Assembly (NCBI GenBank): GCA_964478705.1
Contig: CAYZIR010000003.1
Span: 17,223-81,222 of the forward strand
DNA length: 64,000 bases
Direction of reading: 5' to 3'
Source of the DNA: an uncultured Candidatus Saccharibacteria bacterium
Lineage (GTDB): Bacteria; Patescibacteriota; Minisyncoccia; Phycocordibacterales; EsbW-18
Shown: piece by piece, positions 1 to 64,000 of the stretch
Numbering within the stretch: the stretch's first letter is position 1
Layout of the letters: each line of letters begins with the position of its first letter
The notes under the pieces: generated by a model
What the model was told of the DNA's origin: nothing
Databases searched by the model: none
Seen by the model: only the letters and a program-made list of their open reading frames with translations
Translations under genes and position numbers: made by a program

Positions 1-528
1 ACCACCAACGACCACCACACGAACGTTTGCATGACGCCCCGCTCGGATATGATCAGCAGCCGTGTCGAATTCATCGAGTACTGTATTCTTCAGTCTTTTT
101 GCGTCATCAAGATCCTTGAGTGTGAGCGAATTCTTTTCCGCGCCAGGTGTCCCGAAGAAATTCGTCGTTGAACCGATACCCATGATGAGGGTGTCGTACG
201 TGTACTCTTTTGAAATCTCAGGAGTCAGCGCAACCGTTATTCTTTTTGTATCGAGATTGACCGCTGTCACATACCCTTCAAGAAATTCACGCATGTATGG
301 GCCAAAGACATTACGAAGTGGATCAACGATACTGTCAGGACGAAGGAGTCCTGTCGCTACTTCGTGAATCATCGGGATGAATGTGAACGAATCCGATGGC
401 GACACGACGGTGATTTCAATACCATCTGATGCATGTGCATTTCGTATCAGCGTTAGATAGGTATGCAGTCCTGCAAACCCCATACCGACAATAACGATGT
501 GATGTTTCTTGTGTCCGTGTGATGCCAT
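1..528 (-). CDS. ndh: Type II NADH dehydrogenase / FAD-dependent pyridine nucleotide-disulfide oxidoreductase (N-terminal part; gene runs off window edge)
   Basis: Reverse-strand translation from ATG at 526-528 gives MASHGHKKHHIVIVGMGFAGLHTYL..., a Rossmann GxGxxG fold with no stops to position 1. Not in ORF track because it lacks a stop inside the window. Confidence 0.7.
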   Translation of the reverse strand, partial: MASHGHKKHHIVIVGMGFAGLHTYLTLIRNAHASDGIEITVVSPSDSFTFIPMIHEVATGLLRPDSIVDPLRNVFGPYMREFLEGYVTAVNLDTKRITVALTPEISKEYTYDTLIMGIGSTTNFFGTPGAEKNSLTLKDLDDAKRLKNTVLDEFDTAADHIRAGRHANVRVVVVGG

Positions 529-597
529 ACAAAAGACCATCATACCAGAAAACAAAAATCTCGTGAGCAAAAGAAAGCTACACGAGATCTATGACGT

Positions 598-1374
598 TTA
601 GATTGAAAGCTCAACTCCATGGGCAACGGCGCTCTGTTTGATCAATTCGCCGAATTGTCTTGGGCTACAGCCCGCTCCAAGCAAACCGAACGCCCATCGA
701 AAAGGATGCGAGGACTCCTCGAAGAGTCGATCAATGTCAGCCTTGCTAAAAAGCTTGAGTGGCAAGCTTGTCTCTTTTCGTCCAACTTCGAGGTCGAAAC
801 AAATGCCGAGCTGATCGTTGACCAAGCATTCGAACTGTACGATCTTCGATTTGTGCGGAGGGAGAGACTGCCAGACCTTGAAGATCGACTCTCTGTCGAG
901 AGACACAACCGTAATTTCAGTCCCTCCCACGACAGCTGGGAAAGAACCCCTGCAGTTGTGATCGAGGATGAGGACAAAACAGCTCGCATGACGGTAGCCG
1001 AGATGATCCCCCTTCAAGAGCTCAGCGAGATTACTCGGAAGACCTTCCGAAAGCCCACGATCCGCGAGCATGCGAGGACTTTCTTCACCTGTCGCATGGA
1101 AGCGAGCCCATTCTTTCGACTCGATGTCGTACGTCGTGCGAGTGACATGGTTGCTGTCATACAAACTGTGCTGGCATGTGCCACACAGAGCGACGCCGCA
1201 CGCGAGTCCTCCCATTTGGTCATCGCAGGATCGCACAGCTTTGTCTTTGCACGACGCACACAAGAGCTTTTCGTGCTGAGAGCACCACCCGTTGTCAGTC
1301 GGCTTTTTGCATGGGCTATAACCTTTCGCATTGAACTGGCAAGGGACTGACTCGGGCATCTGGACATCGGCCAT
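598..1374 (-). CDS. Hypothetical protein with N-terminal Cys-rich (zinc-finger-like) domain
   Basis: 258-aa ORF with 9 Cys in the first 67 aa (CxxC-like pairs), in a locally GC-richer stretch. A 243-aa ORF on the opposite strand (619..1350) fully overlaps it, so strand choice is uncertain. Confidence 0.4.
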   Translation of the reverse strand: MADVQMPESVPCQFNAKGYSPCKKPTDNGWCSQHEKLLCASCKDKAVRSCDDQMGGLACGVALCGTCQHSLYDSNHVTRTTYDIESKEWARFHATGEESPRMLADRGLSEGLPSNLAELLKGDHLGYRHASCFVLILDHNCRGSFPAVVGGTEITVVSLDRESIFKVWQSLPPHKSKIVQFECLVNDQLGICFDLEVGRKETSLPLKLFSKADIDRLFEESSHPFRWAFGLLGAGCSPRQFGELIKQSAVAHGVELSI

Positions 1375-1657
1375 CCTGTTCCTCCTCTTTCAGTCGTCGG
1401 TTGTTACTGTTCCGAGTCAGACAGTACATGACTCTCTAATGGATATCAATATTGAATTACATAGTTGTGGATTACAGATAGGTATGAGTACACATATCCT
1501 TCTGAAACTGATGTACCTGAAACTAAAATAACCTTTCATAGAGCCGTTTTTTGTCGAAAATAAAATCTTTATGAAATCCATTTTCCCCAAGGACTGGACA
1601 GGAAGAGAGCCAAGCGTATAATGCCCACCAATACATTTAACAATTCACACAACCACT

Positions 1658-2332
1658 ATGCGCGCTCTTGTGATCGAAGATGATCAGTACATTGCAGAAG
1701 CGCTTTCGACAGCGCTTAAGAATGAGCGTCTCCTGGTTGAAACGGCTCCCGATGGCGACACGGGGGCCTTTTTTGCAACCACCAATGACTACGACATCAT
1801 TCTTTTGGATACGATGTTGCCAAAAAAGAACGGTGCGGAGGTGTGTCGTCAAATCCGAGAATCCGGCAAGACAACAGCGATTCTCTCAATCTCAGCGAAA
1901 TCCGACCCACATACAAAAACAGAATTACTCGATGCGGGCGTCGACGACTACATAGGAAAGCCGTTTGTTATGGAAGAGGTACTTGCGCGCGTTCGCGCAC
2001 TCCTACGACGCCCACGACAACTCACCGGAAGCACACTCTCTATCGCCGATCTTATCCTTGATACACGAACTCAAAAAACAGAGCGTGGCACACAACAAAT
2101 ACACCTCACACGCAAAGAGTTTATGTTACTCGAATACTTTATGCGTAATATTGGAACGGTTTTGTCACGGGGCATGCTGATGGAGCATGTGTGGGATATG
2201 TCGATCGATCCATTTTCGAACACTATCGAGGCGCATATCATGACGTTGCGTAAAAAAATTCACGTACGAGGGAAACCCACGCTCATACACACAGTATCCG
2301 GAAGGGGCTATAAACTCGCCATCGCCGAATAA
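1658..2332 (+). CDS. OmpR/PhoB-family two-component response regulator
   Basis: Receiver domain (…ILLDTMLP…) plus C-terminal winged-helix domain (…LTRKEFMLLEYFMRN…RGYKL). Confidence 0.9.
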   Translation: MRALVIEDDQYIAEALSTALKNERLLVETAPDGDTGAFFATTNDYDIILLDTMLPKKNGAEVCRQIRESGKTTAILSISAKSDPHTKTELLDAGVDDYIGKPFVMEEVLARVRALLRRPRQLTGSTLSIADLILDTRTQKTERGTQQIHLTRKEFMLLEYFMRNIGTVLSRGMLMEHVWDMSIDPFSNTIEAHIMTLRKKIHVRGKPTLIHTVSGRGYKLAIAE

Positions 2333-2336
2333 CACC

Positions 2337-3302
2337 ATGATGACACCACGACAAACAACAAAAGAAACAAGTGGTGTCATCGCCTCCCCCATATCCCACG
2401 ATGAGGCACTTGCTGACATCGCGCACGGACTCCAAACGCCTATAGCAGCTCTGATAGCGCATCTTGAAATTCTCGCCAAAAAAAGGCCACGAACCCGTGA
2501 AATAAAAATATGTTCCGCCATCGCCCATGATATGGGAGACATGGTTCGTGACTTGGTTCGCCTTGCACGAGCAGATACCACTGTTCGCACGAGCGTTCGT
2601 GAAATCATTGATATAGGCGCATTGGTGCGTTCGTTGGTTGAGTATGTAGAGGTGCTGGCACGAGCGCAAGGTATTGCACTCCACGTTGATATCGCTGAAG
2701 GTATATTAGTCTGTGGTGCACGAAAACAAATTGAAGATGTGATATTGAATCTCATCGGCAACAGTATCAAGTATATGGATCCAGCGTTACGCGGGAAAAA
2801 CATGATCAAAATAATGATTGCTCACGACGATTCGTATTGCCGAATTATCATCAAAGACAACGGAATTGGAATTGATGCAAACGAATTGCCCCATGTCTTC
2901 ACGCGCTTCTATAGAACGCGAGCCGGCAGTAAACAAGCGACAGGATCAGGACTTGGTCTTGCAATAACAAAAAAGACCATCGAAGCTCACGATGGATCAA
3001 TCGAAATTAAAAGTGCGTCCGGTATTGGCACCTGTGTATTTTGTTCCTTTCCGCTTTTTGCGCCTCGCTTACCCCTTTCGAAGTGTGTCGCTCACCACAG
3101 TACCATCCTCGAGCTCAATGATACGGTCTGCAAAGACAGCGTATTCGGGTTCATGGGTCACCATAACAATCGTTTGCCCGTTGCGCTTGTGAAGATCCTG
3201 CATAACGTTGATGACGCTCTCTCCGGATACACTATCAAGATTCGCCGTTGGTTCGTCAGCGAAAAGTATATCTGGCGATTCAGCAATCGCACGGGCGATT
3301 GA
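2337..3302 (+). CDS. Sensor histidine kinase (HisKA + HATPase_c only; no TM or sensor domain)
   Basis: H-box HDEALADIAHGLQTPIAAL, N box and G2 box GSGLGLAI. The ORF continues about 80 aa past the usual HATPase end and overlaps the convergent ABC ATPase gene by 234 nt. Confidence 0.75.
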   Translation: MMTPRQTTKETSGVIASPISHDEALADIAHGLQTPIAALIAHLEILAKKRPRTREIKICSAIAHDMGDMVRDLVRLARADTTVRTSVREIIDIGALVRSLVEYVEVLARAQGIALHVDIAEGILVCGARKQIEDVILNLIGNSIKYMDPALRGKNMIKIMIAHDDSYCRIIIKDNGIGIDANELPHVFTRFYRTRAGSKQATGSGLGLAITKKTIEAHDGSIEIKSASGIGTCVFCSFPLFAPRLPLSKCVAHHSTILELNDTVCKDSVFGFMGHHNNRLPVALVKILHNVDDALSGYTIKIRRWFVSEKYIWRFSNRTGD

Positions 3303-3761
3303 TACACGCTGCTGTTCACCGCCAGACAACTGGCTTGGATGATTCGCATGGCGGTGTGCAAGACCAACTGCATCAAGCGCTTTAATCGATTTTTGAACCG
3401 CTTCTTCACGCGATAGCCCGTCCATCATAAGCGGTATTGCCACGTTATCAACCGCAGTGAGCTCCGGTAGGAGCGCATAGTCTTGAAAAATATAGCCCAA
3501 ACGTTTCAAACGAAATGTGGTGCGTTCGCTTTCTGTAAATTGCTCAGTATCGATGCCGTCAAGAATCACTTTACCTGTCGTCGGCTCATCGAGGAGACTC
3601 ATCTGATACATCAACGTTGATTTGCCCGCACCGGACTTCCCCATAATCGCAACAAATTGGCCTTTTGGAATTTCAAGCGTAATGCCACGAAGCACCCGCG
3701 TGATGACATCACCCTTACCGTAATTTTTTGTGAGGTTTTCTACTTTGATCATACGGTTCAT
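3069..3761 (-). CDS. ABC transporter ATP-binding protein (MacB/LolD/FtsE-like)
   Basis: Walker A GKSGAGKST, ABC signature LSGGEQQR, Walker B ILFADEPT. Confidence 0.9.
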   Translation of the reverse strand: MNRMIKVENLTKNYGKGDVITRVLRGITLEIPKGQFVAIMGKSGAGKSTLMYQMSLLDEPTTGKVILDGIDTEQFTESERTTFRLKRLGYIFQDYALLPELTAVDNVAIPLMMDGLSREEAVQKSIKALDAVGLAHRHANHPSQLSGGEQQRVSIARAIAESPDILFADEPTANLDSVSGESVINVMQDLHKRNGQTIVMVTHEPEYAVFADRIIELEDGTVVSDTLRKG

Positions 3762-5027
3762 TTAACGCCCAAGAATCGCATCAAGCGTGTTTCGTTTGAT
3801 AATCATCCACGCCGGAATATATCCTGCAATCAGGGTCGCAACGATGAGTATAGTGAGTTTAATCAACGTACTTGAAATTGGAGCGACAAGAATACCATCG
3901 GAAAATGGAAAATTAATTGGATGTGTATTAAAAAACGGCACCAATAATCCGTAGATAATAATCAGAGCGAGTCCTGATCCGATAATAGCGTACAACAATG
4001 ATTGGATAACATAGGACAATTCAATCGCGCCCGCGCGCACACCGATACCTTTTAGAATACCTATATACTTTCTGCGTGTAATTGCATTCACGAAGATTAC
4101 GATGAAGATGGTGATTGATGAAACCATCAGACCAACAGAGCTAATGCCATTACCGAGCATCGCAAACGTGTTGATCATATCGAGCAGGAACTGTGGCAAT
4201 CCTTCGCGTGAGAGACGTACAAGAGCAGATTCCCCTGCACCACTCGCAAGGAGCGCCTGTTTGATCGTTGCCGGGTCATGACCTTCATCAACACGAATCG
4301 CAATCTCATTCATATTAAGATTGGTACGCCCCGAGACACGTATAAATTCTCCCTTTGTCACAAACACACGGCGTGAAATCTCATCAACTTTTGTCTTTAA
4401 AATTCCTTTGACGATATACTCCTTTGTTGCATCGCCAACCGTCACGCGAATACGGCTCCCTGGCTTTACGTTTGAGAGAGTTGGATATCCGACATCATCA
4501 CCTTGTCCCAATGGGGAATACTGTTCGAGCAGATTCGCACCGAGCATCACATACCCACCATCCTGGTTGGTCAAATATGAACCTTCAATCACACTGTCAG
4601 CAAGGCCTGTCACAATGTTTTCGATGTCAGGATCGAAGCCAACAATTGTCGTTCCGACAGCGTCACGGAGTGCTTTAGGATCGCGACGCTCGCGGTAGTT
4701 CGCTTCGAGCGTTACTCCTTCAGTGAATCGCGCGCTGTACGCCTCGATACCAGGGATGGTTTCAAGCGTTGTGATAAGCGTTGGCGTTTGTTCAATATAT
4801 TTTTCACCTGCAGGTGTTGTGATAAAGACGTTCCCTGTGAATTGATCTTCGTACGTCTTTACCGACCCTTCAATCAATCCGACCAAAATTCCTGAAACTG
4901 CTACTAGGTTCAAGAACGTCAACATCATGATGAAGATGATGAGTGTCGTGGTCCAAATACTTGCATGACGAATCTGCTTCCATCCGAGCAAGAATCCGAC
5001 TCGTAGTGTGTCTCGGAATACAGACAT
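3762..5027 (-). CDS. ABC transporter permease (FtsX/MacB-type, with large periplasmic domain)
   Basis: ORF-track 3762..5102. The internal Met at 5027 (MSVFRDTL…) leaves a 4-nt gap to the upstream HlyD stop and is the more likely start. Four C-terminal TM helices typical of the FtsX fold. Confidence 0.8.
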   Translation of the reverse strand: MSVFRDTLRVGFLLGWKQIRHASIWTTTLIIFIMMLTFLNLVAVSGILVGLIEGSVKTYEDQFTGNVFITTPAGEKYIEQTPTLITTLETIPGIEAYSARFTEGVTLEANYRERRDPKALRDAVGTTIVGFDPDIENIVTGLADSVIEGSYLTNQDGGYVMLGANLLEQYSPLGQGDDVGYPTLSNVKPGSRIRVTVGDATKEYIVKGILKTKVDEISRRVFVTKGEFIRVSGRTNLNMNEIAIRVDEGHDPATIKQALLASGAGESALVRLSREGLPQFLLDMINTFAMLGNGISSVGLMVSSITIFIVIFVNAITRRKYIGILKGIGVRAGAIELSYVIQSLLYAIIGSGLALIIIYGLLVPFFNTHPINFPFSDGILVAPISSTLIKLTILIVATLIAGYIPAWMIIKRNTLDAILGR

Positions 5028-5031
5028 AGTG

Positions 5032-6474
5032 TTATTCGGGGATGAGCACACTCTGTCCTTCCACCAAACCAGCTGTAACCTCGACGAAGCCATCACTGCC
5101 ACGAAGACCCATACCTACAGTAATCCCCCTTTCTTCATCACCCTCAAGAACGGTGACGTACGCTGTACCATCTTCGCGAAAACGAAATGCACGTATAGGG
5201 AGTGCGAGGACATCGTCACGTCTATTGGTTATAATCACAACATCTGCGGTCATGCCAGATGCAATACGAGGATCTTGGTTCTCAAATGCGAGACGTGCTT
5301 CATACACCGCGATATCGTCAACTAAGGTTTCAGTGCGATTGACCGATACAACACGCGCAGGAAGCACTTCCTCTGCACCAAGTGCATCGAGTGTAATGCT
5401 TGCCAAATTACCGTTTTTGACTTTGATACTATCGATTTCCGGAAGATCAATTTCAATACCAAACCCGTCGTTTGAAATCATAGATACAACTTTAGTATTG
5501 CTTCCGACTGACTCACCGGGATCAACATCAACCGAAGTGACAACGCCGTCAAAAGGGGCTGAAAGAATCCGTTGGCTAATGAGTGCTTGGATTCGTGCAA
5601 CTTCTGCCTCAGCCTGCGCCAATTCCGCTTCCGCAATTGAAACACCAGACTCTTGGGCACGGAGTTCCGTTTGCGCCTCATCAAGAGCCCTGTCGCGTTC
5701 ACGAAGTGCATCTTGGTATGCGCTATAGTTTGTTGCGTACGAGTCTCCGTTTTTGTTTGGAATGGTGATATACCAAATCGTATTGTGGTAACTTGATGGA
5801 TCGCCAGAAAAGAGTATTGAAAGTCCGTGCGTACCAATGGCCGTCGCCCCAGTATCACGTACTCGGATTGGTTCTGGTTTTTCGAGACCGAACACATACA
5901 TATCAGTCTCTCCATTTTGCAATGCTGACTTAAGATTGATTTTGTACGTGCCTTCAATTCCCTTCGTATAACGCCCACTTACCACTGGTGGCGTTTGTGT
6001 ATAACTCGGGCTTTGAGGTTCTGCGATAAGATCATCAGAGAGAAGTTCTGAGAGTGCATTTTGAACGAGCGTATCCTGTTTTTCTTTGATTGCATCAAGA
6101 TTGATTGTCGTATTGGCGACATTCGCACGCTTGATGGCAACCTGCGCTTGTGCGGACTGAAGTTCCGCCACCAATGTCCCGAGACTCAACGATACCAATG
6201 TCTGCCCTCGGTATACCTGATCATTTACTGCAACCGCAACCTCACGGACAATACCTGACGTTTCAAACCCAACATCAGATACAATCCGTGCCTCAACCGT
6301 TCCTGAAACGCGCACTTCTTCAATGATATCTCGACGAATAACCGCAAGAGTCTCTCCTTCACCAGTGCCATTGCCACCAAAGACAATCGTGCCAATCACC
6401 ACAAGCGCCACAGCACCACTAACCATGTAGGAAAGCTTTTTATGAGCCTGTATATATGTTCGTATTCGTTGCAT
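5032..6474 (-). CDS. HlyD/MacA-family periplasmic adaptor (membrane fusion protein)
   Basis: N-terminal TM, coiled-coil (…ALDEAQTELRAQESGVSIAEAELAQAEAEVARIQ…) and beta-barrel lipoyl-like domains. Operon context with the ABC permease and ATPase. Confidence 0.85.
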   Translation of the reverse strand: MQRIRTYIQAHKKLSYMVSGAVALVVIGTIVFGGNGTGEGETLAVIRRDIIEEVRVSGTVEARIVSDVGFETSGIVREVAVAVNDQVYRGQTLVSLSLGTLVAELQSAQAQVAIKRANVANTTINLDAIKEKQDTLVQNALSELLSDDLIAEPQSPSYTQTPPVVSGRYTKGIEGTYKINLKSALQNGETDMYVFGLEKPEPIRVRDTGATAIGTHGLSILFSGDPSSYHNTIWYITIPNKNGDSYATNYSAYQDALRERDRALDEAQTELRAQESGVSIAEAELAQAEAEVARIQALISQRILSAPFDGVVTSVDVDPGESVGSNTKVVSMISNDGFGIEIDLPEIDSIKVKNGNLASITLDALGAEEVLPARVVSVNRTETLVDDIAVYEARLAFENQDPRIASGMTADVVIITNRRDDVLALPIRAFRFREDGTAYVTVLEGDEERGITVGMGLRGSDGFVEVTAGLVEGQSVLIPE

Positions 6475-6492
6475 AGAATACTAGACTACCAC

Positions 6493-6520
6493 AAAAAACC
6501 CCTACACGGAAAGGTTTTTT
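6493..6520 (-). terminator. Rho-independent terminator downstream of msrA
   Basis: Hairpin aaaaaacc…ggtttttt with a T-run on the minus strand. Confidence 0.5.
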
Positions 6521-6522
6521 AG

Positions 6523-6987
6523 TTATAGGTGACAGACACCACCGCCATTTTTTACAAAATATTTTTGGTGATATTCCTCTGCTGGGTAAAAGAGTGTTGC
6601 CGTTGTCACCTCGGTTGCGATTGGCTCTACACTCTTTTTCTGCTCTTCTGCACGCACCCGCTTCGCTTCACCCTCCTGCTCAGATGTCGTTGTAAAGATT
6701 GCTGACCGATATTGCGACCCGATGTCCGGACCCTGTCGATTCACCTGTGTTGCATCATGAATGCTAAAAAACTTTTGAAGAATATCGGTGTATGAAATCG
6801 TTTCAGGATCAAACACAATCTGCACTGCTTCAGCGTGTCCTGTTGTGTCAGAACAAACATCTTTGTATGTCGGGTTTTTGGTGTGGCCGCCGGTGTACCC
6901 AACAGTTGTTTCAAGGACACCTGGAAGCACGCGAAAGGCTTCTTCAACTCCCCAGAAACATCCCGCGGCAACGATCGCTGTTTCCAT
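6523..6987 (-). CDS. msrA: Peptide methionine sulfoxide reductase MsrA
   Basis: GCFWG active-site motif and full-length MsrA fold. Confidence 0.92.
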   Translation of the reverse strand: METAIVAAGCFWGVEEAFRVLPGVLETTVGYTGGHTKNPTYKDVCSDTTGHAEAVQIVFDPETISYTDILQKFFSIHDATQVNRQGPDIGSQYRSAIFTTTSEQEGEAKRVRAEEQKKSVEPIATEVTTATLFYPAEEYHQKYFVKNGGGVCHL

Positions 6988-7001
6988 GGTAGGAGAAAAA
7001 A

Positions 7002-7634
7002 TTATGATGCGTCTTTTGATACAGGAACAATGTGTTCAAAGAGCGTCGTACTTTTCCGAGAGATATTGAAGAGAATAGCGACCGTAAAGAGAAAGAGCGA
7101 GATTTCGGTACTCCAAAAACTCACAATGATCGCACATGCGGCAGTATAGACGGGAAAGAGGATACGAATCGTGCCATGCTGTGTCTCTGATGGCGACATT
7201 TCGAGATTTCTAATCGTTGGTGCACCAATAACATACTGACGCATCATGTAGAGCAAGAGGCCGATGATGATGATGTGTACTCCGTAGATAGCGATAGCTG
7301 CTTGGGTATCGTGATATCGCCCGAGCAAGAGCGTTGTAAAAGGAACCAATCCAACGAATAAGAAGAAAAATGCATTCAGCGTGGCAAACGCGTTATCGAT
7401 ATTCTTCGCAAGAACCGATGCAATATGGTGATGCCCGCGCCAATAGGTAAACAGAAGCATGAATGACAGAAGATAACTTAAGAAAAGTGGAGTCACTGAG
7501 ATGAAGGCTCGAAAGACATCGGCATTGGTGGAGACTCCTTCAATAAGTGGAACACGAATCTCGAGAACCAAAAGCGTCATAACAATTGCAAAAATCCCAT
7601 CAGATAATTGATCAAGGCGTGATTGTTTCATCAT
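7002..7634 (-). CDS. TMEM175/DUF1211-family potassium channel
   Basis: RLDQLSDGIFAIVMTLLVLEI signature of DUF1211/TMEM175 and 6 TM helices. ORF-track start at 7859, but the Met pair at 7634/7631 gives a typical ~210-aa protein; the upstream 225 nt look non-coding and structured. Confidence 0.75.
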   Translation of the reverse strand: MMKQSRLDQLSDGIFAIVMTLLVLEIRVPLIEGVSTNADVFRAFISVTPLFLSYLLSFMLLFTYWRGHHHIASVLAKNIDNAFATLNAFFFLFVGLVPFTTLLLGRYHDTQAAIAIYGVHIIIIGLLLYMMRQYVIGAPTIRNLEMSPSETQHGTIRILFPVYTAACAIIVSFWSTEISLFLFTVAILFNISRKSTTLFEHIVPVSKDAS

Positions 7635-7639
7635 ATGTA

Positions 7640-7852
7640 TAGAGTATACAGAGCCGAGCGCGCAGAAACAAAGCACCGTTACATACAATGACCTCCTCCC
7701 CGCACTCCACTTCGCTCCGTACGGGGTTTCCTTATGAAGGTGCACTTTGTGCAAGACAGTCCGGATTCGCTTCGCGAACCGGTGCAAGGTTCCATTCATC
7801 CCCGGACTGCGGAAGCCCCACGTCTTCCTTGTCCGGGGTTTCCTGGTATTGA
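7640..7852 (-). ncRNA. Candidate structured 5' leader (possible ydaO-like c-di-AMP riboswitch) of the K+ channel gene
   Basis: Minus-sense RNA has two parallel half-sites, AGGAAACCCCGGACAAGGAAGACGUGGGG and AGGAAACCCCGUACGGAGCGAAGUGGAGUGCGGGG, plus GAAUCCGG and GGGGAUGAAUGG segments reminiscent of ydaO motifs. It sits upstream of a K+ channel gene. Confidence 0.3.
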
Positions 7853-7856
7853 AAAA

Positions 7857-7888
7857 CACCTCACCCTATAAGGATGAGGTGTTTTTTT
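7857..7888. terminator. Bidirectional rho-independent terminator
   Basis: Stem cacctca…tgaggtg flanked by an A-run on one side and a T-run on the other. Confidence 0.6.
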
Positions 7889-7893
7889 GTTTC

Positions 7894-8049
7894 TTAGAGC
7901 TCTGCGTTAACATCGACAACATCGCTTTCTTCAGTCGTTGGCTCAACAGGAGCGGCATTTTGGTATGTTTTGTACCACCAAACACCGAATCCTACGAGCA
8001 CAACGAGAATGACAACGAGTATAATCGTATTGGTATTTCCTTTTTTCAT
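7894..8049 (-). CDS. Small hypothetical membrane protein (51 aa)
   Basis: MKKGNTNTIILVVILVVLVGFGVWWYK… single TM. The ORF-track 91-aa version has a basic N-extension that is probably not translated. Confidence 0.35.
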   Translation of the reverse strand: MKKGNTNTIILVVILVVLVGFGVWWYKTYQNAAPVEPTTEESDVVDVNAEL

Positions 8050-8071
8050 ACTGGGTGTAAAAACTAATAAA

Positions 8072-8485
8072 CTATTTTTTCTTTCCGACCTTTTTTGATG
8101 GTGAGTTTCGTACCGCTTTCTTGACGTGCGCAGTGCCCTTTCGTGCAGAGGCTTTCGTCGAGGCAACAATCGAACGCCATGTCTTTTTCAGCTCTTCCGC
8201 AAGTGCAACAACCTCTTTTTTCGAAGATCCGTAATCCTTTGCATACTTCGCCGCAACCGCGTCAACCAAATTATTGTAGACCGGCTCACTGACATCCTTA
8301 AGTTTTTCAATTCGCTCAACGACTTCTCCTTTCATTTTGATACTCCAGCCTTTTACTTGTTTGCGGTGTTGTTTCCCTTTGGGTCCGAGAAAGTAGTATG
8401 ACGCTGCTGCAAGTGCTGCGATGCCTGCTCCGATAGCAAGTGTGTTCCCTGCTGCTGACTTTGACGATGGTTTCTTATGATTCAT
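8072..8485 (-). CDS. Hypothetical YtxH-like protein (N-terminal TM + coiled coil)
   Basis: Ala/Gly-rich N-terminal TM followed by K/E-rich helices. Confidence 0.5.
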   Translation of the reverse strand: MNHKKPSSKSAAGNTLAIGAGIAALAAASYYFLGPKGKQHRKQVKGWSIKMKGEVVERIEKLKDVSEPVYNNLVDAVAAKYAKDYGSSKKEVVALAEELKKTWRSIVASTKASARKGTAHVKKAVRNSPSKKVGKKK

Positions 8486-8522
8486 GGTTGTGAGTGATTA
8501 GGTAGTAAGAGTGCTGTTTCAA

Positions 8523-8789
8523 CTAGAGGTCTTCGCTTTTTTGTTTCTTCTCTTTTCGCTTCGGACGCTTTGCTTTCTCACGACCACTAAAGAGAAATCG
8601 GAGGAACGGTATGCCGCGCAATGAATCCTCGAGAGACGCAATATTATCGGACAATCGTTCGGCAATCGACTGGACAGTCTTCACCAAACGAAACACATGG
8701 AAGAGAAGAAACGCGACGAATGCGGTGAGGATAATAACCGCACACGTTGTGACAAAAAAGAAAATGTCCGATGTCAAAACACTGTCCAT
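8523..8789 (-). CDS. Hypothetical small membrane protein (DUF948-like)
   Basis: N-terminal TM, coiled-coil and basic C-terminus. Confidence 0.45.
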   Translation of the reverse strand: MDSVLTSDIFFFVTTCAVIILTAFVAFLLFHVFRLVKTVQSIAERLSDNIASLEDSLRGIPFLRFLFSGREKAKRPKRKEKKQKSEDL

Positions 8790-8828
8790 AGGGACAGTGT
8801 AGCAGAGTCGGCCGACGTGCGAAGTGGA

Positions 8829-10619
8829 TTACTCTTTGCGTTTTGCTTTCGAGCGTTCGTTCTCGGTCAAGAATTGTTTTCGCAAGCGCACTGACTTCGG
8901 TGTAATTTCAAGATATTCATCCTCTGACATGATTTCAAGCCCGCGCTCAATAGAGAGAATGAATGGTGGAACGAGCGTCAACGCTTCGTCGGTTCCCGAT
9001 GCGCGAACGTTTGAGAGTTGTTTACCCTTCGTTGGGTTAACCGGCATTTCCTCACCCTTTGAGGTGTTACCGATTACCATACCTTCATACACTTCGGTTG
9101 CAGGACCAATATAGAGCACACCGCGATCCTGCAATCCCCAGAGAGAGAAACCGAGCGACTTCCCTGTTGCCATTGAAATCATTGATCCAACGACTTTACG
9201 TCGGATTTCGCCAGCGTATGGGCGGAAACCAATCACACGTGATGCAAAAATACCTTCTCCTTTCGTATCAACAATAAATTGGTTTCGATATCCAAGAATA
9301 CCTCGTGTTGGACCCTCAAAGATGAGTCGAACACTCGTCTCATGTTGCTTCATATCTTTCATGATGAATCCACGCTGACCCAGTCGCTCAATAACAACGC
9401 CTTGGTAGATTGCTGGCGTGTCGATTGTCACTTCTTCAAACGGTTCAACCTTCTTCCCTTCTTCTTCCTTAATGATTACTTGTGGTTGTGAGACCTGTAC
9501 TTCGTATCCGGCACGACGCATGTTTTCCAAAAGGATCGAAATATGGAGCTCACCACGGCCGTATACCTTAAAATTTTCATTCGTTGCAAAATCAACGCGA
9601 AGTCCAACGTTCACTTCAAGCTCGCGTTCAAGATAGTCACGAATTTGACGTGATGTCACATACTTTCCTTCTTTACCAGCAAACGGAGAATTGTTGACCA
9701 AAAATTGAAGGACGATGGTTGGTTCGTCAACCGCAATCGCAGGAAGCGCTTCGGCATCTGCGCTCTGGCATACCGTCTCACCGATGTCGATTGCAGGCAA
9801 ACCGGCAATAATTGCAATATCGCCTGCGCCCGCTTCAGCAACCTCTGTTCGCTCAAGCCCAGTAAAAGTGAAAACGTTCGTGATTTTTCCAGGTCGTGTC
9901 TCCCCTTTCATATTTTTTACGAACACGTTCATACCTGCTTTCACGGTACCTTCATAAATACGTGCAACGGCAAGTCGACCGAGGAAGTTATCGTAGGCGA
10001 GGTTAAATGGCTGTAAACGAAGTGGTTTTGCAGACAGCTCGGCTGATGATGCAACAGGGACTTTCTCAAGAATCAAATCAAGGAGTGGCATCAGGTCTTT
10101 TTGTTCGTCGTCGAGCTTTCGCATCGCAACACCGTTGCGTCCAATTGCATACATCACTGGAAAATCTGCTTGCGCATCAGATGCGCCCAGCTCAAGGAAG
10201 AGTTCGAGCACTTGTTCCTCACAACGTGCAGGATCCGCGGCGGGCTTATCGATCTTGTTGATGATGACAATTGGTTTCAATCCGAGTTCGAGTGATTTCT
10301 TCAATACAAAACGAGTCTGTGGCATCGGACCTTCCTGTGCATCAACGACCAAAAGGACCGAGTCGATTGAACGAAGAACGCGCTCTACTTCAGAACCGAA
10401 GTCGGCGTGACCGGGGGTGTCAACGATGTTAATCTTCGTTCCCTTGTAGGAAACGGATGTGTTCTTGGCGTAAATGGTAATACCACGCTCTTGTTCAAGG
10501 GCGTTTGAGTCCATCGAGACACCTTCTTTGGTCGCCCCTGTCTGGCGCATCAAAGCATCGGTAAGAGTCGTCTTGCCGTGGTCAACGTGTGCAATGATTG
10601 CAATGTTTCGTATTTCCAT
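8829..10619 (-). CDS. typA: Translational GTPase TypA/BipA
   Basis: AIIAHVDHGKTTL G1, DTPGHADF G3, NKIDK G4 and BipA C-terminal domain; 596 aa. Confidence 0.95.
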   Translation of the reverse strand: MEIRNIAIIAHVDHGKTTLTDALMRQTGATKEGVSMDSNALEQERGITIYAKNTSVSYKGTKINIVDTPGHADFGSEVERVLRSIDSVLLVVDAQEGPMPQTRFVLKKSLELGLKPIVIINKIDKPAADPARCEEQVLELFLELGASDAQADFPVMYAIGRNGVAMRKLDDEQKDLMPLLDLILEKVPVASSAELSAKPLRLQPFNLAYDNFLGRLAVARIYEGTVKAGMNVFVKNMKGETRPGKITNVFTFTGLERTEVAEAGAGDIAIIAGLPAIDIGETVCQSADAEALPAIAVDEPTIVLQFLVNNSPFAGKEGKYVTSRQIRDYLERELEVNVGLRVDFATNENFKVYGRGELHISILLENMRRAGYEVQVSQPQVIIKEEEGKKVEPFEEVTIDTPAIYQGVVIERLGQRGFIMKDMKQHETSVRLIFEGPTRGILGYRNQFIVDTKGEGIFASRVIGFRPYAGEIRRKVVGSMISMATGKSLGFSLWGLQDRGVLYIGPATEVYEGMVIGNTSKGEEMPVNPTKGKQLSNVRASGTDEALTLVPPFILSIERGLEIMSEDEYLEITPKSVRLRKQFLTENERSKAKRKE

Positions 10620-10620
10620 A

Positions 10621-10747
10621 CTTGTGAATTAATTGCACACGTTGTGCGAAAGGGGTCGGGAAAACTCTAGTTTTCCCGTATCGGAGAGCAGGGCGAAGCC
10701 CGCTGAGAACCGAGGGTTCTTAGGAAGTGGCGTAGCCACGACTGAGG
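10621..10747 (+). mobile_element. 127-nt multi-hairpin insertion (repeat family copy A) flanked by 32-bp direct duplication of the typA start
   Basis: 10589..10620 is identical to 10748..10779 (gtgcaatgattgcaatgtttcgtatttccata). The insert has palindromes gcacacgttgtgc, gggaaaac/gttttccc, gggcGAAgccc, ctgagaacc/ggttcttag, gtggc/gccac. Core 10688..10728 is identical to the reverse complement of 21853..21893. Confidence 0.6.
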
Positions 10748-10842
10748 GTGCAATGATTGCAATGTTTCGTATTTCCATATAAACAAAAAGAGCCGCGAGG
10801 GCTTTGACCCATCATACGATAAAAAGCTCTAAAAGACAACTC

Positions 10843-11436
10843 TTATGGCTTTAACCAGTGTCGCAACACCACGTGTCGGATACAAAGATGTATGAGTACA
10901 ACGACAACGACAAAAATGAGAAAGGACACCTCAAGCACGTGCACCATACCTGTGAATGTCTGCAATGTCATGTTGGTTGCATACGCAAGGAGAAGAATAC
11001 AGAGTGCAAGAGAAGCGGTCCCCAGTATATTCACAAACAGATAGCGCCAAAAAGGAGTCTTATACATACCGGACATCACTTGCACAACGGTACGCGTTCC
11101 GTAGACAAATTTTGATATGTAGAGCGTTTTCAATCTATGAACGATGAAAAAAGATGCGATACCTTCCATAACGCGCGACGCTCGTGACCCGATAATCCGT
11201 ATGACCGTGGTGCGAGCGAGGGATCGTCCCAATGCATACCATACGAGATCAGAGAGAAGCGCCGCGCTTATCATCAACCCGATGATAACCGATGTATCGA
11301 ATGTGCCTCGAAACGCCAAATACAGCGAAGGGAAAAATACCGTTTCCCCAAAAAAGAACAGACCAATGAAGATAAATATATACGGATGCAGGGAGAACGG
11401 TTCAAGAAAACTCTGTAGTATCGTCAAGAAATCCAT
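10843..11436 (-). CDS. DedA/SNARE-associated family membrane protein
   Basis: …FFGETVFFPSL… DedA motif and multiple TM helices. Confidence 0.75.
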   Translation of the reverse strand: MDFLTILQSFLEPFSLHPYIFIFIGLFFFGETVFFPSLYLAFRGTFDTSVIIGLMISAALLSDLVWYALGRSLARTTVIRIIGSRASRVMEGIASFFIVHRLKTLYISKFVYGTRTVVQVMSGMYKTPFWRYLFVNILGTASLALCILLLAYATNMTLQTFTGMVHVLEVSFLIFVVVVVLIHLCIRHVVLRHWLKP

Positions 11437-11511
11437 ACCTGACAGTGTAACAAATATCTGTATCGCTCTGTAAAAAATTTTATTTCACGACACTCGTAAT
11501 GCAACCATCAT

Positions 11512-12069
11512 TTACAATGCGCGTGCTGTAAGTCCGATAATGGCAATACCGATGAAGTTAAAGATGAATGAAAGAGTAACAAACCACGAAGCACGAATAC
11601 GAGCGAGACCCAGCAAACTGACGCCAAGTTCGTCCGGTAGTGGCGACGCGATAACAAATCCACCCGCAAGAAATGTAATGAATCGAACAAGCCTTGAGCG
11701 CATCAAATGTCGTGCCCGTTTCCACATATTTTGATGATGCACAAGTTCCACCAAATGGCTTGAGAGTTTGTCTTTAACAAACATAAATATCACCAAATCC
11801 CCAATGACAGCACCGAGTGCACCGAGGAGTGCTGTGAGCCACACACTCTGAGCTTGCGCAATTTCACCAAGCGTCACGATTGCGGGCGCCGTGGTAAATA
11901 CTGTCGTAAAAAACATCCCCGCGATGAAGCTTCCGATGAGTTCAAGCTCTTGTGTCGATGTGAGAATACGAACAAGTATATCTGTCTTTACCAAGATAAG
12001 AGCAATGATTATTGAAAGGACAATAATCCCGACATCGTGAAGTATGAGCGCTGCCTCGTTCTGTTTCAT
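11512..12069 (-). CDS. Hypothetical integral membrane protein
   Basis: Five or six predicted TM segments; no recognised motif. Confidence 0.5.
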   Translation of the reverse strand: MKQNEAALILHDVGIIVLSIIIALILVKTDILVRILTSTQELELIGSFIAGMFFTTVFTTAPAIVTLGEIAQAQSVWLTALLGALGAVIGDLVIFMFVKDKLSSHLVELVHHQNMWKRARHLMRSRLVRFITFLAGGFVIASPLPDELGVSLLGLARIRASWFVTLSFIFNFIGIAIIGLTARAL

Positions 12070-12453
12070 TTAGAAAATATAGCGTCCAAAAATAAGAATA
12101 CCGACACCAAGTGCCATACATGCCGAGATAAGAACGGCTGACGCAGCGACATCTTTCGTGTCTCGTGCGTATGGATGGTACTCGGGAGAGGTGAGGTCAA
12201 TATCAATTTCAATCGCAGTATTAAATGCTTCTGCAGCCAAAACAATACCTCCGACAAGAATCAAAACAATCCACTCACTGTGTGTAATGCGAAAATAAAA
12301 ACCTAAGAACAGCGCAATTGCAAAAACAACAATGTGAATCCACGCGTTATGAGTGGTCTTGAGGAATATCCATAGCCCTCGCCCTGCGTGGGTAAAACTC
12401 TTCGCGCGTTTTACGAGCGAGAAATTCTTTTTGTCATCCGGTGTGAGCTCCAT
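12070..12453 (-). CDS. dgkA: Diacylglycerol kinase / undecaprenol kinase family (DgkA)
   Basis: …AEAFNTAIE… prokaryotic DAGK signature; 3 TM; ~125 aa. Confidence 0.8.
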   Translation of the reverse strand: MELTPDDKKNFSLVKRAKSFTHAGRGLWIFLKTTHNAWIHIVVFAIALFLGFYFRITHSEWIVLILVGGIVLAAEAFNTAIEIDIDLTSPEYHPYARDTKDVAASAVLISACMALGVGILIFGRYIF

Positions 12454-12478
12454 AGAGAAAGTATACCAATAAAATCTT

Positions 12479-12799
12479 TCAGGAAGTGGGCTCTAGGTGG
12501 GAGAACCATTTTTTATTGATGGCTGAAACGAGATCGATTCCTTCGTTGTGAGCAAAAACGAGCAGGTAGCCAAATACGTCAGCACATTCTTGCGCAAGTA
12601 ATTCAGCAATTTCCTCTTTACTCTTCCCTTTCTGTCGCCCTCGGTCGGTGAGCATGAGATATGCTTGTATACATTCGCCCCACTCTTCAGTGATTTTAAA
12701 CGGAAGATAGTCAGTGCCCATGTGAACATCTGGATACATTTCTTTGTATTTTTCTATAAGGAGTACAGCTCGAGACGTAAGAGTAGAGAGTGAATCCAT
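12479..12799 (-). CDS. MazG-like nucleotide pyrophosphohydrolase domain protein
   Basis: Small all-alpha protein with a MazG-like EEWGE…E pattern. Confidence 0.5.
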   Translation of the reverse strand: MDSLSTLTSRAVLLIEKYKEMYPDVHMGTDYLPFKITEEWGECIQAYLMLTDRGRQKGKSKEEIAELLAQECADVFGYLLVFAHNEGIDLVSAINKKWFSHLEPTS

Positions 12800-12801
12800 A
12801 C

Positions 12802-13377
12802 TTAATTGCCATAACGTCGAATAACGGATCGAACAACCGCAGCAACATTCATCTCCTCTTGAGGATAGATATTTTTATATTTTTTATTACCGGGCTCAAG
12901 ATAGAATCCATCAGCATTTTTGCGCAAATATTTTAGCGTCCACCCCCCATCAATGTACGCAATAACAATGTCACCGATTTTGTGTTTATCGGTACGTTCA
13001 ACAAGAACAAAATCTCCTTCAAAAATGCCGGCATCCTCCATCGAATCTCCTTTGACGCGAAGAATGAAGGTTGCATCATGATCACGAACCAACCATTCAT
13101 CGAGTGTTGTAGTATCAAAAACCGCTTCATCAGTTGGCGACGGTATACCAGCCTCAACGAGACCAAGCATTGCAATTTCACCAAAGAGCTTTGTCGGCGT
13201 AAGACGACCAAGATGGTCTTTCATTACGACGCCGGCATCTAGAAGTTTATCGACGACCTTTGCAACCGCATTTTTTGATTTAAAACCGAAGAGACGCGCC
13301 ATCTCTGCATACGACGGCATCCGTTTATTCGTTCCGTAGAAACGGTCTATTTTTTGTGAGTATTCGTTGAGGTTCAT
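12802..13377 (-). CDS. lexA: LexA repressor (S24 peptidase)
   Basis: N-terminal wHTH, VKGDSM Ser nucleophile motif, and catalytic Lys in …TLKYL…; 191 aa. Confidence 0.9.
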   Translation of the reverse strand: MNLNEYSQKIDRFYGTNKRMPSYAEMARLFGFKSKNAVAKVVDKLLDAGVVMKDHLGRLTPTKLFGEIAMLGLVEAGIPSPTDEAVFDTTTLDEWLVRDHDATFILRVKGDSMEDAGIFEGDFVLVERTDKHKIGDIVIAYIDGGWTLKYLRKNADGFYLEPGNKKYKNIYPQEEMNVAAVVRSVIRRYGN

Positions 13378-13571
13378 TAGAAGAGTGCGATTGCACCTGC
13401 AAGACGCGCAAAGAATGGTTGACGACGCTCGCGTCGCGCTTGCTGTATGAGTTCGCGGTGACGCTTTGCTTCAGATCTATATGATAGCCCGTGAAGAATC
13501 TTTTCATCAATGAGAAGGTTGAGTGTATTCAACTGATTCTCAATGCTCTCCTGGTATTGTTTGTAATTCAT
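13377..13571 (-). CDS. Small hypothetical protein co-transcribed upstream of lexA
   Basis: 64-aa ORF overlapping the lexA start (ATGA) and downstream of the LexA-box promoter. Confidence 0.4.
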   Translation of the reverse strand: MNYKQYQESIENQLNTLNLLIDEKILHGLSYRSEAKRHRELIQQARRERRQPFFARLAGAIALF

Positions 13572-13615
13572 AGTGATATGCAGTACTACTCCCCTGTAAT
13601 GATGATTGTAGTATA

Positions 13616-13633
13616 GGTGAACAGTCGTTCACC
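13616..13633. promoter_or_regulatory. Cheo-type SOS box (GAAC-N4-GTTC) in the spacer of the lexA operon promoter
   Basis: Perfect palindrome GGTGAAC-AGTC-GTTCACC. On the minus sense it lies between TTGCAT (-35) and TATACT (-10), 45 nt upstream of the operon start. Confidence 0.7.
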
Positions 13634-13670
13634 ATGCAAGTATACCTGTGGACAACTCACGTATGGCACG

Positions 13671-13700
13671 AAAAAGCCCGCCCCATAGCATGGGGCGGGC
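13671..13700 (-). terminator. Rho-independent terminator after the ABC exporter gene
   Basis: gcccgcccc-atagcat-ggggcgggc hairpin followed by T-run on the minus strand. Confidence 0.65.
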
Positions 13701-13714
13701 GTTGAATTACAACC

Positions 13715-15538
13715 TTATGCCAACAAATGATCTTGCCCAGCGATGAGCTTGCGAAACGTCGGTGACGTTTCGACCAGCTGATCAAACGATGAGCCGATCG
13801 ACTCAATCGTACCCTTCGCCAGAACGATAATGCGGTCTGCATCACGTACGGTCGAAAGCCGATGAGCAACGACGAGCATGCCAGATCCGTTAATCCACTT
13901 ACGAAGTCCTTCGAGAACTTCGGTTTCGGTGGAAGAATCAAGGGCACTCGTTGCTTCATCAACAATGAGAAGTTTCGGACGTTTGATAACCGCTGCTCCG
14001 ATTGCGAGGCGTTGCGCCTGACCGCCAGAGAGTTGCACCCCATCCCGACCAACGACGATATCAAGAAGATTCTCGTTCTTTGGTCGTACGCCGAAATCAA
14101 TCGCAAGATCGGATACAAGCTCAAGCAAGGACTCATCAGTCCACAGGTCGCGCTCATGTTCCGGAATACCGTACAAGAGATTGTCTCTCACGGTACCATC
14201 GAAAATGAGTGGTTTCTGTGGGATGTATCCAATTGCGTTCAAACGCGAACCGCTCTCGTAGGTGCGGATATCTCGCCCGTTAATGAGCACACGACCCGAG
14301 AGCGGATCCATGAAGCGCATCGCAAGGTACTGAATCGTTGACTTCCCCGAGCCCGTCGGACCGATGAGCGCAACAGTTTCTCCGGGAGAAACTGAAAACG
14401 AGATGTCGCGAATTGTTTCGTCCGCATGCGGATACGAATACGACACGCGATCAAACTCGAGTGTAAGCGCACTGCTCGCATCGACAACCTCTGCACCGGT
14501 ATCATCAACGGCATCAGGAGTGATATCGAGCGTTTCGCGCATCACCTGAATCGCAGGAATTGCCGAATAAATGTTGCGCTCGATGAATCGAACACGCCAG
14601 ATATTCGAGATGATTTGTGATGACCACGCGAAGAGTGGATACAGCATACTGATTGTCGCTCCGCTACCTTCAACAGCCCGCATCGACTCACGGCAAAAGA
14701 CAATCAGCATGGCGACAACCATCAGTGAGTCCATCGCTGTGACGTGCTTGCTGTGGTGTGTCCAGAAAATCCGGTCACGCACGGCAACGTCAAGCCACCG
14801 TTCTGTGATCCGCCCGACTTCAAAGCTCTTCCGGTTCGACGTGTATACCCGCTCGAAAAGCCGGAATACTTCAGCGAAGAAACGCCTAAAGCGACTGAAG
14901 TCACGCTCAATCGGTGTGCAAACAACGGCGACAAGATAGTTCAGATACACTGACCATGCCAAGTTGATGGCGATGGCGATCCCGAGAACGACTCCACCAA
15001 ACGGCGAGACCGTCCACACAAGAACGTATGCAATAACAATCATACAGGCTACTTCGACAAACTCGGGAATTTGCCCGATGTACATGTCAAAGGCCTTGTC
15101 TTTCCCTTTGCTGACGCTCTCGTAGTTCAGTGTTTTTACGTGACGGTGTTGGCTCGGTGACTTTTCAAAGAACCGTTCCGCGACTCTGACATAGATATTG
15201 CGCGTCGAAAGCCCAAACAGGTGTTCGTGCGCCATCCAGTAGAGAAACGACATAAGCTTGTTGAGAAGCATGAGCACTCCAAGAACGAGCGCCGTTATGA
15301 CGATTCGATTGGAATCTTTGCCAACCACGCCTTGAAAAATCTTTCCGATGACAAACGGTTGAAACATACTCAACGTTACCGCGCCAAATGCAAAGAGATA
15401 TTTCGCACGAAGCCACGGCCGTACATCCGGTGAATCGGCAAGAGCAAAGACGTAGCGAATCGTTCGCAGTGTACCCCAGAGCTCTTTGAGAAATCCCTTG
15501 AACGTTGCCGGAGCTGTCGCTTCGATTTCAGTGTCCAT
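13715..15538 (-). CDS. ABC transporter, fused permease/ATP-binding (type I exporter, MsbA-like)
   Basis: Six-TM domain plus NBD with GPTGSGKST, LSGGQAQR and LLIVDEATSALD. Confidence 0.9.
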   Translation of the reverse strand: MDTEIEATAPATFKGFLKELWGTLRTIRYVFALADSPDVRPWLRAKYLFAFGAVTLSMFQPFVIGKIFQGVVGKDSNRIVITALVLGVLMLLNKLMSFLYWMAHEHLFGLSTRNIYVRVAERFFEKSPSQHRHVKTLNYESVSKGKDKAFDMYIGQIPEFVEVACMIVIAYVLVWTVSPFGGVVLGIAIAINLAWSVYLNYLVAVVCTPIERDFSRFRRFFAEVFRLFERVYTSNRKSFEVGRITERWLDVAVRDRIFWTHHSKHVTAMDSLMVVAMLIVFCRESMRAVEGSGATISMLYPLFAWSSQIISNIWRVRFIERNIYSAIPAIQVMRETLDITPDAVDDTGAEVVDASSALTLEFDRVSYSYPHADETIRDISFSVSPGETVALIGPTGSGKSTIQYLAMRFMDPLSGRVLINGRDIRTYESGSRLNAIGYIPQKPLIFDGTVRDNLLYGIPEHERDLWTDESLLELVSDLAIDFGVRPKNENLLDIVVGRDGVQLSGGQAQRLAIGAAVIKRPKLLIVDEATSALDSSTETEVLEGLRKWINGSGMLVVAHRLSTVRDADRIIVLAKGTIESIGSSFDQLVETSPTFRKLIAGQDHLLA

Positions 15539-15590
15539 GTCTCTTCTCCTTAGTGTAGAAGAACAATTGTTGGATTTGGTTGTGAAAGAA

Positions 15591-15622
15591 CAAAATACCC
15601 CGCCGGAATGGCGGGGTATTTT
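15591..15622. terminator. Bidirectional hairpin terminator
   Basis: accccgccggaatggcggggt with flanking A-run and T-run. Confidence 0.5.
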
Positions 15623-15932
15623 GAAAACTTAAAAAATAGAAATTAAGTCCTCAGAACACACCGCCCATAGGCTACAAACGATGCAAAGGCACCATTGCCC
15701 TTGAATGCTGAAAGCACGACGCTATCACGCATGCAAGATGCCTCAATATTTGAAATGTGTGCGGTTGTTTTCATGATGTGACTTGCGTAAAGGCAAGGTA
15801 AAACCATTATATCATTGATGTTATAACTGTCAATCACCACTCATATCCCCTTTTTCTTGTCGTTTATAAGCAGTCTCTTGATAAAAATTGACTTATAACT
15901 TCAAGCCTGTAGGCTGATTCTGGAAAAGCACC

Positions 15933-16976
15933 TTGAAAGGAGACGTGGTGATTCCCACTGACATCATCGAACGCATTGGAAAATTGCACGGATGTTTGTC
16001 GACCATCAAAACAACGAGCGGACGACGACAGTTCCCCAACCGAGAAGACGTGCTTCCGATGCAAAACATCTTCATCTCGGACACGGCAATTCTCATGAGT
16101 TCCAAAGTGTTTCGTTTGCTCGGATTGAAGACGCAGGTCGTCACGAGTCCACATGATCCGTTCATTCGGAATCGCATGACACACGTCATGGAAGTTGTCG
16201 CGTGTGCGACTGTTCTCGCCGAGATTCTCGGATTGAACACCGATCTCACGCACGCGATTGCTCTCGGACACGACATCGGACACGTGCCGTTCGGGCACCC
16301 CGGTGAGCACTTCCTCGCGAAAGCAATGGGACGTAAAGAATTCTGTCACGAAGTGCTCGGACCACTCGTTGCACAGAAAATCGAGCGACGAGGTTCGGGA
16401 CTGAACCTAACTTTTGAGACGCTCGACGGGATGATGCGTCACAGTGGCAACACTGCTCGCGAGGGCATGACCCCCGAAGCCTGGGTTGTGCGCTATGCCG
16501 ACAAACTCGCGTATATCTTTCATGACTGGAACGACATCAAGCGGATGGGGTACCCTGTCCCTGCCGAGCTCGTTTCACTCATGCATGAGTTCGGAGCAAA
16601 CCAACGCGAGCGAACTTCCACAGCAATGTCGGCACTCATTGAAGAATCCGCCGACTGTGGGCACGTGAGTTTCAAACACTCCCCACTCGCGCAGAAGTTT
16701 GAACAACTGCGCTCGCTGATGATGGGAATCTACCCACATCTGACACAGCAGGATTTGAGCGATGTGATGTCACCGGTTCTTGAGTTCCTGAAGGGACTCG
16801 ACATCGGCGACCCGTTCCTCCTTTTTTCGCTGATGACTGACAGGGACGTTCTTTTTCTTTCTGAACAGAAAACGAAAGACATCACGCACCTTCAGCACAC
16901 AGCGTTGAAAGAAATAATTCCTCACCTTTCGACCATCGGACCGATTGACCTTTGTTGTCCGTATCTCGACTGGTAA
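15933..16976 (+). CDS. dGTP triphosphohydrolase-like HD-domain phosphohydrolase
   Basis: RMTHVMEVVACA…ALGHDIGHVPFGH matches the dGTPase HD motif block. 347 aa, shorter than canonical Dgt. Confidence 0.75.
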   Translation: MKGDVVIPTDIIERIGKLHGCLSTIKTTSGRRQFPNREDVLPMQNIFISDTAILMSSKVFRLLGLKTQVVTSPHDPFIRNRMTHVMEVVACATVLAEILGLNTDLTHAIALGHDIGHVPFGHPGEHFLAKAMGRKEFCHEVLGPLVAQKIERRGSGLNLTFETLDGMMRHSGNTAREGMTPEAWVVRYADKLAYIFHDWNDIKRMGYPVPAELVSLMHEFGANQRERTSTAMSALIEESADCGHVSFKHSPLAQKFEQLRSLMMGIYPHLTQQDLSDVMSPVLEFLKGLDIGDPFLLFSLMTDRDVLFLSEQKTKDITHLQHTALKEIIPHLSTIGPIDLCCPYLDW

Positions 16977-17106
16977 TACCGTGAGCCTCTCCACAATCCG
17001 GAGAGGCTTTTTCGTACCTATCACCACACACGACTTCACATCATAGCCATCAAACTCTAACAGAGAAACGCTGGAAGCCCTTCGCCGAAGGCTATACTAT
17101 GGGGTT

Positions 17107-17748
17107 ATGGAACATCATCGAAAAAGCTTTTGGGAACAAGCCGGCGGAGCATCCGACTATAACGCTGAATGGAAAGAAAAAATCACCGGATACCTAAAGA
17201 AAATCTTGAAGCGAGAAGGTATCGAAATAGGTAGTGTCATTATAGATCTCGGTTCCGGCAAAAGACCTGTCTCTGAACACATCGCGCCTCCCGACAGCAA
17301 AGTTATCTATGTCGATTTTAACGCACCAGAAAAAGATCATGCGCACAATCAGCATGTGCACATCCAACGAGACATACACACTCTACTCGACGACGACTCT
17401 TTTTCTGCAAAACGAAGTTCGGTGGAGGTAGCCAAGTTTCTCGATGTAGCTCCTCGAAGTGACGACAGAGAGCGTGTAGATACCGTTATCATTTCGGATA
17501 TTTTAAATTACGTACCCTCAGAAAAAACCTTAGGAAAAATTCATACGTATCTAAAGCCAAACGGCATCGTAATTATCTTAAATCAACCTGGAAGAACGTT
17601 TGATTATGCTTCTCACACATTGAGCCCCGAGGGAGCTTCAAATAATAAAAATCTGAAGTCGTTCCTCACCGACACATTGGGAATGTCTCCTCTCTATGAA
17701 GAAACAACAAAAGAGGACTACTTCATTGGCGTCTACCAAAAACAATAG
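17107..17748 (+). CDS. Class I SAM-dependent methyltransferase
   Basis: Motif I IIDLGSGKRP, motif II/post I …VIYVDFN…, motif III PNGIVII. Confidence 0.7.
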   Translation: MEHHRKSFWEQAGGASDYNAEWKEKITGYLKKILKREGIEIGSVIIDLGSGKRPVSEHIAPPDSKVIYVDFNAPEKDHAHNQHVHIQRDIHTLLDDDSFSAKRSSVEVAKFLDVAPRSDDRERVDTVIISDILNYVPSEKTLGKIHTYLKPNGIVIILNQPGRTFDYASHTLSPEGASNNKNLKSFLTDTLGMSPLYEETTKEDYFIGVYQKQ

Positions 17749-17762
17749 TGAAACCGCTGTTG

Positions 17763-18215
17763 CTATCCATTGAACGCTTCTTCTATTTTCGCAATTTCAA
17801 TCTTGGTCATCTGGAGCATGGCCTGCATTGCTCGTCCGGCTTTTTCTCGGTCTGGGTCACTCATCATAGTCATCAGAGCTTTTGGTGTGATCTGCCATGA
17901 AAGACCGAATTTGTCTTTCAACCATCCGCACGCTTGAATCTCCCCGCCGTCTCCCAATTTCTCCCAGTAGTAATCAACTTCCGCTTGGTCATCACAATTA
18001 ATCATCAGCGACAGTGCTTCATTTAGTTTGAATTGCGAACCACCGTTGAATGCGATGATGCGTTGCCCTTCGATTTCAAACGTCACACCAAAGGGCTTAT
18101 CGTCAGGTCCCGGCATGACACCAATAGTTTTTGAATTCTTAAAAATTCCGAGATAGAAAGCTACCGCGTCCTCTGCGTGGCTACCGAACCAGAGAAATGG
18201 GGTAATTTTGTTCAT
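17763..18215 (-). CDS. VOC/glyoxalase-fold protein (PhnB / 3-demethylubiquinone-9 3-methyltransferase-like domain)
   Basis: …ITPFLWF… start, …FGLSWQI… pattern of the PhnB-like family. Confidence 0.65.
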   Translation of the reverse strand: MNKITPFLWFGSHAEDAVAFYLGIFKNSKTIGVMPGPDDKPFGVTFEIEGQRIIAFNGGSQFKLNEALSLMINCDDQAEVDYYWEKLGDGGEIQACGWLKDKFGLSWQITPKALMTMMSDPDREKAGRAMQAMLQMTKIEIAKIEEAFNG

Positions 18216-18264
18216 GATTGTTATTTATTTCTATAAATGCTGTGAATCCATGCTGAAACTTTTC

Positions 18265-18765
18265 TTATAGCATTTCTGATGCTTTGATCTTATCGAGCAA
18301 GGCTTCATGCTCGCACCTAAAGATAAAGCCTTCACCAAGCACAATATCGTGTGTCGTGTGATGCGGACGCTCTACTTTAATAACTGTTTCAGACACCTCA
18401 AATTCTTTGATCATGTCGTCATATGAAAGCGAAAGCGGGTAGACTTCGATGTGGTCGAATCCTTCCTTCTGAGAGCCGTCTGGTTTCTGATCGGACAATT
18501 CAAGGAAATATATTGTACCGAGCTCTGTCTCAATACCTTTCTTCAAACGTATGTACGCAATCCGCCGTTTTGAAATGATGGACTGATAGATAAAATCACT
18601 TTCGTCTTCAAACATCGCTCGCATGCTTTCAAACGACTCCTTTGAGGCACATTTCCAACAAATGTGATCCGCCTGTGCCCTTCCCTTGAGTGTATGCTTC
18701 TTTGCGAACGAATCGAAAAGAGCCACAAATCTCTCCGATTCCGCATGCAATGTTTCGATTGTCAT
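18265..18765 (-). CDS. VOC-family / YecM-like hypothetical protein
   Basis: 166 aa with YecM-like layout (…HICWKC… …DHIEVYP…). Confidence 0.45.
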   Translation of the reverse strand: MTIETLHAESERFVALFDSFAKKHTLKGRAQADHICWKCASKESFESMRAMFEDESDFIYQSIISKRRIAYIRLKKGIETELGTIYFLELSDQKPDGSQKEGFDHIEVYPLSLSYDDMIKEFEVSETVIKVERPHHTTHDIVLGEGFIFRCEHEALLDKIKASEML

Positions 18766-18818
18766 GATTGTTAGTGGCTACCTGACCTATCGGCAGGCAG
18801 GAATGATGTTAAATCAGC

Positions 18819-19370
18819 TTAAGAGATAAGACTGTTATAGATCTCCTCTAAGGTTCCTGAGAAATCATTGGAATTATCAAAAAATGGCAGACCGAGCTTT
18901 CCGCACTCTGATTCAAGATACTTACTAAACTCAATCATGTCTGAAATCGCAAAACGCATCTGATCATCCGTTTGGCTCAACGTCCAGTCACCATGTGAAT
19001 CTTGATATTTTCTAACCTCAAGAAGTTTTTGTTCTACATCGTGCTGCGGATATCCTACAAATGCTATTGTTACTTTTTCTGGATATTGATCGAGGACCTT
19101 CTTCGCTTGCTCTGGAAGAATACCGTCGCCTTCAATAAGATATGCGGGTTCGTCTTCCACCAAGTGAGAGAAAAGATTGTATGTAAATGGCCCCAGCTTA
19201 TGAGCTTTTTCTATAAACGGTTGCCCATGTTGAATATCAAGAGCCGGAGCCCCCTGAAGAGCACTGATTAATACATCTATTGAAAAGTAAGGGACCTTCT
19301 TTTCGTTGAGAAGTTTCCGAGAAATTGTTGATTTTCCTGAACGCGCAGCCCCTCCGAGAATGTAGAGCAT
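18819..19370 (-). CDS. P-loop NTPase / small-molecule kinase-like protein (CPT/zeta-toxin/adenylate-kinase-like fold)
   Basis: Walker A GGAARSGKST at N-terminus; 183 aa. Confidence 0.6.
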   Translation of the reverse strand: MLYILGGAARSGKSTISRKLLNEKKVPYFSIDVLISALQGAPALDIQHGQPFIEKAHKLGPFTYNLFSHLVEDEPAYLIEGDGILPEQAKKVLDQYPEKVTIAFVGYPQHDVEQKLLEVRKYQDSHGDWTLSQTDDQMRFAISDMIEFSKYLESECGKLGLPFFDNSNDFSGTLEEIYNSLIS

Positions 19371-19775
19371 AGTTGTTGGTAGATAATTTTCTGTAAGTTT
19401 AGAAGGATACCAAGGCTAAAATAACATCCATGTTCTTGCAACTCCCTCAAATTCACCACAGTTTGTTTCGAATTTCGAAAGAGGAATAGCAAACATCGTG
19501 TACGAGGTAAGAAAGATTTTACCTTGAGGACCCTCGCCAGCCGTGACTAATTTTAGAGTTATAACTCTCTCAGTCGGATTATCCATAAGAAGACGGACAT
19601 TTTGTTTAGCATCCTCTGGGCAAGACACTAGCGCGTCAGATACCAAAAGTTTTGTTAAGAAAGAGCTCGCAACAAAGAAAAGCAAAATGAGAAAGACAAT
19701 TAAAAGTATACGACTAAGGTTTGCATAATTATGTGTTGGTTATCTAGCCTGCCGACAGGCAGGGGCATAGTGAAA

Positions 19776-20603
19776 CTACCCTCTCTTCCAGTTATCGAGC
19801 TCCTGGTCAAAATTGTCGGGATTGTAGCTAAAATTTGAACTCTTTCCACGCATTGCGTCTGGTCGAACTATAAACAATCTTCTGTTATGAGAATCATAAA
19901 AGACTGAATCACCTCCTTTTACAGTCTTTGGTCCCACAATCACAAGTGGCTCAAAACCAAACGTCTCTTTTACGCGCTCAGTTAATAAAGCAATAGAGCC
20001 ACTGTAATCCCTTGCGAGAGCATCTTGTGGCAAATAGTCTGGCCGGAGATTGCCTCCAGCAATAACCGCATCAATAGTCCCCTCTACCGATCTTTCTTTT
20101 AACTCCCGTAGTCGTTCGAGTAAGTGTTGTGCAAAGCTATCTTTATTGAGACTAAAAAATTCTGTTGGGTCTTGATGACTCATGAGTGATATATTCTCAC
20201 CACTTTTTTTATCAATACCAGCAACAACCAACATTGTGCAGTTACGAAATTCCGCTGAAAACTTATCGCGACTGTTAACTTCAGAAATCACATACGTGTA
20301 TTCTCCAGCGTTTTTCATGCCCCGCCTCTTTAAAGACTCTGCATCTTTAAAGTAGTCAACATTATCCACCTCATCGCCAAGATAATTTGGATCAAAATAA
20401 TGTGCTTCCTTACTAAATTCATTTTGAAAATCTTCTTCGATTCCTACACAAGCAAAGATAGGTTTTATACCATCCTTAAGATGTCGCCTAGGACTTGCCT
20501 CCTGATGCACAACGTGATCACTCTCTCCTGCAGGGTTTTCTGAGTTTGCCTTGTTCTTGTCTACTTCTATGTTACCAGGTTGTTTATTGCCACTTTCAAA
20601 CAT
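19776..20603 (-). CDS. Hypothetical protein (275 aa, soluble)
   Basis: Long ORF with protein-like composition; no motif recognised. Confidence 0.5.
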   Translation of the reverse strand: MFESGNKQPGNIEVDKNKANSENPAGESDHVVHQEASPRRHLKDGIKPIFACVGIEEDFQNEFSKEAHYFDPNYLGDEVDNVDYFKDAESLKRRGMKNAGEYTYVISEVNSRDKFSAEFRNCTMLVVAGIDKKSGENISLMSHQDPTEFFSLNKDSFAQHLLERLRELKERSVEGTIDAVIAGGNLRPDYLPQDALARDYSGSIALLTERVKETFGFEPLVIVGPKTVKGGDSVFYDSHNRRLFIVRPDAMRGKSSNFSYNPDNFDQELDNWKRG

Positions 20604-20655
20604 ACGAATTTTAAGTTAATAGATTTTCATGTTGACTATTTAAACGGTATTGAAC

Positions 20656-21009
20656 CTATTCAATCTGGAAATCCAGCTGTTCATCAGGAATACCGATTGA
20701 TTTTCCATGTGCAATAGCATCTGTCCATGTTGTTTTATCAGAAAACTTAATCTGAAAGACCTTGTCCTTAAATACCACGAGCACATCATCTTTTCCTGAT
20801 TCCCAGAAATGAATGTACCAAGGACCATCTGAAAGATACTGTCCGATGTTTTGAGCAGTATTCTCATCTACAAGAACACTGTGAAGTACCCAATCGCCAG
20901 CGTGCCATGTTTTCTTAATCTGTACTCGATCAAGAATACTTTTATCTTTAAGACTATTTTCGATGATTGTTCTTTTGAGCATGGTGGGTTGCTTATCTGC
21001 CTCGACCAT
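20656..21009 (-). CDS. Hypothetical protein (117 aa)
   Basis: ORF with plausible composition; no motif recognised. Confidence 0.45.
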   Translation of the reverse strand: MVEADKQPTMLKRTIIENSLKDKSILDRVQIKKTWHAGDWVLHSVLVDENTAQNIGQYLSDGPWYIHFWESGKDDVLVVFKDKVFQIKFSDKTTWTDAIAHGKSIGIPDEQLDFQIE

Positions 21010-21043
21010 AGGCTACGGCCGAGGGTGACGATGTTTAAACTCA

Positions 21044-21814
21044 TTATTCAAACTCAACCAACAATGCCAGGTGATCCGAAACTTCATCTGGCAATGCTTC
21101 GAATTCTCTCACGTTAATATCTCCTGAAACTAAGACATAATCGGCAAATTTCTCCTCCTTCGGGTAATGATGATTACGTGTCGACGGTATGTTGTATTTT
21201 TTAATGAGGTTAATCATATTTTCTTCAAGCATATTCATGGCGTTACCATCATTCACGATATTGAAATCGCCACACAATATCTTTTTCCCTGTATGAGATG
21301 CTAGGAACTGGTTGATGACCTTCGATTGCTCGAGTCGCTCTGGAATATCTTTCTTCTGAGACTTATTTTTCCATAAACCATGGAGGTTGAGTACAGTTAT
21401 GCTTTCCTCACTGCTCAGTGCGAGCTTTACCCACTGGCACTTGCCACTCAGCATATCTCCTCCGCGCGTATACGACTGTTCAGGATGACTTTTGAAATGG
21501 CCGCTTTCCAGAATCGTGATATTTTTTCTTACAAAGATAACCTGCCCGCACCCAACCTCAGGATCAAGAAATTCACCATGGATGAATGATTCGGCGGGGT
21601 CTTTGTGTACAAATGAATCGAAATCGCTCAATACAGCGCGTAGTTCATCGTAGAGATTTAATCTTCCCTTCTGGACGGGACTAAACTCTGGCTGTGAACC
21701 AAAAAGCGCGTCCTGAAAACAAAAGATGTCGACGTCCTTCGAGTATTTCTGTATGAACGTCATGAGCGACTCATAGAGTTTACCGCCCCACAAGTTTAGA
21801 GTAATCAGTTTCAT
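21044..21814 (-). CDS. Endonuclease/exonuclease/phosphatase (EEP) family protein
   Basis: MKLITLNLWGG… start, catalytic SDHLAL near C-terminus, GDFN motif. ORF-track start at 21898 reads through the repeat element; the Met at 21814 is preferred. Confidence 0.75.
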   Translation of the reverse strand: MKLITLNLWGGKLYESLMTFIQKYSKDVDIFCFQDALFGSQPEFSPVQKGRLNLYDELRAVLSDFDSFVHKDPAESFIHGEFLDPEVGCGQVIFVRKNITILESGHFKSHPEQSYTRGGDMLSGKCQWVKLALSSEESITVLNLHGLWKNKSQKKDIPERLEQSKVINQFLASHTGKKILCGDFNIVNDGNAMNMLEENMINLIKKYNIPSTRNHHYPKEEKFADYVLVSGDINVREFEALPDEVSDHLALLVEFE

Positions 21815-21835
21815 GTTTGTTGCCGGACTAGGAAT

Positions 21836-22001
21836 CTCACTCGCTTCGCTCTCTAAGAACCCTCGGTTCTCAGCGGGCTTCGCCCTGCTCTCCAACACGG
21901 GAGAACACGTGTTCTCCCGACCCCACTCCTGTTCGAATCCAAGTCCGCGCTCAAACAGAAGTCACATTTCTGATACCGGACGGTATCAGAAATATCACTT
22001 G
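21836..22001 (-). mobile_element. Repeat family copy B: ~166-nt structured insert between a degenerate duplicate of the tRNA-Gln 3' end and the tRNA-Gln gene
   Basis: Core 21853..21893 is the reverse complement of 10688..10728 (41/41). Palindromes gggagaacac/gtgttctccc (21898..21917) and ttctgatacc/ggtatcagaa (21969..21992). Inverted tRNA 3' fragment gttcgaatccaagtccg at 21931..21947. Flank 21817..21836 ttgttgccggactaggaatc versus tRNA end 21999..22018 ttgttgccggacttggattc. Confidence 0.55.
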
Positions 22002-22072
22002 TTGCCGGACTTGGATTCGAACCAAGATACCCTCCTCCAAAGGGAGGTGTCCTACCATTAGACGATCCGGCA
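22002..22072 (-). tRNA. tRNA-Gln (anticodon TTG)
   Basis: Reverse complement TGCCGGATCGTCTAATGGTAGGACACCTCCCTTTGGAGGAGGGTATCTTGGTTCGAATCCAAGTCCGGCAA. 7-bp acceptor stem, anticodon loop CTTTGGA, T-loop TTCGAAT. Confidence 0.9.
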
Positions 22073-22201
22073 TTGTTCAATTGTCCTACCATTAGACCTG
22101 TCTAGCTGGCGCTAGCCAAGGCTGATCCGCCTCGGCTCGCTTCGCTTACCGAAGCGAGACGGGCGATCCGGCAGAATACAGGGACACTATACCCTGCGAC
22201 C

Positions 22202-22429
22202 CTACTTCTTTCCATATCGCTCGTGTATCTCAACGACCTTCTTCCGTGTGGTACTCCCTGCGACAATCCGTATCGCGGACTGTGGAACCTTGAGATATTT
22301 TGAAAGTTTGCGTATGACTTCAATGTTCGCCTTACCTTTTTCGGGAGTAGCGTTGATACCGACGACAAGTGTCTCGCCCTCTTCACGAACAAAGTCACCT
22401 TTGAGTTTTACACTCACCGAACGCTTCAT
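22202..22429 (-). CDS. yggU: DUF167/YggU-family protein
   Basis: 75 aa, …GETLVVGINATPEKGKANIEVIRKLS… typical of UPF0235/YggU. Confidence 0.7.
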   Translation of the reverse strand: MKRSVSVKLKGDFVREEGETLVVGINATPEKGKANIEVIRKLSKYLKVPQSAIRIVAGSTTRKKVVEIHERYGKK

Positions 22430-23496
22430 GATGATAGAGATGTCGCTTCAATAATTGCAAGTTCAAGTGGTAGTCCTGGGATTGCAGAACGGTCAAGCAT
22501 CGCGTAAGCGTCGATGAAGCGTGACAGGAGCGCTGAATTTACTTTCGAAGTTTTGTCGTGTGCGATTGTTTCGAGAAGTGTGATGTCGTCAGGTGTATAT
22601 TCGAGGGCAAGCGATTCTTTCATTGCAGGAGCAAACCTCAGAAGCAACACAACACGAAGTTTTTCAAGGAGTAGTTTACCGAGGATTTTCATATCAGTGC
22701 CCGCCTCACGCGCCGATGCAATTGCATTCAGTGCATCTTCGGATTTTCCTTCTGCAACCGCGCGAATCATGTCGTTCACGAGCGTTGAGGATGGTGTACC
22801 GGTTACCGTTGCGACCAACTCTCCACTCACCTTCTTTTCGGAAGCAATGGTGAGCACTTTTTGAAGAATGCCGTGCGCATCACGAAACGAACCTTCTGCC
22901 AGAAGCGCAATCAAATCCGCTGCATCTGTTGCGAGTTCATACCCTTCTTCCTTTGCCGTCGCAATCATGTGGTCACGCAAGAGCGCTCGGGTCGGCGTCT
23001 TGAACGAGTGCACTTCACAGCGCGAGATGATTGTCTCGGGGAGCTTTTCCATCTCGGTGGTTGCGAGAATGAAAATCACGTGTGCAGGTGGTTCCTCGAG
23101 CGTTTTCAGAAGCGCGTTGAAGGCTTCTTTCGTCAACATGTGTGCTTCATCGATGATGTACACCTTGTACGGTGATGCAAACGGGAGTGTATGCACCGCA
23201 TCGCGGAGCGCGCGAACGTCATCGATACCGCGATTACTTGCAGCATCGAGTTCGTAGGTGTCGCGGTCTTCAACACCGAGCATTTTTGCAAAAATCCGCG
23301 CGACGGATGTTTTACCCGTACCTCGCGTACCGGCAAAAAGATATGCATGCCCGACGTGCCCTTTTGAGAGCGCCGCAGAAAGAACCGCTATCACATGCTC
23401 CTGCCCACGAACAGTGTCAAAGTCGGTCGGGCGATATTTTCGATAGAGTGCCTGCGTCATGGGGCAATTATACACCAGACGCGAAAACGACCTCAC
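22426..23496 (-). CDS. dnaX: DNA polymerase III subunit gamma/tau (short form)
   Basis: YRPTDFDTVRGQEH…, Walker A GTRGTGKTS, DEAHML box, SRC motif; 356 aa. Confidence 0.92.
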   Translation of the reverse strand: MRSFSRLVYNCPMTQALYRKYRPTDFDTVRGQEHVIAVLSAALSKGHVGHAYLFAGTRGTGKTSVARIFAKMLGVEDRDTYELDAASNRGIDDVRALRDAVHTLPFASPYKVYIIDEAHMLTKEAFNALLKTLEEPPAHVIFILATTEMEKLPETIISRCEVHSFKTPTRALLRDHMIATAKEEGYELATDAADLIALLAEGSFRDAHGILQKVLTIASEKKVSGELVATVTGTPSSTLVNDMIRAVAEGKSEDALNAIASAREAGTDMKILGKLLLEKLRVVLLLRFAPAMKESLALEYTPDDITLLETIAHDKTSKVNSALLSRFIDAYAMLDRSAIPGLPLELAIIEATSLSS

Positions 23497-23788
23497 CTAC
23501 TAGGAGGGGGTCGTTTTTGAAGAGCTAATTTGTGCTTCTATTGGAGTTTCGAGCGTGGTAAGTCCCAAACATGCTTCCATCCGATGCTTTGCCTAACAAA
23601 ATATCAAAGTCTTTTCTTTCCCAAATTTTGGTGAGCAGTTCTTCTACGACCCTAAAAGAGAGTAAGGCTCCCCAGAGTTCTTGAGAGCATTCTCTACGAG
23701 TCACTACCACCATCTGGGCACGCCTGGGCACGCCTCCTCCTTTCATTAACATCACCTACCTACCAGTATCTGCCTCTCCCAGAAAGAA

Positions 23789-24772
23789 TCAATGTGTATA
23801 GCTTTTGATTAATTCCTCGAGTTTTTGGTACGCATCTTGATAGTCCACCGCCGTCATCAAGTCAGCGCGCATTACAGATGCACCATCAAAATTATGGATA
23901 TAGGCCTTGTAGTGTTTTTTCATGGTCGCAAAACTCTTCACATCCCCGAGCATCTCTTCAAAGAGTCTCGTATGCTCAAGTGCCGATTCGAGTCGCTCTT
24001 TGGGTGATCGAACTCTGTCTGCGTCATCAGCAAAAACCCACGGGTTGGTGAATAGCGCACGACCAAGCATTACACCATCACATCCTGTTGCTTCGGCTTT
24101 CGCACGTGCATCTGCGATATCAACAACATCGCCGTTACCGATGATGAGTGTGCCCGGCGCAATTGCGTCACGAATTTTTACCGCATCCGCAATGCGCTCC
24201 CACCGCGCAGGAACTTTTGACATTTCTTTTCGCGTTCGTGCATGAATCGTCACTGCGGAAACGCCTTCCGCAAGAATTTCCGGTAACCACTCTTCAAGAA
24301 TGTCGGTGTTGTATCCCAAACGAGTTTTAACCGAAACCGGAAGATCACCTGCGCCCTCTTTCGCTGAACGAATAACCGCTCGAGCTCGCGCTGGATCTTT
24401 AATCAACCCAGCTCCTGCTTTTTGTTTTTCAACACTTCTATCAGGACATCCCATATTGATATCGACACCATCAAACCCAAGTTCGCGTGCGAGTGTTGCT
24501 GCGTGTTTCATTGCAACAGGGTCTGATGTAAAAAACTGTGCGAGAATTGGTCGCTCACCTTCTGAATACGTAAGATCTCGCATCAATCGCTCGCGCCCTT
24601 TTTCGGGTGCATACAACAGACCGTCCGCGGAAACAAACTCCGTCCAGAGCACATCGGGTCGGCCACGTGAGACCAAGATGTTTCGATAGACCGCATCAGT
24701 TACATCCGCCATTGGAGCAAGCGCGGTGAACGGTCGAGGGAGATTGTACCAAAACGTTTTTTTCACACGCAC
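23789..24772 (-). CDS. dus: tRNA-dihydrouridine synthase
   Basis: …LAPMADVTD… start, TIM-barrel Dus motifs and catalytic Cys in …INMGCP…. Confidence 0.88.
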   Translation of the reverse strand: MRVKKTFWYNLPRPFTALAPMADVTDAVYRNILVSRGRPDVLWTEFVSADGLLYAPEKGRERLMRDLTYSEGERPILAQFFTSDPVAMKHAATLARELGFDGVDINMGCPDRSVEKQKAGAGLIKDPARARAVIRSAKEGAGDLPVSVKTRLGYNTDILEEWLPEILAEGVSAVTIHARTRKEMSKVPARWERIADAVKIRDAIAPGTLIIGNGDVVDIADARAKAEATGCDGVMLGRALFTNPWVFADDADRVRSPKERLESALEHTRLFEEMLGDVKSFATMKKHYKAYIHNFDGASVMRADLMTAVDYQDAYQKLEELIKSYTH

Positions 24773-24864
24773 ACCATAGCATTTGCCTCCCTCTGCCTCA
24801 AATGATAGATTGCACCTAGAGGTAACCAGTCATGAGACTCTGAGTCGTCCGCACCACAGAGAGT

Positions 24865-25128
24865 GATGCGAGAACAATAGGAGCAGCTATGCTGGGATGG
24901 GCTGGTGGATGCGGGAAATTCTGGGCTCGACGGGGCGGAAAGGAACGAAGGACGCCCCGACAACGACCGTTGAAGGAGCGACGAGCTCCCACAAAGTCCC
25001 AGAAAGACCGACGCGCACGGAGGCGCGAGAAACAACAGGGGCGTAAGTTCGCCACGGCATTCAGTGCTGTTCGGCGAGCATTCTCAACCGCGCACAAGAA
25101 ACAGCGTCGGCAGAACCGCTAACATCGA
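24865..25128 (+). ncRNA. GC-rich structured ncRNA, candidate reduced RNase P RNA (rnpB-like)
   Basis: ~60% GC non-coding stretch. Ordered blocks resemble RNase P: CR-I GGAAAUUCUGGGCUCG (24913..24929), CR-II/III GAGAAACAACAGGGGCGUAAGUUCGCCAC (~25030..25060), CR-V GGCAGAACCGCUAAC (~25108..25124). Ends at its own terminator; the six-frame ORFs here are low-complexity and on both strands. The 5' end is not defined. Confidence 0.4.
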
Positions 25129-25155
25129 GGGCTGTACATCCGTACAGCCCTTTTT
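25129..25155 (+). terminator. Rho-independent terminator of the ncRNA (also follows ftsQ-like stop on minus strand)
   Basis: gggctgtac-atcc-gtacagccc followed by TTTTTCTATT. Confidence 0.7.
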
Positions 25156-26028
25156 CTATTCAGAATCGTTGCTTTCTCCTTCACTCTGCTCTTCGCTCTT
25201 TTTATAGAACACTTTATTTTCGAATCGTAGATCAATGTAGTCGATGCTCTCAAGATGTATTGGATCTTCGGTCGTCTCCGACTGCATAATTGACGTGAGA
25301 TTCGATACCGCAGTATCAAATGGCGGTACGTGAGGAAAGCGAAGTGTCATATCAGTGAATCCCCCGTCATCTATAGCTCTACGCACGGACAGATCGAGCG
25401 AGTCGCTCGTCCACAGCACGCTCCTCGTCCGGAATCCAAGTGTTTCCAATGCATCAATCGCTTGGTGAAGGAGCGCGAAGTCGTCTTGATCAGTGAGACG
25501 CTTTCCGATGACACGTTCTGGGAATGTCCGTGTGTACGTGATAAGAGAGTTCCCCGAGACGTTCGGCGCGCGAGCGTATGCGAGCGCGCTTTGGTCAACA
25601 AAATAACATACCGTTGACATACTACTTACTGCTGAGCACCACAGTCCTTGGGGCGAGCGCTCAGTGATACGCACACGAATACTGTGAAGACCGACCCGAT
25701 CGATTGATACCTCTTCAATCCTGACAAATTCCTTAGTAAGACTTTCTACCAATGCGTCGTGCGGATATATAAAAATATTCCGTCGTGAAAATATATGCGC
25801 ATATGATCCGCCAAGATGTGAAATAACGGTGTCGAAAATTTCCCGATCAGCAATTGCTGAATTCCCTTCGATGGAAATTTTCTGAATTCTTGTGTATTTC
25901 AAGTTGACGAATTCAACGAGGAGAAAAAAAATACCGATAGCTAAAAAGAGCCATAGAAGCATCCTAACTCCAATGCGCCTGCGGTGTTCTTTACGAACAC
26001 GCTCTGAGATGAAACGTCGTCGCAACAT
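25156..26028 (-). CDS. Cell division protein FtsQ-like (N-terminal TM + POTRA-like domain)
   Basis: TM helix LLWLFLAIGIFFLLV followed by a beta-rich periplasmic domain, next to divergently arranged replication genes. Call rests on architecture only. Confidence 0.5.
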   Translation of the reverse strand: MLRRRFISERVRKEHRRRIGVRMLLWLFLAIGIFFLLVEFVNLKYTRIQKISIEGNSAIADREIFDTVISHLGGSYAHIFSRRNIFIYPHDALVESLTKEFVRIEEVSIDRVGLHSIRVRITERSPQGLWCSAVSSMSTVCYFVDQSALAYARAPNVSGNSLITYTRTFPERVIGKRLTDQDDFALLHQAIDALETLGFRTRSVLWTSDSLDLSVRRAIDDGGFTDMTLRFPHVPPFDTAVSNLTSIMQSETTEDPIHLESIDYIDLRFENKVFYKKSEEQSEGESNDSE

Positions 26029-26031
26029 CGG

Positions 26032-27303
26032 TTATGCGTTCTTGGTAATACGCTCACGACCACCCATGTATGGGCGGAGTGCCTCGGGAATGGTCACTGA
26101 ACCGTCTGCGTTTTGGTAGTTTTCAACAATGTGACAAAGAATGCGTGGCATCGCGAGCGCTGTGTTGTTGAGCGAGTGGACAAATCGCATCGTCCCATCA
26201 TCGTCTTTATAACGAATATTCAAACGACGTGTCTGGAAGTCGTGGAAGTAGGATGATGAGTGCGTCTCGCGGTATGTCTTTTCAGACGGCATCCACACTT
26301 CGATATCGTATTTCTTTACTTGACCAAGACCAATGTCGCCTCCGCAGTTGATAACGACGTGATACGGAAGATTGAGCTCCTGAAGAAGCTTCTCTGAGTT
26401 TTCAGTAAGTTCTTCGTGGATACGTACTGAGGTCTCATGGTTCGCTTCACATAAAACAACTTGTTCAAATTTGAAGAATTCATGAATGCGGAACACTCCC
26501 TTGGTGTCTTTGCCATAGCTTCCCGCTTCGCGACGAAAACACGGCGAGAACGCAAAAAATTTGAGCGGAAGCATGCTCTTATCAATCGTTTCGTTCATGA
26601 AGTACCCCATCATCGCAACCTCTGCCGTTCCTGCGAGATAGTCACCATCTTGTGTTTTATAGAGATCTTCTTCACTCTGTGGAAGATATCCAGTGCCCAT
26701 GAACGGTTCACGCTTTACGAGCGATGGCACGACCATCGGCGTAAATCCGTCACGCTCGCTGAATCGATCGATGACAAAACGCTCAAGTGCCCACATAAGA
26801 CGTGCCCCATCATTTTGAAGAAAGTACCCACGGAAGCCTGCAACTTTTGACCCTCGCTCGAAATCTGCCATACCATTCTCGAGCATCAAATCAACGTGAT
26901 TCTTTGGTTCAAAATCGAACGTGCGTGTATCACCCCACGTTTTCACCTCGACATTGTCTGCATCACTTGCTCCTTCTGGAACCGAGACATCGGGGACATT
27001 CGGTACGAGCACCATGAGATCGCGCCATGCGACCATGATTTCTTTGAGTTTGTCTTCTTTTGTCTGAAGTTCTTCTTTGAGGGTTCGCATCTGCGCAATC
27101 AACGCATCACGATCAGGGCCGTTCTTGGCAATGGCGTCCGTTGCAGTATTTTGTTGTGCACGAAGATCTTCGACAGCTTTGAGTACCTCACGGCGTTCAT
27201 CATCCACCTTGAGAAGTACATCGATATCAATATCGACGTGCTTTTTCTTTGCACCCGCGATGACTATGTCTTTGTTGTCTCGGATAAAATGTATATCAAG
27301 CAT
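26032..27303 (-). CDS. serS: Seryl-tRNA synthetase
   Basis: N-terminal coiled coil and class II aaRS motifs (…FRREAGS…, …GLGQV…). ORF-track start 27363; MLDIHFIRDN at 27303 is preferred. Confidence 0.9.
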   Translation of the reverse strand: MLDIHFIRDNKDIVIAGAKKKHVDIDIDVLLKVDDERREVLKAVEDLRAQQNTATDAIAKNGPDRDALIAQMRTLKEELQTKEDKLKEIMVAWRDLMVLVPNVPDVSVPEGASDADNVEVKTWGDTRTFDFEPKNHVDLMLENGMADFERGSKVAGFRGYFLQNDGARLMWALERFVIDRFSERDGFTPMVVPSLVKREPFMGTGYLPQSEEDLYKTQDGDYLAGTAEVAMMGYFMNETIDKSMLPLKFFAFSPCFRREAGSYGKDTKGVFRIHEFFKFEQVVLCEANHETSVRIHEELTENSEKLLQELNLPYHVVINCGGDIGLGQVKKYDIEVWMPSEKTYRETHSSSYFHDFQTRRLNIRYKDDDGTMRFVHSLNNTALAMPRILCHIVENYQNADGSVTIPEALRPYMGGRERITKNA

Positions 27304-27353
27304 GATGATTGCCTTTAGAATCCCTTTATATAGGCAAGTATATAGTATGCGCG

Positions 27354-28223
27354 ATGGATGCACAGCCCCCTATACGCACACTCTCAAAAAATGAATTTCC
27401 GCCTCTCCTACGCGAAATTCATGATCCACCGAAGCGTCTTTTTATACGCGGAAGTGATATCAATCAGTCATACATCTACCTCGCGGTTGTTGGCTCTCGG
27501 CGCTACTCTCACTATGGAAAAGACGTGTGCGAAAAACTCATCCACGGGCTTGCTGGGTATCCGATTTGTATTGTGTCAGGACTTGCCCTTGGTATTGATG
27601 CTGTTGCACATGAAAGTGCAATTCGTGCGGGACTCCCCACGATTGCGCTCCCTGGCTCAGGGATCGATGGACGCGTGCTCTACCCTCGTGCACACACTGG
27701 ACTCGCACGAACAATACTCTCTCATGGAGGTGCGCTTCTCTCGGAATATGAACCGATGCATGAAGCTGCGCCGTGGTGCTTTCCTGCCCGCAACCGAATC
27801 ATGGCCGGCATGTCTCACGCCGTGCTCGTTATTGAAGCACGAGAGCGTTCTGGGACACTCATAACCGCTCGCCTTGCGATGGAATGTGGGCGTGACGTGT
27901 TGGTTGTTCCTGCACCAATTTTTTCTCTCCACGGCATCGGAAGCAATCAATTGCTCCGAGAAGGTGCGCAGGTTGTTACATCATCAAAGGATATACTCCA
28001 AGCACTTGGTATTACACCTGACGAAACGACGGGCGCACCACTTCAGACCAACCTTTCCGACGACGAACGGATGTTGATAAAACTCCTTGAAGAGCCACAA
28101 CCGCTCGATGAACTTGTTAGACGCTCCGAGCTCCCTGTTTTTCGAACACAAACACTCATTTCAGCGCTCGAGATAAAGGGATATGTCGTGGAGAGACTCG
28201 GCATGATTGAGCGCGTACAATAA
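27354..28223 (+). CDS. dprA: DNA processing protein DprA (Smf)
   Basis: Rossmann-like DprA core …VVGSRRYS…GLALGID…ARERSGTLITA… ORF-track start 27309; the ATG at 27354 avoids overlapping the serS start. Confidence 0.85.
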   Translation: MDAQPPIRTLSKNEFPPLLREIHDPPKRLFIRGSDINQSYIYLAVVGSRRYSHYGKDVCEKLIHGLAGYPICIVSGLALGIDAVAHESAIRAGLPTIALPGSGIDGRVLYPRAHTGLARTILSHGGALLSEYEPMHEAAPWCFPARNRIMAGMSHAVLVIEARERSGTLITARLAMECGRDVLVVPAPIFSLHGIGSNQLLREGAQVVTSSKDILQALGITPDETTGAPLQTNLSDDERMLIKLLEEPQPLDELVRRSELPVFRTQTLISALEIKGYVVERLGMIERVQ

Positions 28224-28268
28224 AAAAATATTTGCAAAAGAAAACTATGTGTAGTATCTAGTTGCACT

Positions 28269-30497
28269 ATGAAGACACTTGTTATCGTCGAATCGCCAGC
28301 AAAAGCAAAGACGATAGAAAAATATCTTGGAGAGGGATACACCGTGAAAGCGAGTGTTGGTCACGTGCGTGACCTCCCAAAGAGCAACAAGAACGCTATC
28401 GACATCGAAGCGGGCTTTGTGCCGAACTACCAAATTGTCCCTGAAAAGAAGGAGATCATTAGCGATCTCAAAAGCGCTGTGGCAAAAGCGGACGAAGTAA
28501 TTCTTGCAACTGACCCCGACCGTGAAGGCGAGGCAATTGCATGGCATCTGGTAGAAGCCCTCGGACTCGCGAATGGAAAAAAGAAATCAAATAAAAAATT
28601 CTCTCGTATTACCTTCCATGAAATCACGCAGGAAGCAATTCTTGAAGCGATGAAACATCCGCGCGCGATTGATGAGCACTTGCGGGAAGCACAGGAAGCG
28701 CGACGCGTGCTCGACCGTCTCGTCGGCTACGATCTCTCCGGTCTTATTTGGAAAAAGGTTCGCTACGGGCTCTCCGCTGGTCGCGTACAGTCCCCTGCGC
28801 TTCGCATTTTGATGGAGCGTGAACGTGAAATACGCGCATTCATTCCCGAAACCTACTGGACACTCACCGCAACACTTACAACAAAAAAAGGAGAAACAAT
28901 TGTACTGTCAGCACAGGAAGAACCGCGCGACCGAACGCGCGTTGATGAAATCCTCTCAGCGGGACGTACTGGCACGTGGTCTGTTGATGACGTAAAAGAA
29001 ACAGAAGTTGCACGAAATGCACGCGCACCATTCACCACGTCAACATTGCAACAGTCAGCAAGCACACGACTCGGGTTTTCCCCGTCACGAACGATGCGCG
29101 CCGCGCAAAAACTCTACGAGGTGGGAAAGATTACCTACATGCGAACTGACAGCACTAACCTTTCAGCGGGAGCACGTACTGAAATACTCTCCGTGGTGGC
29201 AGAAAAATTCGGCGCAGACTACGCGGAAGCCCACACATTCGCAAGCAAGAGTAAAAACGCACAAGAAGCACACGAAGCAATTCGTCCAACACACGCAAAA
29301 ACACTTACTGCAGGAGCAACCGACGACGAAAAGCGTCTCTATGAGCTGATTTGGAGTCGTACCGTCGCAAGCCAAATGGCAAGTGCTCGTTTGATGCAAA
29401 CAAAGATCATTGCGACAACGACGGATGCACGCGTACCTGAGTTTAGTGTCACCGGAAGCCGTGTGATGTTCCCCGGATGGCTCTCCGCGGATCCATCTGC
29501 GCGTGGTGAAGACGTGGAACTTCCGAAGGTCGCGCCGAAAGAGTCACTCACACTCAAAGAACTCACTGAGCTCGAAAAACAAACTCAACCACCTTCACGA
29601 TACTCTGAGGCAGGTCTCATTAAAGAGCTTGAAAAGCGTGGTATCGGACGACCGTCAACGTATGCAGCGATTATCCGCACGCTCGAAGAACGCGGATATG
29701 TTCTCAAGGAAAATCGCACACTGACTCCCACAGACACTGGCGATGTGGTTTCTACATTCATCGAAACACATTTCGCGGACTACATCAGCGATTCGTTCAC
29801 GTCGGAGATGGAAGACGAACTCGATGAAATCGCACGTGGTGAGCGCGAGTACACAAAAACGTTAAAAGATTTTTATACACCATTCACCAAAGAGGTCGCA
29901 AAGCGCGGAAAAGAAGCTGGTAAAATTACAGACCTCGGCGCTGCTCCAAAAGAATTTCCTTGTCCAAAATGTAAAAGTCCGATGGTCATCAAGCTCGGCA
30001 AGAACGGCAAGTTCATGAGTTGCGACAAATTTCCTGAGTGTGACGGTGCGCGCACTATCGATGGTCTCGAGATGAAAGCACCTGAAGCGATTGGTAATGA
30101 CCCAGCATCAGGTGAACCGATTTTCGTTTTGACTGGCCCGTACGGCCCGTACGTTCAGATGGGTATCGCGGTAAAAAAAGAAAAAGGATCGAAGACGAAG
30201 GTCAAAGCGCCGAAGCCACGACGCGCAAGCATCCCGAAAGACAAAATCCCTGAAGATGTGACGCTTGAGGAAGCACTCAAGTATCTTTCGCTCCCGCGCG
30301 AACTCGGCATGCATCCTGAAAGTGGTAAAGCAGTTGTTGCAAACATCGGACGCTTCGGTCCGTACATCGGCCACGACGGTGATTTTCGATCGCTCAAAAC
30401 CGACGATCCATACACCATCACCTTCGAACGTGCACTCGAGATTTTGAAAGAACCCAAAAAAGTCGGTCGTGGCCGTTTCGCGAAGAAAAAGAAGTAA
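28269..30497 (+). CDS. topA: DNA topoisomerase I
   Basis: TOPRIM LVIVESPAKAKTI…ATDPDREGEAIA, catalytic Tyr region, C-terminal zinc ribbons (CPKCKSP…C..C); 742 aa. Conserved dprA–topA synteny. Confidence 0.95.
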   Translation: MKTLVIVESPAKAKTIEKYLGEGYTVKASVGHVRDLPKSNKNAIDIEAGFVPNYQIVPEKKEIISDLKSAVAKADEVILATDPDREGEAIAWHLVEALGLANGKKKSNKKFSRITFHEITQEAILEAMKHPRAIDEHLREAQEARRVLDRLVGYDLSGLIWKKVRYGLSAGRVQSPALRILMEREREIRAFIPETYWTLTATLTTKKGETIVLSAQEEPRDRTRVDEILSAGRTGTWSVDDVKETEVARNARAPFTTSTLQQSASTRLGFSPSRTMRAAQKLYEVGKITYMRTDSTNLSAGARTEILSVVAEKFGADYAEAHTFASKSKNAQEAHEAIRPTHAKTLTAGATDDEKRLYELIWSRTVASQMASARLMQTKIIATTTDARVPEFSVTGSRVMFPGWLSADPSARGEDVELPKVAPKESLTLKELTELEKQTQPPSRYSEAGLIKELEKRGIGRPSTYAAIIRTLEERGYVLKENRTLTPTDTGDVVSTFIETHFADYISDSFTSEMEDELDEIARGEREYTKTLKDFYTPFTKEVAKRGKEAGKITDLGAAPKEFPCPKCKSPMVIKLGKNGKFMSCDKFPECDGARTIDGLEMKAPEAIGNDPASGEPIFVLTGPYGPYVQMGIAVKKEKGSKTKVKAPKPRRASIPKDKIPEDVTLEEALKYLSLPRELGMHPESGKAVVANIGRFGPYIGHDGDFRSLKTDDPYTITFERALEILKEPKKVGRGRFAKKKK

Positions 30498-30534
30498 TCA
30501 CGGTTTCGCCTGATTTATACAGACACAAAAATAT

Positions 30535-32034
30535 GTGGTATTATTCGACATGGAACCTGACGTACAAGAACTCCTCGAAAACCTTGTTGTCACCTCATCC
30601 CAAGAGCGCGAGCTGATTACTCGCGCATACACGTACGCACAAAACGCCCACAAAGGACACCAAAGGGAGTCCGGTCTTCCGTATTTCACGCACCTCGTTG
30701 AAACGGCAAAAAATCTTGCCCGTCTCGGTGCAGATGCACAAACAATCGCCGCAGGACTCCTCCACGACACCATCGAGGATACCGATGTCACGGCAGACGA
30801 TATCCGTCGCGAATTCGGCGACGATGTGCTCTTCCTTGTTGAAGGAGTGACGAAACTTGGGAAGCTCAAATACCGTGGTCTTAAACGACACGTCGAAACA
30901 CTACGCAAACTCTTTGTCGCAACAGCTGAAGATGTTCGCGTGATTCTCATAAAACTCGCTGATCGGCTTCACAACCTCCGCTCTATCAAAGCGCTATCGC
31001 CCGATCGACAGAAGCGCATCGCACAAGAGACGCTTGAAATATACGCCCCAATCGCACATCGTCTTGGTATTGGCCAGTTGAAAGGAGAACTCGAAGATTT
31101 GTCATTTGAAATACTACATCCTCGTGAATACAAAGAAACCCTTCGTATCCGCAATGAGAAGCATGCGCAAACACTCAGTGACCTTGGACATGTGACCGAG
31201 GAGATACGCGCCATGCTCACAAAAGCTGATATCGACGTCATCTCAATCGATCACCGCATCAAACATTTATACAGCCTTCATAAAAAATTGCGTGATAGAG
31301 ATATGAATATCGATGAGGTGTATGACGTCGCTGCACTTCGTGTCATCGTACCAACACTCGAAGACTGCTACCTCACGCTTGGACTCATTCACAGCGTATG
31401 GAAACCCCTCCCTGGACGCATCAAAGACTACATCGCCATGCCAAAGGGCAACGGATATCAGAGTCTTCACACCACGATATTTACGGGCACGGGGACAATC
31501 ATAGAAATACAGGTTCGTACAAAAGAAATGCATGCAATCGCTGAGCTCGGTGTTGCATCGCATGTTTCATACAAAGAGAAAAAGAGTACCTCGGTCGAAG
31601 AGATACAAGGTCTCCGCACGCTGATTGATTTACCTACGTCACACGGGTGGCTTCAGGAACTTGCACGCGAACAAAAAGAGACAAAACACACAACATCCTT
31701 CATGCAAGGACTCAAACGCGACTTCTTCAAGGAACGCATTATTGTGTTTACTCCACGCGGAGAAGTTGTCGATCTCCCAGAGCACGCAACCCCTATCGAT
31801 TTTGCGTATGCAATTCACACCGATCTTGGCAATCATGCTTCAGGAGCACGGGTGAATGGAACGTTTGTCGCACTTTCAACGAAGCTCAAACACGGCGACA
31901 TCGTGTTAATTGAAACAAAAGAAAGTGCACGACCATCATCAAAGTGGCTTCGCTGGGTGAAGACGGCAAATGCCCGGAGAAAAATCCGTACGATGCTTGG
32001 ATTAACGGACGATACTACTGTTAAACCAGAATAG
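30535..32034 (+). CDS. RelA/SpoT-homologue (p)ppGpp synthetase/hydrolase (HD + synthetase + TGS, no ACT)
   Basis: HD motif HLVETAKNLA…LLHDTIEDT, synthetase block RVIVPTLEDCY…YQSLHTTIF, TGS …IVFTPRGEVVDLP…; 499 aa. Confidence 0.88.
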   Translation: MVLFDMEPDVQELLENLVVTSSQERELITRAYTYAQNAHKGHQRESGLPYFTHLVETAKNLARLGADAQTIAAGLLHDTIEDTDVTADDIRREFGDDVLFLVEGVTKLGKLKYRGLKRHVETLRKLFVATAEDVRVILIKLADRLHNLRSIKALSPDRQKRIAQETLEIYAPIAHRLGIGQLKGELEDLSFEILHPREYKETLRIRNEKHAQTLSDLGHVTEEIRAMLTKADIDVISIDHRIKHLYSLHKKLRDRDMNIDEVYDVAALRVIVPTLEDCYLTLGLIHSVWKPLPGRIKDYIAMPKGNGYQSLHTTIFTGTGTIIEIQVRTKEMHAIAELGVASHVSYKEKKSTSVEEIQGLRTLIDLPTSHGWLQELAREQKETKHTTSFMQGLKRDFFKERIIVFTPRGEVVDLPEHATPIDFAYAIHTDLGNHASGARVNGTFVALSTKLKHGDIVLIETKESARPSSKWLRWVKTANARRKIRTMLGLTDDTTVKPE

Positions 32035-32079
32035 ATAAAAGCCCCACTCCGAAAGAAGTGGGGCTTACTGTTAGAGGTA

Positions 32080-32694
32080 CTAAGTCTGATTGAACACCCA
32101 GCAACTATCTGCTGGCCACTGACGGTTCTCAGAGCTATAAGAAATACTGAGCCATCGGTCGTCAGAGTCTCGTTCGACTCGAAAGATTTCTCTTCCACCG
32201 CTGGCAATAAGGAGAGACTCCCCCTTTTTCTGCTCGGCGTAGTCCAAACGAAGTGTAAGAGCAACTCTGTCTTCAACACCAACTAAACCGAGTCGCCATG
32301 CCCCGTGATAAATGTCACGCAGTACGGCGCCGTGAGAAAATCCAAGTTGTGCAAGCGTTACCGCAACAAGATCAAAATGAGTCTCACGCTGGTCGAACCA
32401 TTGTGCCCTTTTCTGCTCAACAAAGTGTTTAGCACGAAGACTAGTCCTATACCCTGAGCGTTCGACTTCCGCAAGAAGGCGAGTCAGACTTCCATCCCCC
32501 TCCGCAAGAGTGACCTTTCTCAAGATTGGGAACATCACTCTCCTTGGAAAACGCCCCTCTATGGCATCTTGAAGATGGAGTTTCAGAGCTTCCAGACTAT
32601 AGGGATAGCCCCTTGCCTGACGAAGCTGACGCTCGATCTCAAACAACTGCCCAAACAATCTTTCCTTGAGCTCGCCTGCGACCATGGTGGCCAT
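32080..32694 (-). CDS. Hypothetical protein (GC-richer gene)
   Basis: ORF-track 32080..32808. The Met at 32694 (MATMVAGELK…) avoids a 35-nt overlap with the parB end. No motif recognised. Confidence 0.45.
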   Translation of the reverse strand: MATMVAGELKERLFGQLFEIERQLRQARGYPYSLEALKLHLQDAIEGRFPRRVMFPILRKVTLAEGDGSLTRLLAEVERSGYRTSLRAKHFVEQKRAQWFDQRETHFDLVAVTLAQLGFSHGAVLRDIYHGAWRLGLVGVEDRVALTLRLDYAEQKKGESLLIASGGREIFRVERDSDDRWLSISYSSENRQWPADSCWVFNQT

Positions 32695-32773
32695 GACGAC
32701 CTTTCTCTTTTTTTGCGGCCGAAATTGACCGCTCCTGAATTGGACTATACATTTAAAAACAGTGGGAGTCAAA

Positions 32774-33736
32774 CTACACGCTAAAATTCGAAACCGCGTA
32801 GAGGTCATCGTCGGAGTCTTTCGTCGTTGGAGTGTGTGATTGCTCCGCTATATTTATCGGAGGTGTATCCGGCGTAGGTGGTGGAGGGGTCTCAACAGCC
32901 TGTGCTGGCGTTTCTTTTGCGTTCAAGAGTAGGAGAATTTTTTTGATGTCGTCCGGTGAAAAATAGTCAATCATGATGCGACCACCAAGACCGGTTGGTT
33001 CGACACGAACGCGTGTGCCAAGCGCCTCCGACACTTCATTTTCGAGTGCGACAATATCAGGATCGTACATCCTGTCTTTCTTGCGAACTTTTTCGACAGC
33101 AATACGTCGCGAAATTTGCTCGGCATCGCGCACGGTGATTTTCTTCAAGAGAATCTCTTTGAAGAGTGTCATCTGCTCTTCGGGTCTGTTCGCGAGCATC
33201 AACAGTGGGCGAGTGTGACCTTCGGTGATTTTTCCTTCACCGAGCGCTTGGAGTATCTCAGGTGAAAGAAGGAGAAGACGAATGGTGTTTGAAACATATT
33301 CACGACTCTTCCCCACTTTCGAGGCGATTTGACCGTGCGACAACTTAAATGTGTCGGCGAGCTGTTTGAACGCGTGGGCGCGCTCAACAGGACTAATGTC
33401 TTCGCGCTGGAGGTTTTCGATAATCGCAAGCTCCAACTTTACTTGCTCATTTTGTTCATCATCGCGAATAATGACCGGAACCTGTGAGAGACCTGCCATC
33501 TTTGATGCACGCAGACGTCGCTCTCCTGCAATTAACTCGTACTGTACAGAGAGACCGCCGGTGTCTTTCATGCTCTCGCGTTGTGTAACCACGAGCGGTT
33601 GCAAGACACCGTACTGTCGGATTGAGTCGGAGAGGTCTTTCAATTTTTGCTCGTCGAAAAAGCGCCGTGGCTGGTACGGGTTTGGAACAATTTTTTCGAC
33701 TTCAACCCAAAAAATAGAATCTCCCTGAATTGCCAT
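32774..33736 (-). CDS. parB: Chromosome partitioning protein ParB (Spo0J)
   Basis: ParB box …VPNPYQPRRFFDE…LSDSIRQYGVLQPLVV… and HTH; 320 aa with Pro/Thr-rich C-tail. No adjacent parA. Confidence 0.88.
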   Translation of the reverse strand: MAIQGDSIFWVEVEKIVPNPYQPRRFFDEQKLKDLSDSIRQYGVLQPLVVTQRESMKDTGGLSVQYELIAGERRLRASKMAGLSQVPVIIRDDEQNEQVKLELAIIENLQREDISPVERAHAFKQLADTFKLSHGQIASKVGKSREYVSNTIRLLLLSPEILQALGEGKITEGHTRPLLMLANRPEEQMTLFKEILLKKITVRDAEQISRRIAVEKVRKKDRMYDPDIVALENEVSEALGTRVRVEPTGLGGRIMIDYFSPDDIKKILLLLNAKETPAQAVETPPPPTPDTPPINIAEQSHTPTTKDSDDDLYAVSNFSV

Positions 33737-33836
33737 ACGAAATTAACTTAGATGAAACTATTGTAACAGAGAGATAAGTATAAAAATACATTTATTGTTA
33801 CTTTGAGTCATCCTTGATATAGTGTTTTCAAAGACG

Positions 33837-33919
33837 CGCCGAGGTGGTGGAATAGCAGACACGCAGGACTCAAAATCCTGTGCTCGCAAGAGCGTGAGGG
33901 TGCAAGTCCCTCTCTCGGC
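33837..33919 (+). tRNA. tRNA-Leu (anticodon CAA), type II with long variable arm
   Basis: GCCGAGGTGGTGGAATAGCAGACACGCAGGACTCAAAATCCTGTGCTCGCAAGAGCGTGAGGGTGCAAGTCCCTCTCTCGGCA. Close match to canonical tRNA-Leu architecture. Confidence 0.88.
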
Positions 33920-33923
33920 ACAC

Positions 33924-34604
33924 ATGAAAAAACGGCTTCCTGATAAAGATTTTATATGGACGCCGTCTTTGGCATATGCAGTCGGACTCATTGTCACTGA
34001 CGGCAATCTTTCTTCGGACGGACGCCACATCATTATGCGTTCCAGTGAGAAACAACTCTTGGAAACGTACAAACATTGCTTACAACTTAGAAATATAAAG
34101 GTTGGCACATCCCGTTCAAGTGGTCACACCACTAAACTCTCGTATCGCGTGCAACATGGTGACGTGCGTTTGTATCGATGGTTGGAAAAAATAGGCATTA
34201 CCGCCCACAAAACACACACGATAGGAGCCATAGCAATCCCTGATGCAATGTTTTTGGATTTTCTTCGCGGCCATCTTGATGGTGATGGTTCAATCACAAC
34301 GTATACCGATCGTTGGAATACATTCAAAAACCCTAACTATGTGTATGAACGCTTGTGGCTCCGATTTCTTTCGGCAAGCGAAACGCATATGATATGGCTT
34401 CAAAAAAGAATAGAGAAAATTATGGGTGTAAAAGGACATCTTAATAAACGTACTCCCCGTGACTCAAGACATGTTCCGATGTACTCGCTGAAGTTTGGCA
34501 AAAAGGATTCACTTGTTCTCCTAAAGCACCTATATCCACATAAACGTGTTCCGTGTTTGAAGCGAAAGAGAAAAATTGCTGAACCATTTTTATCTCGAAT
34601 ATAA
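33924..34604 (+). CDS. LAGLIDADG homing endonuclease (two-motif, single-chain)
   Basis: Motif 1 LAYAVGLIVTDGNL and motif 2 FLDFLRGHLDGDGSI. ORF-track 33822..34604 starts inside the tRNA; the first ATG is 3 nt after the tRNA 3' end. Coordinates ±1 because of a read-register discrepancy here. Confidence 0.8.
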   Translation: MKKRLPDKDFIWTPSLAYAVGLIVTDGNLSSDGRHIIMRSSEKQLLETYKHCLQLRNIKVGTSRSSGHTTKLSYRVQHGDVRLYRWLEKIGITAHKTHTIGAIAIPDAMFLDFLRGHLDGDGSITTYTDRWNTFKNPNYVYERLWLRFLSASETHMIWLQKRIEKIMGVKGHLNKRTPRDSRHVPMYSLKFGKKDSLVLLKHLYPHKRVPCLKRKRKIAEPFLSRI

Positions 34605-34711
34605 AAACATCGCCATTGCTCTAACGGTAACGCCATAGGAAACCTCTGTGACTTTTTTGCACATCTGCTGTAGGATGCCTAAGGACAAACAACAACCGGA
34701 GAAATGTCTCT

Positions 34712-35308
34712 ATGGATATCATCCTTTCATCGCGAAATCCGAGCAAGGCGGAACAAATCAGAGCAGTCTTTGCAGATTCGGCGTTTAGGGTCATTTCGCT
34801 CTCTGAAGCAGGAATAGACGGAGAGGCAATCGAGGATGGTACGACGCTCGAACAAAACGCGTTCAAGAAGGCGCATTTTGCGTGGGAGCGAAGTAAGTCC
34901 TTGGTGATGGCTGACGACACTGGCTTTTTCATCACCGCTCTCGACGGCATTCCTGGAGTCAACGCCGCACGATGGGCAGGAGAAGAAGCGACCACGGAAG
35001 AGATAACGAGGCACACCCTCACACAACTCGAGGGTCACTCCAACCGGTCTGCATTCTTCGAAACGGTCGTGGTGGTCATCACCCCTGAGGGCGAGAAATA
35101 TTTCTTTAGTGGCAGGGTCTCTGGCCACATCCTCGAAGCGCCACGCACGAAAGCCCAGCCGAAGATGCCGTACAGTCCGATCTTCGTTCCTGAGGGGCAT
35201 GATCGCGTGTGGGCAGAAATGACTGTGGAAGAAGAGAATGCAATTTCTCACCGAGGGAAAGCGTTCCGAACGACTCGCAGATTTCTCGAATGGTTGTATC
35301 GTTCCTAG
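34712..35308 (+). CDS. rdgB: Non-canonical purine NTP pyrophosphatase (RdgB/HAM1/ITPase)
   Basis: …IILSSRNPSK…, …DDTGF… and …SHRGKA… HAM1-family motifs. Confidence 0.85.
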   Translation: MDIILSSRNPSKAEQIRAVFADSAFRVISLSEAGIDGEAIEDGTTLEQNAFKKAHFAWERSKSLVMADDTGFFITALDGIPGVNAARWAGEEATTEEITRHTLTQLEGHSNRSAFFETVVVVITPEGEKYFFSGRVSGHILEAPRTKAQPKMPYSPIFVPEGHDRVWAEMTVEEENAISHRGKAFRTTRRFLEWLYRS

Positions 35309-35385
35309 TTTTCACTTTTGTGCTGTCGCATTGTCCTGCGACAGCACTTGTTTTTTATACGCACTGCATAGCATTATGAATACCT

Positions 35386-36153
35386 ATGGTGTTTCCTCTA
35401 TCCGCCCTCTTACCGTATCTCGGAGCCAGCATTCTCGGAGTGTTCAACATGATCCTCTGGGGTCTGTATGGAGATCTCCTTGTTGAGAAATTCGGATTAA
35501 AGAAGGTATTCCGTTCTATTGTCTTTGCCTTGGTTGCAAGCATTTTTCTCTATGTTCTTGACCAAAACATTCCGCTTTTTCTTGTTGCTTTAGCATCGAT
35601 AGCGCTTGAACGACTCCTCACAGAATTCTACAAAGCGCTGTGGCGAAGCGAGGGTCAGGAGAAGTATGCGATTCCCTCTGATCTTAATATCACGCTTTCC
35701 CTTCCCCTTCGGCGCCTTCTTTTTGTTGCCCTTGTGATTCTTGTAGCACTTTTGATTCTCAACGTGCCTCTTCCTACATCAGGACTTCTTTTGGGAATTG
35801 TTGCTGGGTGTATAACTGCAATCGGTGGAACCCTGAAAGATGCTCCTCACGAAGGATTTCGCTTAATAAAGTTTTTTAGAAGTCCTGTGATTGCGGTTGT
35901 AATCGGTCTGCTCCTCGCTTCCTTTTTCCCTCAGAGCAACGGAATGATGTTACTTCTTGCCATATTCGGCGGCGAGCGAATCGTTTCTGAATTCTATAAA
36001 AAGATATTGATGGGAAGAGTTCCAGGGAAATTTAAAGAAACACTTCCTAAAAATCAATTCTGGTCGCAACATAGAAAGTGGCTTTTGTTTGTGTACGTTG
36101 CGAACATCGTGTTACTCGTCGTACTCCTATTCATTGACATCTCTTTGAAATAA
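35386..36153 (+). CDS. Hypothetical integral membrane protein
   Basis: Six or more TM helices; no motif recognised. Confidence 0.55.
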   Translation: MVFPLSALLPYLGASILGVFNMILWGLYGDLLVEKFGLKKVFRSIVFALVASIFLYVLDQNIPLFLVALASIALERLLTEFYKALWRSEGQEKYAIPSDLNITLSLPLRRLLFVALVILVALLILNVPLPTSGLLLGIVAGCITAIGGTLKDAPHEGFRLIKFFRSPVIAVVIGLLLASFFPQSNGMMLLLAIFGGERIVSEFYKKILMGRVPGKFKETLPKNQFWSQHRKWLLFVYVANIVLLVVLLFIDISLK

Positions 36154-36194
36154 TTTTAATATCACATCAGATATACATTCGAAAGGGAGACTTT

Positions 36195-36551
36195 GTGTCC
36201 AATCCTCAGCGAAGTTGGCTTCAACTCGAGCTTGATAAGCCTTGGGGCAAGAGGCTTGATGGGCTTCCCCACAGTAAAGGGCATGGATGCCCCGAATGTG
36301 GTCATGGAGGTATGTTCATCCCGTCTAGTCATCAAAGAACAGGCGACCTTGTTGCCGGATTCACTCCGCATGGTGCACCGAAAGCTGCCTACAGAGATGA
36401 CGGGTCAGCACTCGTTCTTGAGTGCCCGCGTTGCTTTGAGTCGTGGTGGATTCACATCTCCGCAGAGCTTGTCATCAACATTGCACCCCATTGCAAGGAT
36501 TGGCCAGAAAGAAAGCGAGAAATAAGCGTCCACCCCGAGGAGGGTCCATGA
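36195..36551 (+). CDS. Hypothetical zinc-ribbon protein
   Basis: Two CxxC pairs (CPECGHGG …CPRCFESWW). The stop overlaps the next start (ATGA). Confidence 0.5.
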   Translation: MSNPQRSWLQLELDKPWGKRLDGLPHSKGHGCPECGHGGMFIPSSHQRTGDLVAGFTPHGAPKAAYRDDGSALVLECPRCFESWWIHISAELVINIAPHCKDWPERKREISVHPEEGP

Positions 36552-36847
36552 ATACCGCCCCAATACCAGGTCTTCTGTGGTTTGCTCTGATTATTCTCGA
36601 CACCGTCGTCTGGATCATGAAGTTTGTCTTTTTCATCCCCATGGAAATCAAACGGGTGATCAAAGACGAAAGTGCGCCTGCGCGGTGGGTTTCTATCCTC
36701 TCTGCAAGTCTGGGATTCATCGGAGTCGCCGTCACAATTTCGGCCTGGTTCTTTGGATGGTATTGGCCATGCTACGGCATCGCACTCGTCTTCTACCTCC
36801 TTGGTTTTTACATGGTGGTGGAGCGAGACAGATTGAGTAGTGACTGA
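36548..36847 (+). CDS. Small hypothetical membrane protein, translationally coupled to the zinc-ribbon gene
   Basis: MNTAPIPGLLWFALIILDTVVW… three TM. ORF-track 36443..36847 includes an unlikely basic N-extension. Confidence 0.5.
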   Translation: MNTAPIPGLLWFALIILDTVVWIMKFVFFIPMEIKRVIKDESAPARWVSILSASLGFIGVAVTISAWFFGWYWPCYGIALVFYLLGFYMVVERDRLSSD

Positions 36848-36900
36848 AAGAACGCCTGTTCCTCGAACCGACCTCCGATTCACTCGGAGGTCGTCATTGT

Positions 36901-37803
36901 ATGAAAAAGAAACAACAAAAAATCATCGCTATTATTGGTCCCACCGCAACGGGTAAAAGCGATCTTGCGGTCACACTTGCGAAGCGCCATTCGGGCGAGG
37001 TGATTTCTGCTGACTCGCGCCAGGTTTATGCAGGCCTCGATATCGGTTCGGGGAAAATCACGAAGCGTGAAATGAAAGGGGTTCCACATCACCTTCTTGA
37101 TGTCGCATCGCCAAAGAAACGATTCTCGGTCAGCGACTACGTGAAGCACGCGACAAAAGCGTTCGCGGATATTGAAGGGCGTAAAAAACTTCCGATTGTC
37201 GCTGGCGGCACCGGACTCTACGTTGATGGATTCTTAAACGGAATCATGTTCCCTGAAGTTCCGCCAAATCCCCTCCTTCGGAAAAAATTAGAAAAAAAGA
37301 CATTGGCGGAGCTCGCGCGGATGCTCAAAGCAAAAGACCCTTCACGATTCAAATCAATTGATACCAAGAACAAAGTGCGTTTGATTCGTGCTCTTGAGAT
37401 TGTTTCTGCACTCGGCAAGGTTCCAAAACAAAAAGCACAACCGCTCGATAGAGATATTCTTTGGATCGGACTCACCGACTCCACCAACACACTTACCCAA
37501 AGAATCAAAAAGCGTCTTCTTGCACGGTTAAAAAAAGGAATGGAGAGGGAAGTCAGAACGCTCAAAAAAAGTGGCGTCTCGTGGAAGCGCCTCGAGGATT
37601 TGGGACTTGAGTATCGCTACGTCGCCCACCGACTCCAGAAAAAAATTACCAAGAGGGAAATGATTGATGCAATTTTGAAGGAGTCTGTCGCCTACTCAAA
37701 ACGTCAGATGACGTGGTTCAAACGAAATCATAAGATTCACTGGTTTAAACCGAACGAAACAAAGAAGATTGAGAAACTCACAAAATCGTTTCTCACTCGT
37801 TAG
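36901..37803 (+). CDS. miaA: tRNA dimethylallyltransferase
   Basis: P-loop IIAIIGPTATGKS, …SADSRQVYAGLDIGSGK…. Confidence 0.92.
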   Translation: MKKKQQKIIAIIGPTATGKSDLAVTLAKRHSGEVISADSRQVYAGLDIGSGKITKREMKGVPHHLLDVASPKKRFSVSDYVKHATKAFADIEGRKKLPIVAGGTGLYVDGFLNGIMFPEVPPNPLLRKKLEKKTLAELARMLKAKDPSRFKSIDTKNKVRLIRALEIVSALGKVPKQKAQPLDRDILWIGLTDSTNTLTQRIKKRLLARLKKGMEREVRTLKKSGVSWKRLEDLGLEYRYVAHRLQKKITKREMIDAILKESVAYSKRQMTWFKRNHKIHWFKPNETKKIEKLTKSFLTR

Positions 37804-37823
37804 TGTGCTATAAAAGCAACTAC

Positions 37824-37910
37824 GGAAGGGTGCCAGAGTGGTTGAATGGGCGTCCCTGGAAAGGACGTGTGCTAGAAATGGTACCGAGGGTTCGAATCCC
37901 TCCCCTTCCG
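37824..37910 (+). tRNA. tRNA-Ser (anticodon GGA), type II
   Basis: GGAAGGGTGCCAGAGTGGTTGAATGGGCGTCCCTGGAAAGGACGTGTGCTAGAAATGGTACCGAGGGTTCGAATCCCTCCCCTTCCG. Anticodon loop CTGGAAA, long variable arm. Confidence 0.9.
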
Positions 37911-37975
37911 CTCGAAGTATTAAGTATCGGAAGACCCAAGCACTTCATTTTATCTTTTGCTCGCCATGAGCTATA

Positions 37976-38218
37976 ATGGTGCAAATGGCAAAGAAGACGC
38001 CTAAAACCATCCTCAAGAAAGTCGTATCGGAACGGACTGTTGCAAAGAACGCGGCCGCATTTCGCGTATACGACACGTACAAAAAAGCGGCAGACGTCAT
38101 TGATCGCGCAGAACTTGCATCAGGGAAACGACTCACGTTCAGATCAGACGCTGGTTCCACTCTTAATTTTGAAGTAAACCGAAATGGAGCCTACTCAACC
38201 ACCGCGCAAAATATTTAA
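37976..38218 (+). CDS. Small hypothetical protein (80 aa)
   Basis: ORF immediately after a TATAAT-like box; basic and alpha-helical. Overlaps the next gene by 35 nt in another frame. Confidence 0.3.
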   Translation: MVQMAKKTPKTILKKVVSERTVAKNAAAFRVYDTYKKAADVIDRAELASGKRLTFRSDAGSTLNFEVNRNGAYSTTAQNI

Positions 38219-39188
38219 GACGACGCAAGATTGGAACGATTATCTTGGCCCCCTCTTACAAGCCGGTACGCCAATCACAGGCGCCCAGCTTTTCGAACTA
38301 CGAAAAGCTTGTTATTCCGAAATAGAAGTGTTGCGGGGACGCCCTCTTCTCGTTTATGCAACCAAATTCCTTGAGGGCGTTGTACCTGGAACACCTAACC
38401 AGATTGATTTGCCGGACGTGGATGGTTTTACTGACCTTGTTAATTCGATAGATGGTTCAGATTCGGTGGACGTTCTTCTCCATAGCCCAGGGGGGCGTCC
38501 CGATGCAACGGAACGAATCGTAGGAGTTCTCCGTAATAAATTCAAGGAAGTTCATTTCCTTATCCCGCATTCCGCATATTCGGCAGCAACGATGCTTGCG
38601 CTCTCCGGAAATAGCATCGTTCTTCACCCCAGTGCAACACTCGGACCAATCGACCCTCAACTCGGCATTCCTACGAAGGAGGGTATAGTTCGGTTTACAC
38701 CTGCTAAATCGATTTTAAATGGATTCTCGAAAGCAAAGAGTATGATTAAAAAGGAAGGGGCTGAATCCTTGCCCGCATACATACCTCTCATCGAGAAGTA
38801 TTCTCTTGATCTTCTCGAAATGTGTGAGGATTCTGAAAAACTGTCGAAGGATCTTGTATCATCATGGCTCAAAAAATATATGTTTGCCGGAGAGCGTGGT
38901 GCTGCACTTACACGGAAGGTAAAGAAAATCGCAGCGTTCTTTTCTGACTACAACACTCATCGAATACACTCTCGCCCTCTCCCAGCTGATAAGCTGACCG
39001 AGTTCGGTTTGAAAGTGGAATCAGCTGACGGCAATCTTCATGACTTGCTTTGGGAGACACACATACTCTTGAATGGCTTCTTCAATGCAAGCTCGTTCGT
39101 CAAGCTATACGAAAGCACCCATGGCGTTTCCTGGGGCAAGCAAGTTCAAGTAATGATGGCTCCACAACCGCAACCCCCTCAGCAATAA
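38184..39188 (+). CDS. ClpP/crotonase-fold serine peptidase (S49 SppA / SDH-like family)
   Basis: …LLHSPGGRPDATE… and …AYSAATMLALSG… motifs of the Clp-fold Ser protease family. Confidence 0.65.
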   Translation: MEPTQPPRKIFKTTQDWNDYLGPLLQAGTPITGAQLFELRKACYSEIEVLRGRPLLVYATKFLEGVVPGTPNQIDLPDVDGFTDLVNSIDGSDSVDVLLHSPGGRPDATERIVGVLRNKFKEVHFLIPHSAYSAATMLALSGNSIVLHPSATLGPIDPQLGIPTKEGIVRFTPAKSILNGFSKAKSMIKKEGAESLPAYIPLIEKYSLDLLEMCEDSEKLSKDLVSSWLKKYMFAGERGAALTRKVKKIAAFFSDYNTHRIHSRPLPADKLTEFGLKVESADGNLHDLLWETHILLNGFFNASSFVKLYESTHGVSWGKQVQVMMAPQPQPPQQ

Positions 39189-39343
39189 TTTCTATTATAA
39201 TACCGCGTCCTCCGTGACTCGGAAGTCTCAGCAACTTCCTCACAAGAGGCTCAGAATACCCTTATAAAGCTTCCATCACGGAGTACTTAACTTGAGGGAA
39301 AACAGGGTCACGCACCTTTTCCCTAACAGCTAGCACCTAGAAA

Positions 39344-39748
39344 CTAGGCACTGTGTTTCTTATACCCTCTCCACCCCAAAAACGCGAAAAGGGAATTCGC
39401 AAGGAGAATGACAACACCGACCGCAATGATTTGTGGTCGGCTCATATCGGGAAGAAGTTTTTCATACACGAACCAGAACCCGATCATGCCAGCGACGATA
39501 TCGAGAATCCAGTTTTCAAGTTCCTCCGCGATACCAAAGACCATTTCACCTATTTCCCATCCGGTGAGAATCAGGAGCACAAACGGATACGCATACATCG
39601 GATGCATACCCACCGCTGCGAGCACGCAGGCAGAGACCGCACCAGTCAGTGCATGGACAATCATCCAGAGGTCCCATATTTTCCCTTCCTGAAAACTCCA
39701 CGAAATGAAGGGGACTGGATCGGGTGCTTTAAAATTTATTTTCTTCAT
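39344..39748 (-). CDS. Hypothetical membrane protein
   Basis: Four TM helices; no motif. Confidence 0.5.
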   Translation of the reverse strand: MKKINFKAPDPVPFISWSFQEGKIWDLWMIVHALTGAVSACVLAAVGMHPMYAYPFVLLILTGWEIGEMVFGIAEELENWILDIVAGMIGFWFVYEKLLPDMSRPQIIAVGVVILLANSLFAFLGWRGYKKHSA

Positions 39749-39850
39749 ATACTTCCACGGAGCGCCTTGATTCGTTCTTCAACCGGCGGGTGCGTCACCC
39801 CGCTAGTAAAGATTCGCAGGCTCATCTTACTACGGGGCAGGTGAAAAGTT

Positions 39851-40732
39851 TCATAGACCACGTAATGCTTTTATTCTCTCCTCAACCGGCGGATGTGTCA
39901 TAAACAATTTTGAAAGACCTTTTGTGCCTGGACCGAAAGGGTTTGCGATGAAGAGATGCGCTGTTGCCTGGTGCGCGGATTTAAGTGGTGCACCGTAGGT
40001 TGCAATTTTCTCAAGTGCGGATGCTAGCCCTTCTGGATAGCGTGTGAGAAGCGCGCCAGACGCGTCCGCGAGAAATTCACGCTTTCGTGAGATTGCAAGT
40101 TGAATCAAGGTAGCTGCAATGGGCGAAAGAACTATGAGGACGATGCCGACGATTGCGAGCACACCGCCAGCTTTATTATCTCGGTCTCCCCCGCCAGAAA
40201 ACGACGACCGGAGGAAGAAATCCGCAAGTAAGCTGATGAATCCCACCAACACAACGACGACTGTGGAAAGAAGAATATCCCGATTACCAATGTGTGAGAG
40301 CTCGTGCGCAATCACACCCTCAAGCTCTGTTCGCGTGAGCCGTTCGAGCAGCCCTGTCGTGACAGCAACCGCTGCGTGTTCTTTATCTCGACCCGTTGCA
40401 AACGCGTTCGGTGCAGAATCACGGATGATGTAGAGCTTCGGCATGGGAAGTCCCGCGGTGATTGAGAGATTTTCGGTGACCGTGTAGAGATCAAAGAATT
40501 CTTCGCGTGTTGCAGGGCGGGCCTTTGAAACCGCGAGCGCGATCTTGTCAGAGAACCAGTAGCTCCAGACGTTCATGATGATGCTTATAACAATCGCAAC
40601 CGGAAGTATCCCCGGCGCATCATAGACATAGCTCAAGCTCCAGCCGACAGCAATGACTATGATGAAAAAGAGGGTCATGAGGCCCCAGGTTTTTGCAATA
40701 TTGCTGTCTTGATGGGTGTAGAGGGTGGACAT
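39851..40732 (-). CDS. htpX: Zinc metalloprotease HtpX (M48)
   Basis: HELSHIGNRD HExxH motif and four TM helices; 293 aa. Confidence 0.9.
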   Translation of the reverse strand: MSTLYTHQDSNIAKTWGLMTLFFIIVIAVGWSLSYVYDAPGILPVAIVISIIMNVWSYWFSDKIALAVSKARPATREEFFDLYTVTENLSITAGLPMPKLYIIRDSAPNAFATGRDKEHAAVAVTTGLLERLTRTELEGVIAHELSHIGNRDILLSTVVVVLVGFISLLADFFLRSSFSGGGDRDNKAGGVLAIVGIVLIVLSPIAATLIQLAISRKREFLADASGALLTRYPEGLASALEKIATYGAPLKSAHQATAHLFIANPFGPGTKGLSKLFMTHPPVEERIKALRGL

Positions 40733-40744
40733 GGACTGGGTTCA

Positions 40745-40828
40745 AGGTGCTAGGTGATAGGTTCTAGGTGCTAGGTGATAGAGACTAGGTACTAGCTTAT
40801 AGCTTTTAGGGTGTAGGGTGTAGAAGAT
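40745..40828. repeat. 12 tandem heptamers (consensus AGGTGNT) immediately upstream of htpX
   Basis: aggtgct aggtgat aggttct aggtgct aggtgat agagact aggtact agcttat agctttt agggtgt agggtgt agaagat. Related shorter arrays at 42004..42040, 51440..51470, 39325..39347 and 42965..42990. Confidence 0.7.
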
Positions 40829-41057
40829 TCAAATGCAGTGGGAATTAATGCGAGTCGTTCATGAGGTCATTGATCTGTGCACTCGCTTCTGTTGTATGAA
40901 GTGCAATCTCTTCAAGACCTTGAAACAGCTTCCAGGTAATCGATATCATCATCACAAATGCAAACACTACGAGAAGCCATATCTTGCTGACATTTGTATT
41001 ACCACGAGAGGATATCGTCGGCATAAGAATGAGGGTTTAGCCACTTGGGTATGGCCA

Positions 41058-41411
41058 CTAGGGTTGAAGCGAAGCAATAAGCTTGTTGAGCATCCGCATA
41101 ACTTCGTCAAGAATGCATTCTGCGGATTCTGTGTCTGCCCTACCTATCATACCAATTTCCTTGACTATAGTCAGATGCGTCTCGAGTTCTGCTCCTGAAC
41201 CGAAACTCACCCTTAAAAATTGAATATATTCGGCTCTGTGTTTTCGAGCATATCCTTCTGCAATATTCGCTGGGATAGAAACCACCGCGCGGTGCATTTG
41301 AGAAATTAGTCCGTATTTTTCGTCCTTCGGAAGTAAGGCAGTGAGAATATAGATTTCTTTCACCAAAGCGATACTTCGTTTCCAAACAACGAGGTCACGG
41401 TAGGTTTGCAT
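41058..41411 (-). CDS. Four-helix-bundle protein (TIGR02436, 23S-rRNA intervening-sequence protein family)
   Basis: 117 aa, …YGLISQMHRAVVSIPANIAEGYARKH…F…SFGS… hallmark. Flanked by ~21-bp inverted repeats GAGGGTTTAGCCACTAGGG at 41033..41065 and 41412..41447. Confidence 0.8.
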   Translation of the reverse strand: MQTYRDLVVWKRSIALVKEIYILTALLPKDEKYGLISQMHRAVVSIPANIAEGYARKHRAEYIQFLRVSFGSGAELETHLTIVKEIGMIGRADTESAECILDEVMRMLNKLIASLQP

Positions 41412-41445
41412 CCCTATACCCTAACCCCTAGTGGCTAAACCCTCC

Positions 41446-42003
41446 CTAAAATTGTACTTTCACTGGTTCGCGGGCTTCTGGATTCTCGTCGAGATCGAAG
41501 AAGTCGCGTTTGCCAAAGCCAAACATTCCGGCGATAAGGTTGCTCGGGAATGTTTGAACCGCGGTGTTCAAGTCGCGAACATTGCCGTTGTAGAAGCGAC
41601 GTGCTGCCTGAATTTTGTTTTCGGTGTCAGAAAGTTCGCGCTGAAGTTCGAGGAAGTTTTGGTTTGCTTTCAAGTCTGGATATGCTTCAGCAACCGCAAA
41701 GAGCGATTTCAAAGCACCCGTGAGCATATTTTCTGCTTTTGCATGATCGCCAATCGATTGTGCGCCCATCGCTGCTGCTCGTGCTTTGGTCACATTTTCA
41801 AACGCTTCGCGTTCGTGTGTCGCGTATCCCTTTACAGTCTCAATCAGGTTTGGAATCAAATCGTAGCGACGCTTCATCTGCACATCAATATCTGACCACG
41901 CTTCATCCGAACGAACTCGTAAACGGACGAAACGGTTGTAGAGCACGATGATGCCGACAATGAAAACCGCGAGGATAATGAGAAAGATAAAAAGTGGTGT
42001 CAT
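41446..42003 (-). CDS. lemA: LemA family protein
   Basis: N-terminal TM then …LIETVKGYA.HE…F..VT.AR… LemA signature. Confidence 0.85.
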   Translation of the reverse strand: MTPLFIFLIILAVFIVGIIVLYNRFVRLRVRSDEAWSDIDVQMKRRYDLIPNLIETVKGYATHEREAFENVTKARAAAMGAQSIGDHAKAENMLTGALKSLFAVAEAYPDLKANQNFLELQRELSDTENKIQAARRFYNGNVRDLNTAVQTFPSNLIAGMFGFGKRDFFDLDENPEAREPVKVQF

Positions 42004-42098
42004 GGGATAGGTTCTAGGTGATAGCTTATAGGTTCTAGAAATACAAAGTAAGTATAACAGAAAAAGAAAAGCGCCGACGAATGTCGGCGCACCAGAAA

Positions 42099-42323
42099 CT
42101 AGGCAAGAACAGAAGGCTCCGACTCATCGAAATAGCGAAGCGCCTGCTTTTGCAGATTCGCTTCAGCAAGACCGAGAAGCGAACCATCTCCGAGGTACGA
42201 GTCGTGCAAGAACCCCTGGTAGCGATCTCGGGCAACTACTTTTTCCGCCTGAGGCCTCTCGTTCTCAGAACTGATTTCAGTACCCGATTTTGGTTCCTTT
42301 TCGATCACAAGATCTCCTTTCAA
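42099..42323 (-). CDS. Small hypothetical protein (74 aa)
   Basis: ORF overlapping the end of the upstream gene by 4 nt. Confidence 0.35.
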   Translation of the reverse strand: MKGDLVIEKEPKSGTEISSENERPQAEKVVARDRYQGFLHDSYLGDGSLLGLAEANLQKQALRYFDESEPSVLA

Positions 42324-42841
42324 TCGTCTGACCAGAGGCCCTTAGAGGCGCGCCGGTTTTTACGTTGGTAGAGAGCGTCGGAAAATGTCCGTATGAAGTG
42401 AACGCATTTCCACAAGAGAGCGAAGGGGTAGAAAGTCACACCTAAAATGATCACCAAGACAGCCACCCCACCAAGCGCAAGATCGGAGATACCCGAGAGA
42501 TAGCCAGAGATGACGCCTTCGTCCCCTATCTCGAATTCTTGATCCTCCGAAGAAGTGTCCTGGACCTCGTCTGGGTCTCTCTTGAAAAGAGGTGTGCCTG
42601 CGACAGCAAAACGAGCACTCCGAACTCTTCCGTCTGGGCGACGAACCTGCCACTCGTTGCCTTGAGCAACTTCATGCCGAATAGTCTTGAACGTCTTGAA
42701 GGAGCGCAGTAAGAACTCTTTGACCGACAGCCCCTCCTTTTCAGCAAGTTTCAGGATATCCTCACCAAACTCTTGAGGCACAGAAAACTCCACACGCTTT
42801 CTTTTTCTTTTGGCCTCTTTCTCAAAATCAATCAACATCAC
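42320..42841 (-). CDS. Hypothetical protein with N-terminal ribbon-helix-helix-like region and C-terminal TM helix
   Basis: Basic N-terminus (KRKRKRVEFSVPQEFGEDILKLAEKEG…) and TM LALGGVAVLVIILGVTFYPFALLW. Confidence 0.45.
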   Translation of the reverse strand: MMLIDFEKEAKRKRKRVEFSVPQEFGEDILKLAEKEGLSVKEFLLRSFKTFKTIRHEVAQGNEWQVRRPDGRVRSARFAVAGTPLFKRDPDEVQDTSSEDQEFEIGDEGVISGYLSGISDLALGGVAVLVIILGVTFYPFALLWKCVHFIRTFSDALYQRKNRRASKGLWSDD

Positions 42842-43007
42842 CTACCTCCGAGGAGAAAAATTTGTTTTAGAACACCCGAGAAGACAATACAATTATTAAA
42901 CAAAAAAGCAAGACATCACTGCCCTGCTTTCTGTTTTTTGTTTCCCCTATCCCCCTGCCTTCCGGCAGGCAGGCTAACCCCTATAAGCTAGCACCTAGAA
43001 CCTGCTT

Positions 43008-44633
43008 CTAATATTCTCCCCCGTGCTGATGCGGAGCCGGAGGAGCTTTTTCTTCTGGTTCATCAGCAACAGCAACTTCTGTTGTAATCAGCATCGCTGC
43101 AGCTGAAACCGCATTCTGTACCGCGGTGCGTGTCACTTTGACTGGATCAACGATACCCGCAGTAAGCATGTCTTCAACGATTGTGTCGTTGCCCGCATCG
43201 TATCCAGAATTCTTCCCGCCCGCCTTCACACGGTCAACAATGACGAGACCGTCGTCTTTGCCTGCGTTCTTTGCAATCTGCTGAAGCGGAGCCTCGAGCG
43301 ACTTGATGACGATTGAGTAACCGATACCTTCAGCATCGTTTGGCATTTTTGCATTTCCGAGTTTGCCGGCGACTTTGACCAACGCGCTACCACCACCCGG
43401 AACGATTCCCTCTTCGATCGCAGCTTTTGTCGCGTTGACTGCATCTTCGATCTTGAGCTTGAGGTATTTCATCTCGGTCTCGGTGGCTGCACCAACACGA
43501 ATCACCGCAACACCGCCCGAGAGCTTGCCGATGCGCTCTTGAATCTTTTCTTTATCATATTTTGACTTCGTGATATGAAGCTGTGCTTTGAGCTGCTTCA
43601 CACGTTCATCAATTGCAGCTTTTGCACCCTTGCCACCAACAATCACCGTGCTGTCTTTTGTTGATACAACACGGCGCGCTTTTCCGAGCATATCGATTGT
43701 TGCGGTTTCAAGTTTGAGACCGGTGTCTTCTGAGACAACCGTTGCACCAACGGTAATCGCGATATCAGCAAGCATCTCTTTTTTCTTATCACCAAAACCT
43801 GGAGCTTTGACCGCGAGCACACTGAATCCTCCGCGAAGCTTGTTGAGAACAAATGTTGTGAGTGCTTCACCGTCGACGTCATCAGCAATGATTACAAGCT
43901 CTTTTGTTCCTGACTGTGCCAAGCCTTCCAAAAGCGGCAAAATGTCCTTAACTGCTGAGACTTTCTTTTCAGTGATGAGCACAGAAACATCGCGGTATTC
44001 AGCCTCCATTCGTTCGCTGTTGGTCACCATGTATGCCGAAACATATCCCCTGTCAATCTCAAGACCTTCGACGATTTCGGTATCAACACCAAATGTTTGA
44101 GATTCTTCCACAGTGACAACGCCATCTTTGCCAACTTTTTCGATGGTTTCAGCGATTGTCGTACCCAGTTCTTCTGATTCTGCAGAAATAGTCGCAACCT
44201 GCTTCACCTCTTCTTTGTTCTTCACTGGCTTTGCGATATCACGAAGTGCTGTCACAACATCAGTAGATGCTTTTTCCATGCCGCGACGAACACCCATCGC
44301 GTTCATACCCATGGTGGTGTGGCGCAACCCTTCGTTCACAAGCGCCTGCACAAGGATCGTTGCGGTCGTCGTACCATCACCCGCGATGTCGTTAGTCTTT
44401 CCTGCTACTTCTTTGACGATCGATGCGCCCATGTTCTCGAACTTATCTTTGAGTTCAATCTCTTTGGCGATAGAAACACCGTCGTTCGTTATCATCGGCG
44501 CACCATAACCCTTATCGAGCACAGCATTGCGCCCGCGCGGACCAAGCGTCACTTTGACTGCATTCGCGACCTTATCGATTCCTCGTTGCAAAGCCTCGCG
44601 TGCTTCTCGATCAAATAGAATCTTTTTTGACAT
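43008..44633 (-). CDS. groEL: Chaperonin GroEL
   Basis: Full-length Cpn60, …AVKAPGFGD…, C-terminal repeat region; 541 aa. Confidence 0.97.
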   Translation of the reverse strand: MSKKILFDREAREALQRGIDKVANAVKVTLGPRGRNAVLDKGYGAPMITNDGVSIAKEIELKDKFENMGASIVKEVAGKTNDIAGDGTTTATILVQALVNEGLRHTTMGMNAMGVRRGMEKASTDVVTALRDIAKPVKNKEEVKQVATISAESEELGTTIAETIEKVGKDGVVTVEESQTFGVDTEIVEGLEIDRGYVSAYMVTNSERMEAEYRDVSVLITEKKVSAVKDILPLLEGLAQSGTKELVIIADDVDGEALTTFVLNKLRGGFSVLAVKAPGFGDKKKEMLADIAITVGATVVSEDTGLKLETATIDMLGKARRVVSTKDSTVIVGGKGAKAAIDERVKQLKAQLHITKSKYDKEKIQERIGKLSGGVAVIRVGAATETEMKYLKLKIEDAVNATKAAIEEGIVPGGGSALVKVAGKLGNAKMPNDAEGIGYSIVIKSLEAPLQQIAKNAGKDDGLVIVDRVKAGGKNSGYDAGNDTIVEDMLTAGIVDPVKVTRTAVQNAVSAAAMLITTEVAVADEPEEKAPPAPHQHGGEY

Positions 44634-44637
44634 AGAT

Positions 44638-45042
44638 CTATTTAATTATTGCTAGAATATTTTCTTCCTTTACCACAAAATATTCGACCCCATCAATCTT
44701 CATTTCGTCATAGCCATATTTGGAGAACATGACTTTGTCGCCGACCTTCACATTCATCGGAACGAGCACACCATCGTCATAAGCACCTGGACCAACCGCA
44801 ACAACGGTTCCTTCCTGTGGGCGCTCTTTGTCTGATGTCTCAGGAATGTAGATTCCCGATGGACGAAGTGACGCTTCCTCGGCAACCGGACGAACAACCA
44901 CGCGGTCGGCAAGCGGTGTTACCTTGAATGCATTCTTAGCGATTTGTGGAGCGCTTTTCTTAGCTGCTGGTTTAGACTTTTTAGCCACCTTTTTTGGAGC
45001 TACTTTCTTGGTCTTTTTAGGAGCTAACTTTTTCTTTTTCAT
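44638..45042 (-). CDS. groES: Co-chaperonin GroES with ~40-aa Lys/Ala/Pro-rich N-terminal extension
   Basis: Core …VTPLADRVVVRPV…GIYIPETS…GTVVAVGPG… preceded by MKKKKLAPKKTKKVAPKKVAKKSKPAAKKSAPQIAKNAF with no internal Met before the core. Confidence 0.85.
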   Translation of the reverse strand: MKKKKLAPKKTKKVAPKKVAKKSKPAAKKSAPQIAKNAFKVTPLADRVVVRPVAEEASLRPSGIYIPETSDKERPQEGTVVAVGPGAYDDGVLVPMNVKVGDKVMFSKYGYDEMKIDGVEYFVVKEENILAIIK

Positions 45043-45231
45043 AGCATGAGTAGTTGAAAAGTTTATAAGTTATGAAGTTTGTAAGTCTCAGAACATATCA
45101 ACTTAGAAACTTAATGAACTAATAACTAACCGAGGCTCACCTATTGTATTCACCCCGCTCGCGAGTGCAATTGACATAAATTTATAAACTTATATAGTTC
45201 TATCGGATTGTCTCTGTGAGACATCCCGACC

Positions 45232-45576
45232 GTGGCGGTGCCACAGAAAAGGAGTTGTTCCATGATTATCAAAAAAGATGTCAGTCCAGAGACCCTCATT
45301 CTTCTGATCAACTTTCTCCGCAGCCCTGAAGCCATTCTGACCCAAGAGGAAGCGGGTGAAATGATTCGAGATGGATCGTCCTGGTCGAGCAGTAAGCCCG
45401 TGGTCAGATTCAAGGGAGACATCAAACCCGAGGGCAAGACCTTCAGTGTCGTCGTAGAAATCGACGACAAGTACGATGTGAGAGACGGTCGTTCTCTAAC
45501 ACAGGACCTCCCTGGACATTTTTTTGTTGACCTCATGAAGACTCTCGGTTACTCACCCGAACCAACGAATACGTAG
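45232..45576 (+). CDS. Hypothetical protein
   Basis: 114-aa ORF (possible start at MIIKK, 45262) ending before a terminator. Confidence 0.4.
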   Translation: MAVPQKRSCSMIIKKDVSPETLILLINFLRSPEAILTQEEAGEMIRDGSSWSSSKPVVRFKGDIKPEGKTFSVVVEIDDKYDVRDGRSLTQDLPGHFFVDLMKTLGYSPEPTNT

Positions 45577-45587
45577 AAGGTGAGCCA

Positions 45588-45618
45588 AAGCCGCGCAAAA
45601 CTTCGCGCGGCTTTTTTC
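45588..45618. terminator. Bidirectional rho-independent terminator
   Basis: gccgcgc-aaaacttc-gcgcggc + TTTTTT. Confidence 0.65.
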
Positions 45619-45623
45619 ATTAA

Positions 45624-47261
45624 TTAGTGAGCAATATGCTCTATTGCGTATTCCATCGTCGCGCCGATTTTTTTACCAGGGTTGAATATATTTTTTGGAT
45701 CAAAGAGCTCTTTCGTTTTTTTGAAAAGCGCATACATTTTTTCACCAAACTGTTGCTCAAGGAATGGAGAGCGAATAATTCCATCGTTGTGCTCACCCGT
45801 CGTTGAACCGCCATAGGAAAGCACGAGGTCATACACGCGCTTCATGATTTCAGGGATAACCGCGCGAACGTTTTCCTTTGAAAGATCCATCAGCGGGATG
45901 ATGTGAAAGTTGCCGTTGCCGATGTGTCCTGCGATGTTGTGAACCATAAAGCGTTTGTATTCATCAAGAATCGCATAGAGCTTGGGTAAGCTTTCATTGA
46001 GTGTTGCGACCGGAAGCACGATGTCGTCGATAAAAGGTGCGGTGCTCTTCCCTTTCACTTTTGTACGAAGGAGATTGAAACTCTCACGTCTAATCAGCCA
46101 GTATTCATCGATTTCTGCCTCTGACCGTGTAGCGTGAATGAAGCGAGGAGAAAATTGCGAAAGCTTTTCAATCAATAGACGGCCTTGTGTATACAAAGAT
46201 TCAGTATCATCACCCGAAAAGGTAATTTGCAAGACAAGCTTTGGTAACCCCTTTGAGAGCAACGACCATCCAGCAGGTATATTCGAGAGCGCAATCGAGA
46301 GGGTTTTTCGAACACCCAATTTGAGCAAAAAACTCTTGAAGAATCGAAGCGCGAGCGAGAGCGTCTTGTCGTCATACGATTCAAATGTCGTAGGCTTGCA
46401 CGCAAGCGTTGTTGCAATAATTTCCGGCAATCGTGAGAGGTCGTCGAGAAACACAACGACCATGTGGGAATGTTTGTGTGGGCTAATCAAGCCAAATTCA
46501 ATATTGGTGATAAGACCAAGTGTCCCTTGCGCTCCCGTGAAGAGCTTGGTGAAGTCAAATGTTTTTGTCGTTCTGTTATACACATCCCACAAGGCATACC
46601 CAGCAGAATTTTTAGACACCCGAGGACGATGCGCAGCAATCACTTCTGCATTGTCATCAAGCATCTTGTACATACCGCGATAGAGATCACCCTCAAGCCC
46701 TGGAATGAGCATTTTTGCATGAAGTGCATCTTCGGTGAGGGCAGAAAATGTATACTCATTTCCATCAGACAACACTACTGAGAGCTTGTGTACGTATGCG
46801 GATGTTTTGCCATACGTCAGCGTCAATTCCCCACCAGCGTTATTTGCAACCATTCCACCAACCGTACAGATTTCGCGAGAAGCCGGATACGATGGCATGA
46901 GGAGATTCCGTTTCAAGCTCTCTCGTTCAAAATCTCTGTAGTACACCCCGGGTTCAACCGTGCCGGTATGCGCCGTGAATCCCTTGATACGAGTGAAGTA
47001 CTTCGTGAAATCAACAATGATCGATTCACCAAGCGCTCCACCGTCCATCCCCGTACCACCAGAACGAGCGGTGAGCGATACTCCTGCATGTGAAGATGCA
47101 TACGCTACCAGCTTTTTGATATCTTCTGCTGAGCGCGGAGCGACGACGACCTCTGGTGTAACACTGAAGAGCGATGTGTCACGACTTGCTGTAGCAAGTG
47201 TTTGCGCATCGGTCGCAATGTCCCCACAGTTAAGATTCAAAAGATCATCCGAGAGTTTCAT
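45624..47261 (-). CDS. FAD-linked oxidase (GlcD / D-lactate dehydrogenase-like)
   Basis: PCMH-type FAD-binding domain (…RSGGTGMDGGALG…) and C-terminal FAD-oxidase domain; 545 aa. Confidence 0.85.
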   Translation of the reverse strand: MKLSDDLLNLNCGDIATDAQTLATASRDTSLFSVTPEVVVAPRSAEDIKKLVAYASSHAGVSLTARSGGTGMDGGALGESIIVDFTKYFTRIKGFTAHTGTVEPGVYYRDFERESLKRNLLMPSYPASREICTVGGMVANNAGGELTLTYGKTSAYVHKLSVVLSDGNEYTFSALTEDALHAKMLIPGLEGDLYRGMYKMLDDNAEVIAAHRPRVSKNSAGYALWDVYNRTTKTFDFTKLFTGAQGTLGLITNIEFGLISPHKHSHMVVVFLDDLSRLPEIIATTLACKPTTFESYDDKTLSLALRFFKSFLLKLGVRKTLSIALSNIPAGWSLLSKGLPKLVLQITFSGDDTESLYTQGRLLIEKLSQFSPRFIHATRSEAEIDEYWLIRRESFNLLRTKVKGKSTAPFIDDIVLPVATLNESLPKLYAILDEYKRFMVHNIAGHIGNGNFHIIPLMDLSKENVRAVIPEIMKRVYDLVLSYGGSTTGEHNDGIIRSPFLEQQFGEKMYALFKKTKELFDPKNIFNPGKKIGATMEYAIEHIAH

Positions 47262-47341
47262 ATATCAAGAATAGAGCAGAATCACTAAACCACAAAACAC
47301 ACTTTGTGCTAGATTTTATTGTGTGATATCGTATTCATCGT

Positions 47342-47557
47342 ATGAACGTTATTCCAGTCATTCAGATAGTCCTCTCGGTTCTACTCATCGTCCTTATCCT
47401 CATGCAACAGAATGATGCCTCTCTTGGGGCAGCATTCGGTGGTGATGACAGCGGTGTAGCACGAACTCGACGCGGACCTGAGAAATTTGTTTTCATTGCG
47501 ACTGTTATCATCGCAATCGCGTTCGCGCTCTCGTCGATCGCAGCGCTCATCTACTAA
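47342..47557 (+). CDS. secG: Preprotein translocase subunit SecG
   Basis: …LLIVLILMQQNDASLGAAFGG… SecG signature; two TM. Confidence 0.8.
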   Translation: MNVIPVIQIVLSVLLIVLILMQQNDASLGAAFGGDDSGVARTRRGPEKFVFIATVIIAIAFALSSIAALIY

Positions 47558-47592
47558 TCACTCACACCGCCAATTTTTGACGGTGTGCGCAC

Positions 47593-49311
47593 TTGTACTT
47601 TATGTTCGAGACACGTCGGTGGCGATTTCACCTTCCCTCGTCTTCAGCACTCCGAGAAGGACTCTGGTCTCTCTCGTTCCTTGAGCGTGCACTCCTCTGG
47701 CTTCTCGCAGCGTTTCTAGCAGGAAGCACGCTTGTAATGGTCATTCAAATACGTTCTGCCTTCCTCACAAGCGTTCCACGCTCAGGAGGTGAGCTCGTCG
47801 AAGGTATCGTCGGCACTCCACGCTTTATCAATCCTGTCATCGCGCGATCTGAAGCTGATAAGGACCTCTCGGCTCTCGTGTACTCAGGGTTAATGCGACC
47901 TCGCTCGGATGGGACACTCATTCCTGACCTCGCAGAAAGCTACACGGTGTCTCCAGATGCGACACTGTATACATTTATACTTCGGAACGACCTTGTTTTT
48001 CACGACGGAACGCCCATCACCGCTGACGATATCGTCTATACAATTTCTGTTATTCAAAACCCTCTCATTGGAAGCCCGTTGCTTCGTGCATGGGAAGGTA
48101 TCACCGCAAAAGCGGTTGATTCGCACACAGTCACGTTCAAGCTTGGGAAGCCGTACGCGCATTTTATCGACAATACAACCATCGGTATTCTCCCGAGACA
48201 TATTTGGCAAGAAACAAACGAGGAGACATTTTCAGTTTCATCAAAAAATGTAGAACCTGTTGGTTCTGGACCATTTCGTGTAGATACGATCGAACGAGAC
48301 GATGCCGGTGTACCAATTGCATATCACCTTGAACGCTTTTCTGAGTTTGCACTTGGCGAAGCATATCTTGAACGAATTACCTTCCGCATGTACGGCAACG
48401 AAAAGGACGTCTTTGAAGCATACGAGAAAGGGGTGGTGACCTCATTTAAAGACGTCAGCCCTCTGAACGCACGTACGCTTGCAGACCAAGGCGCCCGTGT
48501 TGAGGTCTATACACTTCCACGAGTCTTCGCACTGTTTTTCAACCAAAACCATAATGAAATATTCGCAGATCACGCTGTTCGTGAAGCGTTGTCCGTGGCA
48601 GTAAATAGAAAAAACATTATCGACGAAGTTCTCTATGGATATGGCGTACCAATCACAGGACCGCTTCCTCCTCCTTTCAAGCACGTTACAGAATCACAAA
48701 AAGAAACTGGAACAATACGGCAGGCACAACAGATTTTAGAGAACGCTGGATGGGAAAAAGGAAGTGACGGAGTATATACAAATGGTACCCAGCGCCTCTC
48801 GTTCAGTATCGCAACAACAAACGCATCCGAACTTCGAGCGACAGGCGAGATTCTTGAACGCGTTTTTGATGCAATCGGAGCTGACGCAACACTCGAAGTG
48901 TTTGATCTCGGCTCACTCCACCAAGACATCATTCGTCCTCGTTCATACGATGCGCTTTTGTTTGGTCAGGTAGTCGGGCGCGCGGGAGACCTTTTCCCAT
49001 TTTGGCATTCTTCGCAACGTAACGATCCGGGCTTGAATACCGCACTCTATACAAATATCACTGTCGATGATATATTGGGTGACATTAGAACCACCCTTGA
49101 TACTGTGAAGCGAGAGGAACTCTACGCCTCGCTCGACAAAGAAATACAAGCTGACATTCCAGCATTATTTCTCTACTCTCCGGATTTACTCTATGTGCTT
49201 CCGGCAGATCTCAAAGGAGTCGCGGTTGGTTCAATAGATGAAAGCTCAGAACGGTTCATGAGCGTGTACGAATGGCACACAGGGACACGAAACGTCGTCA
49301 CAAAGCTCTAA
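47593..49311 (+). CDS. ABC transporter substrate-binding protein, family 5 (peptide/nickel)
   Basis: Family-5 SBP fold (…PDLAESYTVSPD…FHDGTPITADDIVYT…); N-terminal TM anchor. Confidence 0.85.
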   Translation: MYFMFETRRWRFHLPSSSALREGLWSLSFLERALLWLLAAFLAGSTLVMVIQIRSAFLTSVPRSGGELVEGIVGTPRFINPVIARSEADKDLSALVYSGLMRPRSDGTLIPDLAESYTVSPDATLYTFILRNDLVFHDGTPITADDIVYTISVIQNPLIGSPLLRAWEGITAKAVDSHTVTFKLGKPYAHFIDNTTIGILPRHIWQETNEETFSVSSKNVEPVGSGPFRVDTIERDDAGVPIAYHLERFSEFALGEAYLERITFRMYGNEKDVFEAYEKGVVTSFKDVSPLNARTLADQGARVEVYTLPRVFALFFNQNHNEIFADHAVREALSVAVNRKNIIDEVLYGYGVPITGPLPPPFKHVTESQKETGTIRQAQQILENAGWEKGSDGVYTNGTQRLSFSIATTNASELRATGEILERVFDAIGADATLEVFDLGSLHQDIIRPRSYDALLFGQVVGRAGDLFPFWHSSQRNDPGLNTALYTNITVDDILGDIRTTLDTVKREELYASLDKEIQADIPALFLYSPDLLYVLPADLKGVAVGSIDESSERFMSVYEWHTGTRNVVTKL

Positions 49312-49405
49312 CCCTTTAGATAGACAGAAAACAACCTGCCTTGGTATACCACTTTGTGGTGGAACGAGCAGACATATTACAACGTAATACATGACCTTAT
49401 AACGT

Positions 49406-51439
49406 ATGATTGATAATTCTCGGCAGGGCAAGCCCAGTGCTCGTCCAGCACACGACGCGGGTGTACACAGTTCAACAAGCACCCAATCATCGCCTGAACA
49501 GCGTCGCCGACGCACTTTTAGCGCCGTAGCGCCACACACAGGTACTCGTCCACACAAAGAGCATCACGGACATTCTTCTCCGCATCCTAAGCACGACCGT
49601 GGCTCAGGACCTCGTCGTGATGGTGGCCACGCTGGAAGCAATCGAGGAGGCGCTCCGCGACGTAGCGGTGGAAGTGGCGGTAGCGGAAAAAATCGTCGCC
49701 CACTCAAATCACATATCCGACACGTCCGAAGCAACGAAGTGGATACCAATCCTGTTATTCCCCCTATCGAAGCCGGTGTCCTTCGTGTGATTCCGTTGGG
49801 AGGTGTTGAAGAAATTGGTCGCAACATGACCGCAATTGAATACGGCGATGAAATTATCATCATCGATGCGGGACTCCAGTTCGGTGAAATTGAAACACCG
49901 GGAATCGACTTCATGCTTCCGAACACAACATATCTCAAAGAACGAAAGGAGAAGATTAAAGCGGTCTTTATCACTCACGGACACCTCGATCACATCGGCG
50001 CTATCCCGTATCTCATGGAGGATATCGGCAACCCGCCAATTTACTCACGCGAATTCGGTGCACTCATGATTGCGAAGCGTCAGGCTGAATTTCCGCATGT
50101 AAGTCCTTTGAATATCAAAACTGTTCAGGGCACTGAGCGAATGCAAATTGGTGAACATTTTGTCATCAACTTCTTCGCCATTTCTCACGCAATTCCGGAT
50201 TCAATGGGTATTCTCATTGACACACCACTCGGCACAATTGCTTTCGTTGAAGACGTGCGCGTTGACCACATTGATGGTGTCGCGACAGAAAAAGAGGTTG
50301 AACACTATTCGATGTTTAAGGACAAAAAAATCCTTCTCTTCACCCTCGACTCAACATCAGTTGAGAAGCCTGGCTTCTCGCTTCCTGAATCAAAGGCGGT
50401 TGAAACAATCGATAAGATCATGAAGGAGATCACGGGGCGTCTTATCATTGGTACCTTCGCATCAAACGTTGAGCGTATTATTCAGATGATTATGGCGGCA
50501 AACAAATACAATCGAAAGATTGTTGTTGATGGTCGCTCCATGAAATCGAACCTCGAGATTGTGAAGCAGTTGGGTCTTGTACCAACTGAAAACATCATTC
50601 CTATTGAAGAAATGGCAGATCACCCACCGCACAAGATTGTCGTTCTTGCGACCGGTGCACAGGGTGAAGAGTACGCTGTGTTTGATCGCATCGCGAACAA
50701 GACACACAAATACATCACACTTTCTCCTGCGGACACCATTCTCTTTTCATCGTCAGCGATTCCTGGAAACGAAATGGCAATCCAGAAACTCAAAGACAAC
50801 CTCTATCGCCAAGACGCGAAGATCGTGACATACCTTGATACACCGGTGCACGCATCAGGACACGGCAATCGTGGTGAACTCGAATGGATTCACAAACAGA
50901 TGACATACAAGTACTTCATGCCACTCCACGGGCACCACTACATGTTGAAGATCCATGCAGAACTCTCGGAATCGCTTGGAACGCCACGCGAGAACATCAT
51001 CGTTCCTGATAACGGTGCAATCGTTGAATTCTTTGACAATGGCAACAGTGTTCGTGTACTCAAAGATAAGGCGCCGAACGACCCAATCATGGTTGATGGA
51101 TTTTCTGTGGGAGGTCAACAGGAGGTCGTTTTGCGCGATCGACAAAATCTCGCAGAAGACGGTATCTTCGTGATTGTCGTATCGGTCAATCCAAAAACGG
51201 GCAAACTTCGTAAATCGCCTGATATCATCTCGCGTGGATTCGTCTATCTCAAAGAACAACAGGATCTCATCACCGGTGCCCGCGTGCTTGTTACCAAAAA
51301 CGTTGAAACAATGACGCGTGGCATGAACCCAATCAACTTTGATGTGGTTAAAAACGCTGTGACCGACGAGGTACGCAAATTCCTCTTCCAAAAGACTGGG
51401 AAGTCCCCGATTGTTATTCCTGTAGTGATTGGAGTCTAG
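49406..51439 (+). CDS. rnj: Ribonuclease J (metallo-beta-lactamase/beta-CASP) with ~115-aa Arg/Gly/Ser/His-rich N-terminal extension
   Basis: HxHxDH motif FITHGHLDHIGA, beta-CASP and C-terminal domains. N-terminal low-complexity extension encoded 49406..49770. Confidence 0.9.
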   Translation: MIDNSRQGKPSARPAHDAGVHSSTSTQSSPEQRRRRTFSAVAPHTGTRPHKEHHGHSSPHPKHDRGSGPRRDGGHAGSNRGGAPRRSGGSGGSGKNRRPLKSHIRHVRSNEVDTNPVIPPIEAGVLRVIPLGGVEEIGRNMTAIEYGDEIIIIDAGLQFGEIETPGIDFMLPNTTYLKERKEKIKAVFITHGHLDHIGAIPYLMEDIGNPPIYSREFGALMIAKRQAEFPHVSPLNIKTVQGTERMQIGEHFVINFFAISHAIPDSMGILIDTPLGTIAFVEDVRVDHIDGVATEKEVEHYSMFKDKKILLFTLDSTSVEKPGFSLPESKAVETIDKIMKEITGRLIIGTFASNVERIIQMIMAANKYNRKIVVDGRSMKSNLEIVKQLGLVPTENIIPIEEMADHPPHKIVVLATGAQGEEYAVFDRIANKTHKYITLSPADTILFSSSAIPGNEMAIQKLKDNLYRQDAKIVTYLDTPVHASGHGNRGELEWIHKQMTYKYFMPLHGHHYMLKIHAELSESLGTPRENIIVPDNGAIVEFFDNGNSVRVLKDKAPNDPIMVDGFSVGGQQEVVLRDRQNLAEDGIFVIVVSVNPKTGKLRKSPDIISRGFVYLKEQQDLITGARVLVTKNVETMTRGMNPINFDVVKNAVTDEVRKFLFQKTGKSPIVIPVVIGV

Positions 51440-51553
51440 GTAGCAGGGTGTTAGGTAAAGGGTATAAATTCTTCCTCTCAATTATTTTTGATAGGGAGAA
51501 TTTTGCTGTTTGGAGTTTCTAGTAAGTGGCGATACCCTAGAGCTATACTCTTC

Positions 51554-52711
51554 ATGTCAAAACATCATCTTCTTCACAGTACGTATCTTTTCAATTTTTT
51601 CTTTGCACTCCACTCGTTTGCCCTTGTGTATGTGCATTCGAGCCTCCTCACCCGTGCTGTTGGCGAAACACTTGTGGGAGTTGTGTATGCGGTTGCTGCA
51701 CTGCTTACCATCGCCACACTTTCGATAGTTCCCCGCATACTCAAAAACGTTGGTGACGTCCGTTTTACTCTCATCTGTGTCGTCATTGAGATTCTTGCTG
51801 CACTCGGTCTCGCTTTCTCAGGAAGCGCGTGGCTCATTATCCCACTCTTCATCATTCACACGATTGCGGTACGATCGACTTTTGTTGATCTCGATATTTT
51901 CCTTGAAAGTGCTACCAAGGAAGATGAAACAGGAGTTGTTCGTGGAAGCTTTCTCACGATTGGAAACATCGCGCTCGTCATTGCACCAATTCTTGTGGGA
52001 CTCCTCCTCGGAAATGGTGAAGCGTATGGAAAAATCTATCTCTTCGCTTCAGCACTCTTAATCCCAGCGGTTCTTATCATTTCTCTTTCCTTCAAGCACT
52101 TCAGAGATCCTCGCTACATACACGTCCCACTCTCACGAAGTCTCAAACATGTGTGGAGCACCAATGCACTCCGTCGCATTTGTAGCATCGATTGGCTTTT
52201 GCGTTTCTTCTACGCGTGGATGGTGATTTACATGCCACTGTATCTTCACAACTACATTGGCCTCCCGTGGGAAAAAATCGGGGTTATTTTTACCGTTATG
52301 TTGATCCCCTTCGCACTCTTTGAACTTCCTTTAGGGGCGTTGGCGGATAAGTTCTACGGAGAAAAAGAACTCTTGATTATTGGGCTTGCAATTCTAGGTG
52401 GCACAACCCTCGCGCTGTCCTTTATCGAATCATCATCTTTCCTCGTGTGGATGGTTGCCTTGTTTGCAACTCGTGTGGGCGCATCGATAGTCGAGGTTAT
52501 GTCTGAAACATACTTTTTCAAGCAAATCCACGAGCATGATACGGACTCTATTGGGTTTTTCAGAAGCATTGAACCGCTTGCGTATATCATCGCACCCCTC
52601 TGCGCGAGCCTTATGTTGTTGATACTTCCAATGTCCACTCTCTTTATCGTTCTTGGATTCCTTGTGCTTGCTGGGATTCCTATCGCCACACGCCTTCACG
52701 ATACACTCTAA
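51554..52711 (+). CDS. MFS transporter
   Basis: 12 TM layout. ORF-track start 51488; the Met at 51554 (MSKHHLL…) is preferred. Confidence 0.75.
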   Translation: MSKHHLLHSTYLFNFFFALHSFALVYVHSSLLTRAVGETLVGVVYAVAALLTIATLSIVPRILKNVGDVRFTLICVVIEILAALGLAFSGSAWLIIPLFIIHTIAVRSTFVDLDIFLESATKEDETGVVRGSFLTIGNIALVIAPILVGLLLGNGEAYGKIYLFASALLIPAVLIISLSFKHFRDPRYIHVPLSRSLKHVWSTNALRRICSIDWLLRFFYAWMVIYMPLYLHNYIGLPWEKIGVIFTVMLIPFALFELPLGALADKFYGEKELLIIGLAILGGTTLALSFIESSSFLVWMVALFATRVGASIVEVMSETYFFKQIHEHDTDSIGFFRSIEPLAYIIAPLCASLMLLILPMSTLFIVLGFLVLAGIPIATRLHDTL

Positions 52712-52774
52712 AAGTTGCATCTCTTTGATGGACAGTTACAATAGAGCAACTTATAACTGTAAGTACTCATCCTC

Positions 52775-53044
52775 ATGAACGACACAACACCACGCGTTAC
52801 GATTTACTCAACTCCTACGTGCCATTTCTGCCACATGGCAAAAGATTTTTTTACAGCACATAACGTTGCGTTCACCGACCACAACGTCGGCACCGATCTT
52901 GAACAGCGCAAGGTGATGGTCGACAAGACTCAGCAAATGGGCGTACCAGTCATTACCGTCGAAGTCGCCGGCAAGCCTGAAGAAATCATCATTGGATTTG
53001 ATGAGGAGAAATTGAGGGAGTTGTTACATATCACAGAAGCATAA
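52775..53044 (+). CDS. Glutaredoxin-like protein (NrdH/thioredoxin fold, CHFC active site)
   Basis: …VTIYSTPTCHFCHMAKDFF… CxxC in a thioredoxin-fold context; 89 aa. Confidence 0.8.
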   Translation: MNDTTPRVTIYSTPTCHFCHMAKDFFTAHNVAFTDHNVGTDLEQRKVMVDKTQQMGVPVITVEVAGKPEEIIIGFDEEKLRELLHITEA

Positions 53045-53048
53045 TAAC

Positions 53049-53083
53049 AAAAACACCCCCGCGTTATGGGGGTGTTTTTGTTA
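53049..53083. terminator. Bidirectional rho-independent terminator
   Basis: aaacaccccc-gcgttat-gggggtgttttt. Confidence 0.7.
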
Positions 53084-53509
53084 TTGGGTCTCCACGGGGC
53101 CATCAACCGGCTGTTCGTCGACAGGTGCCGTGGTTCTTATGTCGCTTTCCGCCACTGCCTCTTCATCAAGAATGATCGGACCGACATTCACGAGGATATC
53201 GTGCTCTCGATCATAGAGAATCGCCTTTGCACTTGTTGGATACATGAGCAAGATGTCTCCGTTTTTTCCACCTTGATAAAACAATTGCGTTGCTACAAGA
53301 GCATCAATATCAGCGACTGTAGCAACCAAAGGTTCTTCATTTGGTAAACGGATGTGCTTGCCAACCGATGTGAGAATTGAGCTGATTTCTTCTTCCGATA
53401 GTGTTTGATTTGCTTCAAATGTATCGTGCGAAAACTGCCTATAAGCGAATGCCGCTCCTCCAAGAAGCAGAATCGCGACCACCAAACCAATACTAAGTTT
53501 TTTAATCAT
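53081..53509 (-). CDS. Hypothetical membrane-anchored protein
   Basis: N-terminal TM/signal, acidic C-terminal region. Confidence 0.45.
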   Translation of the reverse strand: MIKKLSIGLVVAILLLGGAAFAYRQFSHDTFEANQTLSEEEISSILTSVGKHIRLPNEEPLVATVADIDALVATQLFYQGGKNGDILLMYPTSAKAILYDREHDILVNVGPIILDEEAVAESDIRTTAPVDEQPVDGPVETQ

Positions 53510-53542
53510 AGAGAATATATCGATTATAGATTGAGTATAACG

Positions 53543-54442
53543 TTAGATAGATGTGGCCGGAAGTATGCGTGCGAGCGATTCTATTTTACCTGCAAACACC
53601 ATTGTTGGAAGACCAATAAAACAACTTCCTTCGACGTCGATCGCGGCACCGCCTGAATTTCCTTTCTCAATTTTTGCCGATGTTGTGTAGTAGTCTTCAT
53701 CGAAACCAGAAATAATGCCCTCCGTTGCCGTTACCGATTCTTTTGCTCCAATCGTTGGATACCCGAGCATTACAACCTTATCGCCAATATCTGGGACAGT
53801 GCCACACACCTGTGATGATTGCATTGCAGGAGGATTCTCATTGAGCATGCCATACGCCACGTCGTGGTCGTCAGAAACTTCTATCGCATCACTAGAAACG
53901 GTGATGTCAGCAGATGAATTGGGCTGTACAAGCGTACAGGATTCAAGCTCCTTATTTGCTGTTTCTACAACATGCTTACTCGTCAAAAAACGAACACCTT
54001 CCGTTGTTTTTTGTAGTACCGCAGAGCCACTGCTTTCTACTGTGGCAGAACCATCAGAAAATTCGCATGTAATATCGTATACGAACGGACTCCAGTCTTC
54101 GACAATGCCTTTTACGTCAGTTGTTTTAACAATTGTTGAAATCTTCCCTTCCTGCAGAGATACCGTCGTTGAGAGAGATTCGAGTGCTTTCGAAAGCGCC
54201 TCCTTTTCCGCAGTAGTCTTTTCGACTTCAGCGACAACGCCTGCACGCAAATCGGTGGTTTCTCTTGCGAGAAGAAGGAGCGTATTTTCAAGCTCACTGA
54301 TGCGGGCATCAAATGCCGTATCGTGAGTCAGGCGTTCTTGCTCGATTGTATTGATACGGTCAAGACCCGTCCGCCATCCGGCGTACACACCGCCGAAGGC
54401 AACAATAACCATAATGGCGCACGTAATAAAAAGTCGATGCAT
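53543..54442 (-). CDS. Trypsin-like serine protease (S1 family, membrane-anchored with coiled-coil)
   Basis: GNSGGAA active-site Ser motif, His/Asp region, N-terminal TM and coiled coil. Confidence 0.75.
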   Translation of the reverse strand: MHRLFITCAIMVIVAFGGVYAGWRTGLDRINTIEQERLTHDTAFDARISELENTLLLLARETTDLRAGVVAEVEKTTAEKEALSKALESLSTTVSLQEGKISTIVKTTDVKGIVEDWSPFVYDITCEFSDGSATVESSGSAVLQKTTEGVRFLTSKHVVETANKELESCTLVQPNSSADITVSSDAIEVSDDHDVAYGMLNENPPAMQSSQVCGTVPDIGDKVVMLGYPTIGAKESVTATEGIISGFDEDYYTTSAKIEKGNSGGAAIDVEGSCFIGLPTMVFAGKIESLARILPATSI

Positions 54443-54465
54443 GCTATGCGATGTGTTAGTACACC

Positions 54466-55710
54466 TTATGATAGCACGCCCTCCTGTTCTATGGCTTGAG
54501 TAATACTCTCAGCTGCAACAATATATGCGGCATTTCGGAGTGTCGTCGTATGTTTTTTCGATGCATCTATAACTCTATCGGTGGCATCGCGCATAAGTTT
54601 TGAAAGTTTCTCGAGGACATCTTTCTTGCTCCAAATCTCATTGTGCATATTCTGATACCATTCGAAATAACTCGTTGCCACACCACCACTATTTGCAAGA
54701 ATATCTGGGATAACAACAATACCCCTGTCTGCAAAGAGCTGATCAGCTTCAATTGTTGTTGGTCCATTCGCTAGTTCGACAATAAGGCGCGCCTGTACTG
54801 CCCCAGCATTTTCATGCGTCAAGACGTTCTCGAGAGCAGCAGGAACGAGCACATCAACGGGTAATCGTATAAGTTCGTCATTGTGTATCATCTTGGCATC
54901 CGGGAAACCCGCGAGTGTCCCCTGTATTCGTTTATATTCCTCAACAGCATCAATATCGAGACCCTCCTTGTTGTAAATACCGCCCTTACTGTCAGACACA
55001 GCTACAATACGCACTTGCTCGTCGCGCGCCTCTTTAGCAAAGTGGGATGCGACGTTTCCGAATCCTTGTATCGCAACAGACACACTATCAGGTAAATCAA
55101 CGATAGTATTTTCACGAATTGCCCGAAAGACCACACTACCACCAAAACCTGTTGCTTCTTCTCGGCCTTGGCTCCCCCCTTCTTCGATGGGTTTCCCAGT
55201 GAATGTGGCTCGCGCTTGAACGCCTACACACTTCTCGTATTCGTCGACCATCCATGCCATAATTTTTCCGTTTGTATTGACGTCAGGTGCTGGGACATCA
55301 ACTGTGGGGCCAAGCACGGGATACAAACGCCTGACATATGTGCGAGACAGACGCTCAAGCTCGCCTTGAGAAAGAGTTTTTGGATCAACGATGACGCCTC
55401 CTTTACCGCCTCCAAACGGAACTCCGATAACAGCGTTTTTAAATGTCATCCAAAAAGAAAGAGCTTGCACTTCAGGAAGACTCACCTGTGCATGATATCG
55501 AATACCACCCTTGTATGGTCCTCGAGCATTATTATGTTGACTTCGGAATCCTGTGAAAATTTTTTGTGTTCCATCATCCATGATGACCGGTATCGAGACT
55601 TCAATACATCGATCAATATGAATAAGACGTTCAATAAGATCCTCTGACACACCTCCAATGCTAGCGGCTTTTTTAAACTGAGAAACCGCAGTGTCGAGTG
55701 GGTTGTTCAT
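54466..55710 (-). CDS. gdh: Glutamate dehydrogenase (Glu/Leu/Phe/Val dehydrogenase family)
   Basis: …GGKGG… catalytic region and NAD(P)-binding …GFGNVA…; 414 aa. Confidence 0.92.
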   Translation of the reverse strand: MNNPLDTAVSQFKKAASIGGVSEDLIERLIHIDRCIEVSIPVIMDDGTQKIFTGFRSQHNNARGPYKGGIRYHAQVSLPEVQALSFWMTFKNAVIGVPFGGGKGGVIVDPKTLSQGELERLSRTYVRRLYPVLGPTVDVPAPDVNTNGKIMAWMVDEYEKCVGVQARATFTGKPIEEGGSQGREEATGFGGSVVFRAIRENTIVDLPDSVSVAIQGFGNVASHFAKEARDEQVRIVAVSDSKGGIYNKEGLDIDAVEEYKRIQGTLAGFPDAKMIHNDELIRLPVDVLVPAALENVLTHENAGAVQARLIVELANGPTTIEADQLFADRGIVVIPDILANSGGVATSYFEWYQNMHNEIWSKKDVLEKLSKLMRDATDRVIDASKKHTTTLRNAAYIVAAESITQAIEQEGVLS

Positions 55711-55826
55711 AAAGACAAGAATAGCGCGACTGCCCTGTTAAAGAATTCATTACTAGCAAGATGGAGAAACTAACTTTTTAAAAGGTCACCTGAAGCGCCA
55801 AAGAAGACGAAGGTTTTTGGCATATA

Positions 55827-56729
55827 CTACGCCTTAGCCGGTCTTTTGAAACTGGCAACTCCAGCGCGAATTGCTTGATAGGTCTCGTCGGTTTCTCGGT
55901 ATGCGCTATCAGAATCAATATTCTCGCGCAATTTTTTAACACGATCTGAAGAAAGAATAGATTTTACAATGGCAATCTGTTGGTCATAAATTGCTGTAAG
56001 TTCTTCAGCAACTGCAGTGTTTTCTAATCCTTGGGCGTATTCCCGAAATGCATTCAATTGAAGTGCAATTTCTTCAAGAATTTCAACCTGGGCAGGATGC
56101 TCTGCCAAATCTTTCTTTTTATTTGTAATCCAAAGTTCTGCAAGGTGAAGAACAGTTTTTCTGTTGACACCGAGAATCACCCGAGGAACTTTCGAGAGAC
56201 GACCACGAAATTTTGGTCCTCGTCCGCTCGAACTTTCAAAATATTTAATGGTTGTGAGTTCTCCTCTATCAATTTCATCTTGGATGCGACGAAATTTATC
56301 GCTGATACTTGTTGCATAGGTCACATCAAGTGCAAGAGCGAGGTGGGCAATCGCTTGTTCCCGTTCGATTTCTGCAACCAAATCGACACCATTTTTGATA
56401 TCATCAAATTTTGTAGTCTTTCGTGTCGTCACATCTTCTCCAAGCCAATCCGACAGTTCAATTTGTTCTGTCAGTATTGCTTCTAAAACATCCGCTAGTT
56501 TTTTTGCTTCACGTTGCGCAGGATTCTCGCTTCGAGCAAAGCGCGCTTCCATATCTCTGACGTACACCTCATCAGCTGCAACGGGATTCTCCCCGTAGTC
56601 TTCGATAAAGTCACGCATATTAATCTGCTCCTGACCTCGGCCAGATGCTGCGCGCTCAAGAGCACGCTCGATAAGCATTTCCTCATCTCTCTTCTCACTC
56701 ACTCCCCGTGCTGATTCGCGCCATGCCAT
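55827..56729 (-). CDS. Hypothetical protein (300 aa, alpha-helical)
   Basis: No motif recognised. Confidence 0.45.
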   Translation of the reverse strand: MAWRESARGVSEKRDEEMLIERALERAASGRGQEQINMRDFIEDYGENPVAADEVYVRDMEARFARSENPAQREAKKLADVLEAILTEQIELSDWLGEDVTTRKTTKFDDIKNGVDLVAEIEREQAIAHLALALDVTYATSISDKFRRIQDEIDRGELTTIKYFESSSGRGPKFRGRLSKVPRVILGVNRKTVLHLAELWITNKKKDLAEHPAQVEILEEIALQLNAFREYAQGLENTAVAEELTAIYDQQIAIVKSILSSDRVKKLRENIDSDSAYRETDETYQAIRAGVASFKRPAKA

Positions 56730-56753
56730 ATAGAAATATAATTAGTGATTGGC

Positions 56754-57068
56754 TCATTTTAACCCAGTTCTCTTTTTTCTCGAAATATCCGCCCATCGTT
56801 TTTTCCGCTCTGGCGTATAGTGCCACCATGGACGCGGGCTTTCGCCATCCATAAACCGTGTCACCGCGATAAAGACATCGAGGAGGCAGGGGTCGTGACG
56901 AACCTTGGTTTTGGTGCACAAGCGCTCATAAAGCGCAAAAGGATCCTTACCCACAAGCTCCTTGGGGTCTGCAAAGCCAAGTGTCCGAAAATCACGAGCA
57001 ACGCGTGGACCAACATTTGGAATCTCTTCAAACCGCCTGACGTTTTTGGAGTCAAGCACTTTTTTCAT
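56754..57068 (-). CDS. Helix-hairpin-helix DNA-binding protein (PF11731-like)
   Basis: …FEEIPNVGPRVARDFRTLGF… HhH motif. Confidence 0.55.
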   Translation of the reverse strand: MKKVLDSKNVRRFEEIPNVGPRVARDFRTLGFADPKELVGKDPFALYERLCTKTKVRHDPCLLDVFIAVTRFMDGESPRPWWHYTPERKKRWADISRKKRTGLK

Positions 57069-57070
57069 AG

Positions 57071-57454
57071 CTACGCGTGATGTTCTTCCTCTGCGGTCAT
57101 TGCTTCTGCTTTCGTTGCGTGCACAGTGCCCGCAGGGTGATTTGCAGGAGAATAGATAGTGTAGAGTTTCAAGGGTTCTCCTCCCGTGTTAACAATGTTG
57201 TGCTCAGTACCAGCGGGAACCACGAGTGCGATTCCATCGGCGAGCGGATACTCGACACCTGCAATAATGGCCTTCCCTTCTCCCGATTCAACGCGGAAGA
57301 ATTGATCCACATCGCCATGCACTTCCGTTCCAATATCTTCACCGACAGCGAGTGACATGACAACGAGCTGGCTATGCTCGCCCGTGAAAAGAACCGTGCG
57401 GAAATTTTCGTTCGCTTTCGATGCTTCTTCAATGTTGCCGTGATACGGTTGCAT
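57071..57454 (-). CDS. Cupin-domain protein
   Basis: Two-His cupin motifs (…GEHSQLVVMSLAVGEDIGTEVHGD… …VPAGTEHNIVN…). Start at the Met at 57454 rather than ORF-track 57499. Confidence 0.7.
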   Translation of the reverse strand: MQPYHGNIEEASKANENFRTVLFTGEHSQLVVMSLAVGEDIGTEVHGDVDQFFRVESGEGKAIIAGVEYPLADGIALVVPAGTEHNIVNTGGEPLKLYTIYSPANHPAGTVHATKAEAMTAEEEHHA

Positions 57455-57455
57455 A

Positions 57456-57941
57456 TTAGTTGATTGCAAGGAGTTCGACGTCAAAGAGCAATGTCGCATT
57501 CGGTGGAATCAAACCACCACCCGCACCCGCAGCACCATAGCCCAACTCTGCCGGAATATTTAGACTTCGCTTCTCCCCTACCTGCATACCAAGCACACCC
57601 TGCTCCCAACCAGCAATCACACGATTTTCTCCCAACGTGAACACAAATGGAGTTCCTCGATCAACGCTTGAATCGAATTTTGTGCCATTCTCGAGTGTAC
57701 CCGTGTAGTGAACGGTCACCGTATCGCCGACTTCTGCTGCTGGCCCTGAGCCTTTCGTAACAATTTTAATACCCAATCCTGCTGCATTCATATTCCATTC
57801 TGATTCCATAGAGTCTTCTGTGGTTAGTGGTTCTGTAATTGGTGTATCCGTCGTCGTTTCGTTCCCCGGTAGAATGGCATATAAGCCATACCCGAGAATC
57901 GCAATGACAACAAGCGTAATCAATGCTGTTGATGTTTTCAT
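57456..57941 (-). CDS. FKBP-type peptidyl-prolyl cis-trans isomerase (secreted)
   Basis: Signal peptide plus …[18 protein letters not shown]…FTLG…VIAGWEQG…LLFDVELL. Confidence 0.9.
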
Positions 57942-57974
57942 ACAGACAGTATAGCAAATCGAAATAGAGGCCTT

Positions 57975-58442
57975 CTAACGAGGAACAATGGTGAAAACCA
58001 AACGATAGGATTCCTGAGGAATCGGCTCATCATCCTTTGCCGGCGGATATGAGGCAGATACAAGCGTGATACGGTCAGATTCTGTCGTAATGCTCTTACC
58101 CAGTTCAATCGACACATTTTCTGTGCCCGTTGAAGTGGTGAGTTTGAGTGACGCAATAACAGTACCTGCCCAAATACAGGTGACCCCCGTCGGGCAACGA
58201 CTATCGTTTACCCCCTGAAGCATTAGTGTACTATTGCGAAGACTTTTTGTTTCTCCAACTGACAACGTCATGGTTGATTCATCGTCAACAGGAGCTGGCT
58301 TTGGAGGATTTCGTATACCATCTGGACCATCAGGAACTCGATCGAGCGGAATTATTTGATCAGCATTGTCATGTTGCACAATGGCATACCCACCACCAAC
58401 AAACCCCGCGATAATAATCAAGATGGCAATGAAGAGTTGCAT
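57975..58442 (-). CDS. Hypothetical secreted protein
   Basis: N-terminal TM/signal; no motif. Confidence 0.4.
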   Translation of the reverse strand: MQLFIAILIIIAGFVGGGYAIVQHDNADQIIPLDRVPDGPDGIRNPPKPAPVDDESTMTLSVGETKSLRNSTLMLQGVNDSRCPTGVTCIWAGTVIASLKLTTSTGTENVSIELGKSITTESDRITLVSASYPPAKDDEPIPQESYRLVFTIVPR

Positions 58443-58446
58443 AGAG

Positions 58447-58878
58447 TTATGACTGTTTTGTTAGTAAACGGGTTATAAAAACTGAAAGCGGTAGAAGGAA
58501 CGTCATCTGCAAAATCGGAGATAGCCCAACTTCAAGCAACGGGATGATGGGCATGGTCGAAAGGTATTCCCAGCGCCCGAGATAGAGACCTTTGTATTCA
58601 ACCATGAGTGCAATCAGGAAGCCGAGCAGGGCGAGCGCCGAATAGTCGAGGGTATGGTGCGTTCGCGTAAACCATCGAGCATCGTGCTTGAGTGCTCCTA
58701 TGAGTGCCACCACAACAAGTGTATAGAGAAGGTCGCCAAGAGTTGCAAAAACCCACACGGGAAGCACTCCTTCAAGCGTGCTGTACCCAGTGTAGAGAAC
58801 GATATGAATGCGCTCCCAACATCCATGCAGAATGAGCGTTGATGCTAGAAGCAAAAGGAATGCATAGCGTGTGCGCAT
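58447..58878 (-). CDS. Hypothetical membrane protein
   Basis: Four TM helices. ORF-track start 59040 overlaps the upstream gene; the Met at 58878 is preferred. Confidence 0.45.
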   Translation of the reverse strand: MRTRYAFLLLLASTLILHGCWERIHIVLYTGYSTLEGVLPVWVFATLGDLLYTLVVVALIGALKHDARWFTRTHHTLDYSALALLGFLIALMVEYKGLYLGRWEYLSTMPIIPLLEVGLSPILQMTFLLPLSVFITRLLTKQS

Positions 58879-58885
58879 GGGGCTA

Positions 58886-60160
58886 TTATACATGCGAACC
58901 AGCAACATATCCGGTCGTCCAACAGAGCTGAAGGCTATACCCACCGGAGGGGCGATCGATGTTGAGTATGTCGCCAATAAGGTAGAGATTTGGCACAATG
59001 CGCGATTCCATTGTTTTGAAATCAACCTCCGCCAGATCAACTCCCCCTGCAGAAATAACCGCTTTGTCAGCGCCCAGAAGCCCTTTCACATGGAGCGGAA
59101 TCGCTTTTAGTACCGTTATGAGCGATGAGCGTGATTCAGACGACACACTGTGATTTGGTGTATCGCCATCAATACCGACGAGCGAGAGTATGTGATCGAC
59201 AAGTCCCGATGGAATAATCGACCCGAGCGAGTTTTTTATTTTCTTATTGGATTCATCGGCAAACAGAGTCTGAATTTTTTTCCGGAGAGCGCCAGGATCC
59301 AAGGATGGAAACAGATCTAAAAGAATTGTGACATCACTGTGCGTCAGGAGATCGCCAACCTCACTGCTCATATTGAGTACCGTCGGACCGCTTACCCCAA
59401 CATGTGTAAAAAGAAGTTTTCCTTTATGAACACTCTGTTTTTTTGCATCAGCATAGAGCGTGAGCTTAATGGCTGGGAGTGTTACCCCTGCAAGTTTTTT
59501 TACCCACGCATCATTCAGTGCAATAGGCACCAAAGCGAAGTTGTTTGGTATGACCGTGTGATTGAGTTTTGAAAGCCACGCAAAACCATCTCCCGTCGAG
59601 CCGGTCTCTGGATGCGACGTACCGCCGGTTGCAATGATACATGCGCGCGCTCGAAGAGAAGGTTTCCCTTTGCAGGTGATAGTGAAGGTGTCGGTCGTAT
59701 CGTCACGGTCAATGCGCGTCACCGTGCTTTTATGTTCTACAAGAACACCGTGCTTCTTCATATACGCGACCAAAACATCAAAAACCGATCGCGCACTGTT
59801 TGAAACAGGAAACATCCGTCCATCATTCTCTTCTTTCATCGGCATTCCGCGCTCTGCAAAAAATGCAAGCGTGTCTTTAACAGAAAACTGAGAAAACGCC
59901 GAGAAAAGAAATTTATTACTCTCTTTATACTTCGCGAGCATTGTCCGAACATCCGGCTTGTTATTGGTAACGTTGCATCGTCCTCCGCCCGTAATAAGAA
60001 GTTTCTTACCAAGCGTTTCATTCTTTTCAAGAAGAAGCACCTTCTTGCCACGCTCACCGGCACGACCGGCAGCCATCATGCCAGCAGGCCCAGCTCCAAT
60101 CACAATAACGTCCCATATCGTAGGTAGGTCACTTCCTTTTTGTGTTGATTGTGTGCGCAT
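58886..60160 (-). CDS. NAD(P)/FAD-dependent oxidoreductase (HI0933/BaiN-like flavoprotein)
   Basis: N-terminal DVIVIGAGPAGMMAAG FAD-binding motif; 424 aa HI0933-like. Confidence 0.85.
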   Translation of the reverse strand: MRTQSTQKGSDLPTIWDVIVIGAGPAGMMAAGRAGERGKKVLLLEKNETLGKKLLITGGGRCNVTNNKPDVRTMLAKYKESNKFLFSAFSQFSVKDTLAFFAERGMPMKEENDGRMFPVSNSARSVFDVLVAYMKKHGVLVEHKSTVTRIDRDDTTDTFTITCKGKPSLRARACIIATGGTSHPETGSTGDGFAWLSKLNHTVIPNNFALVPIALNDAWVKKLAGVTLPAIKLTLYADAKKQSVHKGKLLFTHVGVSGPTVLNMSSEVGDLLTHSDVTILLDLFPSLDPGALRKKIQTLFADESNKKIKNSLGSIIPSGLVDHILSLVGIDGDTPNHSVSSESRSSLITVLKAIPLHVKGLLGADKAVISAGGVDLAEVDFKTMESRIVPNLYLIGDILNIDRPSGGYSLQLCWTTGYVAGSHV

Positions 60161-60194
60161 AAGGATAGAAAAGAGGAATCGGACGCTTCTGTCT

Positions 60195-60980
60195 ATGAAA
60201 TGCTACACTCAAGAGATGAAACGACCAAATAACAGAAAATCAGGACGAGTGAAACAACAGCAAACTCCAGCACCTTCTGAAGCGACCTTCCCTATGCGAA
60301 TTAACCGCTATCTTGCTCTCAAAGGTCATGCGACCCGCCGTGGCGCAGACGAATTGATTGAGAAAGGACAGGTGTTTTTGAATGGCAAACGCGCTGTGTT
60401 GGGTGACAAGGTGAAAGAGAACGATGTGGTTGAAGTGAAGTTTCGTGGCAAGATGCCGGACTACGTCTACCTCGCCTACAACAAGCCACGTGGTATCGTC
60501 ACGCACTCCGCACAAAAAGGTGAGAAAGATATTGCACACGTGTCACTTCTGAAGGGGGTGTTCCCTGTTGGACGATTGGATAAAGACTCTCACGGATTGA
60601 TTATTTTAACGAACGACGGTCGTGTCACCGATCGTCTACTCTCTCCGCGCTTTGAGCACGACAAAGAGTATTTAGTGACGACCAAGCAACCGCTCCGTTC
60701 GAGTTTTAAACAAAAGATGGAAGCGGGCGTACAAATTGAAGATGGAAAAACAAAACCCTGTAAAGTAGAAATTATCGACGAAAACACATTTCGCATCGTC
60801 TTAACCGAAGGAAAGAAACACCAAATCCGTCGCATGTGCGTCGCGCTGTTTCAAGACGTTGATAATCTCATGCGCATCCGGGTGATGAACATCGAACTTG
60901 GTGATTTAGCGGAAGGGGCGTACCGAAAAATTGAAGGGCAAGAACTAAAAACATTTCTTCACTCGCTCGGCCTTGCGTAA
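60195..60980 (+). CDS. Pseudouridine synthase, RsuA/RluB family with S4 domain
   Basis: S4 …RINRYLALKGHATRRGADELI… and catalytic …VGRLDKDSHGLIILTNDG… ORF-track start 59958 overlaps the convergent flavoprotein gene; ATG at 60195 preferred. Confidence 0.85.
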   Translation: MKCYTQEMKRPNNRKSGRVKQQQTPAPSEATFPMRINRYLALKGHATRRGADELIEKGQVFLNGKRAVLGDKVKENDVVEVKFRGKMPDYVYLAYNKPRGIVTHSAQKGEKDIAHVSLLKGVFPVGRLDKDSHGLIILTNDGRVTDRLLSPRFEHDKEYLVTTKQPLRSSFKQKMEAGVQIEDGKTKPCKVEIIDENTFRIVLTEGKKHQIRRMCVALFQDVDNLMRIRVMNIELGDLAEGAYRKIEGQELKTFLHSLGLA

Positions 60981-61001
60981 AATCCCGCATGTATGCGATT
61001 T

Positions 61002-62477
61002 TTATTTCTTTGTTTTCTCGAGATCCAATGTCTCATCGATACGGATCTGTGCGACGAATTCGGGAACGTGTGAGACCAAGACCATCGCGCCTTGATATGC
61101 GTCGAGCGCTTTTGCAATCTCCGGAATATGACGGAAGTTAATGTGGTTCGTTGGTTCGTCCAAAATCAAAAGACCTGGTCGCTCAAGTACGAGCTGTGCG
61201 AATGCGACTAATCCTTTCTGACCTTCAGACAATGCACCGATTTTCGTGCCAATAACGTCTCCGGTAATTAAGAAACCGGCAGCGAGACTGCGCATCTTCT
61301 CTTCGTCTTTTTTATCCATAACCGACATCAGCGATTCGCGCACGGTCTTATCGAAATCAAGTGTTGAAAAATCTTGTCGGTAGTATCCAACCTTCACGCC
61401 GGGTCCAATGACAGCACCTTCTGCTGTGCCATTAGCAATCGATTCAAGGAGTGTTGATTTACCGATACCGTTTGGACCTTTTAGAAGCAGGTGGTTTCCA
61501 CGCTTGAGAATTATGTTCGCCTTCCGTAGAACTGGCTTGTGAGTTTTGGGATCGATGACTGAAAGCGATGTAATCGTGAGAAGATCACCCAGAACATTTT
61601 CTTGTACTGGAATCGTAAATGGTCGAATTGTTTTATCTTCTTTTCGCACATCAACCTTTTCTTCTTCAAGCTCTTCAGCTTCTTCGCGCATACGCTTCGC
61701 AACCAGACGCATCTTTCCTCCTTTGTGTGCAAAGAAGTTTGCCTTGTCTTTGTTGTCTTGAATTTTCTTCGCAAGCTGGGCGTTCTTGCGGTTTTCTTTT
61801 TCGATTCGTGCTGAAATCTGCTCAACCACGTCAAAATAGTTTCCGGAATATTGTTCAACCTTTCTCGTATGTACATCGAGGTAGAGCACGGTGTCGGTGA
61901 ATGCATTCAAAAAGTCGGCATCGTGGGAAATAACGACCACGGTTTTCTTATAGTTCACCAAAAACTCCGTAAGGTGCTCAATCCCCGCTTTGTCGAGGTT
62001 GTTGGTCGGCTCATCGAGAAGAAGTAAATCAGGATCTTGAATCAGTGCTGATGCGAGAAGAAGACGTGCTTGCTGACCACCTGAAAACGTTTTGATGATG
62101 CGATCGTGTAGTTTCTCGTGTCCCTTCAGGTTCACCACCTCGAGAACGTCATCGATACGCGGGTCGATATCATATACTTTCTTCGCAAATCGACGCTCGA
62201 AAAACTCACGAACGGTAAGGTCGAGTTCATCGCGTGGAATCACCTGACGTGAAAGTGCAATCGAGAGTCCGGGAACAATCGTCATCTCCCCCGACTCGAG
62301 TTCAAGCGCCCCCGTGATCAGTTGAAAAATTGTACTCTTGCCTGCACCGTTTTGTCCCATGAAGGTGCTTTTGGTTCCGCGACGTATAGAAAAACTTACC
62401 TCATCAAGGATGGGTTTGAGCGCACTGTATTCAAATGATGCTTTGTCGAATGTGACGATGGTCTCGTTCTTTGTCAT
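61002..62477 (-). CDS. ABC-F family ATPase (two tandem ABC domains, no TM)
   Basis: Two Walker A (GQNGAGKST, GPNGIGKST), two signature motifs, and a charged linker between the domains. Confidence 0.9.
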   Translation of the reverse strand: MTKNETIVTFDKASFEYSALKPILDEVSFSIRRGTKSTFMGQNGAGKSTIFQLITGALELESGEMTIVPGLSIALSRQVIPRDELDLTVREFFERRFAKKVYDIDPRIDDVLEVVNLKGHEKLHDRIIKTFSGGQQARLLLASALIQDPDLLLLDEPTNNLDKAGIEHLTEFLVNYKKTVVVISHDADFLNAFTDTVLYLDVHTRKVEQYSGNYFDVVEQISARIEKENRKNAQLAKKIQDNKDKANFFAHKGGKMRLVAKRMREEAEELEEEKVDVRKEDKTIRPFTIPVQENVLGDLLTITSLSVIDPKTHKPVLRKANIILKRGNHLLLKGPNGIGKSTLLESIANGTAEGAVIGPGVKVGYYRQDFSTLDFDKTVRESLMSVMDKKDEEKMRSLAAGFLITGDVIGTKIGALSEGQKGLVAFAQLVLERPGLLILDEPTNHINFRHIPEIAKALDAYQGAMVLVSHVPEFVAQIRIDETLDLEKTKK

Positions 62478-62508
62478 AAAGATATTCTATGTTTTGAGAT
62501 TGTTTCAA

Positions 62509-62552
62509 GAAAACCGCCCCGCCCTCGGATGAGGGCTACGGGGCGGTTTCCT
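62509..62552. terminator. Rho-independent terminator downstream of cspA
   Basis: aaaaccgccccg…cggggcggtttcc long GC hairpin. Confidence 0.7.
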
Positions 62553-62563
62553 GTGTGGAAAGG

Positions 62564-62764
62564 TTACGCGCGTGTGACGTTCGCCGCAGCAGGTCCTTTA
62601 GCACCCTCGACAACCTCAAAAGTTACCTGATCTCCTTCGTTGAGATCCTCAAAAGAAACACCGTTAAGTGATTCTTTGTGGAAGAAAAGATCCTTTTCGA
62701 CGCCTTCGCGTGCGATGAATCCAAATCCTTTTTCTCGTACGAGAGTCTTGATAGCTCCGTTCAT
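62564..62764 (-). CDS. cspA: Cold-shock protein (CspA family)
   Basis: RNP1 KGFGFI, RNP2-like motifs; 66 aa. Confidence 0.95.
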   Translation of the reverse strand: MNGAIKTLVREKGFGFIAREGVEKDLFFHKESLNGVSFEDLNEGDQVTFEVVEGAKGPAAANVTRA

Positions 62765-62825
62765 AGTTTGTGTATGATTGTTTATGACGCGAAACCCGAC
62801 TCTGTTCCGTGGTTTAATGCAATAA

Positions 62826-63119
62826 CTATACCATACGCTTCAGTTTTTTGGAAGTTTTTATTCGATACGGAGTTATCGACTTCGATACAGTGAGTGCCAG
62901 CTTCGCGCTTCGGGATAAACGTTTTATTTCCGCCTCCCGCTTTGATGCAGTACTTCGATTTTTCTTTCGTTCGGTATAGGCAATGTTCACTGCTCCCTTT
63001 GCTCGCGTATAACGCCCTCCCAATCCCTTTTTGTGCTCCGCGAGTCGTCGTTTCATATCAGTCGTGATGCCGGTGTACAGAGAACCATCACCACAGCGTA
63101 GAATATAAACGGTATACAT
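62826..63119 (-). CDS. GIY-YIG nuclease-domain protein (UPF0213-like)
   Basis: …YTVYILRCGDGSLYTGITTDMKRRLAEHK… GIY-YIG core. Confidence 0.75.
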   Translation of the reverse strand: MYTVYILRCGDGSLYTGITTDMKRRLAEHKKGLGGRYTRAKGAVNIAYTERKKNRSTASKREAEIKRLSRSAKLALTVSKSITPYRIKTSKKLKRMV

Positions 63120-63218
63120 GACTCTCAATTGTTGTTATATGTGGGAGAGTATATTGTATCTCCCCTGAGGTTTCAGGAACGCACAATCTAAGCTACAAAT
63201 TCTGGGGTTTCTGGAACA

Positions 63219-64000
63219 CTATTTTTCTGCAATGATGACCATATTCGTTGGTGGATACTGCATTGGTATGAGTGCACCGTCTTTTTTAGTGTACAAGTCA
63301 ACCTTACCTTTGAATCGATTTTCAACAATCCATGGGTTGGAATACACGCGCGACGTCGCATCCGATATATTCGGATTCTCTATAATTTTAAATCCGACGT
63401 CACGCAACAGTGTCTTCCAATCACTGAAAGAAAAGAAAGCAAATTCCTCGTTAAGTTCACTGATGAAGTTGTCTGTATAATCTTTTTTGGTCATGAATTC
63501 GACCGCGTCTTTGAGTTTGAGGACAAAAAACTTTACACCGTTTTCTATCGTTTCTTTAAACACAACCGCTGTCTCAGGACCTCGTTTCCCTTTTTCTCGC
63601 ATCTGTCCAAGGTAATCCTCTGCAAAACGATAGAAACGAGCTTCTGTTGAAAGTCCCGCGATGTGACGTGCAAACGCTTCCGAAGACGCAGGACTCTGAT
63701 AGATATCCTCGTTACTTCCATCGTCTCGAGTGAGATGCATATACACGTCTTGATCTTTATCTTCTGGACCAACAACATCGCGAATGATGAGATGCCCACC
63801 AGCGCGCATTTGTTTATATTTGAGTGCGATATAGTTTTTGAGGCTTGAGAACCCATCACCGTACGACCAAATTTCATGCGTGGTCGAGTTACAAATTGTT
63901 GTGTCGATTGATTCGTCGTCGAATATTTGATCCATCAAATTACGCTGATGGAAGAATACAAACGTACCACCGAACTCTCCTGCTCGCTGTCGTTCATGAC
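63219..64000 (-). CDS. Hypothetical protein (frame stays open upstream of the listed Met to the window edge)
   Basis: ORF-track 63219..63938. The same frame is stop-free from 63939 to 64000, so the true start may lie beyond the window. Confidence 0.45.
   Translation of the reverse strand, partial: HERQRAGEFGGTFVFFHQRNLMDQIFDDESIDTTICNSTTHEIWSYGDGFSSLKNYIALKYKQMRAGGHLIIRDVVGPEDKDQDVYMHLTRDDGSNEDIYQSPASSEAFARHIAGLSTEARFYRFAEDYLGQMREKGKRGPETAVVFKETIENGVKFFVLKLKDAVEFMTKKDYTDNFISELNEEFAFFSFSDWKTLLRDVGFKIIENPNISDATSRVYSNPWIVENRFKGKVDLYTKKDGALIPMQYPPTNMVIIAEK

Follow-up and report, generated by a model that had tools for sequence, protein, structure and literature searches.

CPR bacteria have minimal genomes, and few mobile elements are recognised in them. 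Among small mobile elements, MITEs usually duplicate only a few bp of their target. They are defined as shorter than 500 bp, non-coding and non-autonomous, and they can sit in transcripts and inside genes (PMC10969869). Rickettsia palindromic elements (RPEs) can lie in frame inside protein genes and be translated with them (PMC10969869). Group II introns have been reported absent from Patescibacteria (PMC13011429).

The DNA analysed here (the window) is a stretch of 64,000 nucleotides from an uncultured Candidatus Saccharibacteria bacterium. It carries an insert at the start of typA that resembles a MITE in several ways: it is non-coding, measures 127 nt, is flanked by direct repeats identical at 32/32 positions and has empty sites in relatives. 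Unlike MITEs, it has no terminal inverted repeats of the expected ~4–30 bp; the best terminal match is 6/14, which was equalled in 496 of 500 shuffles. The insert is probably a copy of a small (about 100–130 nt), non-coding, non-autonomous family of mobile elements that is specific to CPR/Patescibacteria and would enter DNA by a single-stranded route. The family is apparently previously undescribed, and no counterpart to it was found in Rfam 15 or in the literature searched.

The insertion at the start of typA

The typA gene (translational GTPase TypA/BipA; 8829..10619, minus strand) is an intact ORF of 596 aa, and TypA Pfam domains are present in homologues up to 100% identical to the window protein. 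The 32-mers at 10589–10620 and 10748–10779 are, as the preliminary description reported, identical (32/32) and directly oriented, and they hold the typA ATG and first 10 codons (minus strand). The gene-proximal copy (10589..10620; codons 1–10 plus 1 nt upstream) is contiguous with the typA body, the same as in the empty sites. The distal copy (10748..10779) is contiguous with the native typA upstream region, aligns jointly with the upstream intergenic DNA of relatives and contains a decoy ATG at 10776–10778 (minus strand). Between the two lies the 127-nt element (10621..10747, plus strand), which is antisense to typA and missing from loci L012, L015 and L016. Together with the 32-bp target duplication, the insertion totals 159 bp.

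The empty sites come from one relative with a TypA 99% identical in amino acids (L012–L014) and another at 96% (L015–L017). In these species-level relatives, whose typA DNA is 84–87% identical to that of the window, the typA start is single and uninterrupted, so the window carries a true 159-bp insertion. When L012, L015 and L016 are aligned to the window, the alignments of the upstream region and of the typA body run ~30 nt into each other. Comparison with relatives lacking the insert had been proposed as a check, and it bears out the idea of a structured insert with an unusually long target duplication. As judged from these alignments, the element entered the typA start region after the lineage split from the sampled relatives, duplicating 32 bp of target. 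The species-level relatives differ at ~4/32 positions of this target, though the two copies in the window are identical.

The element is laid out as filler (10621–10631), inverted arm (10632–10644), linker, core, distal hairpin and tail. The arm is an inverted copy of the target; it forms the 3' strand of a stem (P1, plus strand) and ends 7 nt before the GGGG of the core. The host strand of P1 (10583..10595, plus strand) spans the left edge of the duplication, with 6 nt outside and 7 nt inside. The two strands make an exact 13-nt inverted repeat (10583–10595/10632–10644), and an imperfect extension (10583–10602/10625–10644) is paired at 17/20 positions. The conserved core (10646..10727, plus strand; covariance model match of 100 bits, E = 4e-20) contains hairpin 0 (10657–10678), hairpin A (10691–10701) and hairpin B (10703–10723), all perfect or near-perfect. 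Folds add a variable distal hairpin, GTGGC-GTA-GCCAC (10727–10739), and a tail, GACTGAGG, the two occupying 10727..10747 (plus strand). The segment had been described as made almost entirely of short perfect palindromes; what is found are these three core hairpins and the distal one. Folding gives z = −3.2 on the plus strand and −3.5 on the minus strand.

The duplicated ATG opens a decoy ORF, recognised earlier and put at 43 codons, which has 49 (10629..10778, minus strand). It reads TypA codons 1–10, then the antisense of the element, and its stop lies 9 nt ahead of the real typA ATG. Upstream of the decoy start is a sigma-70-like promoter match, TTGTCT-17-TATGAT (10811..10839, minus strand), a match to consensus only. 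The candidate promoter region 10811..10839 is conserved within the typA upstream DNA of the relatives. The typA gene remains intact, but its promoter would be shifted 159 nt upstream and the mRNA would present the decoy start first. Because the 49-codon upstream ORF ends so close to the true AUG, reinitiation or internal initiation is probably needed for translation of TypA. Among TypA homologues, those with long N-termini were checked and had neither a duplicated start nor a core peptide. Both genes next to the typA copy run antisense to it, and it may be inert if RNA is the active form.

A second copy at tRNA-Gln and the wider family

A second copy (21818..21999, minus strand) lies downstream of tRNA-Gln(ttg) (22001..22072, minus strand; identified by ARAGORN and Rfam). 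On the minus strand it comprises a spacer (21948–21999) containing a 13-bp palindrome (21966–21993), the inverted arm (21931–21947), the distal hairpin and core (21837–21930, core 21849–21930) and a direct copy of the tRNA-Gln 3' end (21818–21836; 17/19 identical). The arm pairs perfectly with the T-loop and acceptor 3' strand of the tRNA (22006–22022), forming a 17-nt exact inverted repeat. An invariant 41-mer in the typA copy (10683–10723, plus strand) recurs exactly at 21853–21893 (minus strand), 11 kb away, where 100 shuffles gave an expectation of zero. The preliminary description had seen this reverse-complemented recurrence; its position for the typA copy, 10688..10728, is corrected here, as is the length of the conserved part, which is 72 nt instead of 73, with 90% identity between the two copies (10652–10723 vs 21924–21853). 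In a scan of the window with the covariance model, the second copy scores 98 bits and the next-best match after the two copies 14 bits.

An empty tRNA-Gln site was sought in relatives and none was found, as the relatives are non-syntenic there; the search exposed a diverged family member. The spacer and filler sequences have no source copy elsewhere in the window. An endonuclease/exonuclease/phosphatase-family (EEP) gene adjoins the second copy, and another lies 600 nt from the copy at L002; a functional link to these genes was considered and rejected, the proximity probably reflecting synteny with tRNA-Gln instead. Three features had gone unnoticed earlier: the target-inverted arm that forms a stem with the host gene, the tRNA-Gln gene end at the second copy and the antisense orientation relative to typA.

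Beyond the window, further copies had been anticipated and were found in other CPR genomes and metagenomes. An exact 21-mer occurs in five of ~185,000 species-representative genomes, all CPR, and at four metagenome loci: L006 and L011 (the same sequence), L009, and L010 (the L001 sequence). Two other metagenome matches (L007, L008) are ordinary coding DNA and hence not copies. The covariance model recovers all family copies at 52–106 bits, and the family was detected solely in CPR/Patescibacteria genomes and metagenomes, the carrier lineages being labelled Paceibacterota, Nomurabacteria and Saccharibacteria. Three scans of viral collections gave no true match, the lone match (L028) being GC-rich coding DNA at 9.5 bits, and annotated phages and plasmids gave zero matches to the element. 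A composite query of core-encoded peptides found two matches among 5.8 billion proteins, P0122, which was informative, and P0121, whose locus was not found.

The insertion sites other than typA include the 3' ends of three tRNA genes, rplL, the CCA-adding enzyme gene and a site inside trpG. The variant copy within trpG is in frame and stop-free, and gives TrpG ~43 extra residues. A diverged copy, ~60% identical, follows tRNA-Gln(ctg). The target genes are unrelated to one another and share no common motif, and the host gene is left usable in all independent insertions (at least seven). The element itself is non-coding; its sole ORFs are spurious read-throughs.

All copies share one order: native gene end, variable spacer, inverted arm (P1), core and a variable distal hairpin, the last differing in sequence between copies. 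The arm is an 8–20-nt inverted copy of the gene end that ends 5–10 nt before the core, a position held in 10/10 tabulated loci. The family was defined operationally by a three-hairpin core matching model R1 and a target-complementary arm ending 5–10 nt upstream, and both window copies show these two features. Where the gene-end target is identifiable (eight loci), a direct gene-end copy of 19–33 nt follows the element; at L002 and L003 a direct copy was not recognisable. On the question raised earlier, whether every copy is flanked by duplicated host sequence, most are, these two being without a recognisable direct copy. In each copy, the arm pairing reaches 1–6 nt past the left edge of the duplication. 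Summed over the copies, P1 has 146 Watson–Crick pairs, three G·U pairs and no A·C. Both sides have changed in four pairs of hairpin 0 and two of hairpin B, and G·U pairs occur in hairpin B and in closing pairs. These compensatory changes and G·U pairs show single-strand folding of the core strand. The strand shown to fold is the GGGGTCGGG strand, which in most copies coincides with the sense strand of the host gene. Large insertions are found only within hairpin loops (L003, L006). The second window copy and the copy at L005 are 98.9% identical over 88 nt and have different tRNAs, arms and direct copies; from this comparison, the inverted arm appears to be re-made for each target.

Routes of insertion and rival readings

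Under the reading we favour, a single-stranded intermediate would be either the form in which the element inserts or the template for its copying. Entry would take place at a gene boundary, at a break with a 19–33-nt stagger or flap, and fill-in would yield the direct duplication. The inverted arm might be written from the target as the element goes in, with snap-back synthesis on the displaced flap as one possible route; such synthesis running a few bases into the duplex would make the arm cross the left edge by 1–6 nt. The insertions would be harmless and survive because the duplication regenerates the gene end. A trans-acting enzyme would perform the insertion. No transposase, integrase or reverse transcriptase is evident in ten window ORFs (nine without obvious function and a DedA-like gene), no transposase or recombinase gene was found beside the other copies and none is encoded in the element.

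The rplL loci speak against this reading. The gene-end copies show 22 differences, 21 of them at third codon positions, with the peptide and stop unchanged, and the distal copies of different genomes differ synonymously only. Since the distal copy is still coding-like, simple decay of the duplication does not account for rplL. This synonymous-only divergence points to one of two things, a replacement gene end that the element carries or removal that is reversible. As a way into the distal copy, read-through and frameshifting were rejected (stop-to-stop distances of 203, 203, 202 and 192 nt; in-frame TGA before the distal copy).

A possible alternative, to which we give clearly less weight, is a miniature integrative module that brings along a gene end to replace the resident one, comparable to e14 and phage 21 in icd or to tRNA islands. 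Its unit would be a gene-end copy, a spacer/terminator, the inverted arm and the core. Site-specific, possibly arm-guided recombination at the left edge of the resident gene end would displace that end downstream, and the flanking repeats would be att-like, with no fill-in duplication. The synonymous differences in rplL, within a locus and between distal copies, are the classic signature of such a module. Across genomes that agree at only 43–65% of rplL third codon positions, the spacer-to-core block is 88–100% identical, and beyond the distal copy the DNA of these genomes does not align. The arm covaries with the proximal rplL copy (GCT/GCA/GCG against AGC/TGC/CGC), and the spacer supplies a terminator-like hairpin directly after the proximal stop at three rplL loci. 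The arm pairing past the repeat resembles a guide spanning the integration junction, and integrases typically target tRNA 3' ends. What speaks against the module is that no integrase is found within or beside any copy and that the unit measures only 127–230 nt. At typA the 32-mers are identical despite the divergence of the relatives, so a carried copy would need a source in the same population. The typA arm, with 13 nt exact and three mismatches in the next 7 nt despite the perfect 32-nt duplication, is mismatched to the proximal copy it would have accompanied. These mismatches also count against the favoured reading, since they fit an imported arm more closely than one made from the target in place. 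The first capture of each new gene end would, moreover, still require an event of the duplication type.

Somewhat more doubtful still is a reversible 'gene-end cassette', in which the arm would be written at insertion or serve as a guide, two synonymous, selectable gene ends would be kept, and removal and re-insertion at the DNA or RNA level would be routine, by machinery that would be new for CPR bacteria. If true, this would be a new, possibly nucleic-acid-guided mechanism of insertion and excision whose guide is re-templated by the target.

We regard an intron-like or reversibly excised element as unlikely. Here P1 would juxtapose the starts of the proximal and distal repeats, and a ribozyme, or a nuclease and ligase, would cut what lies between out of the RNA; alternatively, the loss would take place in DNA. 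The distal copy would regularly be the real gene end. The codon-level constraint on the distal rplL copy, the P1/core geometry, the sense-strand fold and the shared orientation of most copies and their host genes are consistent with removal. Patescibacteria are also unusually rich in introns (PMC13011429). Host genes, however, work without removal: gene ends are present twice, the copy in trpG keeps the frame and has no stops, and the typA copy is antisense, so no gene is interrupted in the way that would require group I splicing. The group I model RF00028 gave no match at E ≤ 10 on either window copy, and the same search tool gave 69 bits for an authentic group I intron at L005. Likewise, none of the Rfam self-cleaving ribozymes (hammerhead, HDV-like, twister, pistol, hatchet and others) matched at E ≤ 10; Rfam at gathering and permissive thresholds returned only tRNAs and chance miRNA-like hairpin matches. 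Features of hammerhead, HDV-like, group II domain V, tmRNA and attC structures were inspected by eye, and none fit. The core is far below the size of any self-splicing intron, and at the three rplL loci a terminator stands between the proximal stop and the element.

Equally improbable is a cis-acting RNA that serves the host as a 3'-end stabiliser, processing signal or insulator and is conserved by selection, with mobility incidental. Its best arguments are the extreme conservation of the 41-mer across the three carrier lineages, the sense orientation just 3' of highly expressed genes (tRNAs, rplL) and the P1 pairing kept by covariation. Very few genomes carry the element, however, and orthologous sites are empty in close relatives; the typA copy is recent and antisense, one copy lies within coding sequence, and the target genes are unrelated. 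An assembly artefact or one-off local rearrangement, suggested by the derivation of the window from a single assembly, is very unlikely, because the same architecture of arm and core (with the direct repeat at gene ends) occurs in about ten independent assemblies, L006/L011 come from two samples and L018–L020 from three, the junctions are in register with the gene and the core is repeated 11 kb away in the window.

Comparison with known systems

Survival through regeneration of the gene ends that the family strikes would illustrate how selfish DNA persists where nearly every base codes. The family also affects annotation, through decoy start codons, spurious ORFs, the extra TrpG residues and pseudo-ends of tRNA genes.

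The element resembles MITEs and small structured repeats (Correia/NEMIS, ERIC, RUP, BOX), which are likewise short, non-coding, non-autonomous and hairpin-forming, with a target duplication when young. It differs from MITEs in a much longer duplication (19–33 bp), in being GC-rich where MITEs are AT-rich, in its target-derived inverted arm and in having no known parent IS. With RPEs it shares a palindromic make-up, a size of about 100–150 bp, a reduced-genome lineage and in-frame translated insertion, here in trpG. The likeness is one of description and in-frame behaviour, drawn without sequence alignment; the lineage is another, and in-frame insertion is routine for RPEs whereas here it occurs at one locus, most copies lying at gene ends. 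To our knowledge, RPEs neither duplicate 20–30 bp of target nor copy it inverted.

Integrative elements that regenerate gene ends (tRNA islands; e14 and phage 21 in icd) also target tRNA 3' ends or the ends of protein genes and leave flanking direct repeats, which are found here at tRNA-Gln, an intron-containing tRNA, rplL and typA; the synonymous-only differences between rplL copies are a further likeness to the e14/phage 21 type. In contrast, the present unit is only 127–230 nt long and has no integrase (no site-specific recombinase gene lies within it or adjacent), there is an extra inverted target copy, which pairs with the gene as a stem, and the typA repeats are identical.

IS200/IS605-derived palindrome-associated elements, which move by single-stranded 'peel and paste', are alike in lacking terminal inverted repeats, in hairpins near both ends, in strand-specific folding and in a short internal sequence that pairs with flanking DNA. 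They make no target duplication and insert 3' of a fixed 4–5-nt motif, whereas the element makes 19–33-nt duplications at sites with no common motif. Group II introns (EBS/IBS) and the IS110 bridge RNA likewise contain an internal target-complementary segment that spans the insertion junction, and the R2 5' ribozyme takes host 28S sequence into its P1, so that host sequence joins the structure of the element. In the present element, the arm is a single piece of 8–20 nt and no reverse transcriptase or recombinase was found; these guide-bearing RNAs, for their part, lack 19–33-bp duplications. We know of no transposition chemistry that fits a target-derived stem together with duplications of 19–33 bp, and this combination may therefore mark an unrecognised insertion pathway.

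Insertion at the start of typA

The typA gene (8829..10619, minus strand, 596 aa) starts inside one of two identical 32-mers (10589-10620 and 10748-10779), each of which covers codons 1-10, the ATG included, and a single base upstream; both repeats match exactly, as the preliminary description had it. The 127 nt separating them contain hairpins at 10657-10678, 10691-10701 and 10703-10723, and folding adds a distal hairpin at 10727-10739. On both strands, the fold of this segment beats those of shuffled sequences (z about −3.2 to −3.5). In the TypA relatives (99% and 96% amino acid identity; typA DNA 84-87%), typA has a single unbroken start, and the conserved upstream region continues directly into ATGGAAAT... 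In alignment with these relatives, there is an overlap of ~30 nt between the upstream block of the window and its typA body. Because the site is uninterrupted in the relatives and the two blocks overlap, the window has gained 159 bp, that is, the 127-nt element and a 32-bp target duplication; the insertion first proposed from the repeats alone is thus borne out. A duplicated start was sought in TypA homologues with longer N-termini, and none was found. The typA insert is a real, recent insertion and a member of a CPR-specific family of small structured elements.

The surroundings of typA also differ between these genomes. Between the DedA/VTT-domain gene and typA, the relatives carry a 224-aa glycosyltransferase gene (compare L012, a locus from the 99% relative, 1699-3000). 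It is missing from the window: just the final ~13 nt of this gene survive, together with the 49-nt intergenic region (10780-10842), 63 nt from the element. With ~70% nucleotide identity to the relatives, the DedA-like gene (10843-11436) is far more diverged than typA (84-87%). The MAG GCA_964634615 (CAZWLQ01; loci L016 and L005), whose TypA is 96% identical to that of the window, is labelled 'uncultured Candidatus Saccharibacteria', and the 99% relative carries the label Pacebacteria; one of the two labels is probably wrong.

Extent and anatomy of the family

An exact 41-mer is common to both window copies (10683-10723 and 21853-21893(-)). Its recurrence had been noted correctly, with the typA coordinates (10688..10728) five bases off. 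The likeness of the two copies extends over 72 nt at 90% identity. A core 21-mer was found in only five species-representative genomes, all CPR (labelled Paceibacterota, Nomurabacteria and Saccharibacteria), and at four more loci from metagenomes, among them L010, whose sequence is that of L001. The metagenome 21-mer matches L007 and L008 were rejected as chance matches in coding DNA. A variant copy within a trpG/pabA gene was located by a peptide-based search, and a copy ~60% identical, 3' of a tRNA-Gln(ctg), was found via the neighbour gene of a relative. A covariance model built from nine copies scores all known copies at 52-106 bits and finds exactly two in the window (100 and 98 bits; the next match scores 14 bits). 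The expectation of copies beyond typA therefore holds, in the window and in other CPR genomes and metagenomes. No Rfam 15 family matches the element even at E ≤ 10, no copy was found in viral, phage or plasmid collections, and full-text literature searches, one of them with the core sequence, turned up no account of the family. It is apparently undescribed so far.

All copies, when read on the GGGGTCGGG strand, share one order of parts. First comes the native end of the host gene, then a spacer (3 to about 75 nt) that often includes a terminator-like palindrome, then the arm, which repeats 8-20 nt of the gene end in inverted orientation and always ends 5-10 nt (usually 6-7) 5' of the core. Next are the core, which contains hairpins 0, A and B as well as the invariant 41-mer, and a variable distal hairpin. 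The eight copies located at identifiable gene ends close with a direct repeat of 19-33 nt of the gene end; in L002, L003 and the trpG copy (L018), no such repeat is clear, so most copies, but not all, are flanked by duplicated host sequence. Base pairing of the arm with the native gene end makes the stem P1, and the arm reaches past the left boundary of the duplication: by 6 nt at typA, by 4 nt at the tRNAs and by 1-3 nt at rplL.

The targets are the typA start, where the element lies antisense to the gene; the 3' ends of tRNA-Gln(ttg) (second window copy), tRNA-Gln(ctg) (L021) and a tRNA containing a group I intron (L005); the rplL 3' end with its stop codon (L001 (= L010), L004, L009 and L006 (= L011)); the 3' end of a CCA-adding enzyme gene (L002); and an in-frame site in TrpG, giving about 43 extra residues in a loop (L018-L020). 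The L005 tRNA (2992-3260) was missed by ARAGORN because it holds the intron (RF00028, 69 bits); the intron is in keeping with the abundance of tRNA introns reported for Patescibacteria (PMC13011429). At L021 (about 1865-2070), two direct copies of the tRNA 3' end (TCCGTATGTCCGGCAAC) lie 35 nt apart behind the diverged element, which suggests repeated events at one site.

Just upstream of the window tRNA-Gln(ttg) lies a pseudo-copy of its first 26 nt (22073-22180(-); TGCCGGATCG...GTCTAATGGTAGGACA), interrupted after position 10 by a ~66-nt insert with a hairpin CTCGCTTCG/CGAAGCGAG. The string AGCGAAGCGAG is found in this insert and in the distal hairpin of the second window copy (near 21850), and the near-identical AGCGAAGCGGAG in the L021 spacer. 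The insert may represent a small element, either decayed or of another kind; this region scores only 8 bits with the covariance model. An endonuclease/exonuclease/phosphatase-family gene (21044-21814(-)) begins 3 nt past the second window copy, and the L002 copy has an exonuclease III-like gene (L002 3227-4054(-)) some 600 nt away. In relatives, a gene of the former family is near tRNA-Gln even where the layout is altered, and its adjacency to the element therefore probably reflects synteny, not function. The window also encodes a lone 100-aa GIY-YIG nuclease-domain protein (62826-63128(-); Pfam E = 4e-16), for which no connection with the element was found. The invariant core leaves four reading frames open, so ORF finders extend or invent ORFs through it (window 21044-21898(-) and 10633-10782(+); L002 2535-2855(-); L004 953-1585(-) and 1381-2085(+)). 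One example is a 284-aa GTG-start version of the endonuclease/exonuclease/phosphatase gene, beginning MLESRAKPAENRGF. These open frames are an annotation hazard.

Folding strand and host gene ends

Changes on both sides of a pair occur at four pairs of hairpin 0 and two of hairpin B. Hairpin B and the closing pairs include G.U pairs, where the opposite strand would have A.C mismatches, and P1 over 11 loci has 146 Watson-Crick, 3 G.U and 0 A.C pairs. Large insertions are confined to hairpin loops (L003, L006). Most copies have the core on the sense strand of the adjoining host gene, the exception being the typA copy, which is antisense to both neighbour genes. Together, these features indicate that the element works single-stranded, either as RNA or as top-strand DNA.

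The sole sigma-70-like promoter match at typA (10839-10811(-)) is upstream of the distal 32-mer. The decoy AUG, in its native context, is therefore expected in the typA mRNA, followed by an ORF across the element antisense, ending 9 nt before the true AUG. This ORF, opening with the first TypA codons, is present as originally noted, with 49 codons (10629..10778(-)) and not 43. In the mRNA-sense fold, the true AUG is in the loop of the P1-equivalent hairpin. Since TypA is intact, it is probably made by reinitiation or internal initiation.

Comparison of the proximal with the distal copy of the final eight codons and stop, over four rplL loci, shows 22 differences. All but one fall at third codon positions and the other at a synonymous first position; peptide and stop are kept (chance probability 5e-5 to 2.5e-3 per locus). 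Distal copies differ across genomes almost only synonymously, and an Ala-to-Gly change in L006 is found in both copies. The arm and the proximal copy covary (GCT/GCA/GCG against AGC/TGC/CGC). In comparisons between L001, L004 and L009, identity is 43-65% at rplL third codon positions, 88-94% in the spacer and arm, and 98-100% in the core and distal hairpin; the DNA beyond the distal copy is mostly unalignable (46-55% for L009 pairs; L001-L004 aligns only partly). Two explanations remain. A block with a replacement gene end and terminator may spread horizontally and displace the resident rplL end, analogous to e14 or phage 21 in icd. Alternatively, the element may be removed, at the DNA or RNA level, often enough that both ends stay selected. 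Obligatory splicing is unlikely, as every host gene remains usable with its insertion in place, and none of the intron and ribozyme models gives a match. Read-through into the distal copy is excluded by stop-to-stop distances of 203, 203, 202 and 192 nt, and neutral decay of a target duplication predicts neither the synonymous-only differences nor this identity profile.

Movement and relation to known elements

The element lacks terminal inverted repeats and carries no gene. Neither the ten window ORFs checked nor the neighbours of other copies yielded a transposase, integrase or reverse transcriptase, and Patescibacteria are reported to be without group II introns (PMC13011429). The second window copy and L005 are 98.9% identical over 88 nt, and their tRNAs, arms and direct copies all differ. 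This speaks for the target serving as template of both arm and repeats at every insertion; concerted evolution of the cores could also give this pattern. With target templating, a break at a gene boundary would leave a 19-33-nt 3' flap, which would snap back and be extended to the flap base and a few bases into the duplex, giving the arm. The core would then be added by synthesis or joining, and fill-in of the gap opposite the flap would yield the direct copy. Such a snap-back model matches the geometry of the element. We hold it loosely because of possible concerted evolution and because the typA arm, beside a perfect 32-nt duplication, is exact over 13 nt and has three mismatches in the following 7 nt. 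That a genuinely new insertion/excision mechanism lies behind the family seems to us rather improbable. In size and lifestyle, the family resembles MITEs and RPEs. It differs from MITEs in lacking terminal inverted repeats, and its long duplications and target-derived stem set it apart from all classes compared.

Follow-up and report, generated by a model that had tools for sequence, protein, structure and literature searches.

The run of small genes beside the tRNA-Gln(UUG) gene in the 64-kb stretch of DNA analysed here (the window) is probably a native, fast-rearranging part of a Paceibacteria chromosome, and not a self-mobile island or a recognisable anti-phage or antibiotic-resistance system. 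On this Paceibacteria (Patescibacteria/CPR) chromosome it sits just beyond a conserved anchor, dnaX–DUF167–tRNA-Gln, as a string of independent single-gene units encoding small stand-alone enzymes. What the analysis shows is gene content, folds, occurrence in relatives and composition; the activities of the individual proteins are predicted. Among these, an EEP-superfamily hydrolase, a 108-aa protein, a deamidase-fold protein and a PF06983-type VOC protein recur in this neighbourhood in other members of the lineage, and the middle part (from an 89-aa ORF to an HD-domain gene, with the adjacent ABC exporter) differs between relatives. We infer that local insertions, deletions and rearrangements are the probable source of this pattern, to which recombination at the scar-bearing tRNA-Gln gene may have contributed.

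All eight open reading frames of the first-pass annotation are present at the positions given there, and its domain guesses were borne out by family-model matches with small corrections; a ninth small ORF was also called as a gene. The plus strand carries HD347 (15933..16976; 347 aa), an HD-domain dNTP triphosphohydrolase-like protein (PF01966, with a dGTPase-like best match), and MT213 (17107..17748; 213 aa), a class I SAM-dependent methyltransferase (Methyltransf_23/11/31) without NCBIfam or PADLOC membership. On the minus strand lie VOC150 (17763..18215; 150 aa), of the VOC fold and PhnB/PF06983 type (PF06983, 124.8 bits; closest structures 1u69 and PhnB 3oms); YecM166 (18265..18765; 166 aa), a YecM-like VOC-fold protein (PF06185, 49.3 bits); Ploop183 (18819..19370; 183 aa), a P-loop kinase-like protein with a Walker A motif; orf89 (19416..19685; 89 aa), whose status as a gene is uncertain; unk275 (19776..20603; 275 aa), with a predicted CheD/NTAN1-like (CNF1/YfiH-like) cysteine amidohydrolase fold; unk108 (20656..20982); and the EEP gene (21044..21814). 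The DUF167/YggU gene (22202-22429) and dnaX (22426-23496) complete the anchor on the far side of the tRNA. Hairpins sharing the motif cGRCAGGCAGG had been reported, and the sites are indeed short intergenic CCTGCC-N4-GGCAGG hairpins: one GC hairpin motif (CCTG..GGCAGGCAGG) lies between Ploop183 and YecM166 (18785..18801) and a perfect hairpin, CCTGCC-GACA-GGCAGG, just past the stop codon of the unk275 gene (19745..19763), and the window holds three occurrences of GRCAGGCAGG where 0.16 would be expected.

Several of these products could be described more closely. The ORF listed as encoding 117 aa is real, but the protein is 108 aa long from the ATG at 20982; it is a conserved small alpha/beta protein of unassigned function with 84 homologues at 107-108 aa and no match in Pfam, NCBIfam, PADLOC or PHROG. 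The EEP ORF given as 21044-21898 on the minus strand is likewise present, but translation begins at the ATG at 21814 and gives 256 aa, a form with 100% identity and coverage to a database gene call; the protein scored 44.5 bits with PF03372 (gathering threshold 24.5), was rejected as exonuclease III (TIGR00195, only E 0.056) and has 1179 homologues, every organism-named one of which is from Patescibacteria. Ploop183 belongs to a family of 881 cluster representatives, the nearest 50% identical, for which there is no Pfam model; AAA_33 gave 13.9 bits, under its cut-off, and identification as a chloramphenicol phosphotransferase-like (CPT) kinase was rejected because PF07931 reached 16.1 bits against a gathering threshold of 22, in an alignment covering only the P-loop region. 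The 89-aa ORF, called as a gene on an identical Logan contig and without a family match in Pfam or PHROGs, is possibly a small lipoprotein; its N-terminus is hydrophobic, and a lipobox-like motif, LVSC, was read from the sequence.

Comparison with relatives points to piecemeal change around a stable anchor. DnaX has its best matches in Paceibacteria MAGs, the upstream gene order g28269…Dus-DnaX is kept in about 20 genomes, and dnaX is followed by tRNA-Gln in 18 of the 22 loci scanned. The closest relative (locus L082) shares 81-86% nucleotide identity, approximately, in the best-conserved genes and has the order DnaX (75%)–DUF167–tRNA-Gln–unk108 (80%)–unk275 (85%), followed by three unrelated genes, after which come homologues of the 185-aa, 197-aa VTT and BipA genes of the window; it has no EEP gene at the tRNA-Gln site and nothing matching window positions 12070-19685 at the syntenic site. 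Other loci keep other genes: L102 reads DnaX (48%)–VTT–GT2–tRNA-Gln–EEP (65%)…PF06983 VOC, so that the adjacency of tRNA-Gln and EEP recurs despite a DnaX only 48% identical; L091 reads DnaX…tRNA-Gln…unk108–127aa–PF06983 VOC–DAGK; and L099 reads DAGK–LexA–64aa (64-81%)…tRNA-Gln(CUG)–tRNA_bind–EEP (76% by tblastn). In L018, L091 and L102 the region downstream of dnaX holds VOC150 homologues with 41-43% identity. The EEP, unk108, unk275 and VOC150 genes thus recur near dnaX/tRNA-Gln in other Paceibacteria. Five genes (orf89, Ploop183, YecM166, MT213 and HD347) are missing from the syntenic site of L082 and from L099, and had no homologue in the 1.47 Mb of Paceibacteria loci that were compared; the nearest relative available is at genus level or further, a distance at which recent gain and recent loss look alike.

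The truly variable segment is orf89–P-loop–YecM–(VOC)–MTase–HD plus the ABC exporter (13.7–19.7 kb), and the borders first proposed for the block, 15933-21900, do not hold, as the segment runs past the left one to take in the exporter. The description of the block as accessory is apt in that its genes are non-core stand-alone enzymes and vary among relatives, but four of them recur in the neighbourhood. Nor is the block present or absent as one unit among the relatives compared: L082 retains unk108 and unk275 but not the rest, L102 and L099 retain EEP near tRNA-Gln, and L091 retains unk108 and the VOC gene.

The tRNA-Gln gene occupies 22001-22072 on the minus strand, and the block therefore lies directly downstream of its 3' end, as had been stated. 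The gene is surrounded by its own fragments. A partial direct copy of its 3' end (18/20, minus strand, 21817..21836) lies directly upstream of the EEP start codon; an inverted exact 17-nt copy of tRNA positions 51-67 (21931..21947, plus strand), which we term the mirrored trailer, lies 53 nt past the 3' end and is conserved, with co-variation, in several genomes; a strong terminator-like hairpin with 20-nt arms (21959..22000, minus strand) abuts the tRNA; and an exact 16-nt direct copy of the D-arm (positions 10-25) is found just upstream of the gene (22082..22097, minus strand). The 3'-end copy had been read as an att-like footprint marking the end of the block. The copy is real (none expected by chance), but it does not bracket the block, because it lies 162 bp from the tRNA and on the tRNA side of the block, delimiting only a gene-less spacer; no other copy of the 3' end was found near 15.9 kb or anywhere in the window. 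A locus of another genome, L012, has an APH-type kinase gene flanked on both sides by tRNA-Gln 3'-end copies, and this case and the fragments together show that events of the integration type take place at this tRNA within the clade.

These features bear on whether the eight genes are a horizontally acquired island, inserted by a site-specific recombinase at the tRNA-Gln 3' end with the att-like repeat as its scar, which we consider distinctly unlikely. Like tRNA-associated islands with attL/attR ends, the block follows the 3' end of a tRNA, a direct copy of which is present, and its gene content differs between relatives; the further tRNA-Gln fragments here and in relatives (including the gene-bracketing repeats of L012), the absence of the central genes from the relatives compared and a lower GC in part of the block also favour acquisition. 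The last of these is mild: four genes, Ploop183 to unk108, have a GC of 0.39-0.41 (z -1.7 to -2.3), the lowest in the window, and with the five homologue-less genes this fits acquisition from another low-GC CPR lineage. Codon usage, however, is native, the synonymous-codon likelihood of the eight genes and orf89 (z -0.8 to +1.5) falling within the window's range, and GC is heterogeneous, at 0.42-0.46 in the other block genes and 0.524 (GC3 0.609), the highest of the region's genes, in HD347. Moreover, the repeat pair encloses only the spacer, the far end has no second repeat, no flanking or bounding repeats of the block were found, and searches of Pfam, NCBIfam and PHROGs revealed no integrase, recombinase, transposase or phage protein among the eight genes (nor any recombinase, transposase or phage protein for orf89 in Pfam and PHROGs). 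Several block genes are, in addition, conserved neighbours of this tRNA in other members of the lineage. The locus is not supported as a classic tRNA island, one unit bounded by att sites. A different role for the tRNA can be envisaged, in which tRNA-Gln, its mirrored trailer and stray 3'-end copies would together be a recombination or gene-capture site of Paceibacteria, specific to the lineage, into which trans-acting recombinases would place genes singly or in small groups; the L012 kinase, and genes that start right after tRNA-end copies (EEP in the window, unk108 in L082), would be examples. Capture in trans would account for the turnover of block genes without a resident integrase, yet this proposal, taken with the separate one that unk275 founds a deamidase family confined to Patescibacteria, seems to us rather improbable.

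The functional readings of the block centre on its HD protein and its middle genes. That the block is an anti-phage locus, in which the HD protein would deplete dNTPs, perhaps with help from the EEP nuclease and from the P-loop protein, is very unlikely. HD347 has an intact HD motif, shares the HD catalytic core of anti-phage dGTPases and matches the PADLOC dGTPase model at 110 bits (E 4e-32), and the same region is matched by a PHROG of unknown function; however, the PADLOC match spans only positions 35-170 of 395 (136/395, or 34% of the model), the NCBIfam antiphage_dGTPase model (NF041026) gave 72.4 bits against a cut-off of 400, no match to either model was both full-length and above cut-off, and there is no defence-island context. 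Its best matches are instead to housekeeping-type PRK01286 models and to 2dqb (E 2.6e-26), the nearest solved structure, whose annotation is that of a putative dGTPase. The HD domain passes (PF01966, 43.5 bits, cut-off 22), and similarity is greatest to PRK01286-type dNTP triphosphohydrolases, with which it shares the HD motif and a similar length (347 aa, the model having 345 positions; NF002327, E 4e-50), but it falls far under every equivalog cut-off (170.8 bits against 393 for the PRK01286-type model, 105 against 152 for TIGR01353) and the models leave its C-terminal third uncovered. The nearest metagenome proteins are 57% identical, and its long start is plausible because the upstream part of the ORF is kept in such a homologue. 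The HD and EEP genes are also 4 kb apart on opposite strands with differing conservation histories, EEP being a common Patescibacteria gene, and no other block gene had a PADLOC match at a meaningful E-value. Nor is the suggestion of a detoxification or resistance module, in which the kinase, the methyltransferase and both VOC proteins would alter a toxic compound chemically and the ABC exporter would pump it out, one that we think likely. Ploop183, YecM166 and VOC150 point the same way and are some 50 bp apart, one member of the Ploop183 family (P0251) carries a fused Glyoxalase/VOC domain, a homologue in L106 has a Glyoxalase-MarR pair 2 kb away, the exporter falls within the variable segment, and there is the weak similarity of Ploop183 to chloramphenicol-phosphotransferase-like kinases; against this, that similarity is below threshold and no resistance model was matched, the genes are on both strands with hairpins between them, relatives have VOC150 homologues without the kinase, and nothing points to a substrate. 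The idea of an anti-phage or resistance island thus failed in the HMM comparisons (PADLOC and NCBIfam, with CPT at 16 bits against 22), and no defence, resistance or phage membership was found for the block in PADLOC, NCBIfam, PHROGs or viral-contig scans.

One member of what we regard as a native, rearranging stretch, unk275, proves to be a new protein with a CheD/NTAN1-like deamidase fold. [quoted passage not shown] In a set of 21 sequences, C122 and H143 never vary and at least 90% retain S116, which at the sequence level gives a putative Cys/His/(Ser or Thr) triad. The Ser-to-Cys spacing of 6 is the same as in CheD and NTAN1 (PMC7022378). The protein is not a member of PF03975 (CheD) or PF14736 (N_Asn_amidohyd) in Pfam, and PF14736 was matched by one of the 21 homologues (E 0.13). 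It differs from CheD and NTAN1 in its Cys-to-His spacing (21 against 17), its disordered N-terminus and its extra C-terminal elements; it exceeds CheD in length by about 120 aa, and no CheC or chemoreceptor genes were seen near it. To our knowledge, Patescibacteria lack chemotaxis. The family is rare, and its members carrying organism names are all Patescibacteria. From these features we infer that unk275 should be a new CheD/NTAN1-like Cys-His amidohydrolase, its activity being a prediction.

For the interpretation of CPR genomes, our analysis carries a caution: genes that look accessory and line up beside a tRNA do not on that account make an island, since around tRNA-Gln a conserved anchor is flanked by small-enzyme genes whose own conservation is loose. 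The self-fragments and co-varying trailer of tRNA-Gln could bear on tRNA processing, termination or gene exchange. An orphan Patescibacteria family also gains a testable prediction with named catalytic residues, a lead of value in organisms whose tiny genomes hold many unannotated genes.

Every open reading frame that the first-pass annotation had listed between the ABC exporter and tRNA-Gln (block 15933-21900) was present in the window, and its domain calls were reproduced by our domain and family searches. The forward strand carries an HD/dGTPase-like protein of 347 aa (HD347, 15933-16976) and a class I methyltransferase of 213 aa (MT213, 17107-17748); the reverse strand carries a PF06983 VOC protein (VOC150, 17763-18215), a YecM-like VOC protein (YecM166, 18265-18765), a P-loop protein with sub-threshold kinase matches only (Ploop183, 18819-19370), two proteins without a family match (unk275, 19776-20603, and unk108, listed as 20656-21009), an EEP hydrolase (listed as 21044-21898) and tRNA-Gln(UUG) (22001-22072). 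Two gene starts were corrected: the true start of EEP is the ATG at 21814, giving a protein of 256 aa, and unk108 starts at 20982, with a length of 108 aa. An additional ORF of 89 aa (orf89, 19416-19685) was likewise called as a gene. Its N-terminus resembles a signal peptide with an LVSC lipobox, and the frame (19416-19730) has 16 further open codons upstream that include no ATG, GTG or TTG, so orf89 is a putative gene with a tentative start. The DnaX matches identify the source genome as one of the Patescibacteria (CPR) of Paceibacteria type; among species representatives no DnaX exceeded 57% identity to that of the window, and the close matches all came from Paceibacteria, Nomurabacteria or Parcubacteria MAGs.

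About 20 distant Paceibacteria share the gene order upstream of dnaX, and in 18 of 22 scanned loci dnaX is followed by tRNA-Gln; downstream of the tRNA, the distant genomes had nothing in common with the window. Closer or more informative genomes were located through searches with unk275, unk108 and EEP. The closest relative (L082, GCA_018061915.1, whose best-conserved shared genes are about 81-86% identical in nucleotide sequence) has the order DnaX-DUF167-tRNA-Gln-unk108 (80%)-unk275 (85%), then three unrelated genes (a Ser hydrolase, a 94-aa gene and Pterin_4a) and, further on, genes homologous to the 185-aa, VTT-197 and BipA genes of the window, with three more unrelated genes interspersed. 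Compared with this locus, the window has an additional EEP gene and an additional 7.6-kb stretch (12070-19685), which holds LexA, DAGK and the ABC exporter plus the genes from orf89 to HD347. Locus L102, where DnaX is 48% identical, shows the order DnaX-VTT-GT2-tRNA-Gln-EEP (65%), in which EEP is only 47 nt away from the tRNA and is followed, 3 kb beyond, by a PF06983 VOC protein; in L099, a DAGK-LexA-64aa trio 64-81% identical to that of the window lies within about 0.7-1.4 kb of tRNA-Gln(CUG), a tRNA_bind gene and EEP (76%, tblastn); and L091 has the order DnaX…tRNA-Gln…unk108-127aa-PF06983 VOC-DAGK. These gene orders show that the surroundings of dnaX and tRNA-Gln in this lineage repeatedly contain EEP, unk108, unk275, DAGK and the PF06983 VOC protein. 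The EEP family comprises more than 1000 proteins, and all members with an organism name are from Patescibacteria. The 1.47 Mb of relatives' loci compared contained no homologue of HD347, MT213, YecM166, Ploop183 or orf89, and only weak ABC-domain matches to the ABC exporter; the segment from orf89 to HD347, together with the exporter, really varies, and its borders differ from those of the block.

Protein identity between the window and L082 was very uneven: 99% for BipA, 90.5% for Dus, 75% for DnaX, 46% for a class II aminoacyl-tRNA synthetase-like protein of 443 aa and 43% for the neighbouring 290-aa protein (window 25156-27363, L082 1-1584). Recent recombination was rejected as the source of the BipA value because the aligned block containing bipA is only about 81% identical at the nucleotide level, and the value looks like the result of strong purifying selection. 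The 443-aa protein is closer to those of far more distant Paceibacteria (56-66%) than to that of L082, which suggests a gene replacement in one lineage.

The eight listed genes had been read as an island at the tRNA, ending at an att-like footprint. Its variable, accessory nature is borne out, but the stretch is not a discrete island integrated at the tRNA. The footprint itself is real: the sequence at 21817-21836 directly repeats the tRNA 3' end with 18/20 matches. The spacer between this copy and the tRNA is only 162 bp long and rich in hairpins, and the block genes lie outside it. No integrase, transposase or phage gene was found among the block genes with Pfam, NCBIfam or PHROGs, and no repeats flank the block, a search of 11.0-22.3 kb having returned tRNA-related repeats only; Rfam gave only the tRNA over 15.4-22.5 kb, plus sub-threshold terminator-like matches. 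Synonymous-codon usage was typical of the window in every block gene (z -0.8 to +1.5), GC was mildly low (0.39-0.41, z about -2) in only the four adjacent genes from Ploop183 to unk108, and the HD gene has one of the highest GC contents in the window (GC 0.52, GC3 0.61). The block is therefore heterogeneous in composition and not uniformly foreign. A literature search on tRNA islands in Patescibacteria gave nothing relevant. The best explanation, and one that we consider probable, is that the block belongs natively to this neighbourhood, which undergoes rearrangement, and consists of small-enzyme genes that are independent of one another.

A role in anti-phage defence or antibiotic resistance, which had also been raised for the block, did not hold up. 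PADLOC gave one meaningful match, of a dGTPase model to HD347, which covers only model positions 35-170 of 395; HD347 scored 72 bits against the NCBIfam antiphage_dGTPase model (cut-off 400), its best NCBIfam matches were to housekeeping-type PRK01286 models (171 bits, cut-off 393), and among solved structures it is closest to 2dqb (E 2.6e-26), a putative dGTPase by annotation. Ploop183 reached 16 bits against CPT (cut-off 22), and no NCBIfam model matched MT213 or VOC150. Beyond the partial dGTPase match, PADLOC, NCBIfam and PHROGs returned no defence or resistance match in the block. PHROGs and viral contigs yielded nothing informative for the block genes, the viral contigs giving no matches for EEP or the unk275 family profile; metagenome contigs held no Ploop183 match and HD347 in three short contigs only, of which two are 57% identical and offer no useful context.

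Ploop183 adjoins two VOC-fold genes, and a homologue of 314 aa (P0251) has a Ploop183-like domain fused to a Glyoxalase/VOC domain; this fusion is a weak lead to a possible functional link between Ploop183 and the VOC-fold proteins beside it. Directly upstream of the ABC exporter gene, the reverse strand (15591-15833) carries a perfect sigma-70-type promoter (TTGACA-16-TATAAT with TG, 15833→15806), a short ORF that ends at 15643 and encodes 43-65 aa (shorter reading, MKTTAHISNIEASCMRDSVVLSAFKGNGAFASFVAYGRCVLRT) and a strong intrinsic terminator (15623-15591). The product of this element could be a small RNA or a short exported peptide.

Only 21 homologues of unk275 were found among 5.8 billion proteins, the named members all being Patescibacteria or Parcubacteria, and in their alignment Cys122 and His143 are invariant and Ser116 is nearly invariant. 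The catalytic triads of CheD and NTAN1 are T21/C27/H44 and S69/C75/H92, respectively (PMC7022378); unk275 has the identical Ser-x5-Cys spacing, but its Cys-to-His distance is 21 residues rather than 17. Since sequence and profile searches of PDB and Pfam gave no match, and none tying unk275 to the CheD or NTAN1 families, only the fold connects it to CheD. From the fold and the conserved Cys, His and Ser, which the analysis shows, we predict that unk275 is a cytoplasmic Cys-His amidohydrolase (deamidase), with its activity and substrate inferred. Family members elsewhere neighbour Ddl, M20 peptidase, YkuD L,D-transpeptidase and C39-like peptidase genes (L086 1572-9981; L088 10001-16064; L108 4215-6774): in some Parcubacteria three paralogues lie within about 8 kb beside PFK, M20 peptidase and D-Ala-D-Ala ligase, and in another genome the gene adjoins a C39-like peptidase and a YkuD L,D-transpeptidase. 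As a lead, these neighbours hint that the family may be tied to the cell wall.

The unk108 family is well conserved at 107-108 aa, with 84 homologues at 51-90% identity and one more at 39%. Its predicted structure is confident (pLDDT 95), and the model had no significant match among PDB folds. One homologue (P0030, 200 aa) has an additional C-terminal domain of about 90 aa without a Pfam match. The neighbours of unk108 differ from genome to genome, and a functional pairing with unk275 was rejected, because no locus other than the window and L082 has the two side by side.

An exact 16-nt copy of the tRNA-Gln D-arm (22082-22097) lies directly upstream of the tRNA, and an exact 17-nt inverted copy of its positions 51-67 (21931-21947) lies 53 nt downstream. 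Both flanks of the tRNA (21840-21925 and 22110-22170) are densely packed with short GC hairpins that have TTCG/GAAG-type loops, one element being a perfect 20-nt palindrome, GGGAGAACACGTGTTCTCCC (21899-21918). Self-fragments of tRNA-Gln are common in other Paceibacteria loci. Direct 3'-end copies occur downstream of the tRNA in L012 (16360-17471, where two copies bracket a single APH-family phosphotransferase (kinase) gene, 16490-17404), L082 (4952-4970) and L014 (12733-12778), with no integrase near them; the 19/19 copy in L082 abuts the unk108 start codon, paralleled in the window by the copy abutting the EEP start codon. Inverted copies that each match the tRNA of their own genome also lie at +53 to +57 nt in L091, L018 and L006, weaker instances being seen in L015 and L099. 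In four genomes (window 21925-22028, reverse strand; L091 3507-3610; L018 12240-12355; L006 6700-6821) the inverted copy is exact over 12-17 nt, derives from the T-loop, T-stem and acceptor 3' strand, encloses a nested hairpin and co-varies with the tRNA of its own genome. None of 300 shuffles reached the observed length at four loci, the consensus helix has compensatory changes in five pairs, and predicted folds pair the 3' half of tRNA-Gln with the trailer. This mirrored trailer may serve as a terminator or as a processing signal, or it may be a site of recombination.

Taken with the tRNA fragments, the recurrent inverted copy marks tRNA-Gln as a recombination-scarred locus with a conserved mirrored trailer, which fits gene turnover beside the tRNA and does not unite the eight genes into one island. 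Novelty is confined to the unexplained tRNA-trailer structure and to further members of known superfamilies, the CheD/NTAN1-fold family above all.

Follow-up and report, generated by a model that had tools for sequence, protein, structure and literature searches.

A probable family of protein-less miniature insertion elements with target-matched segments at gene ends of CPR bacteria

The 64-kb stretch of DNA analysed here (64,000 nucleotides, referred to as the window) carries two copies of a small structured module, copy A at the start of typA/bipA and copy B at the end of a tRNA-Gln gene, which very probably belong to a family of mobile, protein-less insertion elements of about 130-270 bp present in several CPR bacteria (Patescibacteria). 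Each well-preserved member combines a conserved core with direct and inverted copies of the gene end at which it stands. Successive target copies define a repeat unit of 159-274 nt, and the element between the repeats measures 127-162 nt, without any ORF.

Two copies of one structured module in the window

A 41-nt core sequence is found exactly twice in the window, at 10683-10723 on the plus strand and at 21853-21893 on the minus strand, where none would be expected by chance. The block shared by both copies spans 72 nt with 90% identity, including the 41 identical nucleotides, and this common core, together with the same surrounding architecture, bears out an earlier proposal, made from the letters of the window alone (the sequence-only reading), that A and B represent one family. 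The consensus fold of the core consists of three plain hairpins with two compensatory pairs, and its alternation of G-C and G-U pairs fits the sense strand only, which together hint at a single-stranded functional form. The predicted fold is very stable (z = -9.2), its hairpin loops tolerate large insertions at two loci of other genomes (L003 and L006), and GCGAAGC, a very stable DNA mini-hairpin, is present in the core and in several of the variable arms.

Database searches did not relate this core to any described sequence family. Rfam covariance models returned no family for it, with only tRNAs reaching the gathering threshold and only sub-threshold matches to miRNA-type hairpins at E values up to 10. 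A core 21-mer was absent from the viral contigs searched, the whole element had no match in phage or plasmid collections, and an nhmmer profile of the core revealed neither additional nor divergent copies, whether in the window or among the loci fetched from other genomes.

The coordinates of both copies are given in Table 1.

Table 1. Features of the two element copies and of the 5' side of tRNA-Gln, in positions of the window
Feature	Position	Strand	Basis
5' side of tRNA-Gln: native tRNA start fragments, insert and linker	22073..22173	-	repeat search
tRNA-Gln(TTG), functional gene and target of the element	22001..22072	-	ARAGORN; Rfam tRNA model, 63 bits
Copy B, proximal target copy: 3' part of the tRNA, T-loop through 3 nt beyond the discriminator, GAATCCAAGTCCGGCAACAA	21999..22018	-	direct repeat
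Copy B, spacer: 18/20 palindrome, terminator-like hairpin followed by TTCTGTTT	21948..21998	-	inverted repeat 21959-22000
Copy B, inverted (guide-like) copy of the tRNA T-arm/acceptor, 17/17	21931..21947	-	pairs with 22006-22022
Copy B, core: 72-nt module with three hairpins, GGGGTCGGG..CCCG / GGGCGAAGCCC / CTGAGAACCGAGGGTTCTYAG	21853..21924	-	
Copy B, variable right arm: 16 nt, ends GAGTGAG, holds the GCGAAGC mini-hairpin motif	21837..21852	-	alignment
Copy B, distal target copy GATTCCTAGTCCGGCAACAA, 18/20	21817..21836	-	direct repeat
Copy A, proximal target copy: the 31 nt at the start of typA/bipA and 1 nt upstream	10589..10620	-	perfect 32-nt direct repeat
Copy A, inverted copy	10627..10645	+	13 nt perfect, 10633-10645, pairs with 10583-10595
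Copy A, core: 72 nt, reading away from the typA gene body as in all other copies	10652..10723	+	
Copy A, variable right arm: hairpin GTGGCGTAGCCAC, end CGACTGAGG	10724..10747	+	
Copy A, distal target copy, continuous with the native upstream intergenic region	10748..10779	-	

The direct, inverted and 5'-side partial self-copies that the sequence-only reading had described around tRNA-Gln proved to be real by a repeat search, by shuffling and by comparison with Logan assemblies. In 3000 shuffles of the region 21700-22300 neither a direct repeat of at least 16 nt nor a spaced inverted repeat of at least 17 nt was obtained, spaced inverted repeats being those of odd length and hence non-palindromic. 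Three independent Logan assemblies (L011, L012 and L013) recovered the tRNA with its 5' duplications, together with spacer, inverted copy and part of the core, and they break inside the repeats, which is the behaviour expected of k=31 assemblies. Some details had to be corrected. The inverted 17-mer is a perfect match, with 58 nt between its arms (21931-21947 versus 22006-22022); the degenerate direct copy of the tRNA 3' end is present, with an identity of 18/20 and not 17/20; and of two palindromes described as perfect, one is so (21898-21919, 11+11), whereas the other (21959-22000) pairs at 18 of 20 positions.

The inner boundary of the repeat lies at the T-loop position GGTTC/GA (the slash marking the boundary) in copy B and in two further elements, L005 and L025, which involve three different tRNAs. 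A terminator-like site is predicted at 21995-21964, inside the spacer of copy B, and the orthologous locus L025 has a hairpin homologous to that of the spacer, with compensatory changes. The distal copy stands 2 nt upstream of the ATG (21812-21814) of the next gene, a member of the endonuclease/exonuclease/phosphatase family, and the CCTAG that it contains matches the T-stem of a tRNA-Gln(CTG) at locus L014. The ending GAGTGAG or GAGTAAG is also found directly before the direct copy in L005 and L014. The tRNA-Gln(TTG) itself has anticodon and T arms near-identical to those of the tRNA-Gln(TTG) at locus L027. Inspection of the tRNA-Leu and tRNA-Ser loci of the window revealed no architecture comparable to that of tRNA-Gln.

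On the 5' side of the gene, nucleotides 10-25 of the tRNA, a 16-nt piece of its D-arm (22048-22063), recur as a perfect copy at 22082-22097, as previously noticed, and nucleotides 1-10 recur perfectly at 22164-22173, a repeat absent from the earlier list. These two start fragments are parted by a three-hairpin insert of 66 nt (22098-22163) that carries AGCGAAGCGAGCCGAG, a sequence close to the right-arm motif of copy B, and a 9-nt linker (22073-22081) separates the D-arm copy from the tRNA gene. A promoter-like site at 22214-22186 (TGGAAA, 17-nt spacer, TATAGT) has its predicted transcription start just upstream of 22173. The same site is conserved in L025, where the tRNA begins 14 nt past the TATAGT box and shows no duplications. 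Because the fragment at 22173 holds the native position seen in L025, the outer fragments correspond to the native tRNA start. Judged from this alignment, the functional tRNA-Gln now lies about 100 nt farther downstream of the promoter-like site, and the 5'-side fragments are not part of copy B. The 5' region putatively represents one or more older, nested and partly deleted insertions at the 5' end of the tRNA.

Copy A lies directly upstream of typA/bipA, which was identified by Pfam at 8829-10619 on the minus strand. For the repeat at this gene, 3000 shuffles gave no direct repeat longer than 13 nt. Six target nucleotides matched by the inverted copy (10583-10588) are inside typA and outside the direct repeat, and the Logan contig L013 ends within the distal repeat. 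Relative to the gene body, the layout of copy A equals that of the copy at tRNA-Gln. The core is antisense to typA but in sense orientation relative to the tRNA and to rplL, which argues for a logic operating at the DNA level and not at the transcript level.

Related elements and empty sites in other genomes

A 21-mer from the core was used to scan collections with one genome per species as well as JGI metagenomes. The exact 21-mer was present in 5 of 185,579 species genomes, and about 12 loci were available in all, which is a small sample. The core, with its 41 identical nucleotides, was found in MAGs of Paceibacterota, Nomurabacteria and Saccharibacteria, at the loci L001-L006 and L008; a metagenome match (L007) was discarded as a chance match inside a coding sequence. 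The window itself belongs to a CPR (Patescibacteria) bacterium with a small genome. Homologues of the neighbouring genes of the window are named Paceibacterota or Parcubacteria, and the window encodes a short DnaX, TypA, Dus and DprA. Alignment of the loci shows that the core hardly varies between distant hosts or among at least four kinds of target.

The order of the segments, read away from the gene, is invariant: gene end, optional spacer or terminator, inverted copy, core, variable arm and direct copy. The earlier proposal of a miniature element without integrase at gene termini is supported, and members of the family also stand at other gene ends in other genomes. At L005, the element adjoins the 3' exon of a tRNA with a group I intron; its core, like the adjoining ACAGGAGT and the GAGTGAG ending, hardly differs from that of copy B, and it has a perfect 17-nt direct copy of its tRNA 3' end and a partial, target-matched inverted copy. 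In L001 (= L009), L004, L008 and, more distantly, L006 (= L010), the core is located 3' of the rplL 3' end, accompanied by an inverted copy of the last codons and by a repetition of the final 8-9 codons with the stop codon. L014, which contains the closest relative of the neighbouring gene (77% at the amino acid level), shows this architecture behind a tRNA-Gln(CTG), where the three-hairpin core diverges strongly and two direct copies are present, the second of them preceded by a remnant ending GGTGAGTAAG. The orthologous locus L025 (Dus-DnaX-DUF167-tRNA-Gln(TTG)) has a variant core and a perfect 19-nt repeat. L002 and L003 possess the core without recognisable target copies.

A second family (type 2) was detected after rplL in L023 and L008, with an unrelated core that is 91% identical between the two and with a target-matched inverted copy of its own directly 5' of that core. 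Comparison by blastn revealed no relation among the type-1 core, the type-2 core, the core of L014 and the 66-nt insert 5' of tRNA-Gln. The elements have also been a source of mis-annotation, in the form of ORF starts extended over the distal copy and of a stop codon supplied by the element in L002.

Comparison with relatives turned up empty sites. The rplL site is empty in L021/L022 and in L024, which have the same synteny (rplJ, rplL, a gene for a 189-aa protein and MscS) and an intergenic region of 49-88 nt made up of an A-rich stretch and a terminator. Likewise, the 3' flank of tRNA-Gln(TTG) in L027 is empty, with the next ATG 32 nt away. The genomes with occupied rplL sites do not form a clade, as rplL of L001 is 91% identical to that of the empty L021 and 82-84% identical to those of L004 and L008, and the core is 99-100% identical among L001, L004 and L008, with host third codon positions at 41-63%. 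These alignments of close relatives show the elements to be insertions, present in some and absent from others, and the empty sites therefore speak for insertion and not for the scar of an island. With an arrangement that is patchy rather than ancestral everywhere, and with further copies elsewhere, the interpretation as an element stands.

Direct and inverted copies of the target

The earlier suggestion that insertion duplicates 17-32 bp of the target was right about the presence of repeats, which measure 17, 19, 20, about 27 and 32 nt, but these are probably not simple target-site duplications, in view of the mosaic and the synonymous differences found at rplL. The proximal and distal rplL copies of four loci differ at 4-7 of 27 positions per locus (15-26%), and all the differences (22/22) are synonymous, so that the second copy is not one that was duplicated and then decayed. 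At its left end, the distal copy has the same seven bases, GCTGGTG, in each of the four elements, and these are continuous with the conserved end of the arm, GCGACGACN. Native or proximal copies carry GGA or GGC instead (7/7). The right part of the distal copy is host-like: AAAGTCACTTTGAAGTAA in the distal copy of L008 differs by 1 nt from AAAGTCACTTTGAAATAA in the native gene of L023, and after the stop codon comes the same A-rich stretch and terminator as at the empty sites. On its right side, the proximal copy is the same throughout (AAGGTGACYCTYAAGTAA) and runs into a spacer that is conserved, specific to the element and equipped with a terminator of its own. This mosaic fits a single Campbell-type crossover, which we infer from the four rplL elements to be placed near codon -7. 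More generally, the sequences make it probable that integration was of the Campbell type, with a terminus borne by the element.

The outer boundaries of the repeats coincide with gene boundaries (stop codon +0 to 2, tRNA discriminator +0 to 3, ATG -1), presumably because the incoming element supplies a new end for the gene and moves the native one away. In the tRNA and typA elements, the two repeats resemble each other too closely to reveal a mosaic. The distal tRNA copy lies 2, 4 and 10 nt from the next start codon in three lineages, upstream of three different genes, a position unexpected of a native tRNA end but compatible with a distal copy borne by the element.

An inverted copy is present in every well-preserved member of both families, just 5' of the first core hairpin and matched to the member's own target, a constant feature that the sequence-only reading had missed. 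With a length of 13-19 nt, it precedes hairpin 1 by 4-10 nt and shows complementarity to the left flank, and the match to the own target applies to copy A, L001/L004/L008, L005, L014 and the L023/L008 pair. The inverted copy covaries with the proximal copy in L001, L004 and L008 (gct/agc, gca/tgc and gcg/cgc), and covariation is also seen in type 2 (AAA/TTT versus AAG/CTT), although selection is not needed for it if the template can switch between neighbouring inverted repeats. On the host side, the inverted copy goes 4-8 nt beyond the repeat (6 nt in A, 4 nt in B and L005, and likewise in the L001 type), and the left half of the inverted copy in rplL elements matches the host-type GCCGGAG, not the GCTGGTG of the element. 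It therefore spans the left recombinant junction, with both its host and its element side.

The cores of copy B and L005 are near-identical and their inverted and direct segments are wholly different, which implies that target modules were exchanged on a constant scaffold. Whether this amounts to retargeting is more speculative: the inverted copy might be a guide encoded in cis, as DNA or RNA, that pairs across the junction of host and element, so that, with an enzyme acting in trans, swaps of about 20 nt would redirect the 72-nt scaffold to any gene terminus, but we consider this rather doubtful.

Proposed integration, alternatives and known systems

We lean slightly toward regarding the family as miniature integrative elements that are mobilised in trans and programmed for their targets. 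Integration would proceed by a single (Campbell-type) crossover within the 17-32 bp at the end or start of the gene, of which the rplL copies would be the visible product, and the tRNA and typA copies would have arisen by the same crossover. The element would deliver a replacement terminus, leaving the gene intact, and the native terminus would be pushed to its far side. The choice of target would be written in the element itself, the direct copy being the homologous segment for the crossover and the inverted copy, which straddles the left junction, working as a base-pairing guide or splint. This would most plausibly occur in a folded single strand, in which the inverted copy would pair with the element's own copy of the terminus and with the adjacent host bases, and a putative recombinase or transposase acting in trans would recognise the conserved core. 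A folded single strand is suggested because a circle of 159-274 nt is too small for comfortable double-stranded synapsis; by analogy with other systems, this guide or single-strand step is a possible but tentative part of the scheme.

A Pfam scan of 37 ORFs of the 64-kb window detected no recombinase, transposase or reverse-transcriptase domain, and no recombinase match was obtained among the 7 ORFs around L005. The DprA encoded in the window shows that machinery for ssDNA uptake exists, which has only a circumstantial bearing on the element.

Several other models were considered and rejected. Splicing, or an intron, is incompatible with the distal rplL copy being out of frame in L001 and with the stop codons that intervene in L006, and splicing of the tRNA would leave a product with a mismatch in the T-stem. 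The same analysis of frames and stop codons eliminated read-through or a separate ORF as explanations of the conserved distal copy. Models of simple target-primed reverse transcription, worked by hand, failed to give the order of segments, and snap-back extension of a palindrome fits copy B but not L001.

An alternative that we hold to be rather unlikely is a MITE-like transposon moved by a transposase in trans through widely staggered cuts. In that case the repeats would be genuine target-site duplications (17-32 bp), to which local template switching later added the inverted copy. Long duplications are made by some insertion sequences (the IS1202 group) and by Cas1-type integration, the repeats are perfect in copy A (32 nt), L005 (17 nt) and L025 (19 nt), and the spacer is nearly absent from the minimal copies, A and L006. 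A duplication of this kind is nevertheless hard to reconcile with rplL copies that differ by 15-26%, all synonymously, despite an element that is younger or better conserved than the flanking host DNA, and with a left part of the distal copy (GCTGGTG) that is specific to the element in 4/4 cases. Moreover, the spacer or terminator beside the proximal copy in B, L001 and L005 should have been duplicated and is not, the terminal inverted segments are specific to the target instead of conserved, and the length of the repeat varies.

Quite unlikely, too, is a structured ncRNA module on the transcript of the neighbouring gene, with a function in UTR processing, stabilisation or antisense control, that was spread horizontally and left the repeats as by-products; its inverted copy would pair with the end of the mRNA or tRNA. 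The very stable predicted fold (z = -9.2), the compensatory and G-U changes on one strand, the large loop insertions tolerated in L003 and L006, and the covariation of the inverted copy with the gene end would all suit such an RNA. They are countered by the orientation of the core, antisense to typA but sense for the tRNA and rplL, by the terminator hairpins that lie between gene end and inverted copy in B, L001 and L005, by a T-arm pairing that would unfold the tRNA, and by the lack of any Rfam family match; direct copies, empty sites and mosaic copies would be left unexplained. An ncRNA role is, in any case, not exclusive of mobility.

That the repeats represent attL and attR in the scar of a larger island or prophage, excised or deleted, as the sequence-only reading had offered as its alternative, is very improbable. 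The repeat does begin in the tRNA T-loop, which is reportedly a classic crossover position of integrases. The 3' ends of tRNA and rplL genes and the 5' ends of genes are also known integrase targets (e.g. dusA, PMC4482086). The interior of the supposed scar is, on the other hand, a conserved structured module that is the same at unrelated targets: the 72-nt core recurs in distant phyla, on which independent deletions would not converge, no integrase remnant is present, and occupied sites exceed empty ones by only 127-255 nt. Local replication error at hairpin-rich terminators, with template switching and no mobile element, is hardly credible, for although the order direct, inverted, direct is the product of two switches and the tRNA end, spacer and inverted copy of B form one 92-nt quasi-palindrome, the identical 41-72-nt core at different loci and phyla and the element-specific GCTGGTG would go unexplained, and L001 is not a simple extended palindrome.

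The integrative element that we favour has analogues in several known systems, and by the sequence features compared below its membership in these families fails on their defining features. Tyrosine-integrase elements (tRNA phages and islands, dusA-specific elements; PMC4482086) share with it a Campbell-type product, direct repeats that contain the gene terminus, a restored gene, a repeat that starts in the T-loop (at three tRNAs) and housekeeping targets (tRNA, rplL and typA). As in att sites, the direct repeats include the gene terminus and a copy borne by the element restores the gene, to judge from the rplL mosaic and the native terminator, and the T-loop sublocation of tyrosine integrases is seen at GGTTC/GA in B, L005 and L025. 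In contrast to those elements, there is neither integrase nor cargo here, a unit of 159-274 nt falls short of the size of a conventional double-stranded attP circle, a single core goes with many target segments, and the inverted target copy is a constant feature.

The guide of IS608, which precedes a hairpin foot, forms base pairs with flanking DNA at the left junction (PMC3201880), and engineered IS608 with guides of 12/17 nt is retargeted (PMC5934647). The present elements resemble the IS200/IS605 (IS608) and PATE group in being hairpin-rich, in having no terminal inverted repeats common to the copies and in showing signs of strand specificity, and the geometry of a putative guide, a segment 5' of the hairpin foot with complementarity to the left flank, is present. 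Natural IS608 guides have 4 nt, in contrast to 13-19 nt in this family, and IS608 inserts 3' of a fixed tetranucleotide, without repeats and without a copy of a gene end, whereas here direct repeats of 17-32 nt flank all the well-preserved copies. No tetra- or pentanucleotide or cleavage motif common to the junctions of the copies was detected, and no TnpA in the 64-kb window.

The attP(+) of CTX phage, used by XerCD, and the attC of integrons have inverted segments about 90-100 nt apart, which can fold into a stem that mimics a double-stranded target, as could the segments of these elements. By our own reasoning from the CTX model, the order target, body, inverted target, loop, target is what single-strand exchange followed by replication would be expected to give. 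CTX attP and integron attC depend on a fixed site (dif, or the R box of attC), whereas the stem sequence here changes with the target; direct reading of the sequences disclosed neither a dif-like 28-mer nor an R box (GTTRRRY) common to the copies.

A structured module with target segments on both strands that span the crossover is a likeness to the bridge (seek) RNA of IS110/IS1111, and such a likeness would explain how one scaffold serves many targets. The elements differ in having no adjacent DEDD recombinase gene or ORF, in guides that are much longer and mutually complementary, and in three plain hairpins with long direct repeats, as against two stem-loops with internal guide loops and a 2-nt core. 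With MITEs and REP/REPIN sequences they have in common that they are small, non-coding, hairpin-forming, intergenic and, presumably, trans-mobilised; here, conserved terminal inverted repeats and a short duplication of fixed length are lacking, the copy number is low (2 in 64 kb), and the association with gene termini and target segments is strict. A literature search for miniature elements of CPR bacteria or for integrative elements without integrase found nothing relevant. We place the family among site-specific integrative or non-autonomous mobile elements; that its targeting principle is new is conceivable but less likely than not.

The use of one scaffold for many targets points to integration programmed by base pairing. 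If true, this would be a natural form of programmable site-specific integration, either a counterpart of the engineered long-guide IS608 or a new class of recombinase, and the partner enzyme, if found, could give a compact tool for programmable insertion. In practical terms, the elements cause breaks in assemblies. They would rank among the smallest site-specific integrative elements described, without any gene, in which a scaffold and segments derived from the target choose the site and repair the gene. Their concealed position at the ends of essential genes would explain how mobile DNA can survive in CPR bacteria, whose genomes are very small and streamlined.

Nested elements after rplL and modules within the core

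A second structured element, type 2, lies just 3' of rplL in L023 and in L008 (Table). The two copies, from divergent hosts, are 91% identical, and the type 2 core is unrelated to that of the first element family. An inverted copy of the rplL end, GTCACTTTGAA[A/G], is found immediately 5' of the type 2 core. The L008 copy is also followed by short direct repeats of the gene end, TTGAAATAA and TGAAATAA. Because the type 2 element is also present after the rplL gene of L008, two nested elements occur at this one gene end. At the rplL locus L001, an additional hairpin-rich insertion is located after the distal rplL stop codon and before the native A-rich/terminator region, and is absent from L004.

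The element family is modular, with large insertions in core hairpin loops of L006 and L003 (Table). The module inserted in the core of L003, a locus in which target copies are not recognisable, was found again in the element of L025, the orthologous tRNA-Gln(TTG) locus.

Positions of the features described in this part; coordinates without a locus handle refer to the window
Feature	Position	Strand	Remarks
Type 2 element	L023:1439-1548		
Type 2 element	L008:3416-3531		
Additional insertion	L001:3552-3640		~75 nt, GCAGAGCTTG...CGCTTGATA
Insertion in loop of core hairpin 3	L006:1842-1897		56 nt; rplL locus
Insertion in loop of core hairpin 1	L003:4232-4400		~110 nt
Degenerate tRNA-Gln 3'-end look-alike	L014:1779-1792		GTCAGCAACAA; immediately before tRNA 5' end
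Degenerate tRNA-Gln 3'-end look-alike	L014:2460-2480		GCCAGCAACCA; 17 nt before endonuclease/exonuclease/phosphatase gene start
Group I intron	L005:2992-3260		Rfam RF00028, 69 bits
LAGLIDADG-type ORF	33822-34604	+	Pfam LAGLIDADG_3, E = 1.5e-6
tRNA-Leu(CAA)	33838-33921		adjoins LAGLIDADG-type ORF
7-nt-periodic CTAGGTG/ATAGGTT-like repeat clusters	40725-40823, 41996-42052, 39314-39346, 42974-43003		direct and inverted orientations
Stand-alone GIY-YIG nuclease-domain ORF	62826-63128	-	100 aa
DprA gene	27309-28223	+	single-stranded DNA processing for transformation
Longest ORF of the gene downstream of copy B	21044-21898	-	GTG start inside element
Core at 3' end of CCA-adding-enzyme-like gene (L002:1087-2547)	L002:2432-2772		inverted orientation

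tRNA loci and other features of the window

The look-alikes in L014, the tRNA-Gln(CTG) locus, may be relics of older events. In L005 the target of the element is the 3' exon of a tRNA split by a group I intron, a tRNA that ARAGORN did not detect. The LAGLIDADG-type ORF of the window likely starts 4 nt past the 3' end of tRNA-Leu(CAA), and no tRNA-derived repeats were found around it. The periodic repeat clusters flank the HtpX/LemA region on both sides. The GIY-YIG ORF and the DprA gene may have a bearing on mobility or on the uptake of DNA, but both are unlinked to the element.

Coding sequences at element borders

If read from the GTG at 21898, the gene downstream of copy B, the element copy at tRNA-Gln, would wrongly gain 28 codons, which lie across the distal target copy and some of the core. 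The ATG at 21814 agrees with the 256-aa homologues. In L002, where no target copies were recognisable around the core, the right arm contains the last codons and the TGA stop of the CCA-adding-enzyme-like gene, the end of which may have been remodelled through insertion of the element.
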